Assembly (NCBI GenBank): GCA_041687695.1
Contig: JAWLBL010000013.1
Location: 64,001 to 128,000, forward strand
Length of the DNA: 64,000 nt
Source: Myxococcota bacterium
GTDB taxonomy: Bacteria > Myxococcota_A > UBA9042 > PHBI01 > JAWLBL01
Direction: 5' to 3'
The position numbers and the translations under genes were made by a program. Below are positions 1 to 64,000 of this stretch, in pieces. The number at the start of each line of letters is the position of its first letter. The first letter of the stretch is position 1. A model generated the notes under the pieces. That model was not told where the DNA came from, did not search any database, and saw only the letters and a program-made list of their open reading frames with translations.

Positions 1-184
1 CGTCGGTGGGGACGAACTCGGCCGGGCAGCCCTCGAACAGCCCGGGGTCTCCGTAGATGACGAATTGGACGCGGGGTTCGGCGGGGCCGACCCGCGCGAT
101 GGCGGCCCGGAGGATCTCGGGTCCGATGCCCGTGGGATCCCCCATCGTCAGGCCTACGCGCCGCGGCGCCGATCCGTCACTCAC
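1..184 (-). CDS. pdxA: 4-hydroxythreonine-4-phosphate dehydrogenase PdxA, 5' part only (runs off window edge)
   Basis: Not in ORF track. Reverse strand from GTG at 184 (overlapping surA stop, GTGA) reads ...RVGLTMGDPTGIGPEIL..., the PdxA N-terminal signature; surA-pdxA adjacency is conserved. Confidence 0.85.
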   Translation of the reverse strand, partial: MSDGSAPRRVGLTMGDPTGIGPEILRAAIARVGPAEPRVQFVIYGDPGLFEGCPAEFVPTD

Positions 185-1395
185 TCGGGGCTCTCGGCGT
201 CCGTGCCCTCGGGCGCCTCCGACTCCGTGCCCTCGGGCGCCTCCGACTCCGTGCCCTCGGGCGCCTCCGACTCCGTGCCCTCGGGCGCCTCCGACTCCGT
301 GCCCTCGGGCGCCTCCGAATCCGGCGCGGGCGCAGCGTCCGCGGGGGCCGGCGTCGCCGCCGCGCCCTGGGCCGGCATCACCTTCACGAAGGCGCCGCCG
401 CGCAGCTCCTTGACCCACTGCTCGTAGAGCCGCTCGAGCTCGCGCTCGCGCAGCCGGTAGCGGATCTGGCGCAGGATGGTCTCGCGCTGCTCGGCGTCGA
501 CTTGTTCGGTGCGCGTGTCGATGAGCTTGATGAGGTGGAAGCCGAACTCGGTGCGCACGGGCGCCGAGACCTCGCCCTTGGCCAGGGCGTAGGCGGCGTC
601 CTCGAAGGCCGGGACGAGGTCGCCGCGCGAGAACCAGCCCAGGTCGCCGCCCGCCTGGGCGTTGTTGTCGGCGCTGTGGCGCCGCGCGAGGTCCTCGAAG
701 CTCTGCTGCCCCGAGACCGCCTGCTCGCGGATGGCCTCCATCTTGGCCTTGATGTCGGCCTCCTCGGCCGCCGACGCGAACTCGGGCACCCGGACGAGGA
801 TGTGGGCGGCCCGGCGCTCCTCGACCGCCTTGCCGGCGCCGAACTGCTCGGCGAAGACCCGCTCGACCTCGGCCTCGTCGATCTGGACGCGCGAGCCGAC
901 CCGGATGCCGATGGCCTGGTTCTTGAGCAGCTCCCGCTCGGCGTGGCGGCGGTAGTCGGCGAGCGACTCGAAGCCGAGGCGCTTGACGGCCTCCTCGAGC
1001 TCGGCGTCCGACCAGGCGTTCTGCTTCTTCACCCGCGCGAGCTGGGCGTCGACCTGCTCGGGTGCCACCTCGAGCTTGAGCTTTTTGGCCTCGTCCCGGA
1101 TGAGCAGGTCGTTGACCAGGTTGTCGAGGGCCTCGCGCTCGAGCTGCACGAGCTCGTGCTGCGTCAGACCGCCGGTCCGCATGGCCTGGGCGACGAAGGG
1201 AGCCAGGGCGCGCTCGAGCTCGAAGCTGGTCACCGGCTCGACGTTGACCACGGCGATGATGCGGTCGACGACCCGTCCGCCGGGGGGCGGCCAGGGCTCG
1301 GTGGTCTCGACGGCGTGGGCCACGGGCGCCGCGGTCAGGGCGGCGGCCGAAAGGGCCGCCAGCTTCAGCCAGCGGGGGGCCGAGCGAAAGGTCAT
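181..1395 (-). CDS. surA: SurA-like periplasmic chaperone / parvulin PPIase
   Basis: C-terminal part of the 1859-aa track ORF; real start ATG 1395 (ATGA overlap with upstream gene). Signal peptide, VDRIIAVVN SurA N-domain, AHILV...FEDLARRHS...GGDLGWF...FGFHLIKL rotamase motif. Confidence 0.88.
   Translation of the reverse strand: MTFRSAPRWLKLAALSAAALTAAPVAHAVETTEPWPPPGGRVVDRIIAVVNVEPVTSFELERALAPFVAQAMRTGGLTQHELVQLEREALDNLVNDLLIRDEAKKLKLEVAPEQVDAQLARVKKQNAWSDAELEEAVKRLGFESLADYRRHAERELLKNQAIGIRVGSRVQIDEAEVERVFAEQFGAGKAVEERRAAHILVRVPEFASAAEEADIKAKMEAIREQAVSGQQSFEDLARRHSADNNAQAGGDLGWFSRGDLVPAFEDAAYALAKGEVSAPVRTEFGFHLIKLIDTRTEQVDAEQRETILRQIRYRLRERELERLYEQWVKELRGGAFVKVMPAQGAAATPAPADAAPAPDSEAPEGTESEAPEGTESEAPEGTESEAPEGTESEAPEGTDAESPE
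200..318. repeat. 24-bp in-frame tandem repeat, ~5 copies (encodes SEAPEGTE in the SurA C-terminal tail)
   Basis: Unit tccgtgccctcgggcgcctccgac at 200, 224, 248, 272, 296; no spacers. Confidence 0.95.
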
Positions 1396-2708
1396 GGGGT
1401 CTCCTGGGTGGTCGCCGAGGGCGGCGCCGAGGGGGGCGGGGTTTCGGGAGCCGCCGAGCCGCTCGAGGTCGAGCCCGACCCGCCGCTCGAGGCCTTGCGA
1501 TCGCGCGCCATGAGGTCCTGCACCTCCTGGGGTGACAGGTTGGGCTTCTTGGCGTTGACGTCGAGCGGGATCTCTCGGCCGGCGTTGGACTTGCCGGGCG
1601 GCCGGGTCGTGACCAGGCCGCGCCGCAGACGCTCGTCGCTGAGGTGGGGGGTGCGCGGCGTGGCGCCGGCGGCGGGCTGGCCCGCGGCAGGGGCGGGGAG
1701 CGCGTCGAGGCGGTCGGCGAGGATCTCGACCTTGGTCTTCGCCATCAGCGCGTCGATGTAATCCTGCCGCACCTGCGCCTGCTTCTCGCGAAACAGGGCG
1801 TTCTGGATGTCCAGCCGGGCCTCCTGGAGGGTCCGCGTCGTGGCGGGCCGCACCTGGGTGACCTGGACGACCGCGAAGCGACCGTCGCCCAGCGGGAACG
1901 GCGCCGAGACGTCCCCGACCCCGTCGACCGCGAAGGCCTGCTTGACCACCGACCCCGGCACGCCCTCGGGCGGCGCCCCTTCGGCCGTGAGCCAGCCGAT
2001 GTCGCCCTTTCGGGCGGCCGTGGCCTCGTCCTTGGAGCGCACGCGGACGAAGTCGCCGAAGATCTGGCGCGCCTCCTTGGGCGTGGCCTCGATGGTCTTG
2101 GCGAGCACCGCGTGGACCTCGGCGGCCTCGTCCGCCGTCGGCAGCACCAGCACGGCGGCCCGGCGGCGCTCGGGCTGCACGAAGTCGTCGCGCTTGTCTT
2201 CGTACCACGCCGCGATCTCGGCCTCGGTGATGTCGGCCATGGTCGGCCCGGACCTCACCACGTCCTCGAGCAGCGCGCGGGCGAGCGCGTCCTTCCAGGC
2301 CTCCTGGACCCTGGGCTGCTGGTCGAGCCCCTGGCGCTTGGCCTCGGCCGCTATGACCTCGAACTGGACCATCGCCCGCAGCAGCTCCTCTCGGTTCGCC
2401 TGCGACGCGTAGCGCGCCTGCATGTGGGGCGGCTGCTGGCGAATGCGCGCCGCGACGTCGGCCAGCGTGATGCGGTGCTCGCCGAAGCGCGCCACCTCGA
2501 CGTTGGCGATCTCGGGCGGGAGATCCGTCGCCGCGGCGCTGGCCGCCACGGCCGCCTGGCCGTCGGTCACGGCCTTCCGGGCCTGCTCGGCCCGCTCGGC
2601 GGCCTCGGCGCGGCGCGCGGTGACCACGTCGGCCTTGTCCGGCTTGCATCCAGCGACCAGCCCGAGCAGGGCGAGGGCGCTCAGGCCCGTCCCGATGGCA
2701 ATCCTCAT
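1392..2708 (-). CDS. PpiC-type peptidyl-prolyl isomerase lipoprotein (foldase, PrsA-like)
   Basis: Lipobox LVAGC, SurA-like helical N-domain, RSKDEATAARKGDIGWL parvulin-like motif; lies between mfd and surA. Confidence 0.8.
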   Translation of the reverse strand: MRIAIGTGLSALALLGLVAGCKPDKADVVTARRAEAAERAEQARKAVTDGQAAVAASAAATDLPPEIANVEVARFGEHRITLADVAARIRQQPPHMQARYASQANREELLRAMVQFEVIAAEAKRQGLDQQPRVQEAWKDALARALLEDVVRSGPTMADITEAEIAAWYEDKRDDFVQPERRRAAVLVLPTADEAAEVHAVLAKTIEATPKEARQIFGDFVRVRSKDEATAARKGDIGWLTAEGAPPEGVPGSVVKQAFAVDGVGDVSAPFPLGDGRFAVVQVTQVRPATTRTLQEARLDIQNALFREKQAQVRQDYIDALMAKTKVEILADRLDALPAPAAGQPAAGATPRTPHLSDERLRRGLVTTRPPGKSNAGREIPLDVNAKKPNLSPQEVQDLMARDRKASSGGSGSTSSGSAAPETPPPSAPPSATTQETP

Positions 2709-2729
2709 GCTTGGCTCTGCTCCCGGCCC

Positions 2730-5700
2730 TCAGGCCTGCGGTCGATGATGGGGCGGCGCGCCGGGCGGCGCCTTGTCGGAGGGCCGGGCCCGGGCAAGGA
2801 ACGCGCGCAGGTCCCGCAGGATTTCCCGCAGCGGCTCGAGACCACGCGCCCACTCGCCCTGCGAGACGGATCGGATCATCTGTCCCTCGGGGGTCAGGCG
2901 CAGGCGTCCGCCGGCGCCGTTCACGAGGCGCGTCAACAGATCCGGCGTCCACACGCCGTGCTCGGCGACCCCGAAGCTCATGCGTGCGCTGGAGTATCCG
3001 ACGGAGCTGAGGCCGAGCTCGCGGGCCTCGATCTTCACGGCCATCAGCTCGACCAGGTTCGCGACCGGCTGGGGCGCCTTGCCATAGCGGTCGATGGCAT
3101 CGTGGTACACGGCGAACAGCTCGTCCACGTTCTTCGCGCCGGCCAGCTGCTTGTACAGCCGCAGCCTCAGGGTCGTGTCGGGCAGCCAGCGCTCGGGGAT
3201 GCGGCCCTCGACCGAGACCTTCAGCTCGGGATCCGGCAGCTCGCGGCGGGGCGCCGCCTCGTCGGCCCCGCCGGACAGGCCCTCTTCCCTGAGGTCTTCG
3301 ATGGCCTGCTGCAGCAGCTCGATGTAGGCGTCGTAGCCGACCGCCTCGATCTGCCCGCTCTGGTCCGCGCCCAGGAGGTCGCCGGAGCCGCGGATGTCCA
3401 GGTCGTACGAGGCGATCTGGAAGCCGCTGCCCAGCTCGGTGAAGCGCTGGATGGCCGCGATGCGCTGCTGCGCGTCGCCGCTGAGGTTCTGCGGGGCCGG
3501 GATGAGCAGGTAGCAGTAGGCGCGCTCGCTGGAGCGCCCGACCCGGCCGCGCAGCTGATAGAGCTGCGCGAGGCCGAACCGGTCGGCGCGGTTGATGATC
3601 ATCGTGTTGGCGTTGGGGATGTCGATGCCGCTCTCGATGATGGTCGTGCACACGAGCACGTTCGCCTCGCCGCGCATGAAGCGCATCATCACCTCTTCGA
3701 GGCGCGTGCGGTCCATCTGGCCATGGCCGACGATGACGCGCGCGCCGGGGACGAGGCGCCCGATGAGCTCGGCGTGCTTGTCGATGTCCTCGACGCGGTT
3801 GTGGACGTAGTAGACCTGCCCGCCGCGCTTGAGCTCGCCCTCGATCGCCTCGGCGACGATCTCCTCGTTGGGCTGCGCCACCATGGTGCGGATCGCCAGG
3901 CGGTCGGCCGGCGGCGTCTGGATGAGGGAGATGTCGCGCAGACCCGACAGCGCCAGGTTGAGCGTGCGCGGGATGGGCGTCGCGGTCAGCGTCAGCACGT
4001 CCACGTTGGCGCGCACCTCCTTCAGACGCTCCTTGTGCGACACGCCGAAGCGGTGCTCCTCGTCGACGACCAGCAGGCCGAGGTCGCGGAAGACGACGTC
4101 CTTGGACAGCAGCCGGTGGGTGCCGATGAGGATGTCCACGTCGCCGCGCTTGACGCGATCGAGGACCTCCTTGGACTCCTTGCTCGAGCGCGAGCTGCTG
4201 AGGACCTCGATGTTGACGGGCAGGCCGTCGAAGCGCCGGACGAAGCTGAGGCGGTGCTGCTCGGCCAGCACCACGGTCGGCACCAGGAGCGCCACCTGCT
4301 TGCCGTCGAGGACGGCCTTGGCGGCCGCGCGCATCGCCACCTCGGTCTTGCCGAAGCCGACGTCGCCGCACACGAGGCGGTCCATCGGCCGGGCGCGCTG
4401 CATGTCCTCGAGCACCTCCTCGATGGCCTTGTGCTGGTCCGGCGTCTCGTCGTACGGGAACGCCGCCTCGAAGCGCGAGAAGTACTCGCCGGGCGGCGAG
4501 AAGGCGTACCCCTGGCGGAGCTCTCGCTCGGCGTAGATCTTGAGCAGCTGCTTGGCGATGTCGCGGACGGCCTTCTTGACGCGCGACTTGGTCCGCTGCC
4601 ACCCCGTGCCGCCGAGCTTGTCGAGCGGCGGCGCGCCCGAGTCGCCGGGCGTGTGCCGCGAGACGAGGTGCAGCTTGTCGACCGGGACGAAGAGCTTGTT
4701 GTGGCCCGAGTACTCGATGACCAGGAAGTCGGTCTCGATGTTGCCGACCGCCGTCTTGGTCAGGCCCACGTACCGCCCGATGCCGTGCATCAGGTGGACC
4801 ACGTAGTCGCCTTCCTTGAGGTCGCGCCAGCTGGCCAGCGCCGCCTCGGAGGGCGCGCCGCGTCGCACGGCGCGGCGGCGGGCCTTCTTGCCCAGGATCT
4901 CGGTCTCGTCGAGGATCACCAGGCCCAGGTCGGGCGACCGGAAGCCCTGCCCCGGGTCGCCGACGAAGAGGTCCACCTCGGCGTCCGAGGCGCGTAGCGC
5001 CGTCACCAGCCCCAGGTGGAAGTCGCCCTGGTGGCGCGCGACCTTCAGCCCGTAGTGGCCCAGCAGCCCCTTGATGCGCTCGGCCCCGCCCTCGGTGTGC
5101 GAGCACACGACCACCGGCCAGCCCTGCTCGCGCCACTCGCGCACGCGCCGGGTCAGGGGGGCCAGCACCTGGTCCTCGCCCGCGCGCGTCGCGGCCTCGA
5201 TCTCTCGCCGGACGTCGGCGTTGTCGACCACGTCCCAGCGCACCGCCTCGGCGCCGTCGCCCACCATCTCGAACGGCAGCAGGCGCCCGGCGACGACCCG
5301 ATCGAGCCGGGCCAGCGCCTCGTCGGCCTCGAGGTACAGCGCCTCGGCGCGGTAGGCCAGGTCGGCGCCGCCGGCCCGCGCGCGCTCGGCCCGCTTGGCG
5401 ACGTCCTCCCAGCGCTCCGTCAGGATGGCGCGGCAGCGGTCGGGGTCCTCGACGAACCACAGCGCGTCGCGCGGCGCGAGGTCGAACAGGGTCTCGAGCT
5501 GGTCGTAGAAGGCGGGGAGCAGCTCCTCCATCCCCACGCCGAGGATGCCGTTCTGGATGTCCTCGGCGACCGCGCGCGCGCGCGAGGTGGGGATGTGCAG
5601 CTCGTCGGCGAGGTCGTGGATGGCGTTGCGGGCGCGCCGCATCGACGCGTCCGTGAAGAGGATGTCGCGCGCCGGCCCGACGACGATCTCGGAGACCGGG

Positions 5701-6374
5701 TCGGTGGTCTGCTGCGTGGCCGGGTCGAAGAAGCGGAGGCTGTCGACCTCGTCGCCCCACAGATCGATGCGGACGGGCAGGTCGTACAGCGGCGTGTAGA
5801 CGTCCACGATGCCGCCGCGGACGGCGAAGCTGCCCGGGTCTTCGACGGCCGGGACGCCGTGGTAGCCGGCGCCGGCCAAGAACGAGAGCAGCCCGTCGCG
5901 GTCGAGCGTGTCGCCGACCGAGACGATCCAGGCGCTGTCGGTCAGGGCCGAGCGCGGCATCACGCGGTCGAGCAGCGCGCGGGCCGGGATGACCAGGGCG
6001 GCGACGTCCAGGCCGTTGACCACGCGGAAGAGGCTGGCGACGCGATCCATGACGTGGACGCGCGAGGGGCTCATCCCGGAAAAGGGCGTGTGGTCCAGGC
6101 CGCGGAACAGGACCACCGGGTCGAGCTGGCCCTGGGGCGGCTCGAAGAAGTCGAGGCCGGCGCGCAGCTCGGCGGCGCGGTCGTCGTCGGGCGTCACCAC
6201 CACCAGCGGGCGCGGGCGCTTGTCACGGAGGGCCGCCAGGACGAAGCCCGCGAAGCCGCCGCTGGCCCCGACGACGTCCGCCGGGCGGCCGGCGTCGATG
6301 GCCTGGACCAGCTGCTCGAGGCGGCGTGAGGTCGGCGCGACCGGGACTCGGTCGTTCGTGTGCGGGCCGGACAA
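2730..6374 (-). CDS. mfd: Transcription-repair coupling factor
   Basis: VRGGIVDV UvrB-homology, GDYVVHLMHGIGRY CarD/RID, CGDVGFGKTEVA, VVDEEHRFG, TATPIPRTL, QLRGRVGRS, TRCF C-domain; TTG at 6374 chosen because AAGGAG SD lies 7 nt upstream (track start 6434). Confidence 0.97.
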   Translation of the reverse strand: MSGPHTNDRVPVAPTSRRLEQLVQAIDAGRPADVVGASGGFAGFVLAALRDKRPRPLVVVTPDDDRAAELRAGLDFFEPPQGQLDPVVLFRGLDHTPFSGMSPSRVHVMDRVASLFRVVNGLDVAALVIPARALLDRVMPRSALTDSAWIVSVGDTLDRDGLLSFLAGAGYHGVPAVEDPGSFAVRGGIVDVYTPLYDLPVRIDLWGDEVDSLRFFDPATQQTTDPVSEIVVGPARDILFTDASMRRARNAIHDLADELHIPTSRARAVAEDIQNGILGVGMEELLPAFYDQLETLFDLAPRDALWFVEDPDRCRAILTERWEDVAKRAERARAGGADLAYRAEALYLEADEALARLDRVVAGRLLPFEMVGDGAEAVRWDVVDNADVRREIEAATRAGEDQVLAPLTRRVREWREQGWPVVVCSHTEGGAERIKGLLGHYGLKVARHQGDFHLGLVTALRASDAEVDLFVGDPGQGFRSPDLGLVILDETEILGKKARRRAVRRGAPSEAALASWRDLKEGDYVVHLMHGIGRYVGLTKTAVGNIETDFLVIEYSGHNKLFVPVDKLHLVSRHTPGDSGAPPLDKLGGTGWQRTKSRVKKAVRDIAKQLLKIYAERELRQGYAFSPPGEYFSRFEAAFPYDETPDQHKAIEEVLEDMQRARPMDRLVCGDVGFGKTEVAMRAAAKAVLDGKQVALLVPTVVLAEQHRLSFVRRFDGLPVNIEVLSSSRSSKESKEVLDRVKRGDVDILIGTHRLLSKDVVFRDLGLLVVDEEHRFGVSHKERLKEVRANVDVLTLTATPIPRTLNLALSGLRDISLIQTPPADRLAIRTMVAQPNEEIVAEAIEGELKRGGQVYYVHNRVEDIDKHAELIGRLVPGARVIVGHGQMDRTRLEEVMMRFMRGEANVLVCTTIIESGIDIPNANTMIINRADRFGLAQLYQLRGRVGRSSERAYCYLLIPAPQNLSGDAQQRIAAIQRFTELGSGFQIASYDLDIRGSGDLLGADQSGQIEAVGYDAYIELLQQAIEDLREEGLSGGADEAAPRRELPDPELKVSVEGRIPERWLPDTTLRLRLYKQLAGAKNVDELFAVYHDAIDRYGKAPQPVANLVELMAVKIEARELGLSSVGYSSARMSFGVAEHGVWTPDLLTRLVNGAGGRLRLTPEGQMIRSVSQGEWARGLEPLREILRDLRAFLARARPSDKAPPGAPPHHRPQA

Positions 6375-6523
6375 CGGAGGCTCCTTCGGGGCGCGAGGTC
6401 CACCGGATGAATGGGGGGCGCGCAACCTAGTCACATCCGTTCAGTCATTCAAGGCCCTGGTCGGCAGAAAGTGCGCGGCGCCCGCCCGGTGAGCCTCGTT
6501 CCACGCGCCTCACTCGGTGCGCC

Positions 6524-7975
6524 TCACTCAGTACGATAGTCGACCTGCTCGACCGACTTCACCCGCGCCCACGTCCGCAGCGGCTCGGCGAGGTCCTTGG
6601 CGGTGGCGACCACGACGACGACCACCTGGTCGGGCGTCAGGTGGCGGCGGATCGCGGCGTTGACCTGCTCGGGCGTGACGGCGTCGACCAGCGCACGGAA
6701 GCGCTCGACCCAGTCCGCCGGGCGACCTTGCAGGTGGGCGCCCAGCAGCTCGTTCAGGCGCTTGTCCGCCGTGTCGATGGCGAAGGCGTGGCCGTTGACG
6801 AGGTAGCTCTTGGCGAAGGCGACCTCGTCGGCCGTGACGCCGTCCTTCACCAGCGCGGCGAACAGCTCGTCGGCGAGCTGGATGGCCGGCAGGGTGTCCC
6901 CGATGGCGGGGTAGAAGCGGATGGTGAAGGTCCCGAGGTGGCGGTCGGTGCTGAGGTAGCTGTAGGCGCCGTAGGACCAGCCGCGCTTTTCGCGGATCTC
7001 GTGGCTGAGCTTGGCCGTGAAGGTGCCGCCGAACAGGGTGTGGGCGACCAGGAGCGGCACGAAGTCGGGGTGGTTGGCGTCCAGGGTCGGGTGGCCGATG
7101 TAGACCTGCGTCTGGCTGCGCTCGGGCTTGTCGACGATGAGGGCGCCGTAGGCCGCCGGGGGCGTCGCCGGCGGGACCGGCATCGCGCTGGCCGGGGCGT
7201 CGGGCAGGCGGGCCGCGGTGCGCTCGAGGAAGGTGGCCACGCGCGCGCGGTCGGCGTCACCCGAGACGCCGAGCACCGCGCCGCCCCGCTTGAAGTGGGC
7301 GCGGTAGAAGTCGACGACGTCCTGGCGGGAGATGGCGGCGATGGTCTTCGAGGTGCCCTTGAGCGGGCGGCCGTAGGGGTGGCCGGCGAAGAGGCGCTTG
7401 ACGAAGAAGCGCTGGCCGAGGGCCGAGTCGTTGTCCTGGACCTGCGCCAGCTCGGCCAGGGTCTGCCGCTTGAGCTTGTCCAGCTCGTCCAGAGGGAAGG
7501 TCGGCTCGGCCAGGACCGTGCCGAGCAGCGCCTCGAAGGCGTCGAGGTTGCGCGTGAGCGCGTCGCCCGTCAGCGTCGTGGTGTCGCGGCCGGTCGACAC
7601 GGACAGGTGCGAGCCCAGGAAGTCGAGCTCGTCGGCGATGGTCTCCTGCGTGAGCTGGCCGGCGCCGCGCGTCAGCATCTGCCCCGTCAGGTAGGCCAGC
7701 CCCTCCTTGCCCGGCGGGTCGAGCAGCGAGCCGACCCGCAGCGTCAGCGACCAGGTCGAGATGGGCCGCGTCGGGTCGGGGACGTGGATGACGTCCACGC
7801 CGCCGAGGGTGTCGACGCTGGAGGGGCGGCTCTCGGTAGGCTGCGTCACGGTCGGGGACTCCGGGGACGGGCGCTTGGGGGGCGCGGCGAGGGGGGCGCG
7901 CGCGGCGAAGGCCAGGAAGGCGCAGCCGACCGTGGCGATCTCCATCAGGCGCGTGGTGGATGGCCAGGACAGCAT
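6524..7975 (-). CDS. M16 family peptidase, non-catalytic (HXXEH-less) subunit
   Basis: GSLLDPPGKEGLAYLTGQML (degenerate metal site), HPYGRP, IREKRGWSYGAYS; start ATG 7975 or 7945. Confidence 0.88.
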   Translation of the reverse strand: MLSWPSTTRLMEIATVGCAFLAFAARAPLAAPPKRPSPESPTVTQPTESRPSSVDTLGGVDVIHVPDPTRPISTWSLTLRVGSLLDPPGKEGLAYLTGQMLTRGAGQLTQETIADELDFLGSHLSVSTGRDTTTLTGDALTRNLDAFEALLGTVLAEPTFPLDELDKLKRQTLAELAQVQDNDSALGQRFFVKRLFAGHPYGRPLKGTSKTIAAISRQDVVDFYRAHFKRGGAVLGVSGDADRARVATFLERTAARLPDAPASAMPVPPATPPAAYGALIVDKPERSQTQVYIGHPTLDANHPDFVPLLVAHTLFGGTFTAKLSHEIREKRGWSYGAYSYLSTDRHLGTFTIRFYPAIGDTLPAIQLADELFAALVKDGVTADEVAFAKSYLVNGHAFAIDTADKRLNELLGAHLQGRPADWVERFRALVDAVTPEQVNAAIRRHLTPDQVVVVVVATAKDLAEPLRTWARVKSVEQVDYRTE

Positions 7976-7985
7976 CGGGTTCGGC

Positions 7986-9446
7986 TCAGTCGGCCAGCGC
8001 GTCGGGGGCGTCCGGCGTCTCCCCGTCCTCGGCGGCCTCGGGTTGCGGACGGGCGGCGAGCACGGTCCGGTTCTCGCGCCGCAGCACCTTGCGGGCGACC
8101 GCCAGCACGTCGTCGGCCGTGACCTTCCGCAGGGCCTCCATCTCGGCGATGAAGCGCTTGTAGTCGCCCGCCGTGGTCTCGGCGTCGCCCAGAGCGCGGG
8201 CGCGGCTTCCGACGTCGGCCAGGCTGCGCAGGAAGCTCGCCTCGAGGCCGTTCTTGGCCTTGTCGAGCTCACGCGCGGTGACCGGCTCGCGGGTGACCCG
8301 CTCGAGCGCCTCGTCCATGGCGCGCTCGGCGTCGGCCAGCGCCTTGCCCGGCTGCATCGTCACGCCGATCTCGTACAGCCCCGGCATCGCCCAGCTCGGT
8401 GCGTAGCCGCCGACGTCGCTGGCCAGCTCGAGGTCGGTCACCAGCAGCTTGTGCAGGCGCGCCGACTCGCCGCCGACCAGGATCTCGTTGAGCACCACCA
8501 GCGGCGCATGGCCCGGGTCCGTGATGGCCGGCGCGTGCCACGCGTAGATGCCCTTCTCGGCGGCGATGGCCAGCTCGAGCACCTTGCGCTTTTCGGCCTT
8601 CTGCGGCGGCTCGACCTTCACGTCCTCGGCCGGGACCGGCTGCGCCTGCAGGTGGCCGTAGTACTTCTGGATCGTCCGCAGCGCCTCGGGGCCGTCGACG
8701 TCGCCCACCAGCACCACCGTCGCGTTGTTCGGCGCGTAGTACAGGCGATAGAACTCGAGGCAGTCCTCGAGGGTGATGGCCTCGATGTCCTTCATCCAGC
8801 CGATGGTCGGCCACCCGTAGGTGTGGACGTCGTAGGCCAGGGCGTACAGCTCCTCGTACATGCGGCCGTCGGGGTCGTTGTCGACCCGCAGCAGCCGCTC
8901 GTTCTTGACCACCTCGCGCTCGCTCTCGAGCTGCTGGGCGTTCAGGATCATGTGCTCCATGCGGTCAGCCTCGAGGCTCGCCACGAGGTCCAGGTTCCCG
9001 GCCGGGAGCTTCTCCTTGTAATAGGTCCAGTCGACCCAGGTCGCCGCGTTGGTCTGGGCGCCGTGCTTCTCCATGACCTGGTCGAACTCGCCGTCCGCCA
9101 TGTTCTTGGTGGCCTTGAACATGAGGTGCTCGAACAGGTGGGCGATGCCGGTGCGGCCCTCCTTCTCGTGGCGCGACCCGACCCGGAACCACGTGTGGTA
9201 CGAGAACACGGGCGCGGCGTGGTCCTCCCACAGGATGACCGTCAGGCCGTTGCCCATGCGGAACTTGTCGATGTGGGCCGGCCCGAGGGTGAGCCGGTCG
9301 ACCCGCTCGAGGCGCGCGGTGGGCGCCTGGTCCCGGTTCAGCTCGACCAGCGTGGCGTCGTCGACGCCCAGGGCCGTGCTCGTCACCGTCATCGTCGTCA
9401 TGAGGATCCCCAAAAGGCCGGTCGCTCGGGTCCGCGTCCACCACAT
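7986..9446 (-). CDS. M16 family zinc peptidase (insulinase), catalytic subunit
   Basis: GIAHLFEHLMFK (HXXEH), NAATWVDWTYY, EREVVKNER, YYAPNNATVVLVGD. Confidence 0.93.
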   Translation of the reverse strand: MWWTRTRATGLLGILMTTMTVTSTALGVDDATLVELNRDQAPTARLERVDRLTLGPAHIDKFRMGNGLTVILWEDHAAPVFSYHTWFRVGSRHEKEGRTGIAHLFEHLMFKATKNMADGEFDQVMEKHGAQTNAATWVDWTYYKEKLPAGNLDLVASLEADRMEHMILNAQQLESEREVVKNERLLRVDNDPDGRMYEELYALAYDVHTYGWPTIGWMKDIEAITLEDCLEFYRLYYAPNNATVVLVGDVDGPEALRTIQKYYGHLQAQPVPAEDVKVEPPQKAEKRKVLELAIAAEKGIYAWHAPAITDPGHAPLVVLNEILVGGESARLHKLLVTDLELASDVGGYAPSWAMPGLYEIGVTMQPGKALADAERAMDEALERVTREPVTARELDKAKNGLEASFLRSLADVGSRARALGDAETTAGDYKRFIAEMEALRKVTADDVLAVARKVLRRENRTVLAARPQPEAAEDGETPDAPDALAD

Positions 9447-9455
9447 GAGGCAGGG

Positions 9456-9484
9456 ACGCTAATGGACCTCGGGCGGGGCGGCAA
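9456..9484 (-). promoter_or_regulatory. Candidate sigma70 promoter for the M16 pair
   Basis: TTGCCG-17 bp-TAGCGT on the minus strand. Confidence 0.45.
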
Positions 9485-9523
9485 GCCCGGGGTGCGCGCG
9501 CTGCAGGAGCCGTGGGGGCCGCG

Positions 9524-10369
9524 CTACCAGCTGGCGCCGAGGCGGGTCCTGACGTCCCACAGGGCCGGGAAGAAGCGCTTGCCCAGCGTTGTGCGCAGGT
9601 AGGCGGCGCCGGGGCTGCCGCCCGTGCCGATCTTGGCCCCGATGACGCGCTCGACCATCTGGACGTGGCGGAAGCGCCAGGTCTGGAAGAGCTCGTCGTA
9701 CTCGATGAGGTACTCGCAGGTCAGGTAGAGGTCGTAGTGCCGCGCGGTGTCGCTGTAGATGCCGTGCAGGGCGTCGACGACCCGGGCGGCGTCGGGCGAG
9801 TCGGGCTCGGGGGCGGCGTCGGGGACGTCGAAGCCGCGGCGGGCGAGGGCGCCGAGGAAGGCGTCGTAGACGGAGCGGCCGGCCAGGCGCCGCTCGAGGC
9901 GCTCGCGGGCGGGCTGCACCTCGCGGTGGAGCTTGAGGTAGCGCGGGTCCTTGATGCCGCTCAGGGCCTCGAGCTCGCGGAACTGGGCGCTCTGGAAGCC
10001 GCTGGCCGGGTTGAGCAGGCTGCGGAAGGCGTTGAAGTCCTGCGGGGTCATGGTCTCGAGGACCAGGATCTGCTCGACGAGGACGCGCTGGATGGCCGTG
10101 ACCCGGTGGAAGATCTTGTGGGTCGCGAGGATGGCGTCCTGGTCGAAGGCGGCCACCGCGCCGTCGAGCTCGTGCAGGAGCTGCTTGAACCAGAGCTCGT
10201 GGACCTGGTGGATGAGGATGAAGAGCAGCTCGTCGTGGTGCTCGGGGCGCGACAGCGGCGTCTGGAGCGCGAGGAGCTCCTCGACGCGCAGGTATGAGCC
10301 GTAGGTCACGCCCTCGCGCGGCGGGTCGGGCGGGAAGCTGGGGGACGCGGGGTCGAAGGGCTCGGTCAT
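9524..10369 (-). CDS. kynA: Tryptophan 2,3-dioxygenase
   Basis: YGSYL, HHDELLFILIHQVHELWFK, PASGFQSAQFRELE, VERVIGAKIGTGGS motifs. Confidence 0.95.
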   Translation of the reverse strand: MTEPFDPASPSFPPDPPREGVTYGSYLRVEELLALQTPLSRPEHHDELLFILIHQVHELWFKQLLHELDGAVAAFDQDAILATHKIFHRVTAIQRVLVEQILVLETMTPQDFNAFRSLLNPASGFQSAQFRELEALSGIKDPRYLKLHREVQPARERLERRLAGRSVYDAFLGALARRGFDVPDAAPEPDSPDAARVVDALHGIYSDTARHYDLYLTCEYLIEYDELFQTWRFRHVQMVERVIGAKIGTGGSPGAAYLRTTLGKRFFPALWDVRTRLGASW

Positions 10370-10414
10370 GCGGTCACCGGGCGCGCGGTCCCCGACGCGG
10401 CAGGGGCGGGCGCG

Positions 10415-11386
10415 CTATGCGAAGCGGGCGTCGGACATCGCGAGGCGCTCGGCCTCCTTGATGATGTGGTCGGCCACGGTCGTGATGGCCTCGGCGCCGA
10501 ACTCGTCGGCGAAGAGGTAGGGGATCTCGACGGCGGGCATCTTCACGCGAAGGCGCAGCTCGTCGAGGTAGAACTCCTGCAGGGCGCGGCGCTCGGCCAT
10601 CGACGAGGCGCAGTCGAGGGCGCCGTGCACGAGGGCGGCGTTGCGCGGGGTCTCGTCGCGCAGCGTGGCGAGCAGCTCGCGCTCGCGGTCGTTGGCGATG
10701 GACGGCCACACCCGGTTGACGAAGAGGTACCCCTTGGGGATGCCCAGGACCGTGTCGATCTGGTGCTGGAGATCGAGGGTCTCTCGGACGGGCATCTCCT
10801 CGGGCAGGGTCACGATGTTCATGACGGTGCGGCGTGGGTCCGTCAGCAGATCCTGCATCAGCCGCGTCTCGTCGGCCATCGGCCCCGACGTGATGACCTC
10901 GAGGATGACCTGCGGCAGGCGCAGGAGGCTCACGCCGTGGCCGGTGGCCGGCGCGTCCACGATGATCATGTCCCAGACGGGCCGCCCGGCGCGGTCGCGC
11001 TCGCGCTCGAGGTTGAAGGCCTTGCCGAGCAGCAGCAGCTCGTTCATGCCGGGGATCATGCGCAGCAGGCGCTTCATCGCCTCGTTCTCGAAGATCATCT
11101 CGAAGATCTTCTCGAACCTCAGCTTCATCAGGCCGTACTCGCGCAGGGCGGGCTCGGGGCTGATGTTGATGCTGTACAGGTTCTTCGCGATGAGCTGGGG
11201 CGTGTAGCCGCCGGGCGCCTTGCCGAAGAACAGGGGCGCCTTCTCGCGCGTGTTGAGCTCGGCGATGATGGTGCGCTTGCCCCGCCGCGCGGCGGCGAGG
11301 CCCAGAGCGGCGCAGAGCGTGCTCTTTCCGACGCCGCCCTTGCCCGCGACGATCACGAAGCGTTTCTGAAAGAAGCTGGCTTCCAT
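10415..11386 (-). CDS. ArsA/Get3-family ATPase (BagA/Rv3679-like type)
   Basis: Deviant Walker A GKGGVGKST, PGMNEL, IVDAPATGH, VTLPEEMPVRET; start ATG 11386 fits the promoter just upstream. Confidence 0.85.
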   Translation of the reverse strand: MEASFFQKRFVIVAGKGGVGKSTLCAALGLAAARRGKRTIIAELNTREKAPLFFGKAPGGYTPQLIAKNLYSINISPEPALREYGLMKLRFEKIFEMIFENEAMKRLLRMIPGMNELLLLGKAFNLERERDRAGRPVWDMIIVDAPATGHGVSLLRLPQVILEVITSGPMADETRLMQDLLTDPRRTVMNIVTLPEEMPVRETLDLQHQIDTVLGIPKGYLFVNRVWPSIANDRERELLATLRDETPRNAALVHGALDCASSMAERRALQEFYLDELRLRVKMPAVEIPYLFADEFGAEAITTVADHIIKEAERLAMSDARFA

Positions 11387-11396
11387 GGGCGAGCGC

Positions 11397-11425
11397 ACCA
11401 TAGAGGCAAGCGCCCGCGACGGCAA
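11397..11425 (-). promoter_or_regulatory. Candidate sigma70 promoter for the ArsA-kynA unit
   Basis: TTGCCG-17 bp-TATGGT on the minus strand. Confidence 0.5.
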
Positions 11426-11595
11426 CGACTACCGCGCGGGCCGCCGGCGTCGGTCATCCGGCGGCTTCGGGCCCAGCGGCCGGCGCCCGAGGGGTGACCC
11501 GTGGGTTGAAATGCCCGCGCGCGTGGGCTACTGAGCCCCCGCCCCGTCTCAGCGGTCCGACCGAGCGACGGGGCCCCAGCCGTAGAGGTCGCCGC

Positions 11596-13050
11596 ATGTA
11601 TCGTCCCCTCGTCGTCGCGCTCGCGCTCGCCGCCCTGTCCGCCAGCGGCTGCAACAAGCCCCGCAAGGTCGTGCTGACCAAGCAGCAGAGCGAGCAGATC
11701 CAGCAGTCCATCCTGAGCGAGGCGCCCACCCCGCAGAAGCCCATCGGGGCCGTGTTCGACGGCGGCATCGAGCTCATCGGCGTCGATCTGTCGGCCGCCA
11801 CGGTCAAGGCGGGCGAGAGCTTCGACGTGACCTGGTACTGGAAGGCCGGCCAGACCTCGGCCGACGCCGGGTGGAAGCTCTTCGTGCACTTCGAGGCGCC
11901 GGGCAAGCGGCGCACGACCCACGACCACCACGCCATCGGAGAGCTGCACCCCATCGCGCGCTGGGAGCCGGGGCAGATCATCAAGGACGTGCAGCGCATC
12001 AGCGTCCCCAAGGACTTCCCGAACGGCGAGGCCAAGCTGTACGTCGGCGTCTTCGACGAGAAGGCCTACCGCGAGCGGCAGCAGAACGTCCGCATGACGG
12101 TCACCAACGCCGACCCGAGCAAGGTGGTCCTCGACGGCGACGGGCGCCTGCTGGGCGGCGTCATCACCGTCGAAGGCTCGACCGCGCCGGCCGCGGGCAA
12201 GAAGGCCGAGGCCGCGCGCCGCCACGCCGCCCCCAAGGCCACCGGGCCCATCACCATCGACGGCAAGCTCGACGAGGAGTCCTGGCGCCGCGCCCGACCG
12301 ACGCAGCCCTTCGTGCAGCCGCACGGGCAGCGCCTCGAGCCGCGCTACCTGACCCAGGCCCGCATGACCTGGGACGACCAGCACCTGTACGTCGCCTTCG
12401 TGAGCCGCGACGACGACATCTGGAACGACCAGACCGGCCGCGACGCGACCCTGTGGAAGCAGGACGTGGTCGAGATCTACCTCGACCCGGGCGAGGACGG
12501 CCGCGACTACGTCGAGCTGCAGGTCTCGCCCACCGGCGAGATCTTCGACGCCCACTTCTCGACCCGCCGCCAGCCCGACTGGCCCGAGGCCGCGCGCCGC
12601 CTGACGCTGAGCGGCATGAAGGTCGCCATCGACGCGCAGGGCTCGGTCAACAGCCGCGACGGCGACGCCGACAAGATGTGGACGGCCGAGATCGCCATCC
12701 CCTGGGCCGAGCTGCCCGGCGTGGAGGGCGCGCCGGCCGTCGGCGCCACCTGGGGCGTGAACTTCTACCGCATCGACGTCGCCTCGCCGTCGCGCGGCGG
12801 CTTCATGGGCGCCTGGGCGCCCGCGGGCGGCGACTTCCACAACACGGCGGCCTTCGGCAAGGTCTCGTTCGTCGAGAACACGCCGCGCGCCGCCATCCGC
12901 GGGCGCGTGTCGCAGGACGGCCCGAAGGGGGACGACGAGCCCGAGGGTGAGGCGCCCGCCGAGCCGAAGTCGGGGACCGTCGCGCCGGGCGAGGGCCAGG
13001 GCGAGGAGAAGGCTCCGGCCGGCGAAGCCCCGTCGGCGCCGACGCCCTGA
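11596..13050 (+). CDS. Lipoprotein with N-terminal beta-sandwich and C-terminal carbohydrate-binding family 9-like (DOMON-like) domain
   Basis: Lipobox SASGC; ITIDGKLDEESW...WDDQHLYVAF...DVVEIYLDP...WTAEIAIPW...WGVNFYR CBM9-like pattern. Confidence 0.8.
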   Translation: MYRPLVVALALAALSASGCNKPRKVVLTKQQSEQIQQSILSEAPTPQKPIGAVFDGGIELIGVDLSAATVKAGESFDVTWYWKAGQTSADAGWKLFVHFEAPGKRRTTHDHHAIGELHPIARWEPGQIIKDVQRISVPKDFPNGEAKLYVGVFDEKAYRERQQNVRMTVTNADPSKVVLDGDGRLLGGVITVEGSTAPAAGKKAEAARRHAAPKATGPITIDGKLDEESWRRARPTQPFVQPHGQRLEPRYLTQARMTWDDQHLYVAFVSRDDDIWNDQTGRDATLWKQDVVEIYLDPGEDGRDYVELQVSPTGEIFDAHFSTRRQPDWPEAARRLTLSGMKVAIDAQGSVNSRDGDADKMWTAEIAIPWAELPGVEGAPAVGATWGVNFYRIDVASPSRGGFMGAWAPAGGDFHNTAAFGKVSFVENTPRAAIRGRVSQDGPKGDDEPEGEAPAEPKSGTVAPGEGQGEEKAPAGEAPSAPTP

Positions 13051-13053
13051 CGC

Positions 13054-13860
13054 GTGGCCGCCTCCGAGCACAGAGCCCCCGATCTGGCGCGCCTCGAGCG
13101 CATCATGGCGCGCCTGCGGGGCGAGGGCGGCTGCCCGTGGGACCGCGAGCAGACGCTCGCGTCGCTGCAGCGCTATCTGGTCGAGGAGGCCTACGAGGTC
13201 CTCGACGTGATGGCGGGCGAGGACCCGGCCGAGCACCGCGAGGAGCTGGGCGATCTGCTGTTCCAGATCGTGTTCCAGTCGCAGATCCGCCGCGAGCAGG
13301 GCGCCTTCGTCCTGGCTGACGTGGTCGACGACATCAGCGACAAGCTCGAGCGGCGCCACCCGCACGTCTTCGGTGACGAGTCGGCGGCCGACGCCGGCGC
13401 GGTCGCGGCCCGCTGGGAAGAGCTCAAGAAGGCCGAGGGCAAGGGCACCTTCGACGGCATCCCGCGGGCGCTGCCGGCGCTGATGCGGGCCGAGAAGGTC
13501 GGCAAGAAGGCCTCGCGCCTGGGCTTCGACTGGCCGGACGTCGAGGGGCCGCTCGCCAAGCTGGACGAGGAGCTGGCCGAGCTGCGGCAGGCCATCGCCA
13601 GCGGAGACGCCACGGCCGCCGCCGCCGAGCTGGGCGATCTGCTGTTCAGCGTGGTCAACGTCGCCCGGCACCTGAAGGCCGACCCCGAGGCCGCGCTCGA
13701 TCGCACCACCGAGCGGTTCCTCGCGCGCTTCCGCTACATCGAGCGGCGCCTCGCCGAGACCGGCCGCCGCCCCGAGGACACGAGCCTCGACGCGCTCGAC
13801 GCCCTGTGGAACGAAGCGAAGGCCGCGCTCGCCGGCGGGACGGCGCCCGAGGGCGCCTGA
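13054..13860 (+). CDS. mazG: Nucleoside triphosphate pyrophosphohydrolase MazG
   Basis: GCPWDREQT, EEAYEV, EELGDLLFQIVF, RRHPHVFG and second domain ELGDLLFSVVN. Confidence 0.96.
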   Translation: MAASEHRAPDLARLERIMARLRGEGGCPWDREQTLASLQRYLVEEAYEVLDVMAGEDPAEHREELGDLLFQIVFQSQIRREQGAFVLADVVDDISDKLERRHPHVFGDESAADAGAVAARWEELKKAEGKGTFDGIPRALPALMRAEKVGKKASRLGFDWPDVEGPLAKLDEELAELRQAIASGDATAAAAELGDLLFSVVNVARHLKADPEAALDRTTERFLARFRYIERRLAETGRRPEDTSLDALDALWNEAKAALAGGTAPEGA

Positions 13861-13909
13861 CTCCGCTGCGGGCGCCCGCCCTCTGTACGACGCCGTCCGA
13901 GGTCCGTCC

Positions 13910-15511
13910 GTGACGACCGAACCGACGCCCCAGGCCGACGGGCACGCCGCCCGACGCCGATCGCTGCTCCGGTCCGCCGGCGTGATGACGGTCATGACCC
14001 TCGTCAGCCGCGTGCTGGGCCTGGTCCGCGAGCAGGTGCGCGCGCTCTACCTCGGGACCGGGGCCGCCTCGGACGCCTTCGGGCTGGCCAGCACCATCCC
14101 GAACCTGTTCCGGCAGCTGGTCGCCGAAGGCGCGATGACCGCCGCCTTCCTGCCGGTCTTCACCGAGTACCTGAAGAAGGCGGGCGCCCGCGAGACGCGC
14201 GAGTTCCTGTCGCGCTTTCTGACCCTGCTGACCCTGGCGGTGACGGGGCTCACCGTCCTGGGCATCGTCCTGACGCCCTGGATCATCGAGACCTTCTTCG
14301 CGGGCCTGGGTGAGGTCGAGCTGACCATCACCCTGACCCAGCTGATGTGGCCCTACCTGCTGTTCGTCACGCTGGCGGCCGCCTTCCAGGCCATCCTCAA
14401 CGCCCACAAGATCTTCGGCCCCTCGGCCTTCACCCCGGTGCTGCTGAACCTGTGCATCATCGGCTTCGGCGTCGCGCTGGCGCACCAGTTCGACAACGCC
14501 GCCTACGGCCTGGTCATCGGCTTCGTCGTGGGCGGCGTCGTCCAGATGGCCTTTCAGATCCCGTACATCTCGCGCCACACCGCGGTGCGCGTCCGCCCCG
14601 ACTTCCACTTCCGCGACCCGGGCGTCCGCCGCGTCCTCGTCACCATGGCGCCGGGGGTCTTCGCGGCGGGCATCTACCAGATCAACGTCTTCGTCAGCCA
14701 GCTCATCGCCTCGACCCTGCGCGACGGCGCCATCGCCGCCCTCCAGTACAGCATCCGCTTGCAGGAGCTGGTCCTCGGCCTGTTCGTCGTCTCGGTCGCG
14801 CAGGTCATCCTGCCCACCCTGTCCGAGCAGACCGCCACCGACGACCGCGAGGGCGTCAAGGACACGCTCGAGTACGCGACCGGGCTGATGGCCTTCGTGA
14901 CCCTGCCCGCGACCCTGGGCCTCATCCTGGTCGGCCCCGAGATCGTCCGGCTGCTCTTCCAGTTCGGCGCCTTCGACGCGCGCTCGACCGAGCGGACCAG
15001 CTTCGCCCTGTACTTCCACGCGGCCGGCCTGCTGGCCATCGCGCTCACCCGCGTCTACCAGCAGGCCTTCTACGCCCACAAGGATCTCAAGACCCCGACG
15101 CTGGTCGCCGCCATCGTGATGGTGACCAACATCGTCCTGTGCCTCGTCCTGGCCGTCCCGCTCGAGCACGGCGGCATCGCGCTGGCCGGCAGCCTGGCCG
15201 CGACCCTCAACGGTGCGCTCCTCTTGTGGTTCCTGCGCCGCCGCCTGGGGCGCCTGCACGGCCGCGCCATCGTCCGCCGTGTGGCGCGGCTGGGCGTGGC
15301 GACCGCCGTGATGACCGTGGCCGTGCTGGGCTGGGAGGCCCTGTGGCCGGCCGACGGCATCGACAGCCGGCCGCTGCTGGCGCTGTGGGTGCTGGGCGTG
15401 TGCGGCTGGGCCGCCGTGGTCTACCTGGTGGCCTGCCGCGCCCTGAAGGTCGACGAGCTGCAGGGCGTGTTCAAGGCCCTGGCGCGTCGCTTCAGGCGCA
15501 AGAAGAAGTAG
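13910..15511 (+). CDS. murJ: Lipid II flippase MurJ (MviN)
   Basis: SRVLGLVRE, IPNLFRQLVAEGAM, many TM segments, FYAHKDLKTP. Confidence 0.95.
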   Translation: MTTEPTPQADGHAARRRSLLRSAGVMTVMTLVSRVLGLVREQVRALYLGTGAASDAFGLASTIPNLFRQLVAEGAMTAAFLPVFTEYLKKAGARETREFLSRFLTLLTLAVTGLTVLGIVLTPWIIETFFAGLGEVELTITLTQLMWPYLLFVTLAAAFQAILNAHKIFGPSAFTPVLLNLCIIGFGVALAHQFDNAAYGLVIGFVVGGVVQMAFQIPYISRHTAVRVRPDFHFRDPGVRRVLVTMAPGVFAAGIYQINVFVSQLIASTLRDGAIAALQYSIRLQELVLGLFVVSVAQVILPTLSEQTATDDREGVKDTLEYATGLMAFVTLPATLGLILVGPEIVRLLFQFGAFDARSTERTSFALYFHAAGLLAIALTRVYQQAFYAHKDLKTPTLVAAIVMVTNIVLCLVLAVPLEHGGIALAGSLAATLNGALLLWFLRRRLGRLHGRAIVRRVARLGVATAVMTVAVLGWEALWPADGIDSRPLLALWVLGVCGWAAVVYLVACRALKVDELQGVFKALARRFRRKKK

Positions 15512-15523
15512 GTCCCGGTCCGA

Positions 15524-17005
15524 TCAGAAGTGCACGCCGAGGCTGGCGCTGATGGTCTGGTAGAAGGTCTCGTACTTGCCGGCGTTGACCACGATGCCCT
15601 GGTACTCGCCCTGGGTGGCCTCGTCCCAGCCCGCCGGCGCGGGGATCTCGCTGAGGGGGCGCTCCATGCGCACCTGCGCCTGGTCGACGGAGACCTCGCG
15701 GTCGGGCTGGAAGACCGCCTGGTAGGCCACGGACAGGTCGACCGGGCCGAGCTGGAGGGTGGCGCCCAGCGCGCCGCCGAGGCGCTCGAAGTTGGTGAAG
15801 TCCAGGTTGGTGTAGCGGGCCGGGACGGCCGCCGTCTCGAAGAAGGCGCCGCCGCGCAGGGTCAGGAAGTTCTGCAAGACGTTCCAGTCGCCGCCCAGGC
15901 GCACCGCGACCGTGTCGTTGTACCGCTTGGGCAGCTTGACCGGGGCGACGTCCTGCAGCGGGTTCGTCTCGGGGTTGCCGAGCTTGAGCTTGCCGCCGAA
16001 GACCACCTCGTAGTTCTCGAGCACGCTCCAGCGCTCGTAGACGACGTCCAGCTCGATGTCGAAGACCTCGTCGCCCCCCGGCGACAGGTGGATGTAGCGC
16101 GCGCCGCCCCGAATCCACGGCGCCAGCTTGAGGTTCAAGGTCACGCTCTCGTCGCGCGTGACGCCGTCGTCCTCGAACAGCCCGAACACCCCGTTGTCGT
16201 AAAGGCTCTGCACGCCCTTGGCCGGGAAGTTCAGCGTCACCTTCCCGTCGGGGTTGAGGTCGACCGGGAACGGCCGCGTCGAGATGCCCGCCTCGAAGCG
16301 CGGCGACGGCCGGAAGTGCACCCCGAAGATGGCCGCGAACGCGGCGTAGTCCGACAGGTCCAGGCTGGACTGGGCGAGGTAGGGAGACGTCTCCTTCTGG
16401 TCGTTCTGGCTGCTCGGCGCGGCGTCCACCGTCAGCCCGAAGCGCGCCGTCGGCATCATCACGTACTGCACCGACGCGCCGACGCTCAGCACCTTGCTGA
16501 TGCTGAAGGCGCCCGAGGCCGTGACGTAGCCCAGCAGCACGTCTTCGTCGGTCAGCATGAACCGCTGGGGGCCGTCCGCCGGGAACTTGCGCTTGCCGTA
16601 GGCGCCCGGTCCATAGACGCCGAAGCCGACGCCCCAGCGCTCGGCCCCGAAGCCCCAGGCCAACGCGGGCGCCGGGAACCAGCCCTCTTCGTTCTCGACC
16701 GTCGCGCTGTCGTAGATCCCGCTCGGGTTGTCCGGCGAGGCGATGAGATCGTCGATGCCCGTCCGCGTGTAGCGCAGGTCGAGCTTGTTCAGGTTCATGC
16801 TCAGCAGCAGCTGGTGGCCGCCGAAGGTGACCAGGCCCGCCGGGTTGTAGTGGATGGCCATCGGGTCGTCGGCCCGGGCGACGAAGGCGCCGGCGCGTCC
16901 GAGCGCGCGGCTGCCGTTCTCGTTGTACTCGAAGCCGCCGGCGAGGGCGGGGGCCGAGGTGGCGAGGACGGCGAGGCTGGTCGAGGCGATGACGCGGCGC
17001 AGCAT
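15524..17005 (-). CDS. FadL/OmpP1-like outer-membrane transporter
   Basis: Signal peptide then GGFEY...ALGRAGAFVARADDPMAIHYNPAGL (FadL hatch motif), C-terminal Phe. Confidence 0.82.
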   Translation of the reverse strand: MLRRVIASTSLAVLATSAPALAGGFEYNENGSRALGRAGAFVARADDPMAIHYNPAGLVTFGGHQLLLSMNLNKLDLRYTRTGIDDLIASPDNPSGIYDSATVENEEGWFPAPALAWGFGAERWGVGFGVYGPGAYGKRKFPADGPQRFMLTDEDVLLGYVTASGAFSISKVLSVGASVQYVMMPTARFGLTVDAAPSSQNDQKETSPYLAQSSLDLSDYAAFAAIFGVHFRPSPRFEAGISTRPFPVDLNPDGKVTLNFPAKGVQSLYDNGVFGLFEDDGVTRDESVTLNLKLAPWIRGGARYIHLSPGGDEVFDIELDVVYERWSVLENYEVVFGGKLKLGNPETNPLQDVAPVKLPKRYNDTVAVRLGGDWNVLQNFLTLRGGAFFETAAVPARYTNLDFTNFERLGGALGATLQLGPVDLSVAYQAVFQPDREVSVDQAQVRMERPLSEIPAPAGWDEATQGEYQGIVVNAGKYETFYQTISASLGVHF

Positions 17006-17121
17006 GAGACCCCCAGGGACGACGATGGCCCGGGAGTCATACCAGAGCGGCGCCGGCCCGCGAAAGGGCCCCCGGGGCGACGCTGCAAACTTCGGGCACC
17101 CGCAGCAGGGCGGCAGCGCGT

Positions 17122-18414
17122 TCAGGGCGTCGGCGCGGGCGCCTGGCGCGGCGTGTCGGTGGACTGCCGCGGGATGGGGCGCTCGGCCTGCGGCGGGCGG
17201 CGGCGCGGCGGGGCGAAGCGGATCGGGGGCGCCGTGGGGCGGTCTTGCGGCGGAGGCTCGAGGCGCGCCGAGGCGGGATCGTCCTGGGGCTCGGCCGCGG
17301 ACGGGGGAGCGGTCGCCGGGTGCGGGGCCTCGAGCGCCGGGCGGGTGCTGCGCAGGAGCGGGATCGCCGCCAACGCGGCGAGGGCCAGCGCGGCCAGGAT
17401 CAGGAGGGCCTTCGAGCGCGGGCGCCGGTCGGGGCGGCGCTCGCGCATGAGGTCGAGCTGCAGGGCGGCCCGGCGCAGGGCCTCCTGGCGACGGATCTCG
17501 GCCGGGGAGCCGGGCGGGCCGGGCGCGTCCTCGGGGGGCAGGTCGCGGAAGGTGCGCGACCAGGCGACGGGCGGGCCGGGGGTGCGCGTCTCGGGCAGGC
17601 CGATGGCGCCGAAGGGCTCGAGGGCGCGCTCGAGCTCGTCGGGGCGGGGGCGGTCGGCGGGGGCGGGTGAGAGGCTGGCCGTCAGGGTGCGCGCGAGCTG
17701 CAGGTCGGCCAGGGCCTCGACGGCGGGGAAGGGCTCGTGCTGCCCGTCGCGGACGCGGGCGTAGACGGCCAGGGTGCGGCCGCCGGCGCCGAAGGCCGGG
17801 TGGCCGGTCAGCCAGCGGAAGGTGAGGGCGGCGACCTGGAACACGTCCGTCGCCGGGCTGAGCGGTCGCTTGTGGAAGATCTCGGGCGGGACGAGCCCGG
17901 GGTTGGGGTACAGCTCGACGAAGCCAGGGACGGGCGGTGACAGGCGCTGGTCGGGCTGGCCGTCGGCCATGAGGGCGGCGCCGACGTCGTAGAGGACGGG
18001 GGCGCCGCCGTGGGTGAGGAGGATGCGCGAGGGCGTCAGGGCGCCATGGAACAGGCCGTCACGGTGCAGGGGCCGGAGCGCGCGCAGGACGCGATGGCCC
18101 AGGCCGAGCGCCTCATCGGGCGCGAGCATGCGGTTGATGCGGTCGGCCGGCCAGCCCTCGACGTCGGCGACCGCCAGGATCAGCTCGTCGCGGTCTTCAT
18201 GCCTCAGCAGGCGCGGCAGCCCGGGGTGCAGGGGGCCGCCGAGCGCCGTGACCAGCCGGGCGAAGGACGGGCGCAGGAGCGCGCGCGCCGCCTCGGGCGA
18301 GGTCGGCAGGAACCGGTAGACCAGCGCGCCGTCGGCGTCGCGGAAGAGCTGGTGGCCCGCGCTGCGGTCCAGCCAGGCGCGGACGTCATGGGACCCGAGC
18401 AGCACGGTGGGCAA
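17122..18414 (-). CDS. Membrane-anchored Ser/Thr kinase-fold protein, predicted inactive (pseudokinase)
   Basis: HPGLPRL, LHRDGLFHGALTPSRILL, LYDVG, PPEIF, TDVFQVAAL, LTGHPAF, PADRP map to Hanks subdomains; one TM helix then a Pro-rich tail; start uncertain (TTG 18414). Confidence 0.72.
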   Translation of the reverse strand: MPTVLLGSHDVRAWLDRSAGHQLFRDADGALVYRFLPTSPEAARALLRPSFARLVTALGGPLHPGLPRLLRHEDRDELILAVADVEGWPADRINRMLAPDEALGLGHRVLRALRPLHRDGLFHGALTPSRILLTHGGAPVLYDVGAALMADGQPDQRLSPPVPGFVELYPNPGLVPPEIFHKRPLSPATDVFQVAALTFRWLTGHPAFGAGGRTLAVYARVRDGQHEPFPAVEALADLQLARTLTASLSPAPADRPRPDELERALEPFGAIGLPETRTPGPPVAWSRTFRDLPPEDAPGPPGSPAEIRRQEALRRAALQLDLMRERRPDRRPRSKALLILAALALAALAAIPLLRSTRPALEAPHPATAPPSAAEPQDDPASARLEPPPQDRPTAPPIRFAPPRRRPPQAERPIPRQSTDTPRQAPAPTP

Positions 18415-18449
18415 CCCTTGGCATCAGGTGGGGCCGGGCCCCAACGCAG

Positions 18450-18854
18450 TCACTGCGTGGACCGCCCTTCCTTGGTCTCCCAGAAGGCCTCGAGCTTCTC
18501 GGTGTCGATGCGCCACTGCCCGTCCTGCTGGACCATCAGGATCTTCTTCTTCTTGCCGCGCGTTCGCACCAGCAGGATGGCCTCGTCGCCCGCTTCGTTC
18601 GTCGTCACGTCCTCGACGGCGTCGAACACCAGCAGTTCGAACGGGTTCGCCTCGCGCAGGCCGTAGGCCTCGGAGAGCGAGATGAGCGCCTCGACCTGGG
18701 CCCGCGAGGTGTCGGTGAAGCCCTCGAGGAAGCCCTCGCGGTCACCGAGCATCGCGGCCGTGGTCATGTCCAGGTAGACCTCCTTGGGGCCACGGCTGCA
18801 CGCCGCGACGGCCAGGAGCGTCAGGGCCAACGCCGCCACACGCGTCCGCCTCAC
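18450..18854 (-). CDS. Small lipoprotein, NTF2/DUF4878-like (paralogue 3)
   Basis: GTG 18854 overlaps upstream stop; lipobox VAAC; ends QWRID. Confidence 0.75.
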   Translation of the reverse strand: MRRTRVAALALTLLAVAACSRGPKEVYLDMTTAAMLGDREGFLEGFTDTSRAQVEALISLSEAYGLREANPFELLVFDAVEDVTTNEAGDEAILLVRTRGKKKKILMVQQDGQWRIDTEKLEAFWETKEGRSTQ

Positions 18855-19294
18855 AGGACCTCCCGATGGTGCAGCGGCGCCCAGAAGCCGTCGAGCGCCA
18901 GCGCGTCGATGACCCAGTGGCCCTTGTCCTTGAGCATGCGGATGGTCGCCTTGCGGTTCTTGTCCGCGACGTCGACGAGCGCGAGGTTGCCTCGGATGGT
19001 CACCTCGGTGATCTCGCCCGGAGGCAGCACCTCGAAGACGCTCTTGACGTAGCCGAGGCGACCGCGCGAGCGCTCCGCCGCGTCGTGCGCTCCGCGCAGC
19101 ACCTCGGCCGACGCGGGCGTGAAGAACAGGAGGAAGGCGTCGAGATCCTTGGCCTCGGCGGCGACGCGGGCCTCGGCGAGGCGCGCGTCGGGGGCTTCGG
19201 CGCAGGCCGTCGCGCCCGACAAGGCCATCAGCGCCAGCAGGCAGAGCGTCTGGCGCCACCGCGGAAGAAGAGGGCGTGGAGTTGCTCGCATCAT
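18851..19294 (-). CDS. Small lipoprotein, NTF2/DUF4878-like (paralogue 2)
   Basis: ATG 19294; signal LCLLALMALSGATAC; ends HWVID. Confidence 0.75.
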   Translation of the reverse strand: MMRATPRPLLPRWRQTLCLLALMALSGATACAEAPDARLAEARVAAEAKDLDAFLLFFTPASAEVLRGAHDAAERSRGRLGYVKSVFEVLPPGEITEVTIRGNLALVDVADKNRKATIRMLKDKGHWVIDALALDGFWAPLHHREVL

Positions 19295-19376
19295 GGGCCG
19301 ACAACCTAGCAGACTCGCGGAGGTTTGTCGCGTGGTGACGCGACCGTCGGACCGCGCTCGCGCGACCCTCGAGCGG

Positions 19377-19817
19377 TCAGAACCCGAGGCCGTATCCCAG
19401 CGTTCCGCGCTCGGTGTCGATGAGATCGATGCGCCAGGCCAGGGCTTGCCGGTGCAGGACGAGCCGGGCGGTCTGGGTGCCCTCGCGCACCGTGACCATG
19501 ACGCGCTCGCGGCCCTCGGTGTCGGGCGGCAGCGGCTGGACGCCCGTGACCTGGACGTCGCCGGCGGTGAGCTGGCCGAGCTCGGGCCGGCTCGCTGCGG
19601 CGATGCCGTAGTACAGGTCGAGCAGGGGGCGCGACCGGGGCGTGAACGCGCCGGCGTACCGCTCGAGGTCGCCGCTCGCGGCGGCCTCGACGGCGTGGCC
19701 GACGACGTCCTCGGGGCTCGAGCAGGCGGCGCCTCCGCTGGCTGCGACGAGCGCCGCGAGCGCGAAGGCGACGACCCTGGCCGCATGGGCGAGGCGTCTG
19801 GCCGGGGGTAAGGTCAT
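19377..19817 (-). CDS. Small lipoprotein, NTF2/DUF4878-like (paralogue 1)
   Basis: Signal ending GGAAC; ends AWRID; starts 15 nt after the tRNA CCA. Confidence 0.75.
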   Translation of the reverse strand: MTLPPARRLAHAARVVAFALAALVAASGGAACSSPEDVVGHAVEAAASGDLERYAGAFTPRSRPLLDLYYGIAAASRPELGQLTAGDVQVTGVQPLPPDTEGRERVMVTVREGTQTARLVLHRQALAWRIDLIDTERGTLGYGLGF

Positions 19818-19831
19818 GGTGAGGAAGGGGG

Positions 19832-19919
19832 TGGTGCGAGAGGGGGGACTTGAACCCCCACGAGCGCAATGCTCACTAGGCCCTCAACCTAGCGCGTCTA
19901 CCAATTCCGCCACTCTCGC
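19832..19919 (-). tRNA. tRNA-Leu (anticodon GAG)
   Basis: GCGAGAG acceptor stem, TGGCGGAATTGGTAGACGC D arm, CTAGG-TTGAGGG-CCTAG anticodon arm, long variable arm, GGTTCAAGTCC T arm, encoded CCA; conserved position after secG. Confidence 0.97.
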
Positions 19920-19986
19920 GTTCTGGCCGCGGATTCCTCGCCGCGGTGGATTGGCGGGGTATCACCCCCGCCGGCTGGCCGTCAAC

Positions 19987-20014
19987 TGAAAAGAATCGGG
20001 TGAAAAGAATCGGG
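19987..20014. repeat. Perfect 14-bp AT-rich tandem duplication (tgaaaagaatcggg x2)
   Basis: Copies at 19987-20000 and 20001-20014, just upstream of a minus-strand TTGACG (19980-19985). Confidence 0.9.
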
Positions 20015-20022
20015 GCGTCGCC

Positions 20023-20415
20023 CTATTCCGCGGCGGGCTCGGCGGGCGCCTCGGGGGCGGCCGGCTGCGCGGGCGCCTCGGGGGCCGCCGGCTGGGCGGG
20101 CGCCTCGGGGGCGGCGCCGGGCTCGGCCGGGGCGGCGCCAGGCGTGGCCGGAGCGCCCGCGGGCGGGCGGGTCGGGTTGACCGTGCTGGTGGTCAGGCTG
20201 AAGCGCGCCAGGAGCAGGCTGAAGACCATGAAGCCGGCGGCGAGCCAGACGGTCATCTTGCCCAGAAAGCCGACCGCGCCGCGGGCGCCGAACATCGTGT
20301 TGCCGGCGCCGCCGCCGATGACGCCCATGCCGGAGCCCTTGCCGGGCTGCAGCAGCACGACCAGGATCAGCAGGACGCAGATGACGATGTGCAGGATGAG
20401 GACCAGGGTTTCCAT
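20023..20415 (-). CDS. secG: Preprotein translocase subunit SecG with Ala/Pro-rich repeat tail
   Basis: LILVVLLQPGKGSGMG...FGARGA..L.KMT; tail with ~27-bp repeats (APEAPAQPA); tpiA-secG-tRNA-Leu synteny. Confidence 0.95.
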   Translation of the reverse strand: METLVLILHIVICVLLILVVLLQPGKGSGMGVIGGGAGNTMFGARGAVGFLGKMTVWLAAGFMVFSLLLARFSLTTSTVNPTRPPAGAPATPGAAPAEPGAAPEAPAQPAAPEAPAQPAAPEAPAEPAAE

Positions 20416-20521
20416 CAGCTCGACTTCCTAAGGCCCCTCGCGGTGCGTCGGGGGCGCCGGGGCGGTGTCCGGAGCGGTCGGGACGCGACCGCGCCCCCCT
20501 CCCGCCGCTGGCGGGCCGCCC

Positions 20522-20550
20522 CGTGTAGCAGAGTCGCCCCGCAGGGTCAA
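20522..20550 (-). promoter_or_regulatory. Candidate sigma70 promoter for secG
   Basis: TTGACC-17 bp-TACACG with extended TG. Confidence 0.55.
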
Positions 20551-20581
20551 GCGCGGCGTCCGCGGCCGCGCTGGCCACCGC

Positions 20582-21343
20582 TCAGCGCGCGGCGGCGACG
20601 ATGTTCAAGAACGACTCGGCGTCGAGGCTGGCCCCGCCGACGAGGGCTCCGTCGATGTCAGGTTGCGCGAGCAGGCGCGCGGCGTTGTCGGGTTTGACGC
20701 TGCCGCCGTACTGCACGCGCACGCGATCGGCCACGGCGTCGCCATGACGCTCGCGGAGCCGCGCGCGTATGAACGCGTGGACCTCCTGCGCTTGTTCCGG
20801 GCTGGCGTTCCTTCCCGTGCCGATGGCCCAGACCGGCTCGTAGGCGACGACGGTCTGCGCGACCTGGTCACGGTCGAGCTTGGCGAGCCCCGCCGTCAGC
20901 TGCGCCTCGACCACGGCCTCGGTCCGACCCGCCTCGCGCTCGTCGAGCGTCTCGCCGACGCACAGGATGGGCGTGAGTCCGTCGCGGTGCGCCGCGGCCA
21001 CCTTCTCTCCGACCCACTCGGGGGTGTCTCCGAAGTGCTGGCGCCGCTCGGAGTGGCCGCACAGGACGTAGGTGCACCCGATCGAGCGCAGCATGGGCGC
21101 GGACACCTCGCCGGTGAAGGCCCCCTGCACGGCCGGGTGCAGGTTCTGCGCCCCGAGCGCGATGGGCGAAGCCTCGATGACCCGCCGCACGTCGGTCAGC
21201 AGGCACGTCGGCGGGATGACGACGACCTCGACGTCGCCCCCGTCACGGAGGCCGTCGACCAGCTTCGTCGCCAGCGCCACCGCCGGCTCGCGCGTCATGT
21301 GCATCTTCCAGTTGCCCGCCACGATCTGCTTGCGCGTCGTCAT
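20582..21343 (-). CDS. tpiA: Triosephosphate isomerase
   Basis: AGNWKM, GAFTGEVS, GHSERR, AYEPVWAIGTG, YGGSVKP, DGALVGGASL. Confidence 0.98.
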   Translation of the reverse strand: MTTRKQIVAGNWKMHMTREPAVALATKLVDGLRDGGDVEVVVIPPTCLLTDVRRVIEASPIALGAQNLHPAVQGAFTGEVSAPMLRSIGCTYVLCGHSERRQHFGDTPEWVGEKVAAAHRDGLTPILCVGETLDEREAGRTEAVVEAQLTAGLAKLDRDQVAQTVVAYEPVWAIGTGRNASPEQAQEVHAFIRARLRERHGDAVADRVRVQYGGSVKPDNAARLLAQPDIDGALVGGASLDAESFLNIVAAAR

Positions 21344-22554
21344 CAGCCCGCCTCCGGCCGCGGCACCCGCAGCGCCTCGACGCCGGGCAGCTCGCGCCCC
21401 TCGATGAGCTCGAGCGAGGCCCCGCCGCCGGTCGACACGTGCGAGATGAACGGCATGAACCCGCTCTTCTTCAGCGCCGAGATGCTGTCACCGCCGCCGA
21501 CCACGGTCGTGCCGCTCGCCCGCGCGACCGCCTGCGCGATCTTGTTGGTGCCGTTGGCGAACGACGCCATCTCGAAGATCCCCATGGGGCCGTTCCAGAA
21601 CACCGTGTGCGCGCCCTCGATGGCCTTGGTGAAGCGGTCGATGCTCTCGGGCCCGATGTCCACCGCGATCCCGTCGCCGGGGAAGCCCTGGTTGCCCCAG
21701 ACCTCGCTCGGCGCCCCGTCGCGCACGTCGCGGACCATCACGTGGTCGGTCGGCAGCAGGAACTGGACGCCCCGGCTCTCGGCCTTGAGCAGCGAGCGCC
21801 GCGCCTGCTGGATCTTGTCCTCTTCGATGAGCGACTTGCCCAGGTGCACGCCCTTGGCCGCCCAGAACGTGTAGGCCATCGCCCCGCCGACCACGATGGT
21901 GTCCACCTTGGTCAACAGGTTGTCCACCACGCCAATCTTGTCGCTCACCTTGGCGCCGCCCAGCACCGCGACGAAGGGGCGCTCGGGCTTTTCGAGCAGC
22001 TGCCCGAGGAAGCGCACCTCCTTTTCCATCAGCAGCCCCGCGCCGCGCTGCGGGACGAGGCGCGGCAACGCGTGGACCGAGGCGTGCGCCCGGTGCGCCG
22101 CCCCGAAGGCGTCGTTGACGTAGATCTCGCACAGCTGCGCCAGCTGCTTGGCGAACCCCTCGTCGTCGGCCTCCTCGCCCGCGTGGAAGCGCAGGTTCTC
22201 GAGCAGCACGATCTGTCCCTCGCGCAGATCCTGCACCAGCTTCTTGGGCCCGTCCCCCACGCAGTCGTCGGGCACCATGACCTCGGTGCCGAGCAGCTCG
22301 GCCAGGCGCTCGCCCACCGGCACCAGGCTGAACTTGGGGTTGCGCTTGCCCTTGGGCCGCCCCAGGTGGCTCGCCAGGACGATCCGGGCGCCCTGCGCGC
22401 GCGCGTGCTCGATGGTCGGCAGCGCGGCCTGGATGCGCGTGTCGTCGGCGACCTGCCCGTCCTCGGTCAGCGGGACGTTGAAGTCGACCCGGATGAACGT
22501 GCGACGGCCCTCGATGGGCAGGTCCTTGATGGATCGGATGATGGTCGTGCTCAC
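21343..22554 (-). CDS. pgk: Phosphoglycerate kinase
   Basis: [57 protein letters not shown]; start GTG 22554. Confidence 0.98.
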
Positions 22555-22588
22555 CGGAGGCTCCGCGGGAAGGGTGTCGGGGGCCGCT

Positions 22589-22617
22589 TGGTTAGCCCCC
22601 CGGCGCCGCAGCGTCAA
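22589..22617 (-). promoter_or_regulatory. Candidate sigma70 promoter for pgk-tpiA
   Basis: TTGACG-17 bp-TAACCA on the minus strand. Confidence 0.5.
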
Positions 22618-22706
22618 GGTGTCGGGCGCGGCCGGGGTGGCCCGCTCGCGGACACCACGCGCGCCCTCTGCTAACCTCCGCGCCGCCCCATCGTCGACGA
22701 GGCCTC

Positions 22707-24347
22707 GTGACGGACACCGCTGCAGCGCACAAGACGATCGCCGACCGCGCGCCCGCGCCCTCGGCCCGCCCCTCGGCCCTCCGCGTCGCGGCCGCCGCGC
22801 TGGTCGGCGCCGGCCTGGTGATCGCCGCCTTCCCGACCGTGCACCTGGCCTTCCCGGTGCTGCTGGCCTGGGTGCCGCTGCTGACCCTGGCGCGCCGCCT
22901 CGGCTGGAAGGGGCGCCTCGTCGCCGGCTGGCTGATGGGCTTTTCCTACCAGCTGGTCATCTTCCGGTGGATCGACTTCACCCTCGAGGTGATGACCAAC
23001 CTGCCGGGCTGGGTGCACGTCGTCGCCTGGGTGCTCTTCGCCCTCTGGCACGGCCTGATGGGCGGCGTCTTCCTGGCCCTCGCCGAGCCCGCCCGCCGCG
23101 CCGCCGCCCGCCGCTGGCCCGGCGCCGCCCCGCTGGCCGTCGCCGCCGTCTACGTCTCCATCGAGGCCCTCTGGCCCTTCCTCTTCCCCTGGACCCTCGG
23201 CCACGCCTTCTGGCAGGTCGGTCCGCTGGCCTCGATGATGGCCCTGACCGGCGCCCCTGGCCTGTCGTTCGTCGTCCTCGCCCTCTCGGCCCTGGCCGCC
23301 GACGCCTGGAGCCGCCGCCGGCAGGTCGCCTGGCGCCCGACCGCCGTCGTCGTCGGCCTGCTGCTGGCCTTCTCCGTCGGCTGGTGGATCCGCCTCGAGG
23401 CCGGCACGCCGCGCCGCACCCTGCGCGTCGCCGTCCTGCAGCCCAACTACACCCTCGCCGAAAAGCGCCGCCCCAGCGTGCAGACGCGCTCCAAGCTGCT
23501 CGTGCGCTTCGAGGGCATGCTGCGCGCCCTGCCGCCCGGCCGCTTCGACCTGGTCGTCGCGCCCGAGGGCGCCTTCCCCTTCTACTGGGACACCGCCGAC
23601 GGCCCCCAGGGCGGCCTGTCCAAGGTCGCCACCCGCCGCGTCGGCGCCGCCGTGCGCGAGGGACCCGCCGCTCCCGTCCTGCTCGGCGGCCTCCGGCAGC
23701 CGGCCAGCGACGGGCGCACCCGCAACGCCGCGGTCCTGCTGGGCGCCGACGGAGCGGTCGCGCACGTCTACGACAAGCGCATCCTGGTGCCCTTCGGCGA
23801 GTACCTGCCGCTGACCGACGTGTTCCCCAGCCTGGCCGGGGCCGTGCGCGGCATCAGCGACTTCGGCCGCGGCGAGGCGCCCTGCCAGCTCCAGGCCGCC
23901 GGCGAGCCGCTGTCGTGCGGCATCTGCTACGAGTCCATCTTCGCCGCCCCGACCCGCGCCGCCATGGGCGACGGCGTCTTGCTGGCGAACCTGACCATCG
24001 ACACCTGGTTCGGCGACAGCACGGCCCCGTGGTTCCACCTGATGGTGCAGTCCTCGCGCGCCGCCGAGCTGGGGGTCCCGCTGGTCCGCGCCGCGCTGAC
24101 CGGCATGTCGGCCGTGGTGGGCCCCGACGGCGTGCCGCGCCAGACGCTGGCCCTGCACGAGCAGGGCGTCATCGAGGCCGAGGTCCCGCTGCTCGACGTG
24201 ACGACCCCCTACCGCGTGGTGGGCCCCGCCTTCACCTGGGTGGCTTTCGCCGCGGCCGCCGCCGTGTTATTTCAGGCGCTCCGGCGGCGCCGGGAACCCG
24301 ACGCCGAAGCCGGTGTCGGATCGTCGCCGGCGGCGAAGACGGGCTGA
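22707..24347 (+). CDS. lnt: Apolipoprotein N-acyltransferase
   Basis: N-terminal TMs, FPW, VLQPN, nitrilase triad PE..., [21 protein letters not shown]. Confidence 0.93.
24293..24320 (+). promoter_or_regulatory. Candidate ECF (sigmaE-like) promoter inside the 3' end of lnt
   Basis: GGAACC-16 bp-GTCGGA, ~85 bp before the ECF sigma gene. Confidence 0.4.
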
Positions 24348-24404
24348 GGGGCGGGCGCCCCCCGGAGCGCGCGCCGCCGGCTCGACAGCCAAAAGCGGCG
24401 GCGC

Positions 24405-25025
24405 GTGACCCAAGCCTTCGACGATGACCCGCGGTTCCTCGCCGCCCTCAGGCGACGCGAGGAGCGGGCCTTCAACCGCCTCGTCCTGACCTACCAGGAC
24501 CGCGTGTACAATCTGTCCTACCGGCTGCTCGGCTCGGAGGAGGAGGCGCGCGACGTGGCGCAGGAGGTCTTCGTCACCATCTTCCAGAAGATCGAGCTGT
24601 TCCGCGGCGAGTCCAAGCTGTCGACGTGGATCTTCCGCGTCGCCGCCAACCACGCGAAGAACCGGATCAAGTACCTGTCGCGCCGCCAGGACCGCAAGCA
24701 GGACAACTTCGAGGACATGGTGGTCGAGGTCTCGTCGGGGCGGCTCAACGCCCCGATGCCGCGGCCGGACCAGGTCTATGACCAGATGCGGCTCGAGGAG
24801 TACCTCGAGCGGGCCATGCAGGCGCTCGATGAAGATCAGCGGGCCCTCATCGTCCTGCGCGACATGGAGAACATGACCTACGAGGAGATCGCCGAGGTCA
24901 CCGGGCTCAACCTCGGGACGATCAAGAGCCGCCTGCACCGCGGGCGGCTGCGCCTCAAAGAGGCCCTCGACGACTGGATGGCCGGTCGCGAGCCCGCCTC
25001 GGACGCCCAGAAGAGGACGGCGTGA
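24405..25025 (+). CDS. ECF RNA polymerase sigma factor (RpoE-like)
   Basis: DVAQEVF...FRGESKLSTWIFRVAAN (region 2), TYEEIAEVTGLNLGTIKSRLHRGR (region 4). Confidence 0.93.
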   Translation: MTQAFDDDPRFLAALRRREERAFNRLVLTYQDRVYNLSYRLLGSEEEARDVAQEVFVTIFQKIELFRGESKLSTWIFRVAANHAKNRIKYLSRRQDRKQDNFEDMVVEVSSGRLNAPMPRPDQVYDQMRLEEYLERAMQALDEDQRALIVLRDMENMTYEEIAEVTGLNLGTIKSRLHRGRLRLKEALDDWMAGREPASDAQKRTA

Positions 25026-25672
25026 TGAGCACTTCCACCCCGCGGCGACGTGACGGCGATGGCACCGACGACTTCGGCGTCGACGAGCGCTGGTCCGACT
25101 GGATCGACGCCCAGATGGACAAGCGCGAGCGGGACGCCTTCGAGCGCGAGCTCGAGGACGACCCCGAGCTGCGCCGCGAGCTGGAGGCGTTCCAGCAGAC
25201 GGTAGGCGTGCTGCGACGGATGCCGCCGGCGCAGGCGCCCGACGACTTCCTGCAGCAGGTGCAGTCGCGCATCCGCCGCCGCACGACCGGCCGCTTCTAC
25301 GGCGAGCAGTGGAAGACGCGCTTCCCGTACGAGGCGGCGTTCAACCTGGTGCTGCTGGGGCTGATGATGGCCCTGTACATCACGGCGATGCCCAAGCCGG
25401 ACCCCGAGCCCATCCCGGTCCGCGCCGAGGCGATGGAGCGCGGAGGGGCGGGCGGGGATCTGGCCGGCGCGATCCTGGGGACCTACGGACCGGTGACCGC
25501 CATCGTCGGCGAGGGGGATCGCCCCGTGTTCGAGGTGACCGTCGAGGCGGGGCGGGTCGAGGCCCTGCGCCAGGAGATCGGGCTGTACCCGCAGCTCGAG
25601 CTGGTCGGCGAGCCGACGCCGGCGGAGGCGGCGGGCCAGGCGCGCGTCAGGGTGCGGGCGACCGCGCGATAG
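25025..25672 (+). CDS. Putative membrane-anchored anti-sigma factor
   Basis: Coupled to the sigma gene; N-terminal ASD-like SDWIDAQM...ELEAFQQT without Zn-binding Cys; single TM helix. Confidence 0.75.
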   Translation: MSTSTPRRRDGDGTDDFGVDERWSDWIDAQMDKRERDAFERELEDDPELRRELEAFQQTVGVLRRMPPAQAPDDFLQQVQSRIRRRTTGRFYGEQWKTRFPYEAAFNLVLLGLMMALYITAMPKPDPEPIPVRAEAMERGGAGGDLAGAILGTYGPVTAIVGEGDRPVFEVTVEAGRVEALRQEIGLYPQLELVGEPTPAEAAGQARVRVRATAR

Positions 25673-26669
25673 GCGCGTCGAGGCCCGGCAGGACCATCTC
25701 GTCACCGCTGGTGCGCCAGCGCCAGGCCGTCACCTCGTAGCGATCGTCGCGTGGGTGCCAGGTGACGTCGAACACCATCGCGAAGGCCGCCCGCTCGCGC
25801 ATGGGCAGCCAGAAGCGGAGGTCGATGACCTCGACCACGAGCGCGCGGCGGTCGGGGGTGCGATAGCCGACGCGGGCGATGGGCTCCTCGGCCCACCGCA
25901 GGAAGTCGCGGCCGGGGCGGGTCGCCAGGGCGGCGGCGACGGCCGGGTCCTCGAGGTTGCGGACCCAGGTCTGGCGGATCTCCGGAGCGCCGCCCAGGAC
26001 GTCGACCCAGGCGTGGTGGGCGAAGTCGGGCTCGGTGAGGACGACCGACCGCACGTTGGGCCACAGCGGCGTCGGCCAGACCGACACGTCCTGCAGGTTC
26101 AGCGCCTGCCGCTCGGCCAGGGCGCGCCCCTCGGCGCGGGCGGCCTCGGTCAGGGCGCCGTTGACGCCGATGTAGACGGCGAGGCCGAGCAGCGCCGCGG
26201 CGCTGAGGCGGGGACGCGCGACGCGGGTCAGGCGGGTGAGCCAGAAGGGCGTCGTCAGGATGACCCAGAACCAGGGGTCGACGATGAAGACCCAGGGCAG
26301 GGCGAAGCGGGTCCGGTCGACCGGGCTCAGCAGCATCGTCCCCCAGCTGGTGACCAGATCCAGCGCGAAGTGGCTGAGCAGCGCCCAGAAGGCGAGCCAC
26401 AGCATCGGCTTGAGCGGCGCCTTGAACAGGCGCGCCATGGGCCAGGCGACGAGCGGCACCAGGACGGGCAGGGCGAGCAGCGAGTGCGTGTAGCCGCGGT
26501 GCTCCATCATGTAGGCGTGCTCGCCGGCGATGGGCCACAGCAGGATGTCGAGGTCGGGCGCGTTCGCGGCCAGGGCCGCGGTCCACCAGGCGGCCTTGCG
26601 CCCGACGCGGTCGCGGAAGCCCAGGTCGGCGATGGCGAAGCCGGTCAGGGTGTGGGCGAGGTTCTCCAT
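25647..26669 (-). CDS. Inner-membrane metal-dependent hydrolase (YdjM/YbcI-like)
   Basis: ENLAHTL, ANAPDLD, HRGYTHS, SHFALDLVTSWGT motifs. Confidence 0.85.
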   Translation of the reverse strand: MENLAHTLTGFAIADLGFRDRVGRKAAWWTAALAANAPDLDILLWPIAGEHAYMMEHRGYTHSLLALPVLVPLVAWPMARLFKAPLKPMLWLAFWALLSHFALDLVTSWGTMLLSPVDRTRFALPWVFIVDPWFWVILTTPFWLTRLTRVARPRLSAAALLGLAVYIGVNGALTEAARAEGRALAERQALNLQDVSVWPTPLWPNVRSVVLTEPDFAHHAWVDVLGGAPEIRQTWVRNLEDPAVAAALATRPGRDFLRWAEEPIARVGYRTPDRRALVVEVIDLRFWLPMRERAAFAMVFDVTWHPRDDRYEVTAWRWRTSGDEMVLPGLDAPIARSPAP

Positions 26670-26721
26670 GGCCGGCACCTGTCCCCCGCGGGGCGCGCGG
26701 TGTCAAGCCAGACCCACCGCG

Positions 26722-27741
26722 CTACTGCAGGGGCAGCCAGTCGCGCTCGGGTCGGTAGCCGCGCGCCTCGAGGAAGGGCACGATCAGCTCGCGGGCGCCC
26801 CGGCTGGCGACGCAGAGCAGGACGAGCCGGCCGTCGGGCGGGCCGAGCGCCTCGTGGGCGACGACCGGAAGGCCTCGTGTCGAGCGCTGGCCAATTTTCC
26901 TGGGGTCGATGTCGATGAGGTCGTCGACGCGCGCCCCGGCGTCGAGCAGCTCGGCCGCGTGGCGGCGCCCGTACTCGCCGGCGCCCCACAGGCGGCAGGC
27001 GCGCCCACCCGCGAGGGGCCCGCTGAGCAGGAAAGCGTGCCGGAGGCGCCGGAAGGCCAGCTCGCGGTAGCGCGCGTCCGCTCGGGTGAGCCGGCGAGGG
27101 TGATCGCGCCAGGTCTGGAGCACGTCGGGCACCTTCCCGAAGACGGCGCCGCGCTCGAACAGGCGCAGCCACAGCTCGTGGTCCTCGGGGAAGTCGCCGT
27201 CGCGGTAGCCGCCGGCCTCGAGCACGGCGCGCCGTCGGAAGACCACCGACGGATGCGCAACCGGCGCATCGATGAAGCGCGCCCGGCGCAGGGCCTCGGG
27301 CGTGTCGAGCGCGTTGAGCCAGGCGACGAAGCGCTGCATCCCGGGGCCCGGGGCCGCGTCGCCGAGCGTGGCGTACGCGACGCCGCAGGCGACCACGTCC
27401 CAGCCCGGGTGGGCGTCGAGCGCGGCGACCTGGCGGGCCAGTCGCTCGGGGTGCATCACGTCGTCGGCGTCGTGCCGCGCGACCAGCGGCGCGCGGGCCA
27501 GCTCGAGCCCGGCGTTCAGCGCCGGCACCAGCCCGGCTTCGGGCAGCTCGACCAGGCGCACACGGGCGTCCCGCGCGGCCCGCGACGCTGCGATGGCCGC
27601 GCTGTCGTCGGTGCACCCGTTCAGGACGACCAGCAGCTCGAGGTCGGCCAGCGTCTGCGCGAGCGCCGAGTCGATCGCCTCGGCGAGGGTCGACCCGGCG
27701 TCGTGCACGGGCAGCAGGACGGAGACGCGCGGTCCGGTCAC
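26722..27741 (-). CDS. Glycosyltransferase family 2
   Basis: VSVLLPVH, SALAQTLADLELLVV, ARHDADD, HPSVVFRR, EDHELWLR. Confidence 0.9.
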   Translation of the reverse strand: MTGPRVSVLLPVHDAGSTLAEAIDSALAQTLADLELLVVLNGCTDDSAAIAASRAARDARVRLVELPEAGLVPALNAGLELARAPLVARHDADDVMHPERLARQVAALDAHPGWDVVACGVAYATLGDAAPGPGMQRFVAWLNALDTPEALRRARFIDAPVAHPSVVFRRRAVLEAGGYRDGDFPEDHELWLRLFERGAVFGKVPDVLQTWRDHPRRLTRADARYRELAFRRLRHAFLLSGPLAGGRACRLWGAGEYGRRHAAELLDAGARVDDLIDIDPRKIGQRSTRGLPVVAHEALGPPDGRLVLLCVASRGARELIVPFLEARGYRPERDWLPLQ

Positions 27742-27742
27742 G

Positions 27743-29227
27743 TCAGGCCGCGCGCGATTCCTCGAAGTGCTCGCCGTCGTGGCTCCACAGGACGGTCTTG
27801 CCGTCCGACAGGGTCCGGATGTGGACCGGGCGGCTCCAGATCTTCGCGAGGTTCTTCAGGGTGTCGCGGCCGTAGTCGGTCTTGAGCTCCTGGCCGTCGA
27901 ATTTGTGCCACAGGAGCAGCTCGCCGCGGTTTTTGTAGTTGGCGTCCTCGACGTAGATGACCGGCTGGCCGAAGTTGGTCAGCTGCGTCAGGAGCATCTG
28001 TTTGACCTTGGCGAACTCGCGGGTCTTGATCTCCCAGGCGTCGCTCTTGCGGTTGTAGCCGAAGGTGAAGAGCTTCTGGCGCTCGCAGAACTCGGGCGTC
28101 AGGAACTCGTCGAGGAACATGACGTCGTTGTAGATCTTGCGGACCTGGAAGATCTTCTCGCGGCCGAGCCCGAGCTGCTGGTCCCAGCTGAGCTTTCGTT
28201 CCATCTCCTCGCACCGGTCGTACTCGAGGCCGAAGCGGCCCTTGTTCCACCGGTCCTCGATGTCGCGGAACAGCTCGATGCCCAGCTTGTAGGGGTTGAG
28301 CTGGGTCTGGCTGGTCGCCATCGTACCCGAGTGGATGGAGCAGAAGTCGATGATCTCCGAGTCGTCGCAGACGTGCTCGGTCATGATCTTCGAGTGCCAG
28401 TAGCTCGCCCAGCCCTCGTTCATGATCTTGGTCATGCGCTGCGGGGCGAAGTAGTACGCCTCGTTGCGCACGATCTCGAGGACCGTCCGCTGCCATCGCT
28501 CGAGCGGCGCGTGCTCGAGCAGGAACAGCATCACGTCGCGCTCGGGCTCGGGCGGCGTCTTCTTGCGCGCCTCCTCGTGCCGCTTGCGCAGCTCCTCGCG
28601 CTTTCGCTCGAGCTCGTCCTCGGGGTTGATGTACCGGTCCATGTACGAGCGCGCCGGGATCTTGCGCACCTCGGGCGGCGTGTCCTCGTCCTCGTCGATC
28701 CGGGCCCGCCGCGCCGAGTAGGGGCTGTGGAGATCGATGAGGTTGTCGATGGACAGGCACACGTCGATGAACGCCTCGACCTTCTCCTCGCCGTAGCGCT
28801 CGCTGATGCGGGCGAGCTTGGCCGCGTGGTTGGCCATCTGGTCGAGCATCTTGCGGTTGGTCCGCGAGAACCACGCGTTGTTCTTGAAGAAGTCGCAGTG
28901 GGCGTAGACGTGGCCGATGACCAGCTTGTGGTCCACCAGCGCGTTGCCCTCGAGCAGGTAGGCGTAGCAGGGGTTGGTGTTGATCACCATCTCGTAGATC
29001 TTGTGCAGACCCCAGGCATAGCTCTTGCTCAGCCGCTCGTACTCCATGCCCCACTTCCAGTGCCGATAGCGCACCGGGAAGCCGTCGTAGGCGGCGAGCA
29101 TGTTCATCTGCTCGTAGGTGACCATTTCGAAGATGGTCGGGAAGAAGTCGAGGCCGAAGTTGCGAGCGACCTTCTCGATCTCGAGGATCCAGAAGCGGAG
29201 CTCGTCGGGGAGCTTGAGCGTCTGCAT
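27743..29227 (-). CDS. spoVR: SpoVR (YcgB) family protein
   Basis: GFPVRYRHW, KIYEMVIN, HVYAHCDFFKNN, TKIMNEGWASYWH, LNPYKLG. Confidence 0.95.
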   Translation of the reverse strand: MQTLKLPDELRFWILEIEKVARNFGLDFFPTIFEMVTYEQMNMLAAYDGFPVRYRHWKWGMEYERLSKSYAWGLHKIYEMVINTNPCYAYLLEGNALVDHKLVIGHVYAHCDFFKNNAWFSRTNRKMLDQMANHAAKLARISERYGEEKVEAFIDVCLSIDNLIDLHSPYSARRARIDEDEDTPPEVRKIPARSYMDRYINPEDELERKREELRKRHEEARKKTPPEPERDVMLFLLEHAPLERWQRTVLEIVRNEAYYFAPQRMTKIMNEGWASYWHSKIMTEHVCDDSEIIDFCSIHSGTMATSQTQLNPYKLGIELFRDIEDRWNKGRFGLEYDRCEEMERKLSWDQQLGLGREKIFQVRKIYNDVMFLDEFLTPEFCERQKLFTFGYNRKSDAWEIKTREFAKVKQMLLTQLTNFGQPVIYVEDANYKNRGELLLWHKFDGQELKTDYGRDTLKNLAKIWSRPVHIRTLSDGKTVLWSHDGEHFEESRAA

Positions 29228-29230
29228 GCG

Positions 29231-30346
<1,116 letters not shown>

Positions 30347-30349
30347 GCG

Positions 30350-32404
<2,055 letters not shown>

Positions 32405-32598
32405 TCAGTTCCCTCTACAGCTCCGTCAGCGCCATGATGGGGCCTCGGGTGGTTGCGGCACGCGGCCGCTCACCGGGCGACCCTGCCGAAAAGGGGATGC
32501 GGCGCCTCGCCCCCCCGCGTGGGGCGGAAGAAGGGCGAAAGGTCCGCGGCGAAGCGAAGTTAATGCGTCTCGGTCGTCGTCACAAGCAGGAGACAACT

Positions 32599-34107
32599 AT
32601 GCACCCAGCCTACCTCGACCTGAACGATCTGGGCATGGCCCTCGACCTCCGGTGGATGCACATCCCGGACAAACTGGTAGCCCGCCTGAGCGATTCCCTC
32701 GAACGCGTGCACCGCGAGATGGGCGACCTCGAAGCCGGCGCCATCGCCAACCCCGACGAGGGGCGCCAGGTCGGCCACTACTGGCTGCGAGCGCCCGAGC
32801 GCGCGCCGGATCCGGCCATCGCCGCCGCCATCCGACAGGTCCAGGCCGACATCGGCCGCTTCGTCGGCGCGCTAGACCGCCGCTTCCCCGACGTCCTGCT
32901 CGTCGGCATCGGCGGCTCCGCCCTGGGCCCGCAGCTCGTCGCGGACGCCCTGTCGACCCCGGGCGACCATCGCCGCGTCCACTTCCTGGACAACACCGAC
33001 CCCGACGGCCTCGCCCGCGTCCTGGCCGGCCTCGACCTGAGCCGGACCCTGGTGGTCGTCGTCTCCAAGTCGGGCGGCACCCCCGAGACCCGCAACGGCT
33101 ACCTGGCCACCCGCGCCGCCTTCCAGGCCGCCGACCTGGACTTCGCCCGCCACGCCGTGGCGGTCACCCAGGAGGGCAGCGCCCTCGACCGCGACGCCGT
33201 GGCAGGCGGCTGGCTCGCCCGCTTCCCCATGTGGGACTGGGTCGGCGGCCGGACGTCGGTCCTCTCGGCGGTCGGGCTGCTCCCGGCCGCGCTGCAGGGG
33301 CTCGACACCGCCGAGCTCTTGGCCGGAGCGCGGGCCATGGACGAGGTCACGCGCAGCCCCGACGTGGCCGCCAACCCCGCCACCCTCCTGGCGCTGGCGT
33401 GGTACCAGGCGGGCGAGGGCCACGGCCGCAGGGCCATGGTCGTCTTGCCCTACAAGGACCGCCTGGCGCTGATGGCCCGCTACCTGCAACAGCTGGTCAT
33501 GGAGTCGCTCGGCAAGGCGACCGATCGCCGCGGCGACACCGTCCACCAGGGGCTGACGGTCTACGGCAACAAGGGCTCCACCGATCAACACGCCTACGTG
33601 CAGCAGCTGCGCGAGGGCCCCGACGACTTCTTCGTCACCTTCATCGAGGTCCTCGAGGACGGCGGCGGGCCCGTGGGGTCGCTCGAGGTCGAGCCCCAGG
33701 TCACCATCGGCGACTACCTCAGCGGCTTTCTGGCCGGGACGCGCCGCGCGCTGGCCGACGTGGGCCGCAGCTCCATCACGCTGACCCTCGACCGGGTCGA
33801 CGCCTTCCGCGTGGGCGCCCTCATCGCCCTGTACGAGCGGGCCGTGGGCCTGTACGCCGGCCTCATCGAGATCAACGCCTACCACCAGCCCGGCGTCGAG
33901 GCCGGCAAGAAGGCGGCCGGCGCCGTCCTCGCCCTGCAGCGCACGCTCCTCGGGCGCCTGGCCGAAGGTCACCGCGGCACCGCCGACGCGCTGGCCGCCG
34001 ACCTGAAGGCCGACCCCGCCGACGTCCACCACGTCCTGCGCCACCTCGCCGCCAATGGGCGCATCACCCGGACGGGTCATGGCCTGGAGGCGATCTACGC
34101 CGCCTGA
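32599..34107 (+). CDS. pgi: Glucose-6-phosphate isomerase
   Basis: [77 protein letters not shown] before ATG 32599. Confidence 0.96.
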
Positions 34108-34266
34108 GCGGCGCACGCGCGAGCGCGCGGCGGTGCGAAGCGGCAGGCCCGTGTGCTCGCCGCTTCGCACCCACGCGGCCCGGAATGCGGGGCGATCAGA
34201 TCCTTTCGCGGTCCCGCGCGTCCCCAGGCCTCCTCCGACGATCCCGGGACCCTCGAGGAGGCCGTC

Positions 34267-35685
34267 ATGTCACCGCTCCGTGTGCTTTTCCTGCTCACCG
34301 CGTCGCTGTGGGGCGCGAGCTGCGCGCAGCGCGTCTATCTGGTCCAGGGCGACGACGGCGCCTGGCACGAGGTGGCCGAGGCGCCGGCCCACGAGGGCTA
34401 CATGGCCGTCACGACCGAGGACGGCCTGGGGGCGCTGGTCGCGGCCTCGAGCGAGTGGGTGCTGACCGACGGCGAGGACCCTCTGCTGCTCGAGGTGGCC
34501 CTGACCGGCGCCGAGGTCGTCGTGACCGAGCGCGAGCGCCCGCCGCTGAACCTGGCGCTCGTGGTCGACCGCTCCGGCTCGATGCACGGCGCCAAGATGG
34601 ACGAGGCACGGGCCGCGGCACGCTGGGTCGTCGAGCGGCTGCGCGAGGACGATCGGGTGACCCTGGTGTCCTACGCGACCGACGTCAGCGTCGACGTGCG
34701 GGCCGTGACGGTCGATCGTCGGGGCCGCGCCCGGTTGCTGGCGGCCATCGACGACCTCGAGGCGGCCGGCGGCACGCACCTCGGCGGCGCGCTGGTGGCG
34801 GCGGCCGAGGAGGTGACGGACGCCTTCGATCCGGCGGCGCTCAACCACCTGATCCTGGTCTCGGACGGGCGACCGACCCTGGGCCCCACCGACGACGGCG
34901 CCATCCTGGCGGTGGCCGACCGGCTGGGGGCCCGCGGCGTGACGGTGACGACGATGGGCGTCGGGCTGGACTACCACGAGGACCTCATGGCCGAGATCGC
35001 CCTGGTCAGCGGGGGCAACTACTACTACGTCGACGGCGGCACGCAGATGGCGCAGGTGTTCGGTCGCGAGCTGGAGCTGCTCGGCCGCACGGTCGCGCGG
35101 GACGCGGTCGTGACGCTCGAGCTGCCGCCGGGGGTGCGGGTGGCGCGCGTGCACGGCTACCGCTTCGAACAGCGCGGCCGGCAGGTGCAGGTGGCCGTGC
35201 GCGGCGTGGCCGCCGGGCGGGCGCGTCGCGTGCTGCTCGAGCTGGATCTCCCGTCCGGGCGGCCGGGGCAGGCGCTGGTCGTCGCCCAGGGGCGGGTCGA
35301 GTATCGCGGGGCGGCCGGCCGGCGGGACGTGGCCCTGCCGGCCGTCGAGGTGCGGTACACGACGGATCGGACCGCGGTGGCGCGCTCGTCGAACCGCGCG
35401 GTCCTGGAGAAGCACGACGCGGTGGCCAACGCCCGGGCGCGCGAGGAGGCCGTGCGGCGCATGGACGGCGGCGACCGCGCCGGGGCGCAGCGGGTCCTCG
35501 AGCAGCGCGCCGGCGAGGGGCGGGCGGCCGAGCGGCGGACGGGCAGCGCCGCCATCGGGCGGGGGGCGAGCGAGATCGAGCAGCTGCGGCGCGATCTGCA
35601 GGCGGCGCCGACGCCGGCGTCCGAGCGGTGGCAGCACCTGCGCAAGTCGCAGAAGGCGCGGGCGCTCGACGAGCGGCTGTATTGA
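34267..35685 (+). CDS. vWA-domain lipoprotein (YfbK/Ca-activated chloride channel homologue type)
   Basis: Lipobox GASC; PLNLALVVDRSGSM MIDAS, GGTHLGGAL, LVSDG, GGNYYY; GAGGAG SD. Confidence 0.85.
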   Translation: MSPLRVLFLLTASLWGASCAQRVYLVQGDDGAWHEVAEAPAHEGYMAVTTEDGLGALVAASSEWVLTDGEDPLLLEVALTGAEVVVTERERPPLNLALVVDRSGSMHGAKMDEARAAARWVVERLREDDRVTLVSYATDVSVDVRAVTVDRRGRARLLAAIDDLEAAGGTHLGGALVAAAEEVTDAFDPAALNHLILVSDGRPTLGPTDDGAILAVADRLGARGVTVTTMGVGLDYHEDLMAEIALVSGGNYYYVDGGTQMAQVFGRELELLGRTVARDAVVTLELPPGVRVARVHGYRFEQRGRQVQVAVRGVAAGRARRVLLELDLPSGRPGQALVVAQGRVEYRGAAGRRDVALPAVEVRYTTDRTAVARSSNRAVLEKHDAVANARAREEAVRRMDGGDRAGAQRVLEQRAGEGRAAERRTGSAAIGRGASEIEQLRRDLQAAPTPASERWQHLRKSQKARALDERLY

Positions 35686-35740
35686 CGTCGCGGCGGGCCG
35701 GGACGTGCGACGGGACCGCGTCGGCGCTATGCTCGCGGCG

Positions 35741-36796
35741 ATGCGGTGCCGCCTCCTCGCGCTCTCGATGACCCTCTCTGCCGCCCTGGCCTGGGGCTGC
35801 GCCGACGACGGCGGGCGCCCGCTGACGCTGCCCGAGCGCGACACGTCGGCCGGGGACGTCGCGCTGGGCGACGTGTGCCAGCCCGGCAAGTGGTACTGCG
35901 AGTCGCTGACCGTCAGCGCGCAGTGCAACGCGACCGGCGACGGGCCGAAGGCGACGACGCCCTGTGAGGCGGGGACGGCCTGCTCGCCCGGGTCGGGCGC
36001 CTGCGTCAGCCAGATCTGCGCGCCGCACCAGACGATCTGCGCCAGCGACCAGAGCGTCGCCCGCTGCCGCGGCGACGGCCTGGACGTCCTGCCCGCCGAC
36101 CCGTGCGCCGAGGGGAGCTACTGCGTCGACGGCCACTGCGTCCTGGGTAGCTGCCTGGGGCACGTCATGGTGCTGCTCGATCGCTCGGGCAGCATGGACT
36201 GGCCGGTGGACGACGAGGATCCCTTGGGCCCTAACCGCTGGGCCGAGGTCCGCGATGCGCTGGTCGACCTGGTCGCGACCAACCCGGCCGCACGCTTCGG
36301 CATCACGGCCTTTCCCGGCTCGACAGGGACCTGCCATGCGACCAGCCAGCCCGAAATCTCGCTGACGACCTACAATACGGCGGCCCGCTTCTCGCGCTGG
36401 TTCCACGACAACGCGCCCTACGGGTCCACGCCGCTGCTGCAGGCGATGCAGACCATGCGCGACCACGCCCCCGACGTCTTCGGCCCCGGCGGCGGCACGC
36501 TGCTGGTCGTCTCGGACGGCGAGGACACCTGCGCCCACCCCGATCTCCTCGACCAGCCGAACCTGCGCATCAGCAACATCGCTAAGGCGCTCGAAGACGC
36601 GACCGCGACCCTGCTGGCCGAGCACGGCGTGAAGACCTTCGTCATCGGCTTCAACTACGAGGGCGAGGCGGCGGAGCTGGACGCCATCGCCCGCGCGGGC
36701 GGCACGGGTCGGACCGCCCACCTGCCGGCGAGCGACGCCCACGAGCTGTCGCAGGCGCTGGGCGCCGTCGTCACCGACTGGAAGCTCTGCTTCTGA
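35741..36796 (+). CDS. Cys-rich vWA-domain lipoprotein
   Basis: Lipobox AWGC; Cys-rich N-region; VLLDRSGSM, STPL, VVSDGEDTC, TFVIGF, IARAGGT. Confidence 0.82.
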   Translation: MRCRLLALSMTLSAALAWGCADDGGRPLTLPERDTSAGDVALGDVCQPGKWYCESLTVSAQCNATGDGPKATTPCEAGTACSPGSGACVSQICAPHQTICASDQSVARCRGDGLDVLPADPCAEGSYCVDGHCVLGSCLGHVMVLLDRSGSMDWPVDDEDPLGPNRWAEVRDALVDLVATNPAARFGITAFPGSTGTCHATSQPEISLTTYNTAARFSRWFHDNAPYGSTPLLQAMQTMRDHAPDVFGPGGGTLLVVSDGEDTCAHPDLLDQPNLRISNIAKALEDATATLLAEHGVKTFVIGFNYEGEAAELDAIARAGGTGRTAHLPASDAHELSQALGAVVTDWKLCF

Positions 36797-36892
36797 GACC
36801 CGTGGTCGCGTAGACGGCCGCATCGTTGGTCGCCGGTGTGGGCGCTGCCATCCTCGGGGCGCTCCCCTCCCGCACCCGAGGCCGCCCACGCG

Positions 36893-38251
36893 ATGCGCGT
36901 CAAGCTCGTCAAGCTCTGGGAACGGCTACACGCCAGCTACTGGTTCATCCCCGCCATCATGATGGTGCTGGCGATCGGGCTGGCCTTCGCCATGGTGGCG
37001 GTCGACCGGTGGCTGGGGCTCGAGGACACCGACGTCAGCCTGGGTTGGACCTTCGAGGGGGGCCACGAGGGCGCGCGCGAGGTGCTCGGCGTCATCGCCG
37101 CCTCGATGATCGGCGTCGCCGGCGTCACGTTCTCCATCACCATCGTCGCCTTCTCGTTGGCCGCGACCCAGTTCGGCCCTCGCGTGCTCCGCAACCTGAT
37201 GCGCGACCGCGGCAACCAGCTCACGCTGGGGGTCTTCCTGGCCACCTTCGTCTACGCCGTGCTGGTGCAACGCACGGTGCGCGGCGGCGACGCCGAGTTC
37301 GTCCCCGACACGGCGGTCACCGTCGGCGTGCTCCTGGCCCTCGCCAGCATCGGCGTCCTCATCTACTTCATCCACCACGCGGCCGAGTCGATCCAGGCGC
37401 CCACCCTGCTGGCCAACGTGGGGCGCGAGCTGGTCGAGGGCGTCGAGGTGATGCTCGGGGACCGCGTCGGGCTGCGGGTCACTGACGACTGGGACGAGTT
37501 CACGCCGCTGCGAGACGGGCTCCCCGCGGCCCTCGTCGACGAGCGCGCTTGCTTGCTGGCCCCTCGCTCCGGCTACGTCCAGGGCCTGGATCTACGCAAG
37601 CTGCTCGAGTGCGCCACCGAACGCGATCTCGTCATCCGCGTCGTGCGGCGCCCGGGGCACTTCGTGCTCGCCGGTGATCCGCTGCTGGAGATCTGGCCGC
37701 GCGAGGGCGGCGAGCGCGTCCTGGGCCGGCTCGAGGACGACGTCGTGGTCGGCCGCTTTCGCACCCAGCAACAGGACCCGATGTTTGCGCTCAACCAGCT
37801 GGTGCAGGTCGCCCTGCGCGCGCTGTCGCCCAGCCTCAACGATCCGTTCACGGCGATGACCGCGTTGGACTGGATCGGGGCGGGCCTCGCGCGGCTGGTC
37901 GAGGGGCCGGCGCCGGCGCCCTGGCGCTACGACGACGAGGGGCGGCTGCGGGTCATCGCCGACACGCCGTCGGTCGAGGAGTTCGCCGAGCGGGCGCTGG
38001 GCGGCATCCGAAACGCCTGCCGCGACAACCCGCTTGGGCTGCTGCACCTCATCCAGACGGTGCAGACCGCCGCGAACCACGCGACCAACGCGCACCAACG
38101 CGAGGTGCTGCGCGGTCACCTGACGGCCATCGAGCGCGACTCGCACCACGCCCACTTCGACCCCACCGACCGCCGCGCGGTGGACGAAGCGGTGCAGCGG
38201 GCGAACGACGCGCTGCAGGGCGTCGCCTCGCCACCGGCTCCGATCCACTGA
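36893..38251 (+). CDS. DUF2254 family membrane protein
   Basis: SYWFIP, IAASMIGVAGVTFSITIVA, QFGPR, RSGYVQ, RTQQQD, RALSPSLNDPFTA. Confidence 0.85.
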   Translation: MRVKLVKLWERLHASYWFIPAIMMVLAIGLAFAMVAVDRWLGLEDTDVSLGWTFEGGHEGAREVLGVIAASMIGVAGVTFSITIVAFSLAATQFGPRVLRNLMRDRGNQLTLGVFLATFVYAVLVQRTVRGGDAEFVPDTAVTVGVLLALASIGVLIYFIHHAAESIQAPTLLANVGRELVEGVEVMLGDRVGLRVTDDWDEFTPLRDGLPAALVDERACLLAPRSGYVQGLDLRKLLECATERDLVIRVVRRPGHFVLAGDPLLEIWPREGGERVLGRLEDDVVVGRFRTQQQDPMFALNQLVQVALRALSPSLNDPFTAMTALDWIGAGLARLVEGPAPAPWRYDDEGRLRVIADTPSVEEFAERALGGIRNACRDNPLGLLHLIQTVQTAANHATNAHQREVLRGHLTAIERDSHHAHFDPTDRRAVDEAVQRANDALQGVASPPAPIH

Positions 38252-38341
38252 CCCGCGCAGCGTCTGGACAAAGGAGAGAGGCCTGGCGACGAGCATGCCC
38301 GCCGCCAGGCCTCCGGGGCCGTCCAGCGCCGCGAGCGGGTC
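38250..38341. other. Long imperfect inverted repeat (~92 nt hairpin) right after the DUF2254 stop
   Basis: Nested stems gacccgc/gcgggtc, ctggac/gtccag and 11-bp gaggcctggcg (38278-88)/cgccaggcctc (38303-13). Confidence 0.6.
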
Positions 38342-38446
38342 GCGGTCTGGAGGGTGCGTGTGGCTCAGCCCCCTTCCGTGGGCGCCCGGCGGTCCGGGCG
38401 CGGGTTCGGCGCGGCCCTCGCGTGGCGGAGCCGCTCGTGACGATCT

Positions 38447-38470
38447 AGCAATTCGGGCAAGCAATTCGGG
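38447..38470. repeat. 11-bp direct repeat agcaattcggg x2 (13-bp period)
   Basis: Copies at 38447-38457 and 38460-38470. Confidence 0.8.
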
Positions 38471-38576
38471 TGCCAGCCGTCGCCGGCCTTTTGATACCGG
38501 GGACTTGGGGCCTGGCGACGGGCTGCCGAGGGGGCTCGGATCGGGAAATCGTAGCCACTGGGTGGGGAGCAGTTCG

Positions 38577-38615
38577 CGGTCGGCCCCAGCGGTCGCGGCG
38601 CGCTGGGGCCGACCG
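38577..38615. terminator. Perfect 15-bp stem hairpin downstream of the minus-strand lipoprotein gene
   Basis: cggtcggccccagcg / cgctggggccgaccg with 9-nt loop; no clear U-tract. Confidence 0.55.
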
Positions 38616-38633
38616 TCTCCAGTCAGGGGCCGG

Positions 38634-40046
38634 TCACTTGCACTTGGGGGGGCCGACCTTGCCGTTGTTGTAGGCGTCGAGGATGTCCTTGAGATCCAGC
38701 GCCTTGCGGCGCTCCTTCGCGGACAGGCCGTAGCAGTTGTCCTTCAGCAGGTACTCGGCGGCGGCCAGCACCTTGCGGATCTTGCTGTCGTCGGCGCCCG
38801 CGGCGACGTTGAGCTCCGCGGCGATGTACTGGTGGGCCAGGTTGACCCAGGCGTCACCGCCGTCGGGCTGGTCCCACAGGATGGACAGCCAGGTCTTGCC
38901 GCACAGCTTCGTGGTGGTGGGCAGGGGCCAGGCCTTGGGGTGGGTCTTCCAGTAGCCCTGGGACCGGGTGCAGCCGTCCTTCGGGGGCTTCACGTCGGGC
39001 TCGACGTCGTACTCGACGTCCGGCGGGTAGACGTCGGGGCCGGCGTCCGGGTACACGTCCGGCTTCACGTCGGGGTAGACGTCCTGGTCGGGCGGCGGCT
39101 GGACGCCGTCGCACTTGTCCGAGTCGGAGAAGTACAGGGGCAGGACCAGCGAGTCGTGCGACTTGGCGCCCTTGTAGCCGTGGTCGTTCAGCCAGTCCTC
39201 CATGCGGACGAGGCCGTAGTCGGCGTCGTGGACCAGGTCGAAGACCTTGACCTTCAGGCTGTGGGCGCCGGGCTTTTTGCCGACGATGACGACGCACTCC
39301 GTCGTCGCGTTGCCGTACGTCTCGTGGCGCGTGACGGTCGGGCCCGAGGCGAAGTCGCCGCCAGCGAGGTGGTGCCACTCGAACTCGAGCGGATCGCCGT
39401 CGGGGTCGACGGCGGTCGCGCAGATCTCCACCTCGGCGCCTGGGCAGGCGAACTTCGAGGGGTTGAACAGGACGGACTTGAGGGTGGGCGCGTGGTTGAT
39501 GGCGGCGATGACGTCGAGCCCGCCGGTCTCGTCGCCGTCGCACTGGCTGACGAGCAGGATCTCGGTGGTCTTGCCGTCGCGGACCTGGACGCCTTCGGCG
39601 CGCGCGGTCGTGCAGTCGTCGACCGGGGCGCCGTAGGCGTCGACGGGCGTGGCCTTCACGTCGTAGCAGCCGGCCGGCAGCGTGAAGAAGTGGTCGGCGA
39701 AGGCGTGGGAGGAGTCGGCGTCGAAGGGCGCGCCCTCGAAGCCGGGGATGCCGCCGGGGAGGGTGAACGGCAGGAGATCCTCGGTCGCGGACCACGAGTC
39801 CGCGGGGACGTCATACTCGCCCTTGCAGGCGACGCGATCGACCTTGAACCGGAACCCGGCGACCGAGTCGCCCGAGGGGTTGCCGACCGACAGCGCGAGG
39901 CCGGTCGTGGACGGCGAGGGGGCGGAGGGGTCTTCCCCGGCGGCGCAGCCGGTGGCGAGGGCGCCGGCGAGCGACGCGAGCCCGAGCGCGCGACCGAGGG
40001 TGCGCGCGGCCCGATCGAGGCGGTTGGTGGGACGACGCAGGGACAT
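38634..40046 (-). CDS. Secreted multi-domain lipoprotein: beta/Ig-like domains, Asp/Pro linker, C-terminal GCTxxxGYWKxH domain
   Basis: ATG 40046 with GGAGG SD; lipobox ATGC; INHAP...AVDPDGDPLEFEW (PKD/Ig-like), PDVYP repeats, GCTRSQGYWKTH...LAHQYIAAELN...LDAYNNG. Confidence 0.75.
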   Translation of the reverse strand: MSLRRPTNRLDRAARTLGRALGLASLAGALATGCAAGEDPSAPSPSTTGLALSVGNPSGDSVAGFRFKVDRVACKGEYDVPADSWSATEDLLPFTLPGGIPGFEGAPFDADSSHAFADHFFTLPAGCYDVKATPVDAYGAPVDDCTTARAEGVQVRDGKTTEILLVSQCDGDETGGLDVIAAINHAPTLKSVLFNPSKFACPGAEVEICATAVDPDGDPLEFEWHHLAGGDFASGPTVTRHETYGNATTECVVIVGKKPGAHSLKVKVFDLVHDADYGLVRMEDWLNDHGYKGAKSHDSLVLPLYFSDSDKCDGVQPPPDQDVYPDVKPDVYPDAGPDVYPPDVEYDVEPDVKPPKDGCTRSQGYWKTHPKAWPLPTTTKLCGKTWLSILWDQPDGGDAWVNLAHQYIAAELNVAAGADDSKIRKVLAAAEYLLKDNCYGLSAKERRKALDLKDILDAYNNGKVGPPKCK

Positions 40047-40324
40047 GGCAGGCCTCCGTGGAGGGGAGCGGGGGGAGCGAAACGGGGAGGGGGACGCTGC
40101 GCGTGCGGCGACACGGGGCGGTCGCGTTCGACGCGAGCGGAGGCGGGTGGCCCGGGGCACGCGAGGGCGTGCGAGCGGGACCGGGCCGACGTCGTCGGGC
40201 GCGAGACGTACGCCGGCGTGCGGCCGACCTCGGGGTGGAGGTCGCCGGTCGCGGCGGGGCGCCCGGACGATCGCAATGTGGATGGGGAGCGCGCCGCCGA
40301 AGGGTTCGAGGCGGCGCATGGGCA

Positions 40325-40352
40325 AAGGTAAGTCGAGGACGGGCGTCGTCAA
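40325..40352 (-). promoter_or_regulatory. Candidate sigma70 promoter giving a ~270-nt leader for the 40046 gene
   Basis: TTGACG-16 bp-TACCTT on the minus strand. Confidence 0.4.
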
Positions 40353-40516
40353 CGGCACGAAACGGCCCCGCGTCCGGGCGCAAGCTTCGGGGCGTCATGG
40401 GACGAAGATATTCCCGCCGGGGGGCGCCGGTCGGCTCGCGGAGTGAGGGACGCGCGCGAAGGCTGGACCGCGCGGGGAGGGGCCGGTATGAGGCGCGGAC
40501 GCGACGAGGAGCTGAG

Positions 40517-41356
40517 ATGACCTTCCTGCCGGCCTACGCCATCATCGAACCCCGAGCGGGCGCCGCGCGGCGCACCGCGTGGATCCTGCACGGCATCCTG
40601 GGCTCGGGACGCAACTGGCGCGGCTTCGCGCAGCGCCTGGCCGAGGCGCTGGGCGACTGGGCGTTCGTGCTGGTCGACCTGCGCAACCACGGCGACTCGA
40701 CGGGGGCCCCGCCGCCGCACACGCTGGGGGCGTGCGCCGCCGACGTGGCCCGCCTGTCGCGCCACCTCGGGCGGCCGGTCGACGCGCTGATCGGCCACTC
40801 GTTCGGCGGCAAGGTCGCGATGGTCTTCGCGCGGGACGAGGCGCCGAAGCCGGCCTCGCTGTGGGTGCTGGACTCACCGCCGGGGGCGGTCGACGAGGCG
40901 GCGGAGCCACGCGAGACGCGCGACGTCGAGCGGGTCGTCGCCCTGCTGCGCGCGCTGCCGATGCCCGTGGGCGACCGGCGCGACGTGGTGACGGCGCTGA
41001 CCGGGGCGGGCCTGTCGATGGGCATCGCGCAGTGGATGACGACCAACCTCAAGCCGGTCCCGGGCGGCTACGGCTGGAAGTTCGACCTGGCCGCCGTCGA
41101 GACGATGCGCGAGTCCTATTACGCCGAGGACCTGTGGCCGCTGCTCGAGGCGCCGCCCGAAGGGACGCGCCGGCACGTGGTCGTCGGCGGGCGCAGCGAT
41201 CGCTGGAGCGCCGAGGATCGGGCGCGGCTCGAGGCGCTGGACGGGCGCGGCGCCATCGCGCTGCACACGCTGGCGGGCGCCGGACACTGGGTGCACGTCG
41301 ACGCGCCGGACGCGCTGGCGGGCCTCATCGAGGCGGACCTGCGCGCGCTGGCCTAG
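40517..41356 (+). CDS. Alpha/beta hydrolase (YbfF-like esterase)
   Basis: LHGILGSGRNW, VDLRNHGDS, GHSFGGK nucleophile elbow, AGHWVHVD; GAGGAG SD. Confidence 0.9.
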   Translation: MTFLPAYAIIEPRAGAARRTAWILHGILGSGRNWRGFAQRLAEALGDWAFVLVDLRNHGDSTGAPPPHTLGACAADVARLSRHLGRPVDALIGHSFGGKVAMVFARDEAPKPASLWVLDSPPGAVDEAAEPRETRDVERVVALLRALPMPVGDRRDVVTALTGAGLSMGIAQWMTTNLKPVPGGYGWKFDLAAVETMRESYYAEDLWPLLEAPPEGTRRHVVVGGRSDRWSAEDRARLEALDGRGAIALHTLAGAGHWVHVDAPDALAGLIEADLRALA

Positions 41357-43110
41357 GCGACGGAGGGGCGCGCCAGGCCGGAGCCGGTGCGCCGGGACTG
41401 CGAGCGCTGCCTGGCCACGGCGACCGCTTCGTCGAGGGAGGCGCACAGGCGCAGGCGCCCCGGGCGGTCCGTCACGCCCGCCTTGGCGAGCACGCGCGCT
41501 GGCTGAGGCTGCAGGCCAGCGAGGATCACCTTGGTGCTCGAGGCCGCGAGGCGCTCGAGCAGGCTGACGAGGTTGACGAGGCCGGTCGCGTCGATGGCGG
41601 GGACCGCGCGGAGGTCGAGCACGAGACAGCGGGGGCCGCCGCCGACGACCGCGAGCTCGCCCATCGCCTTCTGGGCCGCCCCGAAGAACAGGGGCCCGGC
41701 AATGGCGTAGACCATGACGTCGTCCGGCAGGTCCGCGACGGCGGGGTCGGCGTCGCGCCCCTCGGTGAGCAGGCGCACCTCGAAGACCTCGACCATGCGG
41801 CGCATGAAGAGCAGCGCGGCCAGGAGGACGCCGGCGGAGACGGCGACCACCATGTCGAAGGCGACGGTCAGGCCGAAGCAGGTCAGCAGCACGAGCACGT
41901 CGCTGCGGGGGGCGATGCGGGCGACGTGGACGAAGTGACGCACCTCGCTCATGTTCCACGCGACGACCAGCAGCAGGGCGGCGAGGGACGCCATCGGCAG
42001 GGCGCCCAGCAGCGGGGCGAGGGCCAGGATGGTGACGAGGACGAATAGGGCGTGGACGACGGCGGCCACGGGCGAGCGGGCGCCCGCGCGGACGTTGGTG
42101 GCGGTGCGGGCGAGGGCGCCGGTCGAGGCGAAGCCGCCGAAGAAGGGGGCGAGCAGGTTGCCGGCGCCCTGGGCGACCAGCTCGGCGTCGGGGTCGTGGG
42201 CGTCGCCCGTGAGGCCGTCGGCGATGACCGCGGACAGGAGCGACTCGATGGCGCCCAACATGGCGATGGCGAAGGCCGGGACCGCGAGGGCGCGCACGAG
42301 GTCGAAGGACAGCCCGAGGGGGCGGCCGTCGGGCCCGGGCAGGTCCCAGGGCAGGGCGAAGGCGGGCGCGGCCTGCGGGATGCCGCCGAAGCGGCTCTCG
42401 ATGGTGGCGACGTGGAAGCCGGGCAGGGTGCCGGCGAGGGCCTCGGCGGCCAGCGCGGCGAGGGCCAGGGCCACCAGCGGCGCCGGGACGCGCCGGCTGA
42501 CCCGGGGCCACAGGATGAGCAGCGCCAGGGTGCCGAGGCCGATGGACAGGTCCTCCCATCGGGTGGTCGGCAGCGCGGTGACGACGGCGGAGATGCGCTC
42601 GGCGAAGTGCTCGGCGCCCGACGGCAGGGTCAGGCCCAGCAGATCTTCGAGCTGCAGGCTGGCGATGACGACCGCGATGCCGGTCGTGAAGCCGGTGACG
42701 ACCGGATGCGGGATGAGCTGGATGAGGCGGCCGAGGCGGGCGGCCCCCATCAGCATCAGGATGACGCCGGCCATGGCGCTGGCGACGGCGAGGCCGCCCA
42801 GGCCGTAGACCGAGGTGATGGGCGCGAGCACGACGACGAAGGCCGCCGTGGGGCCGGAGACCTGGACGCGCGAGCCGCCCAGCAGGGCCGTGACGACGCC
42901 GGCGACCACGGCGGTGTACAGGCCGTACTGGGGCGCGACGCCGGTGGCGACGGCGAGGGCCATCGACAGGGGCAGGGCGACAAGGCCGACCACCAGGCCC
43001 GCGAGCGCGTCGGCGCGGAGGTCGGACGGGCCGTAGCCTCGGGCGAAGGAATCGCGCAGGGCGGCGAAGAGCCGCACGCGCGGCGCGATCGGGAGGGATG
43101 GGATGTTCAC
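41353..43110 (-). CDS. dauA: SulP/SLC26 transporter, DauA-like C4-dicarboxylate transporter with STAS domain
   Basis: ALPLSMALA, QYGLYTA, VSGPTAAFVV, GAIESLL, TGALARTATN, GPLFFGAA STAS. Confidence 0.85.
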   Translation of the reverse strand: MNIPSLPIAPRVRLFAALRDSFARGYGPSDLRADALAGLVVGLVALPLSMALAVATGVAPQYGLYTAVVAGVVTALLGGSRVQVSGPTAAFVVVLAPITSVYGLGGLAVASAMAGVILMLMGAARLGRLIQLIPHPVVTGFTTGIAVVIASLQLEDLLGLTLPSGAEHFAERISAVVTALPTTRWEDLSIGLGTLALLILWPRVSRRVPAPLVALALAALAAEALAGTLPGFHVATIESRFGGIPQAAPAFALPWDLPGPDGRPLGLSFDLVRALAVPAFAIAMLGAIESLLSAVIADGLTGDAHDPDAELVAQGAGNLLAPFFGGFASTGALARTATNVRAGARSPVAAVVHALFVLVTILALAPLLGALPMASLAALLLVVAWNMSEVRHFVHVARIAPRSDVLVLLTCFGLTVAFDMVVAVSAGVLLAALLFMRRMVEVFEVRLLTEGRDADPAVADLPDDVMVYAIAGPLFFGAAQKAMGELAVVGGGPRCLVLDLRAVPAIDATGLVNLVSLLERLAASSTKVILAGLQPQPARVLAKAGVTDRPGRLRLCASLDEAVAVARQRSQSRRTGSGLARPSVA

Positions 43111-43177
43111 GGAGCCACCTTCGGTGCAGCCGTGAGCTACACCTGCGGGCGGAAGGTGCGCCTTTGGGCGCCGAGAC

Positions 43178-43924
43178 TCAAGCCCGAGGTGGCGCGACCG
43201 CCAAGGCGGCGTGCAGATCGAGCGAGCCGTCGTAGAGCGCGCGGCCGACGACGACGCCGGCGATGAGCGGGGCGTGGGCGGCGAGGGCGGTGACGTGGCC
43301 CAGGTCGTGGACGCCGCCCGAGGCGAGGACGGGGACGCCGGCGGCGCGCGCGACCTCGAGGGTGGCCTCGACGTTGGGGCCGCGTCCGGTGCCGTCGCGC
43401 GCGATGTCGGTGTAGACGAGGCCGGCGACCCCGCGGGCGGCCATGGCGCGGGCCAGGTCGGCCGGGGCGGCGTCGGTGGTCTCGAGCCAGCCGGAGATGG
43501 CCACGCGGCCGCCGCGCGCGTCGACGCCGACGAGGACGCGGCCGGGCCAGCGGGCGGCGGCGGCGGTGACGAGGTCGGGGTCGCGCAGGGCGACGGTGCC
43601 CAGGATGACCCAGTGAGCGCCCGCGTCGTCCAAGCAGGCCGAGAGCGTGGCCATGTCGCGCAGGCCGCCGCCGACCTGGACCGGGACGCCGAGGGCGGCG
43701 ACGGCGCGGACGACGTCGACGTGTCGCGGGGCGCCGTCGCGGGCGCCGTCGAGGTCGACCAGGTGCAGGCGGCGGGCGCCGGCGGCGACGAAGCGGCGGG
43801 CGACCTCGACCGGGTCGTCGCTGAAGACGGTCTCGCGGTCGAAGTCGCCCTCGACCAGGCGGACGGCGCGGCCGCCGCGGAGATCGATGGCGGGGACGAC
43901 GGTGAAGGCGGCGGCGTCGGTCAC
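43178..43924 (-). CDS. hisA: ProFAR isomerase HisA
   Basis: PAIDLRGGRAVRL, LHLVDLDGA, QVGGGLR, YTDIARDG, ASGG, VGRALY. Confidence 0.95.
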   Translation of the reverse strand: MTDAAAFTVVPAIDLRGGRAVRLVEGDFDRETVFSDDPVEVARRFVAAGARRLHLVDLDGARDGAPRHVDVVRAVAALGVPVQVGGGLRDMATLSACLDDAGAHWVILGTVALRDPDLVTAAAARWPGRVLVGVDARGGRVAISGWLETTDAAPADLARAMAARGVAGLVYTDIARDGTGRGPNVEATLEVARAAGVPVLASGGVHDLGHVTALAAHAPLIAGVVVGRALYDGSLDLHAALAVAPPRA

Positions 43925-43931
43925 GGGGCGC

Positions 43932-44579
43932 TCACAGGGTGAGGAAGCGGCGCAGGAGGTCGTGCCCGGCGGCCTGGCTCTTCTCGGGGTGGAACTGGAC
44001 GGCGACGGTCGCGTCCCGGGCGTAGCCGGCGCAGAAGGTGACGCCGTGGGTGGCCTGCAGGGCGACGTCCTCGTCGCGGTCGGGGCGGCAGGTGTAGCTG
44101 TGGACGAAGTAGAACCAGGCGGCCGGGCCGCCAGCGCGCAGGCCGTCCCAGACGGGGTGCAGGCCGGCGGGGTGGACCTGGCTCCAGCCCATGTGCGGGA
44201 CCTTGAGGCGGCGCCCCTCGGCGTCGTGGAGATCCGGCGGGAAGCGGACCACGCGGCCGGGGACCAGGCCCAGGCCGGCGGTCGGGCCGTGCTCGTCGCT
44301 CTCGTCGAAGAGGATCTGCAGGCCCAGGCACAGGCCCAGGTAGGGGCGGCCGGACGCGACGTGGGCGCGGACCAGGTCGTCGAGGCCGGCGGCGGTCAGG
44401 CGCTGCATGCACTCGGCGAAGGCGCCCTGACCGGGGACGACGAGGCGATCGGCGCCGGCGGCCTCGGCGGCGGTGCTGGCGAAGCGCACGGTGGCGCCGG
44501 CCGCCTCCAGCGCGCGCTGCACGCTGCGGAGGTTGCCCATGCCATAGTCGAGGAGGGTGACCGCGCGGGTCGTCGTCAT
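43932..44579 (-). CDS. hisH: Imidazole glycerol phosphate synthase subunit HisH
   Basis: DYGMGNLRSV, PGQGAF, GLCLGLQ, VPHMGW, YFVHSY, QFHPEKS. Confidence 0.96.
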   Translation of the reverse strand: MTTTRAVTLLDYGMGNLRSVQRALEAAGATVRFASTAAEAAGADRLVVPGQGAFAECMQRLTAAGLDDLVRAHVASGRPYLGLCLGLQILFDESDEHGPTAGLGLVPGRVVRFPPDLHDAEGRRLKVPHMGWSQVHPAGLHPVWDGLRAGGPAAWFYFVHSYTCRPDRDEDVALQATHGVTFCAGYARDATVAVQFHPEKSQAAGHDLLRRFLTL

Positions 44580-44602
44580 GGAGGGGCTCGGGGGGCGGGG
44601 GC

Positions 44603-44968
44603 TCAGGCGCGGGCGTCGTCGGCGTCGTCGGCGTCGACGAAGGCGCGGATGGCGGCGCGGGTGGCGTCGTCGAGCTCGCCGAAGGCGATGCCCAGGCCGA
44701 GCTGCCCGCGGCGGGCGTCGACGCGGACGACGCGGCCGACGGTGCGCACCGGGTGGCCGCCGGGGAGCGTGAACTCGAGCTCGAGGCGGGCGTCACCGTC
44801 GATGACGCGGCGGTCGTCGTCGGTCGCGAGGATGTAGATGCCGTCGTGGCTGAGGTTGATGGCCGGATGCAGGTAGGTGCGGTCGGCCCAGATCTCCTGA
44901 ACGAACAGATCGACGGGGCGGCGGCGGCTGCGGCGCCGTTCGTCCGTCGTGTTCGGGGGGCTGCTCAT
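44603..44968 (-). CDS. Stand-alone PilZ domain protein
   Basis: ERRRSRR (RxxxR), NLSHDG ([D/N]xSxxG), LEFTLPG, GRVVR, LGIAF. Confidence 0.85.
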   Translation of the reverse strand: MSSPPNTTDERRRSRRRPVDLFVQEIWADRTYLHPAINLSHDGIYILATDDDRRVIDGDARLELEFTLPGGHPVRTVGRVVRVDARRGQLGLGIAFGELDDATRAAIRAFVDADDADDARA

Positions 44969-45016
44969 CGCGGCTGAACCTCGGGTCGAGAGCGCGTCGA
45001 CAAGGACGAGGCGGCG

Positions 45017-45046
45017 AGACTAGGGAGCCCGCCTCGGGCGTGTCAA
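45017..45046 (-). promoter_or_regulatory. Candidate sigma70 promoter for PilZ-hisH-hisA
   Basis: TTGACA-18 bp-TAGTCT on the minus strand. Confidence 0.5.
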
Positions 45047-45068
45047 GGTTGGCGGAAGGCGGCCGGGC

Positions 45069-46232
45069 TCAGGCGGCGAGGCCTTGCTCGAGGTCGGCGA
45101 GGAGGTCGTCGACGTCCTCGATGCCGACGGAGAGGCGGACGAGGCCGTCGCTGATGCCGAGCGCCTCGCGCTGGGCGGGCGGGATCGCGGCGTGGGTCAT
45201 GATGGCCGGGTGCTCGATGAGCGACTCGACGCCGCCCAGGCTCTCGGCGCAGGCGAACAGGCGGGTGCGCTCGAGCAGGCGGGTCGCGGCGGGCAGGCCG
45301 CCGGCGAGGACGCAGGTGATCATGCCGCCGAAGCCGCGCATCTGGCGGCGGGCGAGGTCGTGCTGGGGGTGGCTGGGCAGACCGGGATAGATGACGCGCT
45401 CGACGGCGGGGTGGGCCTCGAGCCACGCGGCGATGCGGGCGGCGCTCTGGCAGTGGCGCTCCATCCGGACGTGCAGCGTCTTGAGGCCGCGCAGGGTCAA
45501 GAAGCAGTCGAGCGGCCCGGGGACGGCGCCGACCGCGTTCTGCAGGTAGGCGAGGCGCTGGGCGAGGGCGTCGTCGCTGGTGACGATGGCGCCGCCGACC
45601 ACGTCGCTGTGGCCGTTGAGGTACTTGGTGGTCGAGTGGACGACGACGTCGGCGCCGAGGGCCAGCGGGGACTGCAGCATCGGCGAGGCGAAGGTGTTGT
45701 CGACGACCAGCGTCAGGCCAAGGGCTCGCGTGCGCTCGGCGATGGCGGCGATGTCGGCGAGCTTGAGCAGCGGGTTGGTCGGCGTCTCGAGCCAGACCAT
45801 GCGGGTGCTGGGTCGGTGGGCGCGGCGGACGGCGTCGGGGTCGGAGAGGTCGACGAAGTCGAAGGTCAGGCCGCTGTTGGACCAGACGTTGGCGAAGAGG
45901 CGATAGGTGCCGCCGTAGACGTCGTCGCCGCAGATGACGTGGTCGCCGGCCGCGAGCGTGTGCATCAGGGTCGAGGTCGCGGCGCAGCCGCTGGCGAAGG
46001 CGAGGCCGTGGCGTCCGCCCTCGAGCGCGGCGAGGCAGTCCTGGAGCGCGGTGCGCGTCGGGTTGCCGGTGCGGCTGTACTCGTAGCCCTTGTGGCGGCC
46101 CGGGCTCTCCTGGACGTAGGTGCTGGTCAGGTAGACCGGCGTCATGATGGCGCCCGTGGTCGGATCGGGGGCCTGGCCCGCGTGAATGGCCAGGGTGCCA
46201 GGGCGGTAGCGGGTCTCGTCGTGCTGCGACAT
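45069..46232 (-). CDS. Cystathionine gamma-synthase/gamma-lyase (PLP transsulfuration enzyme)
   Basis: YEYSRTGNPTR, DVYGGTYR, ETPTNP, VDNTFASP, HSTTKYLNGHSD, AESLGGVESL; metB vs mccB not resolvable by eye. Confidence 0.92.
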   Translation of the reverse strand: MSQHDETRYRPGTLAIHAGQAPDPTTGAIMTPVYLTSTYVQESPGRHKGYEYSRTGNPTRTALQDCLAALEGGRHGLAFASGCAATSTLMHTLAAGDHVICGDDVYGGTYRLFANVWSNSGLTFDFVDLSDPDAVRRAHRPSTRMVWLETPTNPLLKLADIAAIAERTRALGLTLVVDNTFASPMLQSPLALGADVVVHSTTKYLNGHSDVVGGAIVTSDDALAQRLAYLQNAVGAVPGPLDCFLTLRGLKTLHVRMERHCQSAARIAAWLEAHPAVERVIYPGLPSHPQHDLARRQMRGFGGMITCVLAGGLPAATRLLERTRLFACAESLGGVESLIEHPAIMTHAAIPPAQREALGISDGLVRLSVGIEDVDDLLADLEQGLAA

Positions 46233-46369
46233 CGGGGGGGCTCCTCGTCCTCGGGGTCCGGCCGCATGCCCTATCCCGCGCCGCCCGCGAGGTCAATCGT
46301 CGCGGCGCGCGCCGTGTCGGCAGGCCGCGCCCCGTGCCGCCGCGCCCGCAGAGCCTCGCCTCCGATGGA

Positions 46370-46398
46370 TTGACACGCCTCCGGGCGCGTTCTACACC
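46370..46398 (+). promoter_or_regulatory. Candidate sigma70 promoter for the lipoprotein-ABC operon
   Basis: TTGACA-17 bp-TACACC. Confidence 0.55.
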
Positions 46399-46547
46399 GC
46401 CCGGGACTCCCGAACCCCTCGCCCCGCACCCGCACCGGAGCCTCGCTCATCGCCCGCTGCATCGCCTCGAGCGCCTCGCCGCGCCGCACCAACCCCGCCG
46501 CCTCGCGCCGATCGCCGCGCTGGCGCGCCGTCGCCCTGGCCGTCGCG

Positions 46548-48110
46548 GTGATGGTCCTCGCCCAGCTGTTGGCCGCCTGCGCCGCCTGCGAGCAGCGCGG
46601 CGGCGACCCGACGCGCGTCGTCCCCGCCGACGCCCGCTGGGTCACCGTCGTCCCCAGCATCGCGCGGCTGCGCGAGCGCCTGACGCGCTTTCTGGCGGGC
46701 GTCGAGGGCGCCAGCGGCGTCATCGACCTCGTGCGCGAGCGCTACGGCGTCGATCTGGGCGACCTCGAGGCGCTCGGGCTGGTCGGCGTCGACACGCGCG
46801 GCGGCGCCGTGTTCTTCGAGACCGAGCAGGCCTTCGTCGTGGCGGTCGGCGTCTCGGGCCCCGAGCGCTTCCTGCAGCTGGTCGAGACCCGCGCCGTCAA
46901 GGGCGGCGGGGCGACGATCACCTCGGCCGGTGGCGAGCCCGCGGTCCAGGTCGCGACGGCCCCCGCGGCGGAACCCGACGCGGCGCCGGCCTGGCGCCTC
47001 GCCTATGGCATCACCGGCGACGCCGTCGGCCTGCTGGTCTTCGCCTCGGACGAGCAGGTCGACCCGCAGGCCCAGTGGCGCGCCCTCGACGCCGGCCAGG
47101 GCGGCTTCCTGGGGACGCCGTCGGCCCAACAGGCCGCGCAGCGGGCCACCGAAGACGCCGTGGCCTGGGGCGTCGTCACGGGCGCGCCACGCCTGCCGGC
47201 CGCGCTCGGGCAGGCCGCCAGCCTGGTCGGCCCCTACCTCGCCGGCCTCGACACCTGGACCGGCGTCGCCACCCTGACCCCCGAGCGCCTCGCCCTCGAG
47301 GTGGACGGACGCTTCTCGGGTCAGGGCAGCCTGCCGTCCGGCTGGTTCCGATCGGACGGGGCGCCTTCGACGTTGCCGGCCCTGTTTCCCAAGACCACCA
47401 CCGTCTACCTGCGCGCCGCCCCCGAGCTGGCCCGCCTGCAGGCCCTGCCGGGCTGGCTGCGCGACCGCGTCCTGCCGCCCGCCATCCCGGGCATCGACCC
47501 GAACCTGCTGCCGCCCACCTCGCAGCTGCTCGACCTCCTGCAAGGGGACATGGCCCTGGCGGTGCTGGGGCTCGACCCCGGCGCGACCGTCACGCGCATC
47601 GTCTCGCCCAACCTGCCGCTGTGGGCGCTCCTGCAGTCGGTGCACGTCGCGGTCGCCGCGCGGCTGCGCTCGCCGCAGGCCGGCCTGGCCATGGTGCAGG
47701 AGGTCGCGCAGACCGCCCCGACCCGCGGCTTCGCGGTGGCCCCGCTCGCGGGCGGCGGCTGGACGGGGGCCACCTTCACGTCGCGCGCGGGCACCTACGG
47801 GCTCCTCGTGCGCGGGGACGTCCTGGTGCTGGTCACGGGCGCCGGAGAGGCCGAACGCTTCATCGCCGTCGGCGAGGAGCAGGCCGTGAGCCTGGCCACC
47901 CTGGGGGGCGAGCCGGCGGTGGACGCCGCGCTGGGCCTGTCGCCGGCGACCGCGGGGGCCGTCGTCAGCTTCACCCGCGTGACGCGCGAGCTGGCGGACA
48001 AGGGCGTCCCGCCGTACTTCCTGAAGATCATCAACGACATCCGGGTCGTCGCCGCCGTGCTGCGGCTGCGCGGCGAGGGCCTGACGGTGACCCTGGACGT
48101 GGCGCTGTGA
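46548..48110 (+). CDS. Uncharacterised lipoprotein (possibly DUF3352-like); true start probably upstream of 46548
   Basis: LLAAC lipobox; frame open upstream to an ATC at 46449; stop overlaps the ABC ATPase start (GTGA). Confidence 0.7.
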   Translation: MMVLAQLLAACAACEQRGGDPTRVVPADARWVTVVPSIARLRERLTRFLAGVEGASGVIDLVRERYGVDLGDLEALGLVGVDTRGGAVFFETEQAFVVAVGVSGPERFLQLVETRAVKGGGATITSAGGEPAVQVATAPAAEPDAAPAWRLAYGITGDAVGLLVFASDEQVDPQAQWRALDAGQGGFLGTPSAQQAAQRATEDAVAWGVVTGAPRLPAALGQAASLVGPYLAGLDTWTGVATLTPERLALEVDGRFSGQGSLPSGWFRSDGAPSTLPALFPKTTTVYLRAAPELARLQALPGWLRDRVLPPAIPGIDPNLLPPTSQLLDLLQGDMALAVLGLDPGATVTRIVSPNLPLWALLQSVHVAVAARLRSPQAGLAMVQEVAQTAPTRGFAVAPLAGGGWTGATFTSRAGTYGLLVRGDVLVLVTGAGEAERFIAVGEEQAVSLATLGGEPAVDAALGLSPATAGAVVSFTRVTRELADKGVPPYFLKIINDIRVVAAVLRLRGEGLTVTLDVAL

Positions 48111-48814
48111 TCCGGCTGACGGACGTCCACAAGCACTACCGCGAGGGCTCGCAGGACAACCACGTCCTGCGCGGGGTCGGCTTCGAGATCGAGCAGGGCG
48201 AGATGGTGGCCCTGATGGGCACCAGCGGCAGCGGCAAGTCGACGCTGCTCAACATCATCGGCGCCCTCGACCAGCACTACACCGGCCGGGTCGAGGTGTG
48301 CGGCCAGGATCTGCGGGCGATGAAGGACAAGGCGCTCAGCCGGTTCCGCAACCGCACGGTCTCGTTCGTCTTCCAGCACTTCCACCTGCTCAGCCACCTG
48401 CCGGTGGTCGACAACGTGTTGATGCCCAGCTGGTTCGATCCGCAGCGCAGCGAGCGCGATCTGTCGGTCAAGGCGGCGGAGGTGCTCGAGCGCGTGGGCC
48501 TCGGCCACAAGCTGCGCCAGCACACCAACCACCTGTCCGGCGGCGAGAAGCAGCGCGTCGCCATCGCGCGCGCCATCTTCAACGAGCCGCGCATCCTCCT
48601 GTGCGACGAGCCCACCGGCGCCCTCGACAGCGCCAACGGCGCGCGGGTCATGGAGCTGTTCCGGGACCTCAACGCGCAGGACCAGCTGACCGTGCTCGTC
48701 GTCACCCACGACCCGCTGGTCGCCGGGCAGTGCCAGCGCGTCATCCACATCCGCGACGGCCTCATCGTCCCGGGCCCGGACCCCTCGATGCAGCCCGATC
48801 CGGAGGCCGTCTGA
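48107..48814 (+). CDS. ABC transporter ATP-binding protein, LolD/MacB-type
   Basis: GTSGSGKST, FVFQHFHL, LSGGEKQRVAIARA, LCDEPTGALD, VTHD. Confidence 0.93.
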   Translation: MIRLTDVHKHYREGSQDNHVLRGVGFEIEQGEMVALMGTSGSGKSTLLNIIGALDQHYTGRVEVCGQDLRAMKDKALSRFRNRTVSFVFQHFHLLSHLPVVDNVLMPSWFDPQRSERDLSVKAAEVLERVGLGHKLRQHTNHLSGGEKQRVAIARAIFNEPRILLCDEPTGALDSANGARVMELFRDLNAQDQLTVLVVTHDPLVAGQCQRVIHIRDGLIVPGPDPSMQPDPEAV

Positions 48815-50631
48815 TGTCGGCCTGGCGCGTCCTGCTCGTCGTCCTGGGGTCGGTGCGGCGCAACAAGCGCTCGTTCATCCTGGCCAGCATCGGCCTGCTC
48901 GTCGGCGTCGCGACCTTCGTCTTCTTCGTCGCCCTGGGCGAGGGCATCCAGCAGGGCGTCCTCAACCGCATCTACCCGGTCAACCAGATCGAGGTCGAGC
49001 CGAAGACGGTCGGCGTGGTCGGCCTGCGCGAGCGCGTCGTCGACCCGCGCCGCCTCGGCCCCGAGATGGTGCGCGTCCTCGAGCGGCTGCCGGACGTGAC
49101 GAACGTGTACCCCAAGCTGCGCTCGAAGCTGCAGGCGCGGCTGTGGGGCGGCAAGTCGCTGTTCGGCTACGACGCGCGCACCGAGGCGTTCTTCGACGGG
49201 CTCGCCCCCGAGCTGCTCGCCGAGGAGCTGCAGGCCGTCGAGGGCGTGGCCGACAAGCGCGCCCGCGCCGAGCTGCGGCGCGCGGAGGCCTGCGTGCGCG
49301 ACGAGGAGTGCCCGCTGGGTCAGGAGTGCGCGGAGGGCGGGCGCTGCCGGCCCATCGAATACTGGCAGCGCTTTGTCGACCGCGGCCTGGTCGTGCCCTG
49401 CGAGGTCGAGGGGGCGACCGACCGGTGTCCCGCGGACGAGCGCTGCCTCGGGGGGCGGTGCCAGCGCCCGTGCGACGCGACGGGGGGCTGCGCCGAGGGC
49501 GAGCTCTGCGTGGCGGGCGCCTGCGCCGCGGGCTGCCGGGCCGACGCCGACTGCCCGACGGCCTTCGCCTGCGTGCAGGGGGCCGAGGGCGGCCGCTGCG
49601 AGCGCCTGACGTGCACCCTGGGCAACGCCCAGCTCCAGTTCTCCGAGCGGGTCGCCGACCTGCGCGGGAGGCTCCTCGGCCGCTGCGCCAACGCGGTCGC
49701 GCCGGGCGACCCGCTGTGCCAGCCGCTGCCCTGCCCGGGCGAGACCTACTGCGCCGCCCGCAGCGTGGTGAACCCGCAGGGCTGGTGCGAGCCGCCCATC
49801 CCGGTGGTCCTCAGCCCCTTCCTCATCGAGGTCTTCAACTCGTCGGTGGCCGCGTCCCTCGGCCTGCAGCCCATCGACGGCACCGACGCCCTGCTGGGCT
49901 TCCAGTTCCGCGTCCAGCTCGGCGAGAGCTACTTCACCCAGGGCATGCCCGAGGACGTGCAGCAGGTCAAACGCGCCGAGATCGTGGGCTTTTCGAACAA
50001 GGCGCTCGACTTCGGGCTGACCCTGCCCATCGGGTACGTGCGCGCCTTCAACGCCCGCTATCGCGGGCAGGAGGCGGCCCGCACCTACGACACCTTCATC
50101 CTCGAGACCGCCGGCAACGAGGACGTCAGCGGGCTCATCAGCGAGGTCGACGAGCGCGGCTTCACCCTGTCGCGCAAGAGCGAGGACGCGCGCAAGGCCG
50201 CCGATCTCCTGTTCATCCTGACGCTCGTCTTCACGTTCATCAGCCTGGTCATCATGGCCGTCGCGGCCGTGAACATCACCAACACCTTCCTGATGATGGT
50301 CACCGAGCGGCGCTACGAGATCGGCATCATGCGCGCCATCGGCGCCAGCCGCGCCGACATCCGCCGCCTCATCCTGGCCGAGGCCAGCCTGCTGGGCCTG
50401 TTCGGCGGGCTCTTCGGCGTGCTCGCCGCCTGGGGCTTCTCGCGCCTCGTCAACGCCGCCGCGGCGCGCATGCTGGCTGGGATCCCCTTCAAGCCCGACG
50501 ACTTCTTCGCCTTCGAGTGGCCGATGCTGCTCTTCGCGGTCCTGTTCGCCTGGATCTTCTGCCTCATCGGCGCCTTCCTGCCGGCCCGCCGCGCCGCGCG
50601 CCTCGACCCCGCGGTCGTGCTGACCTCGTGA
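48814..50631 (+). CDS. ABC transporter permease, MacB/FtsX/LolC type, with Cys-rich periplasmic insert
   Basis: N-terminal amphipathic helix + TM1, large periplasmic region, NITNTFLMMVTERRYEIGIMRAIGA, 3 more TMs, PARRAARLDP; 22 Cys between 49291 and 49788. Confidence 0.88.
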   Translation: MSAWRVLLVVLGSVRRNKRSFILASIGLLVGVATFVFFVALGEGIQQGVLNRIYPVNQIEVEPKTVGVVGLRERVVDPRRLGPEMVRVLERLPDVTNVYPKLRSKLQARLWGGKSLFGYDARTEAFFDGLAPELLAEELQAVEGVADKRARAELRRAEACVRDEECPLGQECAEGGRCRPIEYWQRFVDRGLVVPCEVEGATDRCPADERCLGGRCQRPCDATGGCAEGELCVAGACAAGCRADADCPTAFACVQGAEGGRCERLTCTLGNAQLQFSERVADLRGRLLGRCANAVAPGDPLCQPLPCPGETYCAARSVVNPQGWCEPPIPVVLSPFLIEVFNSSVAASLGLQPIDGTDALLGFQFRVQLGESYFTQGMPEDVQQVKRAEIVGFSNKALDFGLTLPIGYVRAFNARYRGQEAARTYDTFILETAGNEDVSGLISEVDERGFTLSRKSEDARKAADLLFILTLVFTFISLVIMAVAAVNITNTFLMMVTERRYEIGIMRAIGASRADIRRLILAEASLLGLFGGLFGVLAAWGFSRLVNAAAARMLAGIPFKPDDFFAFEWPMLLFAVLFAWIFCLIGAFLPARRAARLDPAVVLTS

Positions 50632-50780
50632 CCCGGCGCCCGTCGGTGTAGACCCCAGCGGGTCGGCAGGGTAGATAGGGGCGGCGGTACGCGGGGTCGG
50701 GTGCCGCGGCCGCGCGCGAGGTGGCGTCGCGGCCTCGCGTGCCAGCGCTTTGCCTCGTCATCCCCCCAGGGAGCCCGTCC

Positions 50781-51311
<531 letters not shown>

Positions 51312-51347
51312 CGGCGCCGCCCCGCGACGGCACGGGCGGCGCGCCTG

Positions 51348-51998
51348 ATGGAGCTGACCTTCAACGGACACGCCTGCGTGACGCTGCGCGGCGCGTCCGG
51401 TCCGGTCGTCGTCATGGACCCCTACCGATCGGGGGCGCTCGGCGGCCGCATCCGCCACCGGCCGTTGGTGGTGCCGGCCGACGTCGTCACCGTCTCGCAC
51501 TGGCACGTCGACCACAGCCACGTCACCGAGGCCCTCGGCGCCCCCGAGGTCGTCGCCCGCAGCGGCCGCGCCGCCGGCCTCGACTTCACCCTGCGCCCGA
51601 CCTACCACGACCGCGACGGCGGGGTGCGCATGGGCCTGACCAGCATGACGGCCTTCACCCTCGACGGCCTGCGCGTCGTCCACCTCGGCGACCTGGGCTG
51701 CGACCTCACCGCCGACGACGTCGCCGCCCTCGGCCCCGTCGACGTCCTGCTCTGGCCGGTCGGCGGCGTCTACACCGTCGGCCCCGAGGACGCGCCACGC
51801 CTCCTGGCCCAGCTCCGGCCGCGCCTGGCCATCCCGATGCACTACGAGAGCCACGGCTGCCAGCTCGGCCTCGCCCCGGTCGAGGCGCTCGCGCCCCACT
51901 GGTCCGGCGCGCACCGGCGCCCCGGCGTCAGCGCCTGGTCCAGCGCCGACGGCCTGCCCGACGAGACGACCGTGCTGGTGCTCGAGCCGGCGCTCTGA
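51348..51998 (+). CDS. MBL-fold metallo-hydrolase
   Basis: GHAC, MDPY, VTVSHWHVDHS, YHD, VHLGDLG, PVGGVYT, IPMHY. Confidence 0.88.
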   Translation: MELTFNGHACVTLRGASGPVVVMDPYRSGALGGRIRHRPLVVPADVVTVSHWHVDHSHVTEALGAPEVVARSGRAAGLDFTLRPTYHDRDGGVRMGLTSMTAFTLDGLRVVHLGDLGCDLTADDVAALGPVDVLLWPVGGVYTVGPEDAPRLLAQLRPRLAIPMHYESHGCQLGLAPVEALAPHWSGAHRRPGVSAWSSADGLPDETTVLVLEPAL

Positions 51999-52090
51999 AC
52001 CTCTCGTTCGCGCCGGCGGCGCCTGCCGCGCGGGGCGCGCTGCACGCGACGCAGTGGCCGCCAGCGTCGCGTCGATCGCAACGTCGGGGC

Positions 52091-52119
52091 TTGCCCCGAG
52101 GTACGTCGGGCGCTACCTT
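52091..52119 (+). promoter_or_regulatory. Candidate sigma70 promoter for the ABC-F leader
   Basis: TTGCCC-17 bp-TACCTT. Confidence 0.55.
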
Positions 52120-52146
52120 CGGCCGACATCACGGAGGACCCCACCC

Positions 52147-52158
52147 TTGAAGAACTGA
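52147..52158 (+). CDS. Candidate 3-codon regulatory uORF (M-K-N)
   Basis: TTG AAG AAC TGA with GGAGG SD (52133-52137) 9 nt upstream. Confidence 0.6.
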   Translation: MKN

Positions 52159-52221
52159 GCTCGCTGCCCCGGGAACGGCCGACGCGTTCGGCCCGCCATC
52201 TTCCCTGAACCGCAGGAGCTC
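52157..52221 (+). promoter_or_regulatory. Candidate translational attenuator hairpin sequestering the ABC-F SD
   Basis: gagctc-g-ctgc (52157-67) pairs with gcag-gagctc (52212-21) which contains AGGAG; inner stems gggaa/ttccc and ggccga/tcggcc. Confidence 0.6.
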
Positions 52222-52225
52222 CCTC

Positions 52226-53736
<1,511 letters not shown>

Positions 53737-53740
<4 letters not shown>

Positions 53741-54999
53741 AAGTTCAGGACCACGGCGCCGGTGCCGTTGTTCGCGAAGGGCGGCGGCCGCTCGTCGTCG
53801 CTCAGGGCGATGGCGGCCACGGTCCCGGCGCCGACGACGCCGACCACCGCGGTCCAGAACCACCACTTGCCCAGCACGCTGCCGCCGCCGCCGGCGGACG
53901 GGCCCGGGCCGGCCACCGCGCCCAGCGCCGCCGCGTAATCGAACTCGAGCAGCTGCGCCACGGCCTGCCGCACGGCCTCGCGGTTGCGGAAGCTCCAGTC
54001 GATCGGCACCGTGACCCGGTTGAGCAGCCGCTGGGAGGCCGTGTCGAACATTACCATGTCGACCTCCTTGGCCTCCTCGGGGCCGGTGACGCGCACGATC
54101 ACGCCGACCTCGCTGAACAGCAGCGAGCCGACCTGCCGCACGGCGTCGCCTCCCTTGGTGTTGCCGCTGCCGAGGGCGTCGAGCTCGCGGGCGAGGTCCG
54201 CCTCGAGCTGGTCGAGGACCAGCTTCTTGCGGGCGGCGGGCAGGTTGAGCTCGGAGCGGACCAGGCCGCGCGAGCTGATCGTGACCTGCGCGGTCAGGCG
54301 CTCGTAGCCGAGCTTCTCGACGGTCACGAGGTGCTGCCCTTCGCGCAGGCCCGCGACGGTGGTCGGGCTGATGCCGCGATAACGCCCGTCGACGTAGACC
54401 TCGGCGTACTCGGGCTCCGTGATGACCTCGACCGCGCCGAGCGGGCGCGCGTTCACCTTGGCCTGCGCGGCCTCCCAGGCGGCCTTGGCCTCGGCGGAGA
54501 GCTTGACGCCGCTGGCGTCGGCGCGGTGCAGGGCGGCGCGCTCGAAGGCCTGCGCCGCGCCGGCGGCGTCGCCGTTGGCCAGGCGCGCCGCGCCGAGCTG
54601 CAGCAGCGCCTTGTCGTACTGCTCGGGCTCGGGCAGCAGGGCGTAGGCGGTCTCCATCAGCCGGGCCGCGCTCTCGAACTGCAGCGAGGCCTCGTCGGGG
54701 TCCCCCGCCTCCAACGCGGCGCCGCCCGCGCGATAGAACGCCTGCGCCGTCTTGATGTTGTTGCGCGCCTCGACCTCGCCGCCGGCGTTGAGCACCGAGT
54801 CGATGTCCTTGACGGCGTAGCCGACGCTGTCGTCGATGGCCTCGACGATCTCGTGGACCAGCTCGGCGTGGGCGCGGGTGTCGCTGGACAGGTCGACGAC
54901 GGCGACCTCGCGGACGCTCTGCGAGCCCGGCGGTGCGGCGTGGGCGGTGAGGGCGAGGGGGAGGAGGAGCAGGGGGCTCACGAGCAGGAGCTTGTTCAT
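53737..54999 (-). CDS. PEGA-domain protein with TPR-like helices and C-terminal membrane anchor
   Basis: Signal peptide, helical repeats, VITEPEYAEVYVDG...G.H.V.VEKLGY PEGA motif, KWWFWT C-terminal segment. Confidence 0.82.
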
Positions 55000-55109
55000 C
55001 CGGGAGGCGTCCTGACTGACTCGGCGGGCGTTGCAAGGGCCTGGGCGGCCGGCGGCGGTCTCCTGGTCGTTGGACAGCGACCGCCGTTCGGATATCGTCT
55101 GGTGCGCGG

Positions 55110-55138
55110 ACCATAGCAGACGGTTTCGGCGGGCTCAA
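55110..55138 (-). promoter_or_regulatory. Candidate sigma70 promoter for the PEGA gene
   Basis: TTGAGC-17 bp-TATGGT with extended TG. Confidence 0.5.
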
Positions 55139-55273
55139 CGCGGGCCTGGACCGCCCCGGCGATCGCGACGACGCGGCCCGGCGCGCGCCCCCTACGGACG
55201 TCGCGTCGCCCCGACACGGGGCCGCGGGGCCGCCCGTCCCTTCCTCATCCTGGCGTCACACGAGGCACGCCCC

Positions 55274-55816
55274 ATGCGCGATTCCCGGCTCCTGACCCAT
55301 CATGGCGTCGCCCCGCGGCTCGGCGCGCGCGTGTTCGTCGCCGACACGGCGCGCGTCATCGGCGACGTCACCCTGGGCGACGGCTCGTCGGTCTGGTTCG
55401 GCTCGGTCCTGCGCGGCGACGTGCACCACATCCGGGTCGGCGCGCGCGTGAACATCCAGGACATGACCATGATCCACGTCACGTCCGGCCGCCACGCCAC
55501 GATCATCGAGGACGAGGTGACCATCGGCCATCGGGTGACGCTGCATGGCTGCACCGTGCGGCGGCGCGCCTTGATCGGGATGGGCGCCATCGTGCTGGAC
55601 AGGGCCGAGATCGGCGAGGAGGCCATGCTCGGGGCCGGGGCCCTGGTGACCCCGGGGACGGTCATTCCGCCCCGGACGTTGGCCGTGGGCTCGCCCGCTC
55701 GGGTCAAACGCGACCTGACCCCCGAGGAGGTCGCCCACCTCGCCGATAGTGCGCTGCATTATGAGCGCCTGGCGGCCACCTACCTGGACCTGAGCGACAT
55801 CGGAGGCCCCCTGTGA
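55274..55816 (+). CDS. Gamma-class carbonic anhydrase family protein (YrdA-like)
   Basis: VIGDV, VWFGSVLRGDV, NIQD...IH, TIGH...LHGC hexapeptide repeats with three Zn-binding His. Confidence 0.92.
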   Translation: MRDSRLLTHHGVAPRLGARVFVADTARVIGDVTLGDGSSVWFGSVLRGDVHHIRVGARVNIQDMTMIHVTSGRHATIIEDEVTIGHRVTLHGCTVRRRALIGMGAIVLDRAEIGEEAMLGAGALVTPGTVIPPRTLAVGSPARVKRDLTPEEVAHLADSALHYERLAATYLDLSDIGGPL

Positions 55817-56382
55817 TGTGCCTTCCCGGATCGCCCGCGTCGCGGCCGCAACGGACCGTCCGGCGCGCCGCGCTGCTGGCTGGGCTGCTGACGGCCTCGG
55901 CGCCCGCCACCGCCTTCGCCGAGGTGGGCTTCGACCTCGCCGTCGCCGGGGGCACGCTCATGCCCTGGGACGCCGCGGACGAGGCCGGCAACCTCTACGG
56001 CGTCTCGGCGGGGCTCGCGTTCGAGCAGCGCGTCCGCGTGGCGCTCGGCGTAGCGGGCGTGCTGCCCGACAGCCGCGCGCAGGCGCTCTTCGCCACCTGG
56101 TACCTCGAAGGCACCTGGTGGCCGCTCCGCGACCTCGCCGGCGTCGCCGGCCTCGCGCCCGCGGTGCTCGTCGGCCTCGGGCTCGCCACCGAGGACGACC
56201 TCGACCCCGACGGCAGCACCGTGCCGCCGCCGCGCTGGGTCGCCAGCGGCCCCGAGGTCGTCGGCATGCTGGGCGTCGGACTGACCTATGGCCCCCCCGA
56301 GGGGCTCTATCTGGCGTTCGACGTCCGGGCCTACAACACGACCCACGCCGGCCTCACGCTGACGGCCGGATACCGCTTCTAG
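55816..56382 (+). CDS. Small putative outer-membrane beta-barrel protein
   Basis: Signal peptide ending AFA, alternating hydrophobic beta pattern, C-terminal AGYRF. Confidence 0.6.
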   Translation: MCLPGSPASRPQRTVRRAALLAGLLTASAPATAFAEVGFDLAVAGGTLMPWDAADEAGNLYGVSAGLAFEQRVRVALGVAGVLPDSRAQALFATWYLEGTWWPLRDLAGVAGLAPAVLVGLGLATEDDLDPDGSTVPPPRWVASGPEVVGMLGVGLTYGPPEGLYLAFDVRAYNTTHAGLTLTAGYRF

Positions 56383-56780
56383 CGAGCCCCGCAGCCGCAA
56401 TCCGGCGCGTCGCCGCTGGCTGGTTTGCGGCTTCCGGCCCGCCGAAGTCTGGCCTGGCCGTCACTCCGCCGTATTGGATGGGGCACTCGCGCCTCGCCCG
56501 AGCGTCGGCGGGCGCTCGGTGTGTCGCAAACTGAGCCACATGGGTCCCACGGCCGATCGGGGAGGTCCGATCGGCGTCGGCCGTGTGTTGCAAGTTGAGA
56601 CGAGCTCCGCGAGCGCTGGGAAGTGTCAGCGCCTGGGGGAGGTTGTCTCGTAGTTACGCGTGGTTGTGGCGTGTCGGAGGACCGAGCGAGCGATCGGTCC
56701 TACATCGCGCGTGCACTGCGCTCGACTTCGCGCTAGATTGTGTAGCGCCCGTCCAGTGTCTCTGTTAGAAACAGTAGTTC

Positions 56781-59777
56781 ATGGGTCATGCTCGCGTGAA
56801 CATTACGCTCGTCAGAAGAGAGTCGGACACCGGCCTGCTGCTTTGGGCCGACGACGAGGCCGCGCTGCCGCGCCTGCTGCGCAGCGCCTTCTCGCGCGGA
56901 CGCTGGCTCGAGGGCGTCGACCTCGTCGCCCCCGGCAAGGACGGCAAGCCGGGCGTCGCCTCGGTCGACGGGTTCTGGCTCAGCGCCTCGCGCGCCGCCG
57001 CCGCGCTCGCGACCGTGCCGCTCGGTGAGCTGCGCGGGATGACTGCGTCGGTGTCGGTCTGGACGCTGGCGTCGAAGTGGGTCGTCGAGGCGATCGCCCG
57101 CCAGCAGCTGGTCTTCACGCTCGATCCGCAGACCGATCCCGGTCGCTGTCGGGCCCGCTGGCGGGTCGCGCCGGTGCGCCCCGAGGACCGCAGCCGCCTC
57201 GCCGGCCTCGCCGCCAGCCTGCCCGGCGTGGCGCGGGCCTGCCCGGTCGACCCCAAGAGGGACAAGGTCCTCGGCGCTGGCGCGGCGCTCCACGAGTTCA
57301 TGGACGCCGCGGTGGACGGCCTGCTACGCGCGTCGACGCCCGAGACGGCGGCGCTGCCCGGAGAGGGGCCGGCCTGGATCGGGCGCCTGGCGCGGGCGCT
57401 CAACGGCCCCGACGGAGAGGTCGTCCTGCAGGGGCTGGCCGAGCGGAATCTGCCCAGCGCCATCGGGCAGTGGGTCGGCCCGGCCGTCACGCTGTCGGGG
57501 ACCGGGCGGCCGGCGGTCGGCTTCCGGCTCGAAGAGCCGAAGTCCGGCGAGAGCGACTGGCGGGTCACCTTCCATCTGACCAGCGCTTCGGGCGATGTGC
57601 GGATACCCGTGTCCGAATTGAAGGCCGGTCGCACGGGCGCCAAGGAGGCTGCCGCGCGAATGTCGCGTCCCGAGGAGACGCTCCTCGAGGCGCTGGCGCG
57701 GTGCGTCCGGGTCTTCCCGCCCATCGAGCGGTGTCTGTCGGAGAAGCTGCCAGGGGAGGTCGTCGTCGATGCCGCCGAGGCCTGGCTCTTTCTGACCAAG
57801 GCCAGCATCCAGCTCGAGCGCGCCGGGTATTACGTCGAGGTGCCCGCCGCGCTCTCGAAGGTCGGGCGACGCCGGGTGCGCGCGAGAATGCGGTTGGGAG
57901 TGCAGCCCAAGCGCTCGAAGGACGCGGCCGCGGCGCCGAACGGGCGCTCGGGGCTGCTCGCGGGCCTCATCCAGTATCAGTGGGAGGCGAGCCTCGGCGA
58001 CGACGCGTTGACCCCCGAGGAGTTCCACAAGCTCGCCGCGTCCAAGGCCCCGCTCATCCTGCACCGTGGCCACTGGGTCGCGGTCGATCCCGACGACGTG
58101 CAGCGGCTCGAGGCCCTGATGAAGGAGGGCGGCGGCTCGCTCGAGGCGGCCGAGGCCCTGCGGCTGGCGTTGGCCGGGCAGGTGCCGGTGCCGGAGGCCG
58201 TCGAGGTGTCCGCGGACGTGGTGACCGACGGGGCCGTGACGCGCGCGCTCGAGGCGCTCAAGGAGGGCATCGAGGGCGAGCTGCCCGAGATGGACCCGCC
58301 CGAGGGGCTCAACGCCGAGCTCAGGCCCTATCAGCTGCGCGGCTTCCGCTGGCTGTATCAGGTCAATTCCACGGGGCTCGGCGCCTGCCTCGCGGACGAC
58401 ATGGGCCTGGGCAAGACGGTGCAGGTCCTGGCCGAGATGCAGCAGATTGCCAACGAGGGCGGTCCGGCGCGCTTCCTGGTGGTCTGCCCTACCAGCGTCA
58501 TCGGCAACTGGCGCCGCGAGATCCGGCGGTTCTGCCCGCAAATGACGGTCGTGGTGCATCACGGCCCGTCGCGCGCCGGCAGTCTCAAAGAGCTACACCG
58601 CAGGTTGGACGGCAAGGATCCCGAGAGCCCCGGGGTGCTCGTGACGAGTTACGCGCTCGCGCGAGGCGACCAGGATCTGCTCAAGGAGATCACGTTCGAC
58701 ATCGTCGTGCTCGACGAGGCCCAGAACATCAAGAACCCCGACACCGCGCAGAGCCAGGCGGTCCGAAGGCTCGCCGCGCGGCGGCGGGTGGCGCTGACGG
58801 GCACTCCGGTCGAGAATCGCCTGAGCGAGCTCTGGTCCATCATGGACTTCGTCAATCCCCGCCTGCTGGGGTCGCGCAACGCGTTCAAGAACACCTTCTC
58901 GGTGCCCATCGAGCGCTACGGGGACAAAGACGCGGCGGAGCTGCTGAGGAAGGTGACGGCGCCGTTCATTTTGAGACGCCTCAAGACCGACCCCGCCATC
59001 GTCCCCGAGCTGCCCGAGAAGTCCGAGAGCGTGCGCTTCTGCCCGCTCACCCTCGAGCAGGCGAGCCTGTACCAGGCGGCCATCGACCGGGGCATGCAGG
59101 AGATTCAGGGGCTGGCCCAGGGCATGCAGCGGCGCGGCCGCATCCTCAAGATGCTCACCGAGCTCAAGCAGATCTGCAACCACCCCGCGCAGTTCCTGCG
59201 GGATGGCAATATGAGCCCGCGGCGGTCGGGCAAATTGACACGCTTCGTCGAGCTGCTCGACGAGATCCTCGACAGCCAGGGCCACGCCCTGGTGTTCACG
59301 CAGTACCGTGAGATGGGCGAGATCCTGTCCGCGGTCATCACCGAGCGCTTCCGGATGCCCGCGCCGTTCTTGCACGGCGGGCTGTCGCGGAACGCGCGCG
59401 AGGAGATGGTCGCGGCCTTCCAGGAGCGGCACGGGCCGCCCGTGCTCGTGGTCTCGCTGCGCGCGGGCGGCACGGGCCTGAACCTGGTCCGCGCCAACCA
59501 CGTCTTCCACTACGACCGGTGGTGGAACCCGGCGGTCGAGGATCAGGCGACCGACCGCGCGTTCCGCATCGGTCAGACGCGCGACGTTACGGTTCACCGG
59601 ATGGTGTCGCAGGGCACGCTGGAGGAGCACATCCACCAGCTGCTCGAGGAGAAGCGACACCTGGCCGACAAAGTCATCGGGACGGGTGAGACATGGCTAT
59701 CGGAGCTCGACGACGAGACCCTTGGGCAGCTGGTGTCGCTGGGGCAGGACGCGGTCCTCGAGGAGGAGGAGCCGTGA
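56781..59777 (+). CDS. SNF2-family helicase-like ATPase (YwqA/HelZ-like, with DUF3670-like region)
   Basis: LRPYQLRG, LADDMGLGKT, LDEAQNIKN, LTGTPVENRL, LKQICNHP, GGTGLNL, DRWWNPAVEDQATDRAFRIGQ. Confidence 0.94.
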   Translation: MGHARVNITLVRRESDTGLLLWADDEAALPRLLRSAFSRGRWLEGVDLVAPGKDGKPGVASVDGFWLSASRAAAALATVPLGELRGMTASVSVWTLASKWVVEAIARQQLVFTLDPQTDPGRCRARWRVAPVRPEDRSRLAGLAASLPGVARACPVDPKRDKVLGAGAALHEFMDAAVDGLLRASTPETAALPGEGPAWIGRLARALNGPDGEVVLQGLAERNLPSAIGQWVGPAVTLSGTGRPAVGFRLEEPKSGESDWRVTFHLTSASGDVRIPVSELKAGRTGAKEAAARMSRPEETLLEALARCVRVFPPIERCLSEKLPGEVVVDAAEAWLFLTKASIQLERAGYYVEVPAALSKVGRRRVRARMRLGVQPKRSKDAAAAPNGRSGLLAGLIQYQWEASLGDDALTPEEFHKLAASKAPLILHRGHWVAVDPDDVQRLEALMKEGGGSLEAAEALRLALAGQVPVPEAVEVSADVVTDGAVTRALEALKEGIEGELPEMDPPEGLNAELRPYQLRGFRWLYQVNSTGLGACLADDMGLGKTVQVLAEMQQIANEGGPARFLVVCPTSVIGNWRREIRRFCPQMTVVVHHGPSRAGSLKELHRRLDGKDPESPGVLVTSYALARGDQDLLKEITFDIVVLDEAQNIKNPDTAQSQAVRRLAARRRVALTGTPVENRLSELWSIMDFVNPRLLGSRNAFKNTFSVPIERYGDKDAAELLRKVTAPFILRRLKTDPAIVPELPEKSESVRFCPLTLEQASLYQAAIDRGMQEIQGLAQGMQRRGRILKMLTELKQICNHPAQFLRDGNMSPRRSGKLTRFVELLDEILDSQGHALVFTQYREMGEILSAVITERFRMPAPFLHGGLSRNAREEMVAAFQERHGPPVLVVSLRAGGTGLNLVRANHVFHYDRWWNPAVEDQATDRAFRIGQTRDVTVHRMVSQGTLEEHIHQLLEEKRHLADKVIGTGETWLSELDDETLGQLVSLGQDAVLEEEEP

Positions 59778-60829
59778 GCACGTCGGCCTCCCTGGCCGAC
59801 CGCTGGCTCGAGCCCATCATCTCCTCGAGCGAGCTGCGCGTGCAGGTGCGCCGCGGCAAGGTGATGGCGCGCAAGAACTGGGTCGAGAACCTGACGGTGC
59901 GGCCCGGGCTCATCACGGCGGATGTGCGCAACGACATCGGGGGGACCAACAGCGTCCGCATCCGGCAGTCGCACATCGACGACGCCCTGTGGGAGAAGGT
60001 GCTCGACCGCTTCGCGGGAGAGGGCGGCTTCGCGGCGAACCTGCTCGCGGGGCGCGTCACCGGCGAGATGCTCGACGTGTTCGACGAGGTCGGCGTCGAC
60101 CTCATCTGGTACTCGGTGCGAAGCGACGTCAGCAACTTCTGCACCTGCCGCGAGGACGCGCAGGTCTGCACGCACGCGGTGGCCGCGCACTTCGCGCTGG
60201 CCGACACGTTCACGGCCGACCCGTTCGTGCTCTTCGAGTTCCGTGGGCGGTCCAAGGACCAGATCCTCGAGGCGCTGCGCAAGCGGCGCCGCGCCGGAGA
60301 GGGGGCCGAGGGCGGCAAGGAGGCCGAGGGCGCCGCGGACTCGGGGCTCGAGCCGGCGGGAGAGGTCGTCGAGGGGTATTGGGAGCGCGGGGTGGTGCCT
60401 CACCTGGCGTTCCGGTTCGACGCCAAGGAGCTCGCGGGCGAGGAGACCATGCCGGTGCTGCGGGCGCTCGGCCCGGGCCCCGGCGAGACGTCCCCCGACG
60501 CCTTCGCGCAGGTGCTGGCGCCCATCGCCCGGCTCGCCCGGACGCGGCTCGAGGAGCTGCTCGAGCAGCTGGCCGAGGACGAGGCTCCAGGCGCCCCCGA
60601 CGTGACGCAGGCGGAGTCGCTGGACGATCTGCTGTACGCGGCCGCCGTCCAGCACGGCGAGTTGACGAGCTCGTTCGTCGCCGAGGCGCTGGGCATCAGC
60701 CAGATCGAGGCGCGTCGCTATCTGCAGTGGCTGGTCGAGGAGGGCCGCCTCGCGGTGGTCGGCCGCGCGCGCGGCACCAAGTACGTCCCGGTGATCGAGG
60801 CCGAGGAGCGCACGTCCGAAGAGCTCTGA
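59774..60829 (+). CDS. SWIM zinc-finger protein with C-terminal winged-HTH
   Basis: GTG overlaps SNF2 stop; CTC-x6-CTH SWIM motif, DPFVLFEFRG; C-terminal VAEALGISQIEARRYLQWLVEEGRL...RGTKY. Confidence 0.85.
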   Translation: MSTSASLADRWLEPIISSSELRVQVRRGKVMARKNWVENLTVRPGLITADVRNDIGGTNSVRIRQSHIDDALWEKVLDRFAGEGGFAANLLAGRVTGEMLDVFDEVGVDLIWYSVRSDVSNFCTCREDAQVCTHAVAAHFALADTFTADPFVLFEFRGRSKDQILEALRKRRRAGEGAEGGKEAEGAADSGLEPAGEVVEGYWERGVVPHLAFRFDAKELAGEETMPVLRALGPGPGETSPDAFAQVLAPIARLARTRLEELLEQLAEDEAPGAPDVTQAESLDDLLYAAAVQHGELTSSFVAEALGISQIEARRYLQWLVEEGRLAVVGRARGTKYVPVIEAEERTSEEL

Positions 60830-60850
60830 CCGGGCGGTCGCCAACGAGGG

Positions 60851-60920
60851 AGGCCGGGCATTCGACCCGGCCTTCGCGTCTCCAGAACACGAAAGGCCGG
60901 GCTCTGGACCCGGCCTTTCG
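60851..60920. terminator. Two near-identical hairpins between convergent genes (probable bidirectional terminator)
   Basis: aggccggg-7 nt-cccggcct (60851-73) and cgaaaggccggg-7 nt-cccggcctttcg (60890-920), each followed by tcgcgt. Confidence 0.65.
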
Positions 60921-60941
60921 CGTTTCGAAGGGGCTACGACG

Positions 60942-63275
60942 TCAGGGGCGAACGTCGACGAAAGAGACGCGATCGACGACGTGCAAGAGGTGGCCGAGCG
61001 TCCAGCCGCCCGGCGTGCCCAGATCGTCGAGGTCGACGCCGTCGGCCAGATCGAAGCTGTTGACCAGGACCAGGCTCACGTTGGTCGTGCGATCGCCGAG
61101 CTCGAGGCCCAGCTCGAGCAGCGCGTTCGGGTCTGGGACCGTGTAGGTCTCGACGCCCGAGAGCCAGACCGTCCAGTTCGCGCCCTGCTTGCCCTTGAAG
61201 AGGACGCGCTGGGTGTCGGCGCCCTCGAGCGGGAGCGCCGCGATCTCGCGCGTGTCGGGGTCCCAGGCGCTGCCCATCGGGAAGCCCAGGAACTCGCCCA
61301 TGTCGGGCGCGGCGGCCGGGGCCTCGCCGGGCGCCATGCGCTTCAGGATGGCGCTGCCGCCCTCGGGGCGCGGGTCGCCGCTGCTGGCGCGCAGCGAGGC
61401 GGCGACGACGGCGAAGGCGTAGGCGGTGTGGGGGCCGCCCAGGCCCGAGTGCAGGGGCGCCACCGGCAGCAGGTAGGGGTCCTTGGCGGGGGTCAGCGGG
61501 TCGGCGTCGGCCTTGCCGTCGAGGGGATCGGCGGCCGGGTCGCTGCTGTCGCTGCCGCCGTTGAGCCCGAGCGGGACGAACAGGCCGTCGGCGGTCAGGG
61601 CGCCGCCCAGGATGAACACCGAGTCGGCGTACCCGGCCGTGGCCATCGGCGGCAGGTCCGGCACCAGCACGTGGGTCTTCAGGCCCAGCGGGATGCGCAG
61701 CAGCGGGTCGACGTCGGTCACGTCGAGCGCGTCGCCGGTCGCGACGTCCAGATCGGGGTGATAACCCGACCAGAAGTTGCGGAACAGGGGGAACAGGGCG
61801 CTGACCAGCACGTTGAAGTCGACGCTGCCGCCGCCCACCGCGTCGAAGATGTCGTCGGCGAACTCGGCGACGGCGGTCAGCTCGATGCGGCCGCCCAGGG
61901 TCCACAGGCGGCGCTGCGCCGGGCCCGCCGTCAGCCAGAAGTCGCCCACGACCGGGTTGCCGGCGAAGCCGAAGGTGATGCCGCCGGGGATCTCGGCCTG
62001 GTCGGCCGTCTCGATGGGCAGGCCGGAGTCTTCCTCGAGGTAGCGCTTGACGTCGCCGCCCAGCAGCGACGGCAGGCTGAAGTCGAACAGGGCGCTCGAC
62101 AGCGCGAAGGCGTTGAGCGACAGCTCGAACTCGCCCGGCAGCGGGTAGAGCGACATGTCGGGGACGCCGTGGACCAGGCTGGCGCCGATGAGCTGGGTGC
62201 CTTCGGGGACGATCTCCTCCTCGGCGGTCAGCTCGACCTCGCCCCAGGACCACGCCGGGATGGGCAGGAGCAGGGCGCCGCCCTGGAAGCGCAGCCAGCT
62301 GACCCAGTCGGTGGCGTCGCCGAAGACGTGCACGTCCAGCCCTTCGGCCGGGACCGAGCCGCCGAAGCGGATGACGCCGTCGTCGGCGATGGCGCCCTTG
62401 TCGACGACCTCTCCGGTCCCGGCGTCGACCAGGGCGTAGTGCCCGGCGACCGGCGCCAGCGTGCCCTCGACCCGCGCGATGACCGTCACGGTCTCGCCGG
62501 CCGCCGGCACGACGTTGGTCAACGTGACGGTGGCCTGCTGGCTCGGGGCGCCGACCATCGACGCCGTCAAGGTGACCTCGCCGGCCGCGGCGCCGCCGGT
62601 CGCCACGCCGTCCGCCACGGCGATCACGGCGTCGTCGCTGCTGGCCCAGGTGACCTCGGCCGCCGTCACGACGTCCGGATTGGTGGGGTCGTAGGCCTCG
62701 ACCAGCAAGGCCGTGGTGGCGCCGGGCACCAGCACCGTGGGGGCCGAGACCACCCGCAGCGCCAGCCCGTCGACCGCCGTCGCCGCCTGGCACGCGCCGG
62801 CCACGCAGGCCTCGCCCGCGCCGCAGTCGCCGTCGGCCGCGCAGTACCAGACGCCGCAGACGCCGGTCGACGTCTCGCAGCGACAGTCGAAGCGCTCGTC
62901 GGTGCAGTGGCCCTCGGCGAAGCCCTGCGCTCGGCAGTCCCCGTCGGTCTGGCACTTGAAGACGGCGACGCAGCAGCCCTGCACGCAGTTCCAGTCGGCG
63001 ATGGGCTGCGGGCACAGCGACTTCTTGTTCTTGCCGAACTCGTCCAGGCAGGCGTGCTGGCAGGTGTCGGTGTCCTCGTCCGGGACGTCCGGCGCCACGT
63101 CGTGGCCGCCCTCGTCGCCGCCGACGTCGGCGCTCACCTCGTCGCCCGCGTCCGAGCCCGTGTCCTCGTCGCCAGTGTCCGCGCCGGCGTCGGCGTCCGG
63201 GCTCGCCGGCGCCGGGTCATCGCCGCACGCCCCCAACCACAACACCGCCGCCAGCCCCCATCGGGTCCACCGCAT
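60942..63275 (-). CDS. Large lipoprotein with acidic linker, Cys-rich repeats and an Ig-like (Big_2) domain
   Basis: Lipobox LGAC, Asp-rich spacer, CxxDGDC repeats, VTWASSDDAVIAVADG Ig-like motif, long beta-rich C-terminus. Confidence 0.75.
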   Translation of the reverse strand: MRWTRWGLAAVLWLGACGDDPAPASPDADAGADTGDEDTGSDAGDEVSADVGGDEGGHDVAPDVPDEDTDTCQHACLDEFGKNKKSLCPQPIADWNCVQGCCVAVFKCQTDGDCRAQGFAEGHCTDERFDCRCETSTGVCGVWYCAADGDCGAGEACVAGACQAATAVDGLALRVVSAPTVLVPGATTALLVEAYDPTNPDVVTAAEVTWASSDDAVIAVADGVATGGAAAGEVTLTASMVGAPSQQATVTLTNVVPAAGETVTVIARVEGTLAPVAGHYALVDAGTGEVVDKGAIADDGVIRFGGSVPAEGLDVHVFGDATDWVSWLRFQGGALLLPIPAWSWGEVELTAEEEIVPEGTQLIGASLVHGVPDMSLYPLPGEFELSLNAFALSSALFDFSLPSLLGGDVKRYLEEDSGLPIETADQAEIPGGITFGFAGNPVVGDFWLTAGPAQRRLWTLGGRIELTAVAEFADDIFDAVGGGSVDFNVLVSALFPLFRNFWSGYHPDLDVATGDALDVTDVDPLLRIPLGLKTHVLVPDLPPMATAGYADSVFILGGALTADGLFVPLGLNGGSDSSDPAADPLDGKADADPLTPAKDPYLLPVAPLHSGLGGPHTAYAFAVVAASLRASSGDPRPEGGSAILKRMAPGEAPAAAPDMGEFLGFPMGSAWDPDTREIAALPLEGADTQRVLFKGKQGANWTVWLSGVETYTVPDPNALLELGLELGDRTTNVSLVLVNSFDLADGVDLDDLGTPGGWTLGHLLHVVDRVSFVDVRP

Positions 63276-63325
63276 CGCTCGACCTCCCAGCCGCAGCCCA
63301 CTGAACTCATCGCGTCGCGCGGCGC

Positions 63326-63355
63326 ACTATAGACTTGCGGCGCCACGGGCAGCAA
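63326..63355 (-). promoter_or_regulatory. Candidate sigma70 promoter for the 63275 lipoprotein gene
   Basis: TTGCTG-18 bp-TATAGT on the minus strand. Confidence 0.5.
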
Positions 63356-63381
63356 TGGCGACGGGCCCGCCAGGCACGGTG

Positions 63382-63554
63382 ATCGAGTTCTGGTTCGGGC
63401 CACCGGACTGCACGAGCTCGCTCGTGCTCCGGCATGGCGCAGCTCGCTGCGCCCGCGAGGCTACAGTCCCATGCCTCCCCGCGCAGCTAGCTGCGCGGGC
63501 CCTCGAGCCCGAGCAAGCTCGGGCATTCCAACACGCCCGTAGCTAGAACTCGAT
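63382..63554. repeat. Nested palindromic element (REP/REPIN-like, or structured ncRNA)
   Basis: 14-bp terminal stem plus four internal 8-10 bp hairpins, all with an AGC-NN-GCT apex. Confidence 0.65.
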
Positions 63555-63577
63555 AGCCCTGGCCCGCCAGGGGCGGC

Positions 63578-64000
63578 TCAATCCCGGAACGCGACGCGGG
63601 CCTCGGCCTGGGCCACCGCGACCGTCCCGTCGGCCGCCACCAGCAGGGGCGACAGCCGGAACAGCGACAGCTCGGGGAAGTCGACCACGAGCTGGCCGAG
63701 GCGCACGAGGACGTCGGCGACCCGCGCACGCGCTTGCCCGAGGGCGAAGGGCGCCGTCAGGCGCATCGCGGCCCGCTGGCTGAGCGGGGCGCAGGCGGCG
63801 CGGGCGGGTGGCGCGTCCGGGTCGTCGTGGGCGAGGTGGACCAGGGGCCCGAACCGGGGATCGAGGCGGGCCCCGGCGACGAAGGTGCGCGCGGACGGCG
63901 GGACGGGGCGCACGGTGAAGGCGGCGTGCGGGTCCTCGCCGCAGACGTCGTCCCACAGGCGCAACAGCGCCGCCTCGAGGGCGTCCCCGTCGGTCAGCGG
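63578..64000 (-). CDS. 3' part of an acetate--CoA ligase-like protein (ATP-grasp domain, degenerate), truncated by window edge
   Basis: Frame open from 64000; LDPRFGPLV, APLS, DVLVRLGQLVVDFPEL...SPLLV resemble the ATP-grasp C-terminal domain of ADP-forming acyl-CoA synthetases. Confidence 0.65.
   Translation of the reverse strand, partial: PLTDGDALEAALLRLWDDVCGEDPHAAFTVRPVPPSARTFVAGARLDPRFGPLVHLAHDDPDAPPARAACAPLSQRAAMRLTAPFALGQARARVADVLVRLGQLVVDFPELSLFRLSPLLVAADGTVAVAQAEARVAFRD

Follow-up and report, generated by a model that had tools for sequence, protein, structure and literature searches.

Does a three-codon reading frame upstream of an ABC-F ATPase gene sense stalled ribosomes and, if so, at which step and in response to what? 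The question is raised by a locus in a 64,000-nt stretch of DNA from a Myxococcota bacterium (hereafter the window), in which a micro-upstream open reading frame (uORF) runs into one arm of a stem whose other arm contains the Shine-Dalgarno sequence (SD) of the ABC-F gene. We read the locus as a ribosome-stall-sensing translational attenuator that would switch on a likely ribosome-protecting ABC-F protein. We give this reading in full, with antibiotics as the signal, a probability of roughly 0.65.

Anatomy of the leader in the window

The leader and its gene are made up of the following features.

52091..52119, + strand: predicted promoter-like element, -35 TTGCCC (52091-96), 17 nt, -10 TACCTT (52114-19)
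52128..52137, + strand: region with the uORF SD, GGAGG (52133-37), doubling as the 5' strand of an outer helix with 52222-52230
52147..52158, + strand: micro-uORF TTG AAG AAC TGA (M-K-N), predicted ribosome-stall sensor
52157..52167, + strand: anti-SD arm (5' arm), +11 to +21 relative to the uORF start, assigned from the fold
52168..52211, + strand: inner hairpins separating the two arms, variable, with poorly conserved length and sequence
52212..52230, + strand: 3' arm (52212-21) with the AGGAG SD (52214-18), plus the GTG start; predicted to be hidden when the switch is off
52226..53740, + strand: ABC-F ATPase, 504 aa, GTG start at 52226

Every element named in a preliminary description of this DNA (promoter hexamers, GGAGG, TTG AAG AAC TGA, both arms, AGGAG and GTG) is present at these positions. 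The minimum free energy and centroid structures of the window leader (RNAfold) both contain exactly the 52157-67/52212-21 stem, so the fold given there stands, but it had overlooked the outer helix. In this helix, 52128-33 pairs with 52225-30, which includes the ABC-F start codon, and 52135-37 pairs with 52222-24; the uORF's own SD region is thus predicted to be base-paired with the ABC-F start. An outer helix of at least three expected pairs recurs in 35 of 78 homolog leaders and, within the Myxococcaceae set, in 6 of 29.

The leader is about 100 nt long, and one main helix joins the uORF directly to the SD. Release values throughout are folding predictions that use an assumed ribosome footprint of -12 to +16 on the uORF start. 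With this footprint in place, the predicted cost of opening the ABC-F start in the window falls from 20.4 kcal/mol in the free leader to 10.6 kcal/mol, a release of 9.8 kcal/mol; for a transcript starting at 52126 it falls from 16.3 to 9.0 kcal/mol. The predicted cost stays at 9-10 kcal/mol despite the ribosome because the outer helix persists.

By itself, the window leader carries no signal above chance: its fold z-score is -0.85, and 39 of 200 shuffles fold equally well. Such a score agrees with a reading in which the uORF is a coincidence and the stem either damps a toxic ATPase statically or reflects fortuitous pairing in GC-rich DNA. The excess over chance described below comes from the homolog leaders, not from the window sequence. 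A sigma-70 scan gave 0 promoter sites and did not accept the TTGCCC/TACCTT element; the hexamers proposed earlier are there, but as a promoter they are plausible at the family level only. The terminator scan found no terminator-like site within 51000-54500, in line with the lack of a terminator U-tract noted earlier, and an Rfam search of the window leader matched no relevant family.

Upstream of the ABC-F gene (50721-51998, + strand) are genes for an HGPRTase, which passes TIGR01203, and a metallo-beta-lactamase-fold hydrolase, neither of them a conserved neighbor of the family. A convergent gene for a PEGA-domain protein (53737-54999, - strand) has a stop that overlaps the ABC-F stop by 4 nt. 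Further along (56781-60829, + strand) lies a 998-aa protein that we take to be an SNF2-type helicase, followed by a 378-aa protein, presumably SWIM-like.

Conservation and controls across the ABC-F family

Homologs were taken from 139 loci (L001, L081-L138 and 80 of 119 metagenome matches with flanks). An N-terminal match was found in 130; nine were dropped for short DNA or lack of a start call and 16 were redundant, leaving 105 leaders including that of the window. A genome homology search was swamped by generic DEPTNHLD matches, so that only 2 of its 80 loci were true family members, and the other 78 served as controls.

A uORF of 2-7 codons is found in 101 of the 105 non-redundant leaders, and in 78 of the 105 the predicted cost of opening the ABC-F start drops by 4 kcal/mol or more once a ribosome sits on the best uORF start. 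The same release rule was passed by 5.4% of 630 shuffles and by 13 of 400 genes of the window genome, these being drawn from 1242 crudely called genes with starts likewise assigned by a crude rule. Among the ABC-F control loci (78, of which 13 were not measurable), whose starts were also called crudely, 4 of the 60 short-linker genes and 1 of the 5 long-linker genes passed, and so did 0 of 4 other ABC-Fs of the window genome. A duplex test that is blind to the uORF, and crude and insensitive enough to miss the window's own stem, was positive in 52 of 105 leaders versus 8.9 expected. On the terminator-type leaders of vga(A) and msr(A) the release test gave 1.6 and 0 kcal/mol, which means that it does not serve as an ARE detector in general.

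The lengths of the uORFs, counted with no folding filter, peak at three codons (41 uORFs) and five codons (52), against about 10.5 each in shuffles; uORFs longer than seven codons occur near the shuffle background. An SD-like word precedes 40 of 78 uORFs. The arms differ in sequence between lineages while their complementarity is kept: Sorangium So ce26 has the same anatomy in other letters, with a uORF encoding MKISS and a perfect 12-bp stem. The exceptions are 27 of 105 leaders below 4 kcal/mol and 4 of 105 without a micro-uORF. Family members that have no micro-uORF leader are L088, L086, L132, L217 and L304; in L088, a TATAAT about 25 nt before the ABC-F start suggests leader loss. One assembly (G268) holds near-identical copies of gene and leader on C20 and C21 (L099 and L136), either real or an assembly duplicate.

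The Myxococcaceae set comprised 31 loci, of which two were left out, one without upstream DNA and one (L304) without a recognizable leader. All 29 aligned leaders have an in-frame five-codon uORF that begins with TTG or GTG and in no case with ATG, and the predicted release is at least 4 kcal/mol in 26 of them. A 12-pair stem, read by eye from these same sequences, has 85.3% of cells paired and 11 two-sided changes versus 4.4 in shuffles, a covariation that kinship inflates and that falls in only 2 of the 12 pairs. RNAalifold, run on the MAFFT alignment of these leaders, gave no consensus structure, for which gaps and a bulge that changes position are the probable cause.

This RNAalifold result and the occurrence of some micro-uORF in 131 of the 400 control genes speak, like the window z-score, for a static or accidental stem. 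Against such a stem are the near-universal uORF with its two length peaks, the frame that is intact in 29 of 29 Myxococcaceae leaders, and the fixed distance between the arm and the uORF start (see below). We regard a static or accidental stem as highly improbable. The sequences by themselves show that the uORF is present, that the arms are complementary, that these features persist in most homologs, that the protein has a long linker and that intrinsic terminators are rare. Comparison of the leaders confirms the micro-uORF with a predicted SD-sequestering stem as a trait of this ABC-F family and supports the preliminary description's proposal of a uORF-controlled stem, mostly without an intrinsic terminator; the search it had suggested, for a uORF and stem upstream of homologues, had a positive outcome. 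It is very likely, given these comparisons, that the switch is real and translational.

At the level of transcription, a TTG-N16-18-YAnnnT pattern, written post hoc after examples had been seen, occurs in 26 of 78 homologs within the 110 nt that precede the uORF, versus 1.4% of shuffles. Strict terminator-like sites are present in 3 of 78 leaders, and a loose rule flags 22 of 78. Two leaders of the MRK subgroup (L141 and L146) have an inner 8-9-bp hairpin and a U-tract just before the SD, with a stem ending at -21, possibly an added terminator layer. In L095, the uORF (MIKQHS) begins 7 nt past a -10-like hexamer and is thus probably leaderless.

Expression was examined in one raw-read RNA run (X24; condition unknown, usual stranded library assumed) on L275, a locus whose protein is 99% identical to ABF92474.1 of Myxococcus xanthus and whose genome carries the leader. 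The upstream gene is covered at a depth of 126-228 and ends sharply on its 3' side at 1289. Over the leader, the depth drops from 67 to 35; in the gene it is mostly 20-37, near the level of the opposite strand, and two bins near 74 gather paralog reads. No sharp transcript end was seen within the L275 leader in this run, and the depth profile fits low basal expression without an intrinsic terminator.

What the uORF may sense and which protein it precedes

The encoded peptides differ from leader to leader (MKN, MKISS, MIQTRF, MINRNC, MID, MRK, MTPHS, MAGESI, MK, MR), which means that M-K-N, the peptide named earlier, is no motif. At position 2, R (28%), T (16%) and K (11%) are more frequent than in shuffles (16%, 7% and 3%); beyond this bias, no conserved amino acid or codon run was found in the uORFs. 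An amino-acid-sensing or erm-type leader peptide was rejected, as there are no conserved regulatory codons and no arrest motif. TTG or GTG is the start codon in 38 of 78 selected uORFs.

In folds computed without reference to the uORF, 73 of 105 leaders show long-range pairing of the SD core. For the 40 leaders with a single upstream ORF, these folds place the anti-SD about 16-17 nt (17 +/- 7) from the uORF start, whatever the uORF length, and the offset has a slope of -0.82 +/- 0.62 nt per uORF codon, where anchoring at the stop predicts +3. This uORF-blind estimate replaces one selected with a start-codon footprint, which was circular. That the arm follows the start of the uORF and not its length points to start-codon arrest. 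The energetics do not single out the start codon, since the predicted median release is similar with the P site on codon 1, 2 or 3 (9.0, 8.9 and 8.5 kcal/mol).

The near-equality of these three values is also what would be expected if the uORF sensed slowed termination or recycling, or a context-specific elongation stall of the macrolide +X+ or phenicol type, rather than arrest at the start. The uORF stop codon often lies inside or beside the arm, and some uORFs contain R-L-R or have Thr, Ser or Ala at position 2, which are drug motifs, R-L-R being a macrolide arrest motif. Yet the arm tracks the start and not the stop, all three stop codons are used (40 TGA, 22 TAA and 16 TAG in 78 uORFs), two-codon uORFs exist and no residue is conserved. 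We consider a trigger of this later kind improbable, and hold it quite probable that the switch responds at or near the uORF start codon. The leader of L102 has an ATG-TAA start-stop frame just before the anti-SD arm, the shortest possible sensor. Three longer leaders (L113, L114 and L118) carry a uORF, MRLRRA, in which R-L-R occurs.

The protein belongs to the ABC-F ATPases, with two tandem NBDs, intact Walker A, Walker B and H-loop, a helical linker and no transmembrane domain. It passes no curated NCBIfam cut-off for the named ARE subfamilies (Vga, Msr, Lsa, Sal, CplR, TlrC/CarA) or for NF000355: the latter is its best profile (251.8 against a cut-off of 380), and the corresponding values are 180/680 for Msr, 165/725 for Vga, 128/780 for CplR and 127/750 for Lsa. 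A quick tree of 44 rows, which drew long-branch warnings and had no ARE2-5 or BAF references and no VmlR, places the family rows in a clade of their own (7 rows, SH-aLRT 100, stem length 2.31) outside Vga/Msr. Membership in the vmlR or vgaL subfamily, as the preliminary description might suggest, is not borne out by the cut-offs or by the position apart from Vga/Msr in this tree, which does not contain VmlR.

The same description's comparison with ARE proteins agrees with the linker. From H-loop1 to Walker A2, four of four family members span 177-182 residues, against 139 in EttA and 139-142 in paralogs from the same genome; the span is 150 in PoxtA2 and 170-174 in VgaL, VgaA and MsrA. The linker is about 40 residues longer than that of EttA, like those of resistance ABC-Fs, and ARE1-5 are characterized by an extended interdomain linker, about 30 aa over EttA (PMC6723617). 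Walker A1 and Walker B1 are 101 residues apart (147-149 in EttA and PoxtA2, 137-151 in the paralogs, 66-88 in VgaL and MsrA), which indicates a shortened arm region. An AlphaFold model (mean pLDDT 84.5, pTM 0.52) shows a hairpin of two long helices, 195-247 and 255-296, and at the linker tip the motif R-M-K-x-x-x-D-x-D-A-R is conserved, with D252 and R256 in 35 of 35 aligned sequences. The top Foldseek match is VmlR2, and LsaA, VmlR2 and Sal(B) have the lowest rmsd among bacterial matches; by E-value, EttA ranks second to fourth.

The best 120 relatives listed are 53-60% identical to the window protein; where a taxon name is given, it is almost always that of a myxobacterium. The M. xanthus DK1622 member is ABF92474.1, and a divergent branch has named matches in Acidimicrobiia. 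Family matches occur in 10 of 41 relatives, in 51 of 401 genomes of a phylum sample (with only three candidates scored per genome) and in 64 of 101 genomes of a Myxococcaceae-centered sample. ESM Atlas matches confirm an ABC-F only, and their taxa do not give the family range. A Sphingomonas sp. locus (L010) encodes a different long-linker ABC-F (177 residues), which joins the family by a long-branch link only; it has a micro-uORF (MISI) about 56 nt upstream of the ABC-F start and a predicted release of 5.3 kcal/mol. No neighbor family was shared by more than four ORFs across 39 loci, a 29-member cluster being the antisense frame of the ABC-F gene itself, and both conserved synteny and a link to a biosynthetic cluster were rejected. 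A plasmid search gave no match at 1e-20 and, at 1e-5, only distant ABC-Fs.

A chromosomal gene that is common within one family of bacteria, with no close plasmid copy and no conserved neighbors, could also be an autoregulating rescue factor like EttA, YbiT or YfmR. The switch would then be the same, and its trigger would be a non-antibiotic block of early elongation, such as energy state, cold or a shortage of EF-P or tRNA. YbiT and EttA are among the best PDB sequence matches, the R/K/T bias at uORF position 2 is in keeping with such a block, and at least two family members (Cystobacter WP_002632592.1 and Myxococcus WP_002640796.1, with ABC1 and ABC2 domains) are filed under YdiF, a group called polyphyletic, and not under an ARE subfamily (Murina et al. 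2019, PMC6723617, Table S2). On the other side, the housekeeping short-linker ABC-Fs mostly lack such leaders (the 4 of 60 above) and have linkers about 40 residues shorter, and the distribution in the phylum sample is patchy. The characterized micro-uORF ABC-Fs in the literature found, as far as the accessible text of these sources goes, are resistance factors (10.1101/2022.12.05.519065, PMC9226507, PMC12421871). We judge a rescue factor with a non-antibiotic trigger unlikely, and inducible resistance remains the preferred reading.

Proposed mechanism and comparison with known systems

In the attenuator that we propose, a ribosome in drug-free cells would initiate at the weak TTG, finish the three codons fast and leave; the stem would close once the 3' arm is transcribed, burying the ABC-F start signal. 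A start-arresting drug (a pleuromutilin, lincosamide or streptogramin A, or a myxobacterial compound such as myxovalargin), likely one that prevents the first peptide bonds from forming, would hold a ribosome at the start of the uORF. Covering about -12 to +16, this ribosome would prevent the 5' arm from pairing, and the ABC-F would be translated. From the E site, where it would bind next, the protein would push its linker in the direction of the peptidyl-transferase centre and clear the stall, and with the stall gone its own synthesis would be shut off.

We infer drug stalling, induction, E-site binding and feedback shut-off from work on vmlR, cplR and ARE5. LSAP drugs cause ribosomes to stall on the start codon of the TTG-initiated are5scL1 (PMC12421871), the vmlR uORF gives a toeprint at +16 (PMC9226507), and in a polyU mutant of cplR translational attenuation alone was enough to repress (10.1101/2022.12.05.519065). 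Myxovalargin, a drug of myxobacterial origin, keeps ribosomes at the start codon (PMC9853869) and is a candidate inducer. We regard it as likely that antibiotics are the natural trigger and that the ABC-F protects. A wider suggestion, more tentative and slightly short of an even chance, is that the family, common among predatory myxobacteria and extending to Acidimicrobiia, is a chromosomal ARE ABC-F subfamily that has gone unrecognized. It may confer intrinsic inducible protection against initiation-arresting drugs, possibly the bacteria's own myxovalargin or the antibiotics of prey, through a sensor that would be as simple as can be, one helix a ribosome footprint from any weak start codon, with neither peptide code nor terminator.

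A full-text search, mostly excluding subscription literature, returned no published description of this ABC-F family or its leader. In the literature found, genome-encoded uORF-induced ABC-F resistance is reported from Gram-positive bacteria only, and with the window family its range would come to include Gram-negative bacteria that prey on others in soil and produce antibiotics. The proposal is directly testable in a genetic model, since M. xanthus DK1622 encodes ABF92474.1. As the geometry is kept while the peptide varies, the collection of leaders amounts to a natural experiment on what a start-arrest sensor needs, and the leader flags candidate resistance ABC-Fs that current profiles leave unnamed.

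The family shares the conserved short uORF with its own ribosome-binding site that defines vmlR/cplR-type leaders, at 2-7 codons where the definition has 2-4. The SD-sequestering stem disrupted by a uORF ribosome, the second defining feature, is found here by prediction and comparison, with RNAalifold negative; the third, a regulated intrinsic terminator, is not found (0 in the window and few under the strict rule). The known uORF peptides are MIN for vmlR, MRI for cplR, MK[L/Q] for vmlR2 and MAGN for lsaA (10.1101/2022.12.05.519065), and the predicted peptides of the family resemble them.

The Clostridioides difficile cplR leader (MRI) also has a three-codon uORF and a stem sequestering the ABC-F SD. 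As described in the available text on it, this stem doubles as an intrinsic terminator with a U-tract, whereas strict terminators occur in only 3 of 78 leaders of the window family, and with 128 bits the window protein stays below the CplR cut-off of 780. Like the window, Bacillus subtilis vmlR (MIN) has a micro-uORF before a long-linker ABC-F and an SD-sequestering hairpin, but its leader is 219 nt with four hairpins and features an antiterminator, a pause and a terminator, and induction is affected by the uORF sequence, whereas the peptides of the window family vary freely (PMC9226507). Streptomyces ARE5 leaders, are5scL1 (MLV, TTG start) and tiaAL, share a high-GC host and a TTG-initiated three-codon uORF; the control described for them is by terminator and antiterminator (PMC12421871), and our tree contained no ARE5 sequence. 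The window clade departs from the YdiF catch-all (PMC6723617) in its short arm region, its long linker and a leader of its own. In Gram-negative E. coli, the uORF toiL governs occlusion of the topAI ribosome-binding site without an intrinsic terminator and responds to several ribosome-targeting drugs, but it controls a toxin-antitoxin gene, not an ABC-F, and ribosomes stall at different toiL positions (PMC12121999). The logic of the attenuator is thus already known, in SD sequestration at cplR and in toiL as a Gram-negative uORF/RBS drug sensor. What appears to be new, judged by sequence comparison, is a sensor made of one helix, indifferent to the peptide and mostly free of terminators, that precedes the genes of an unnamed myxobacterial clade of long-linker ABC-Fs.
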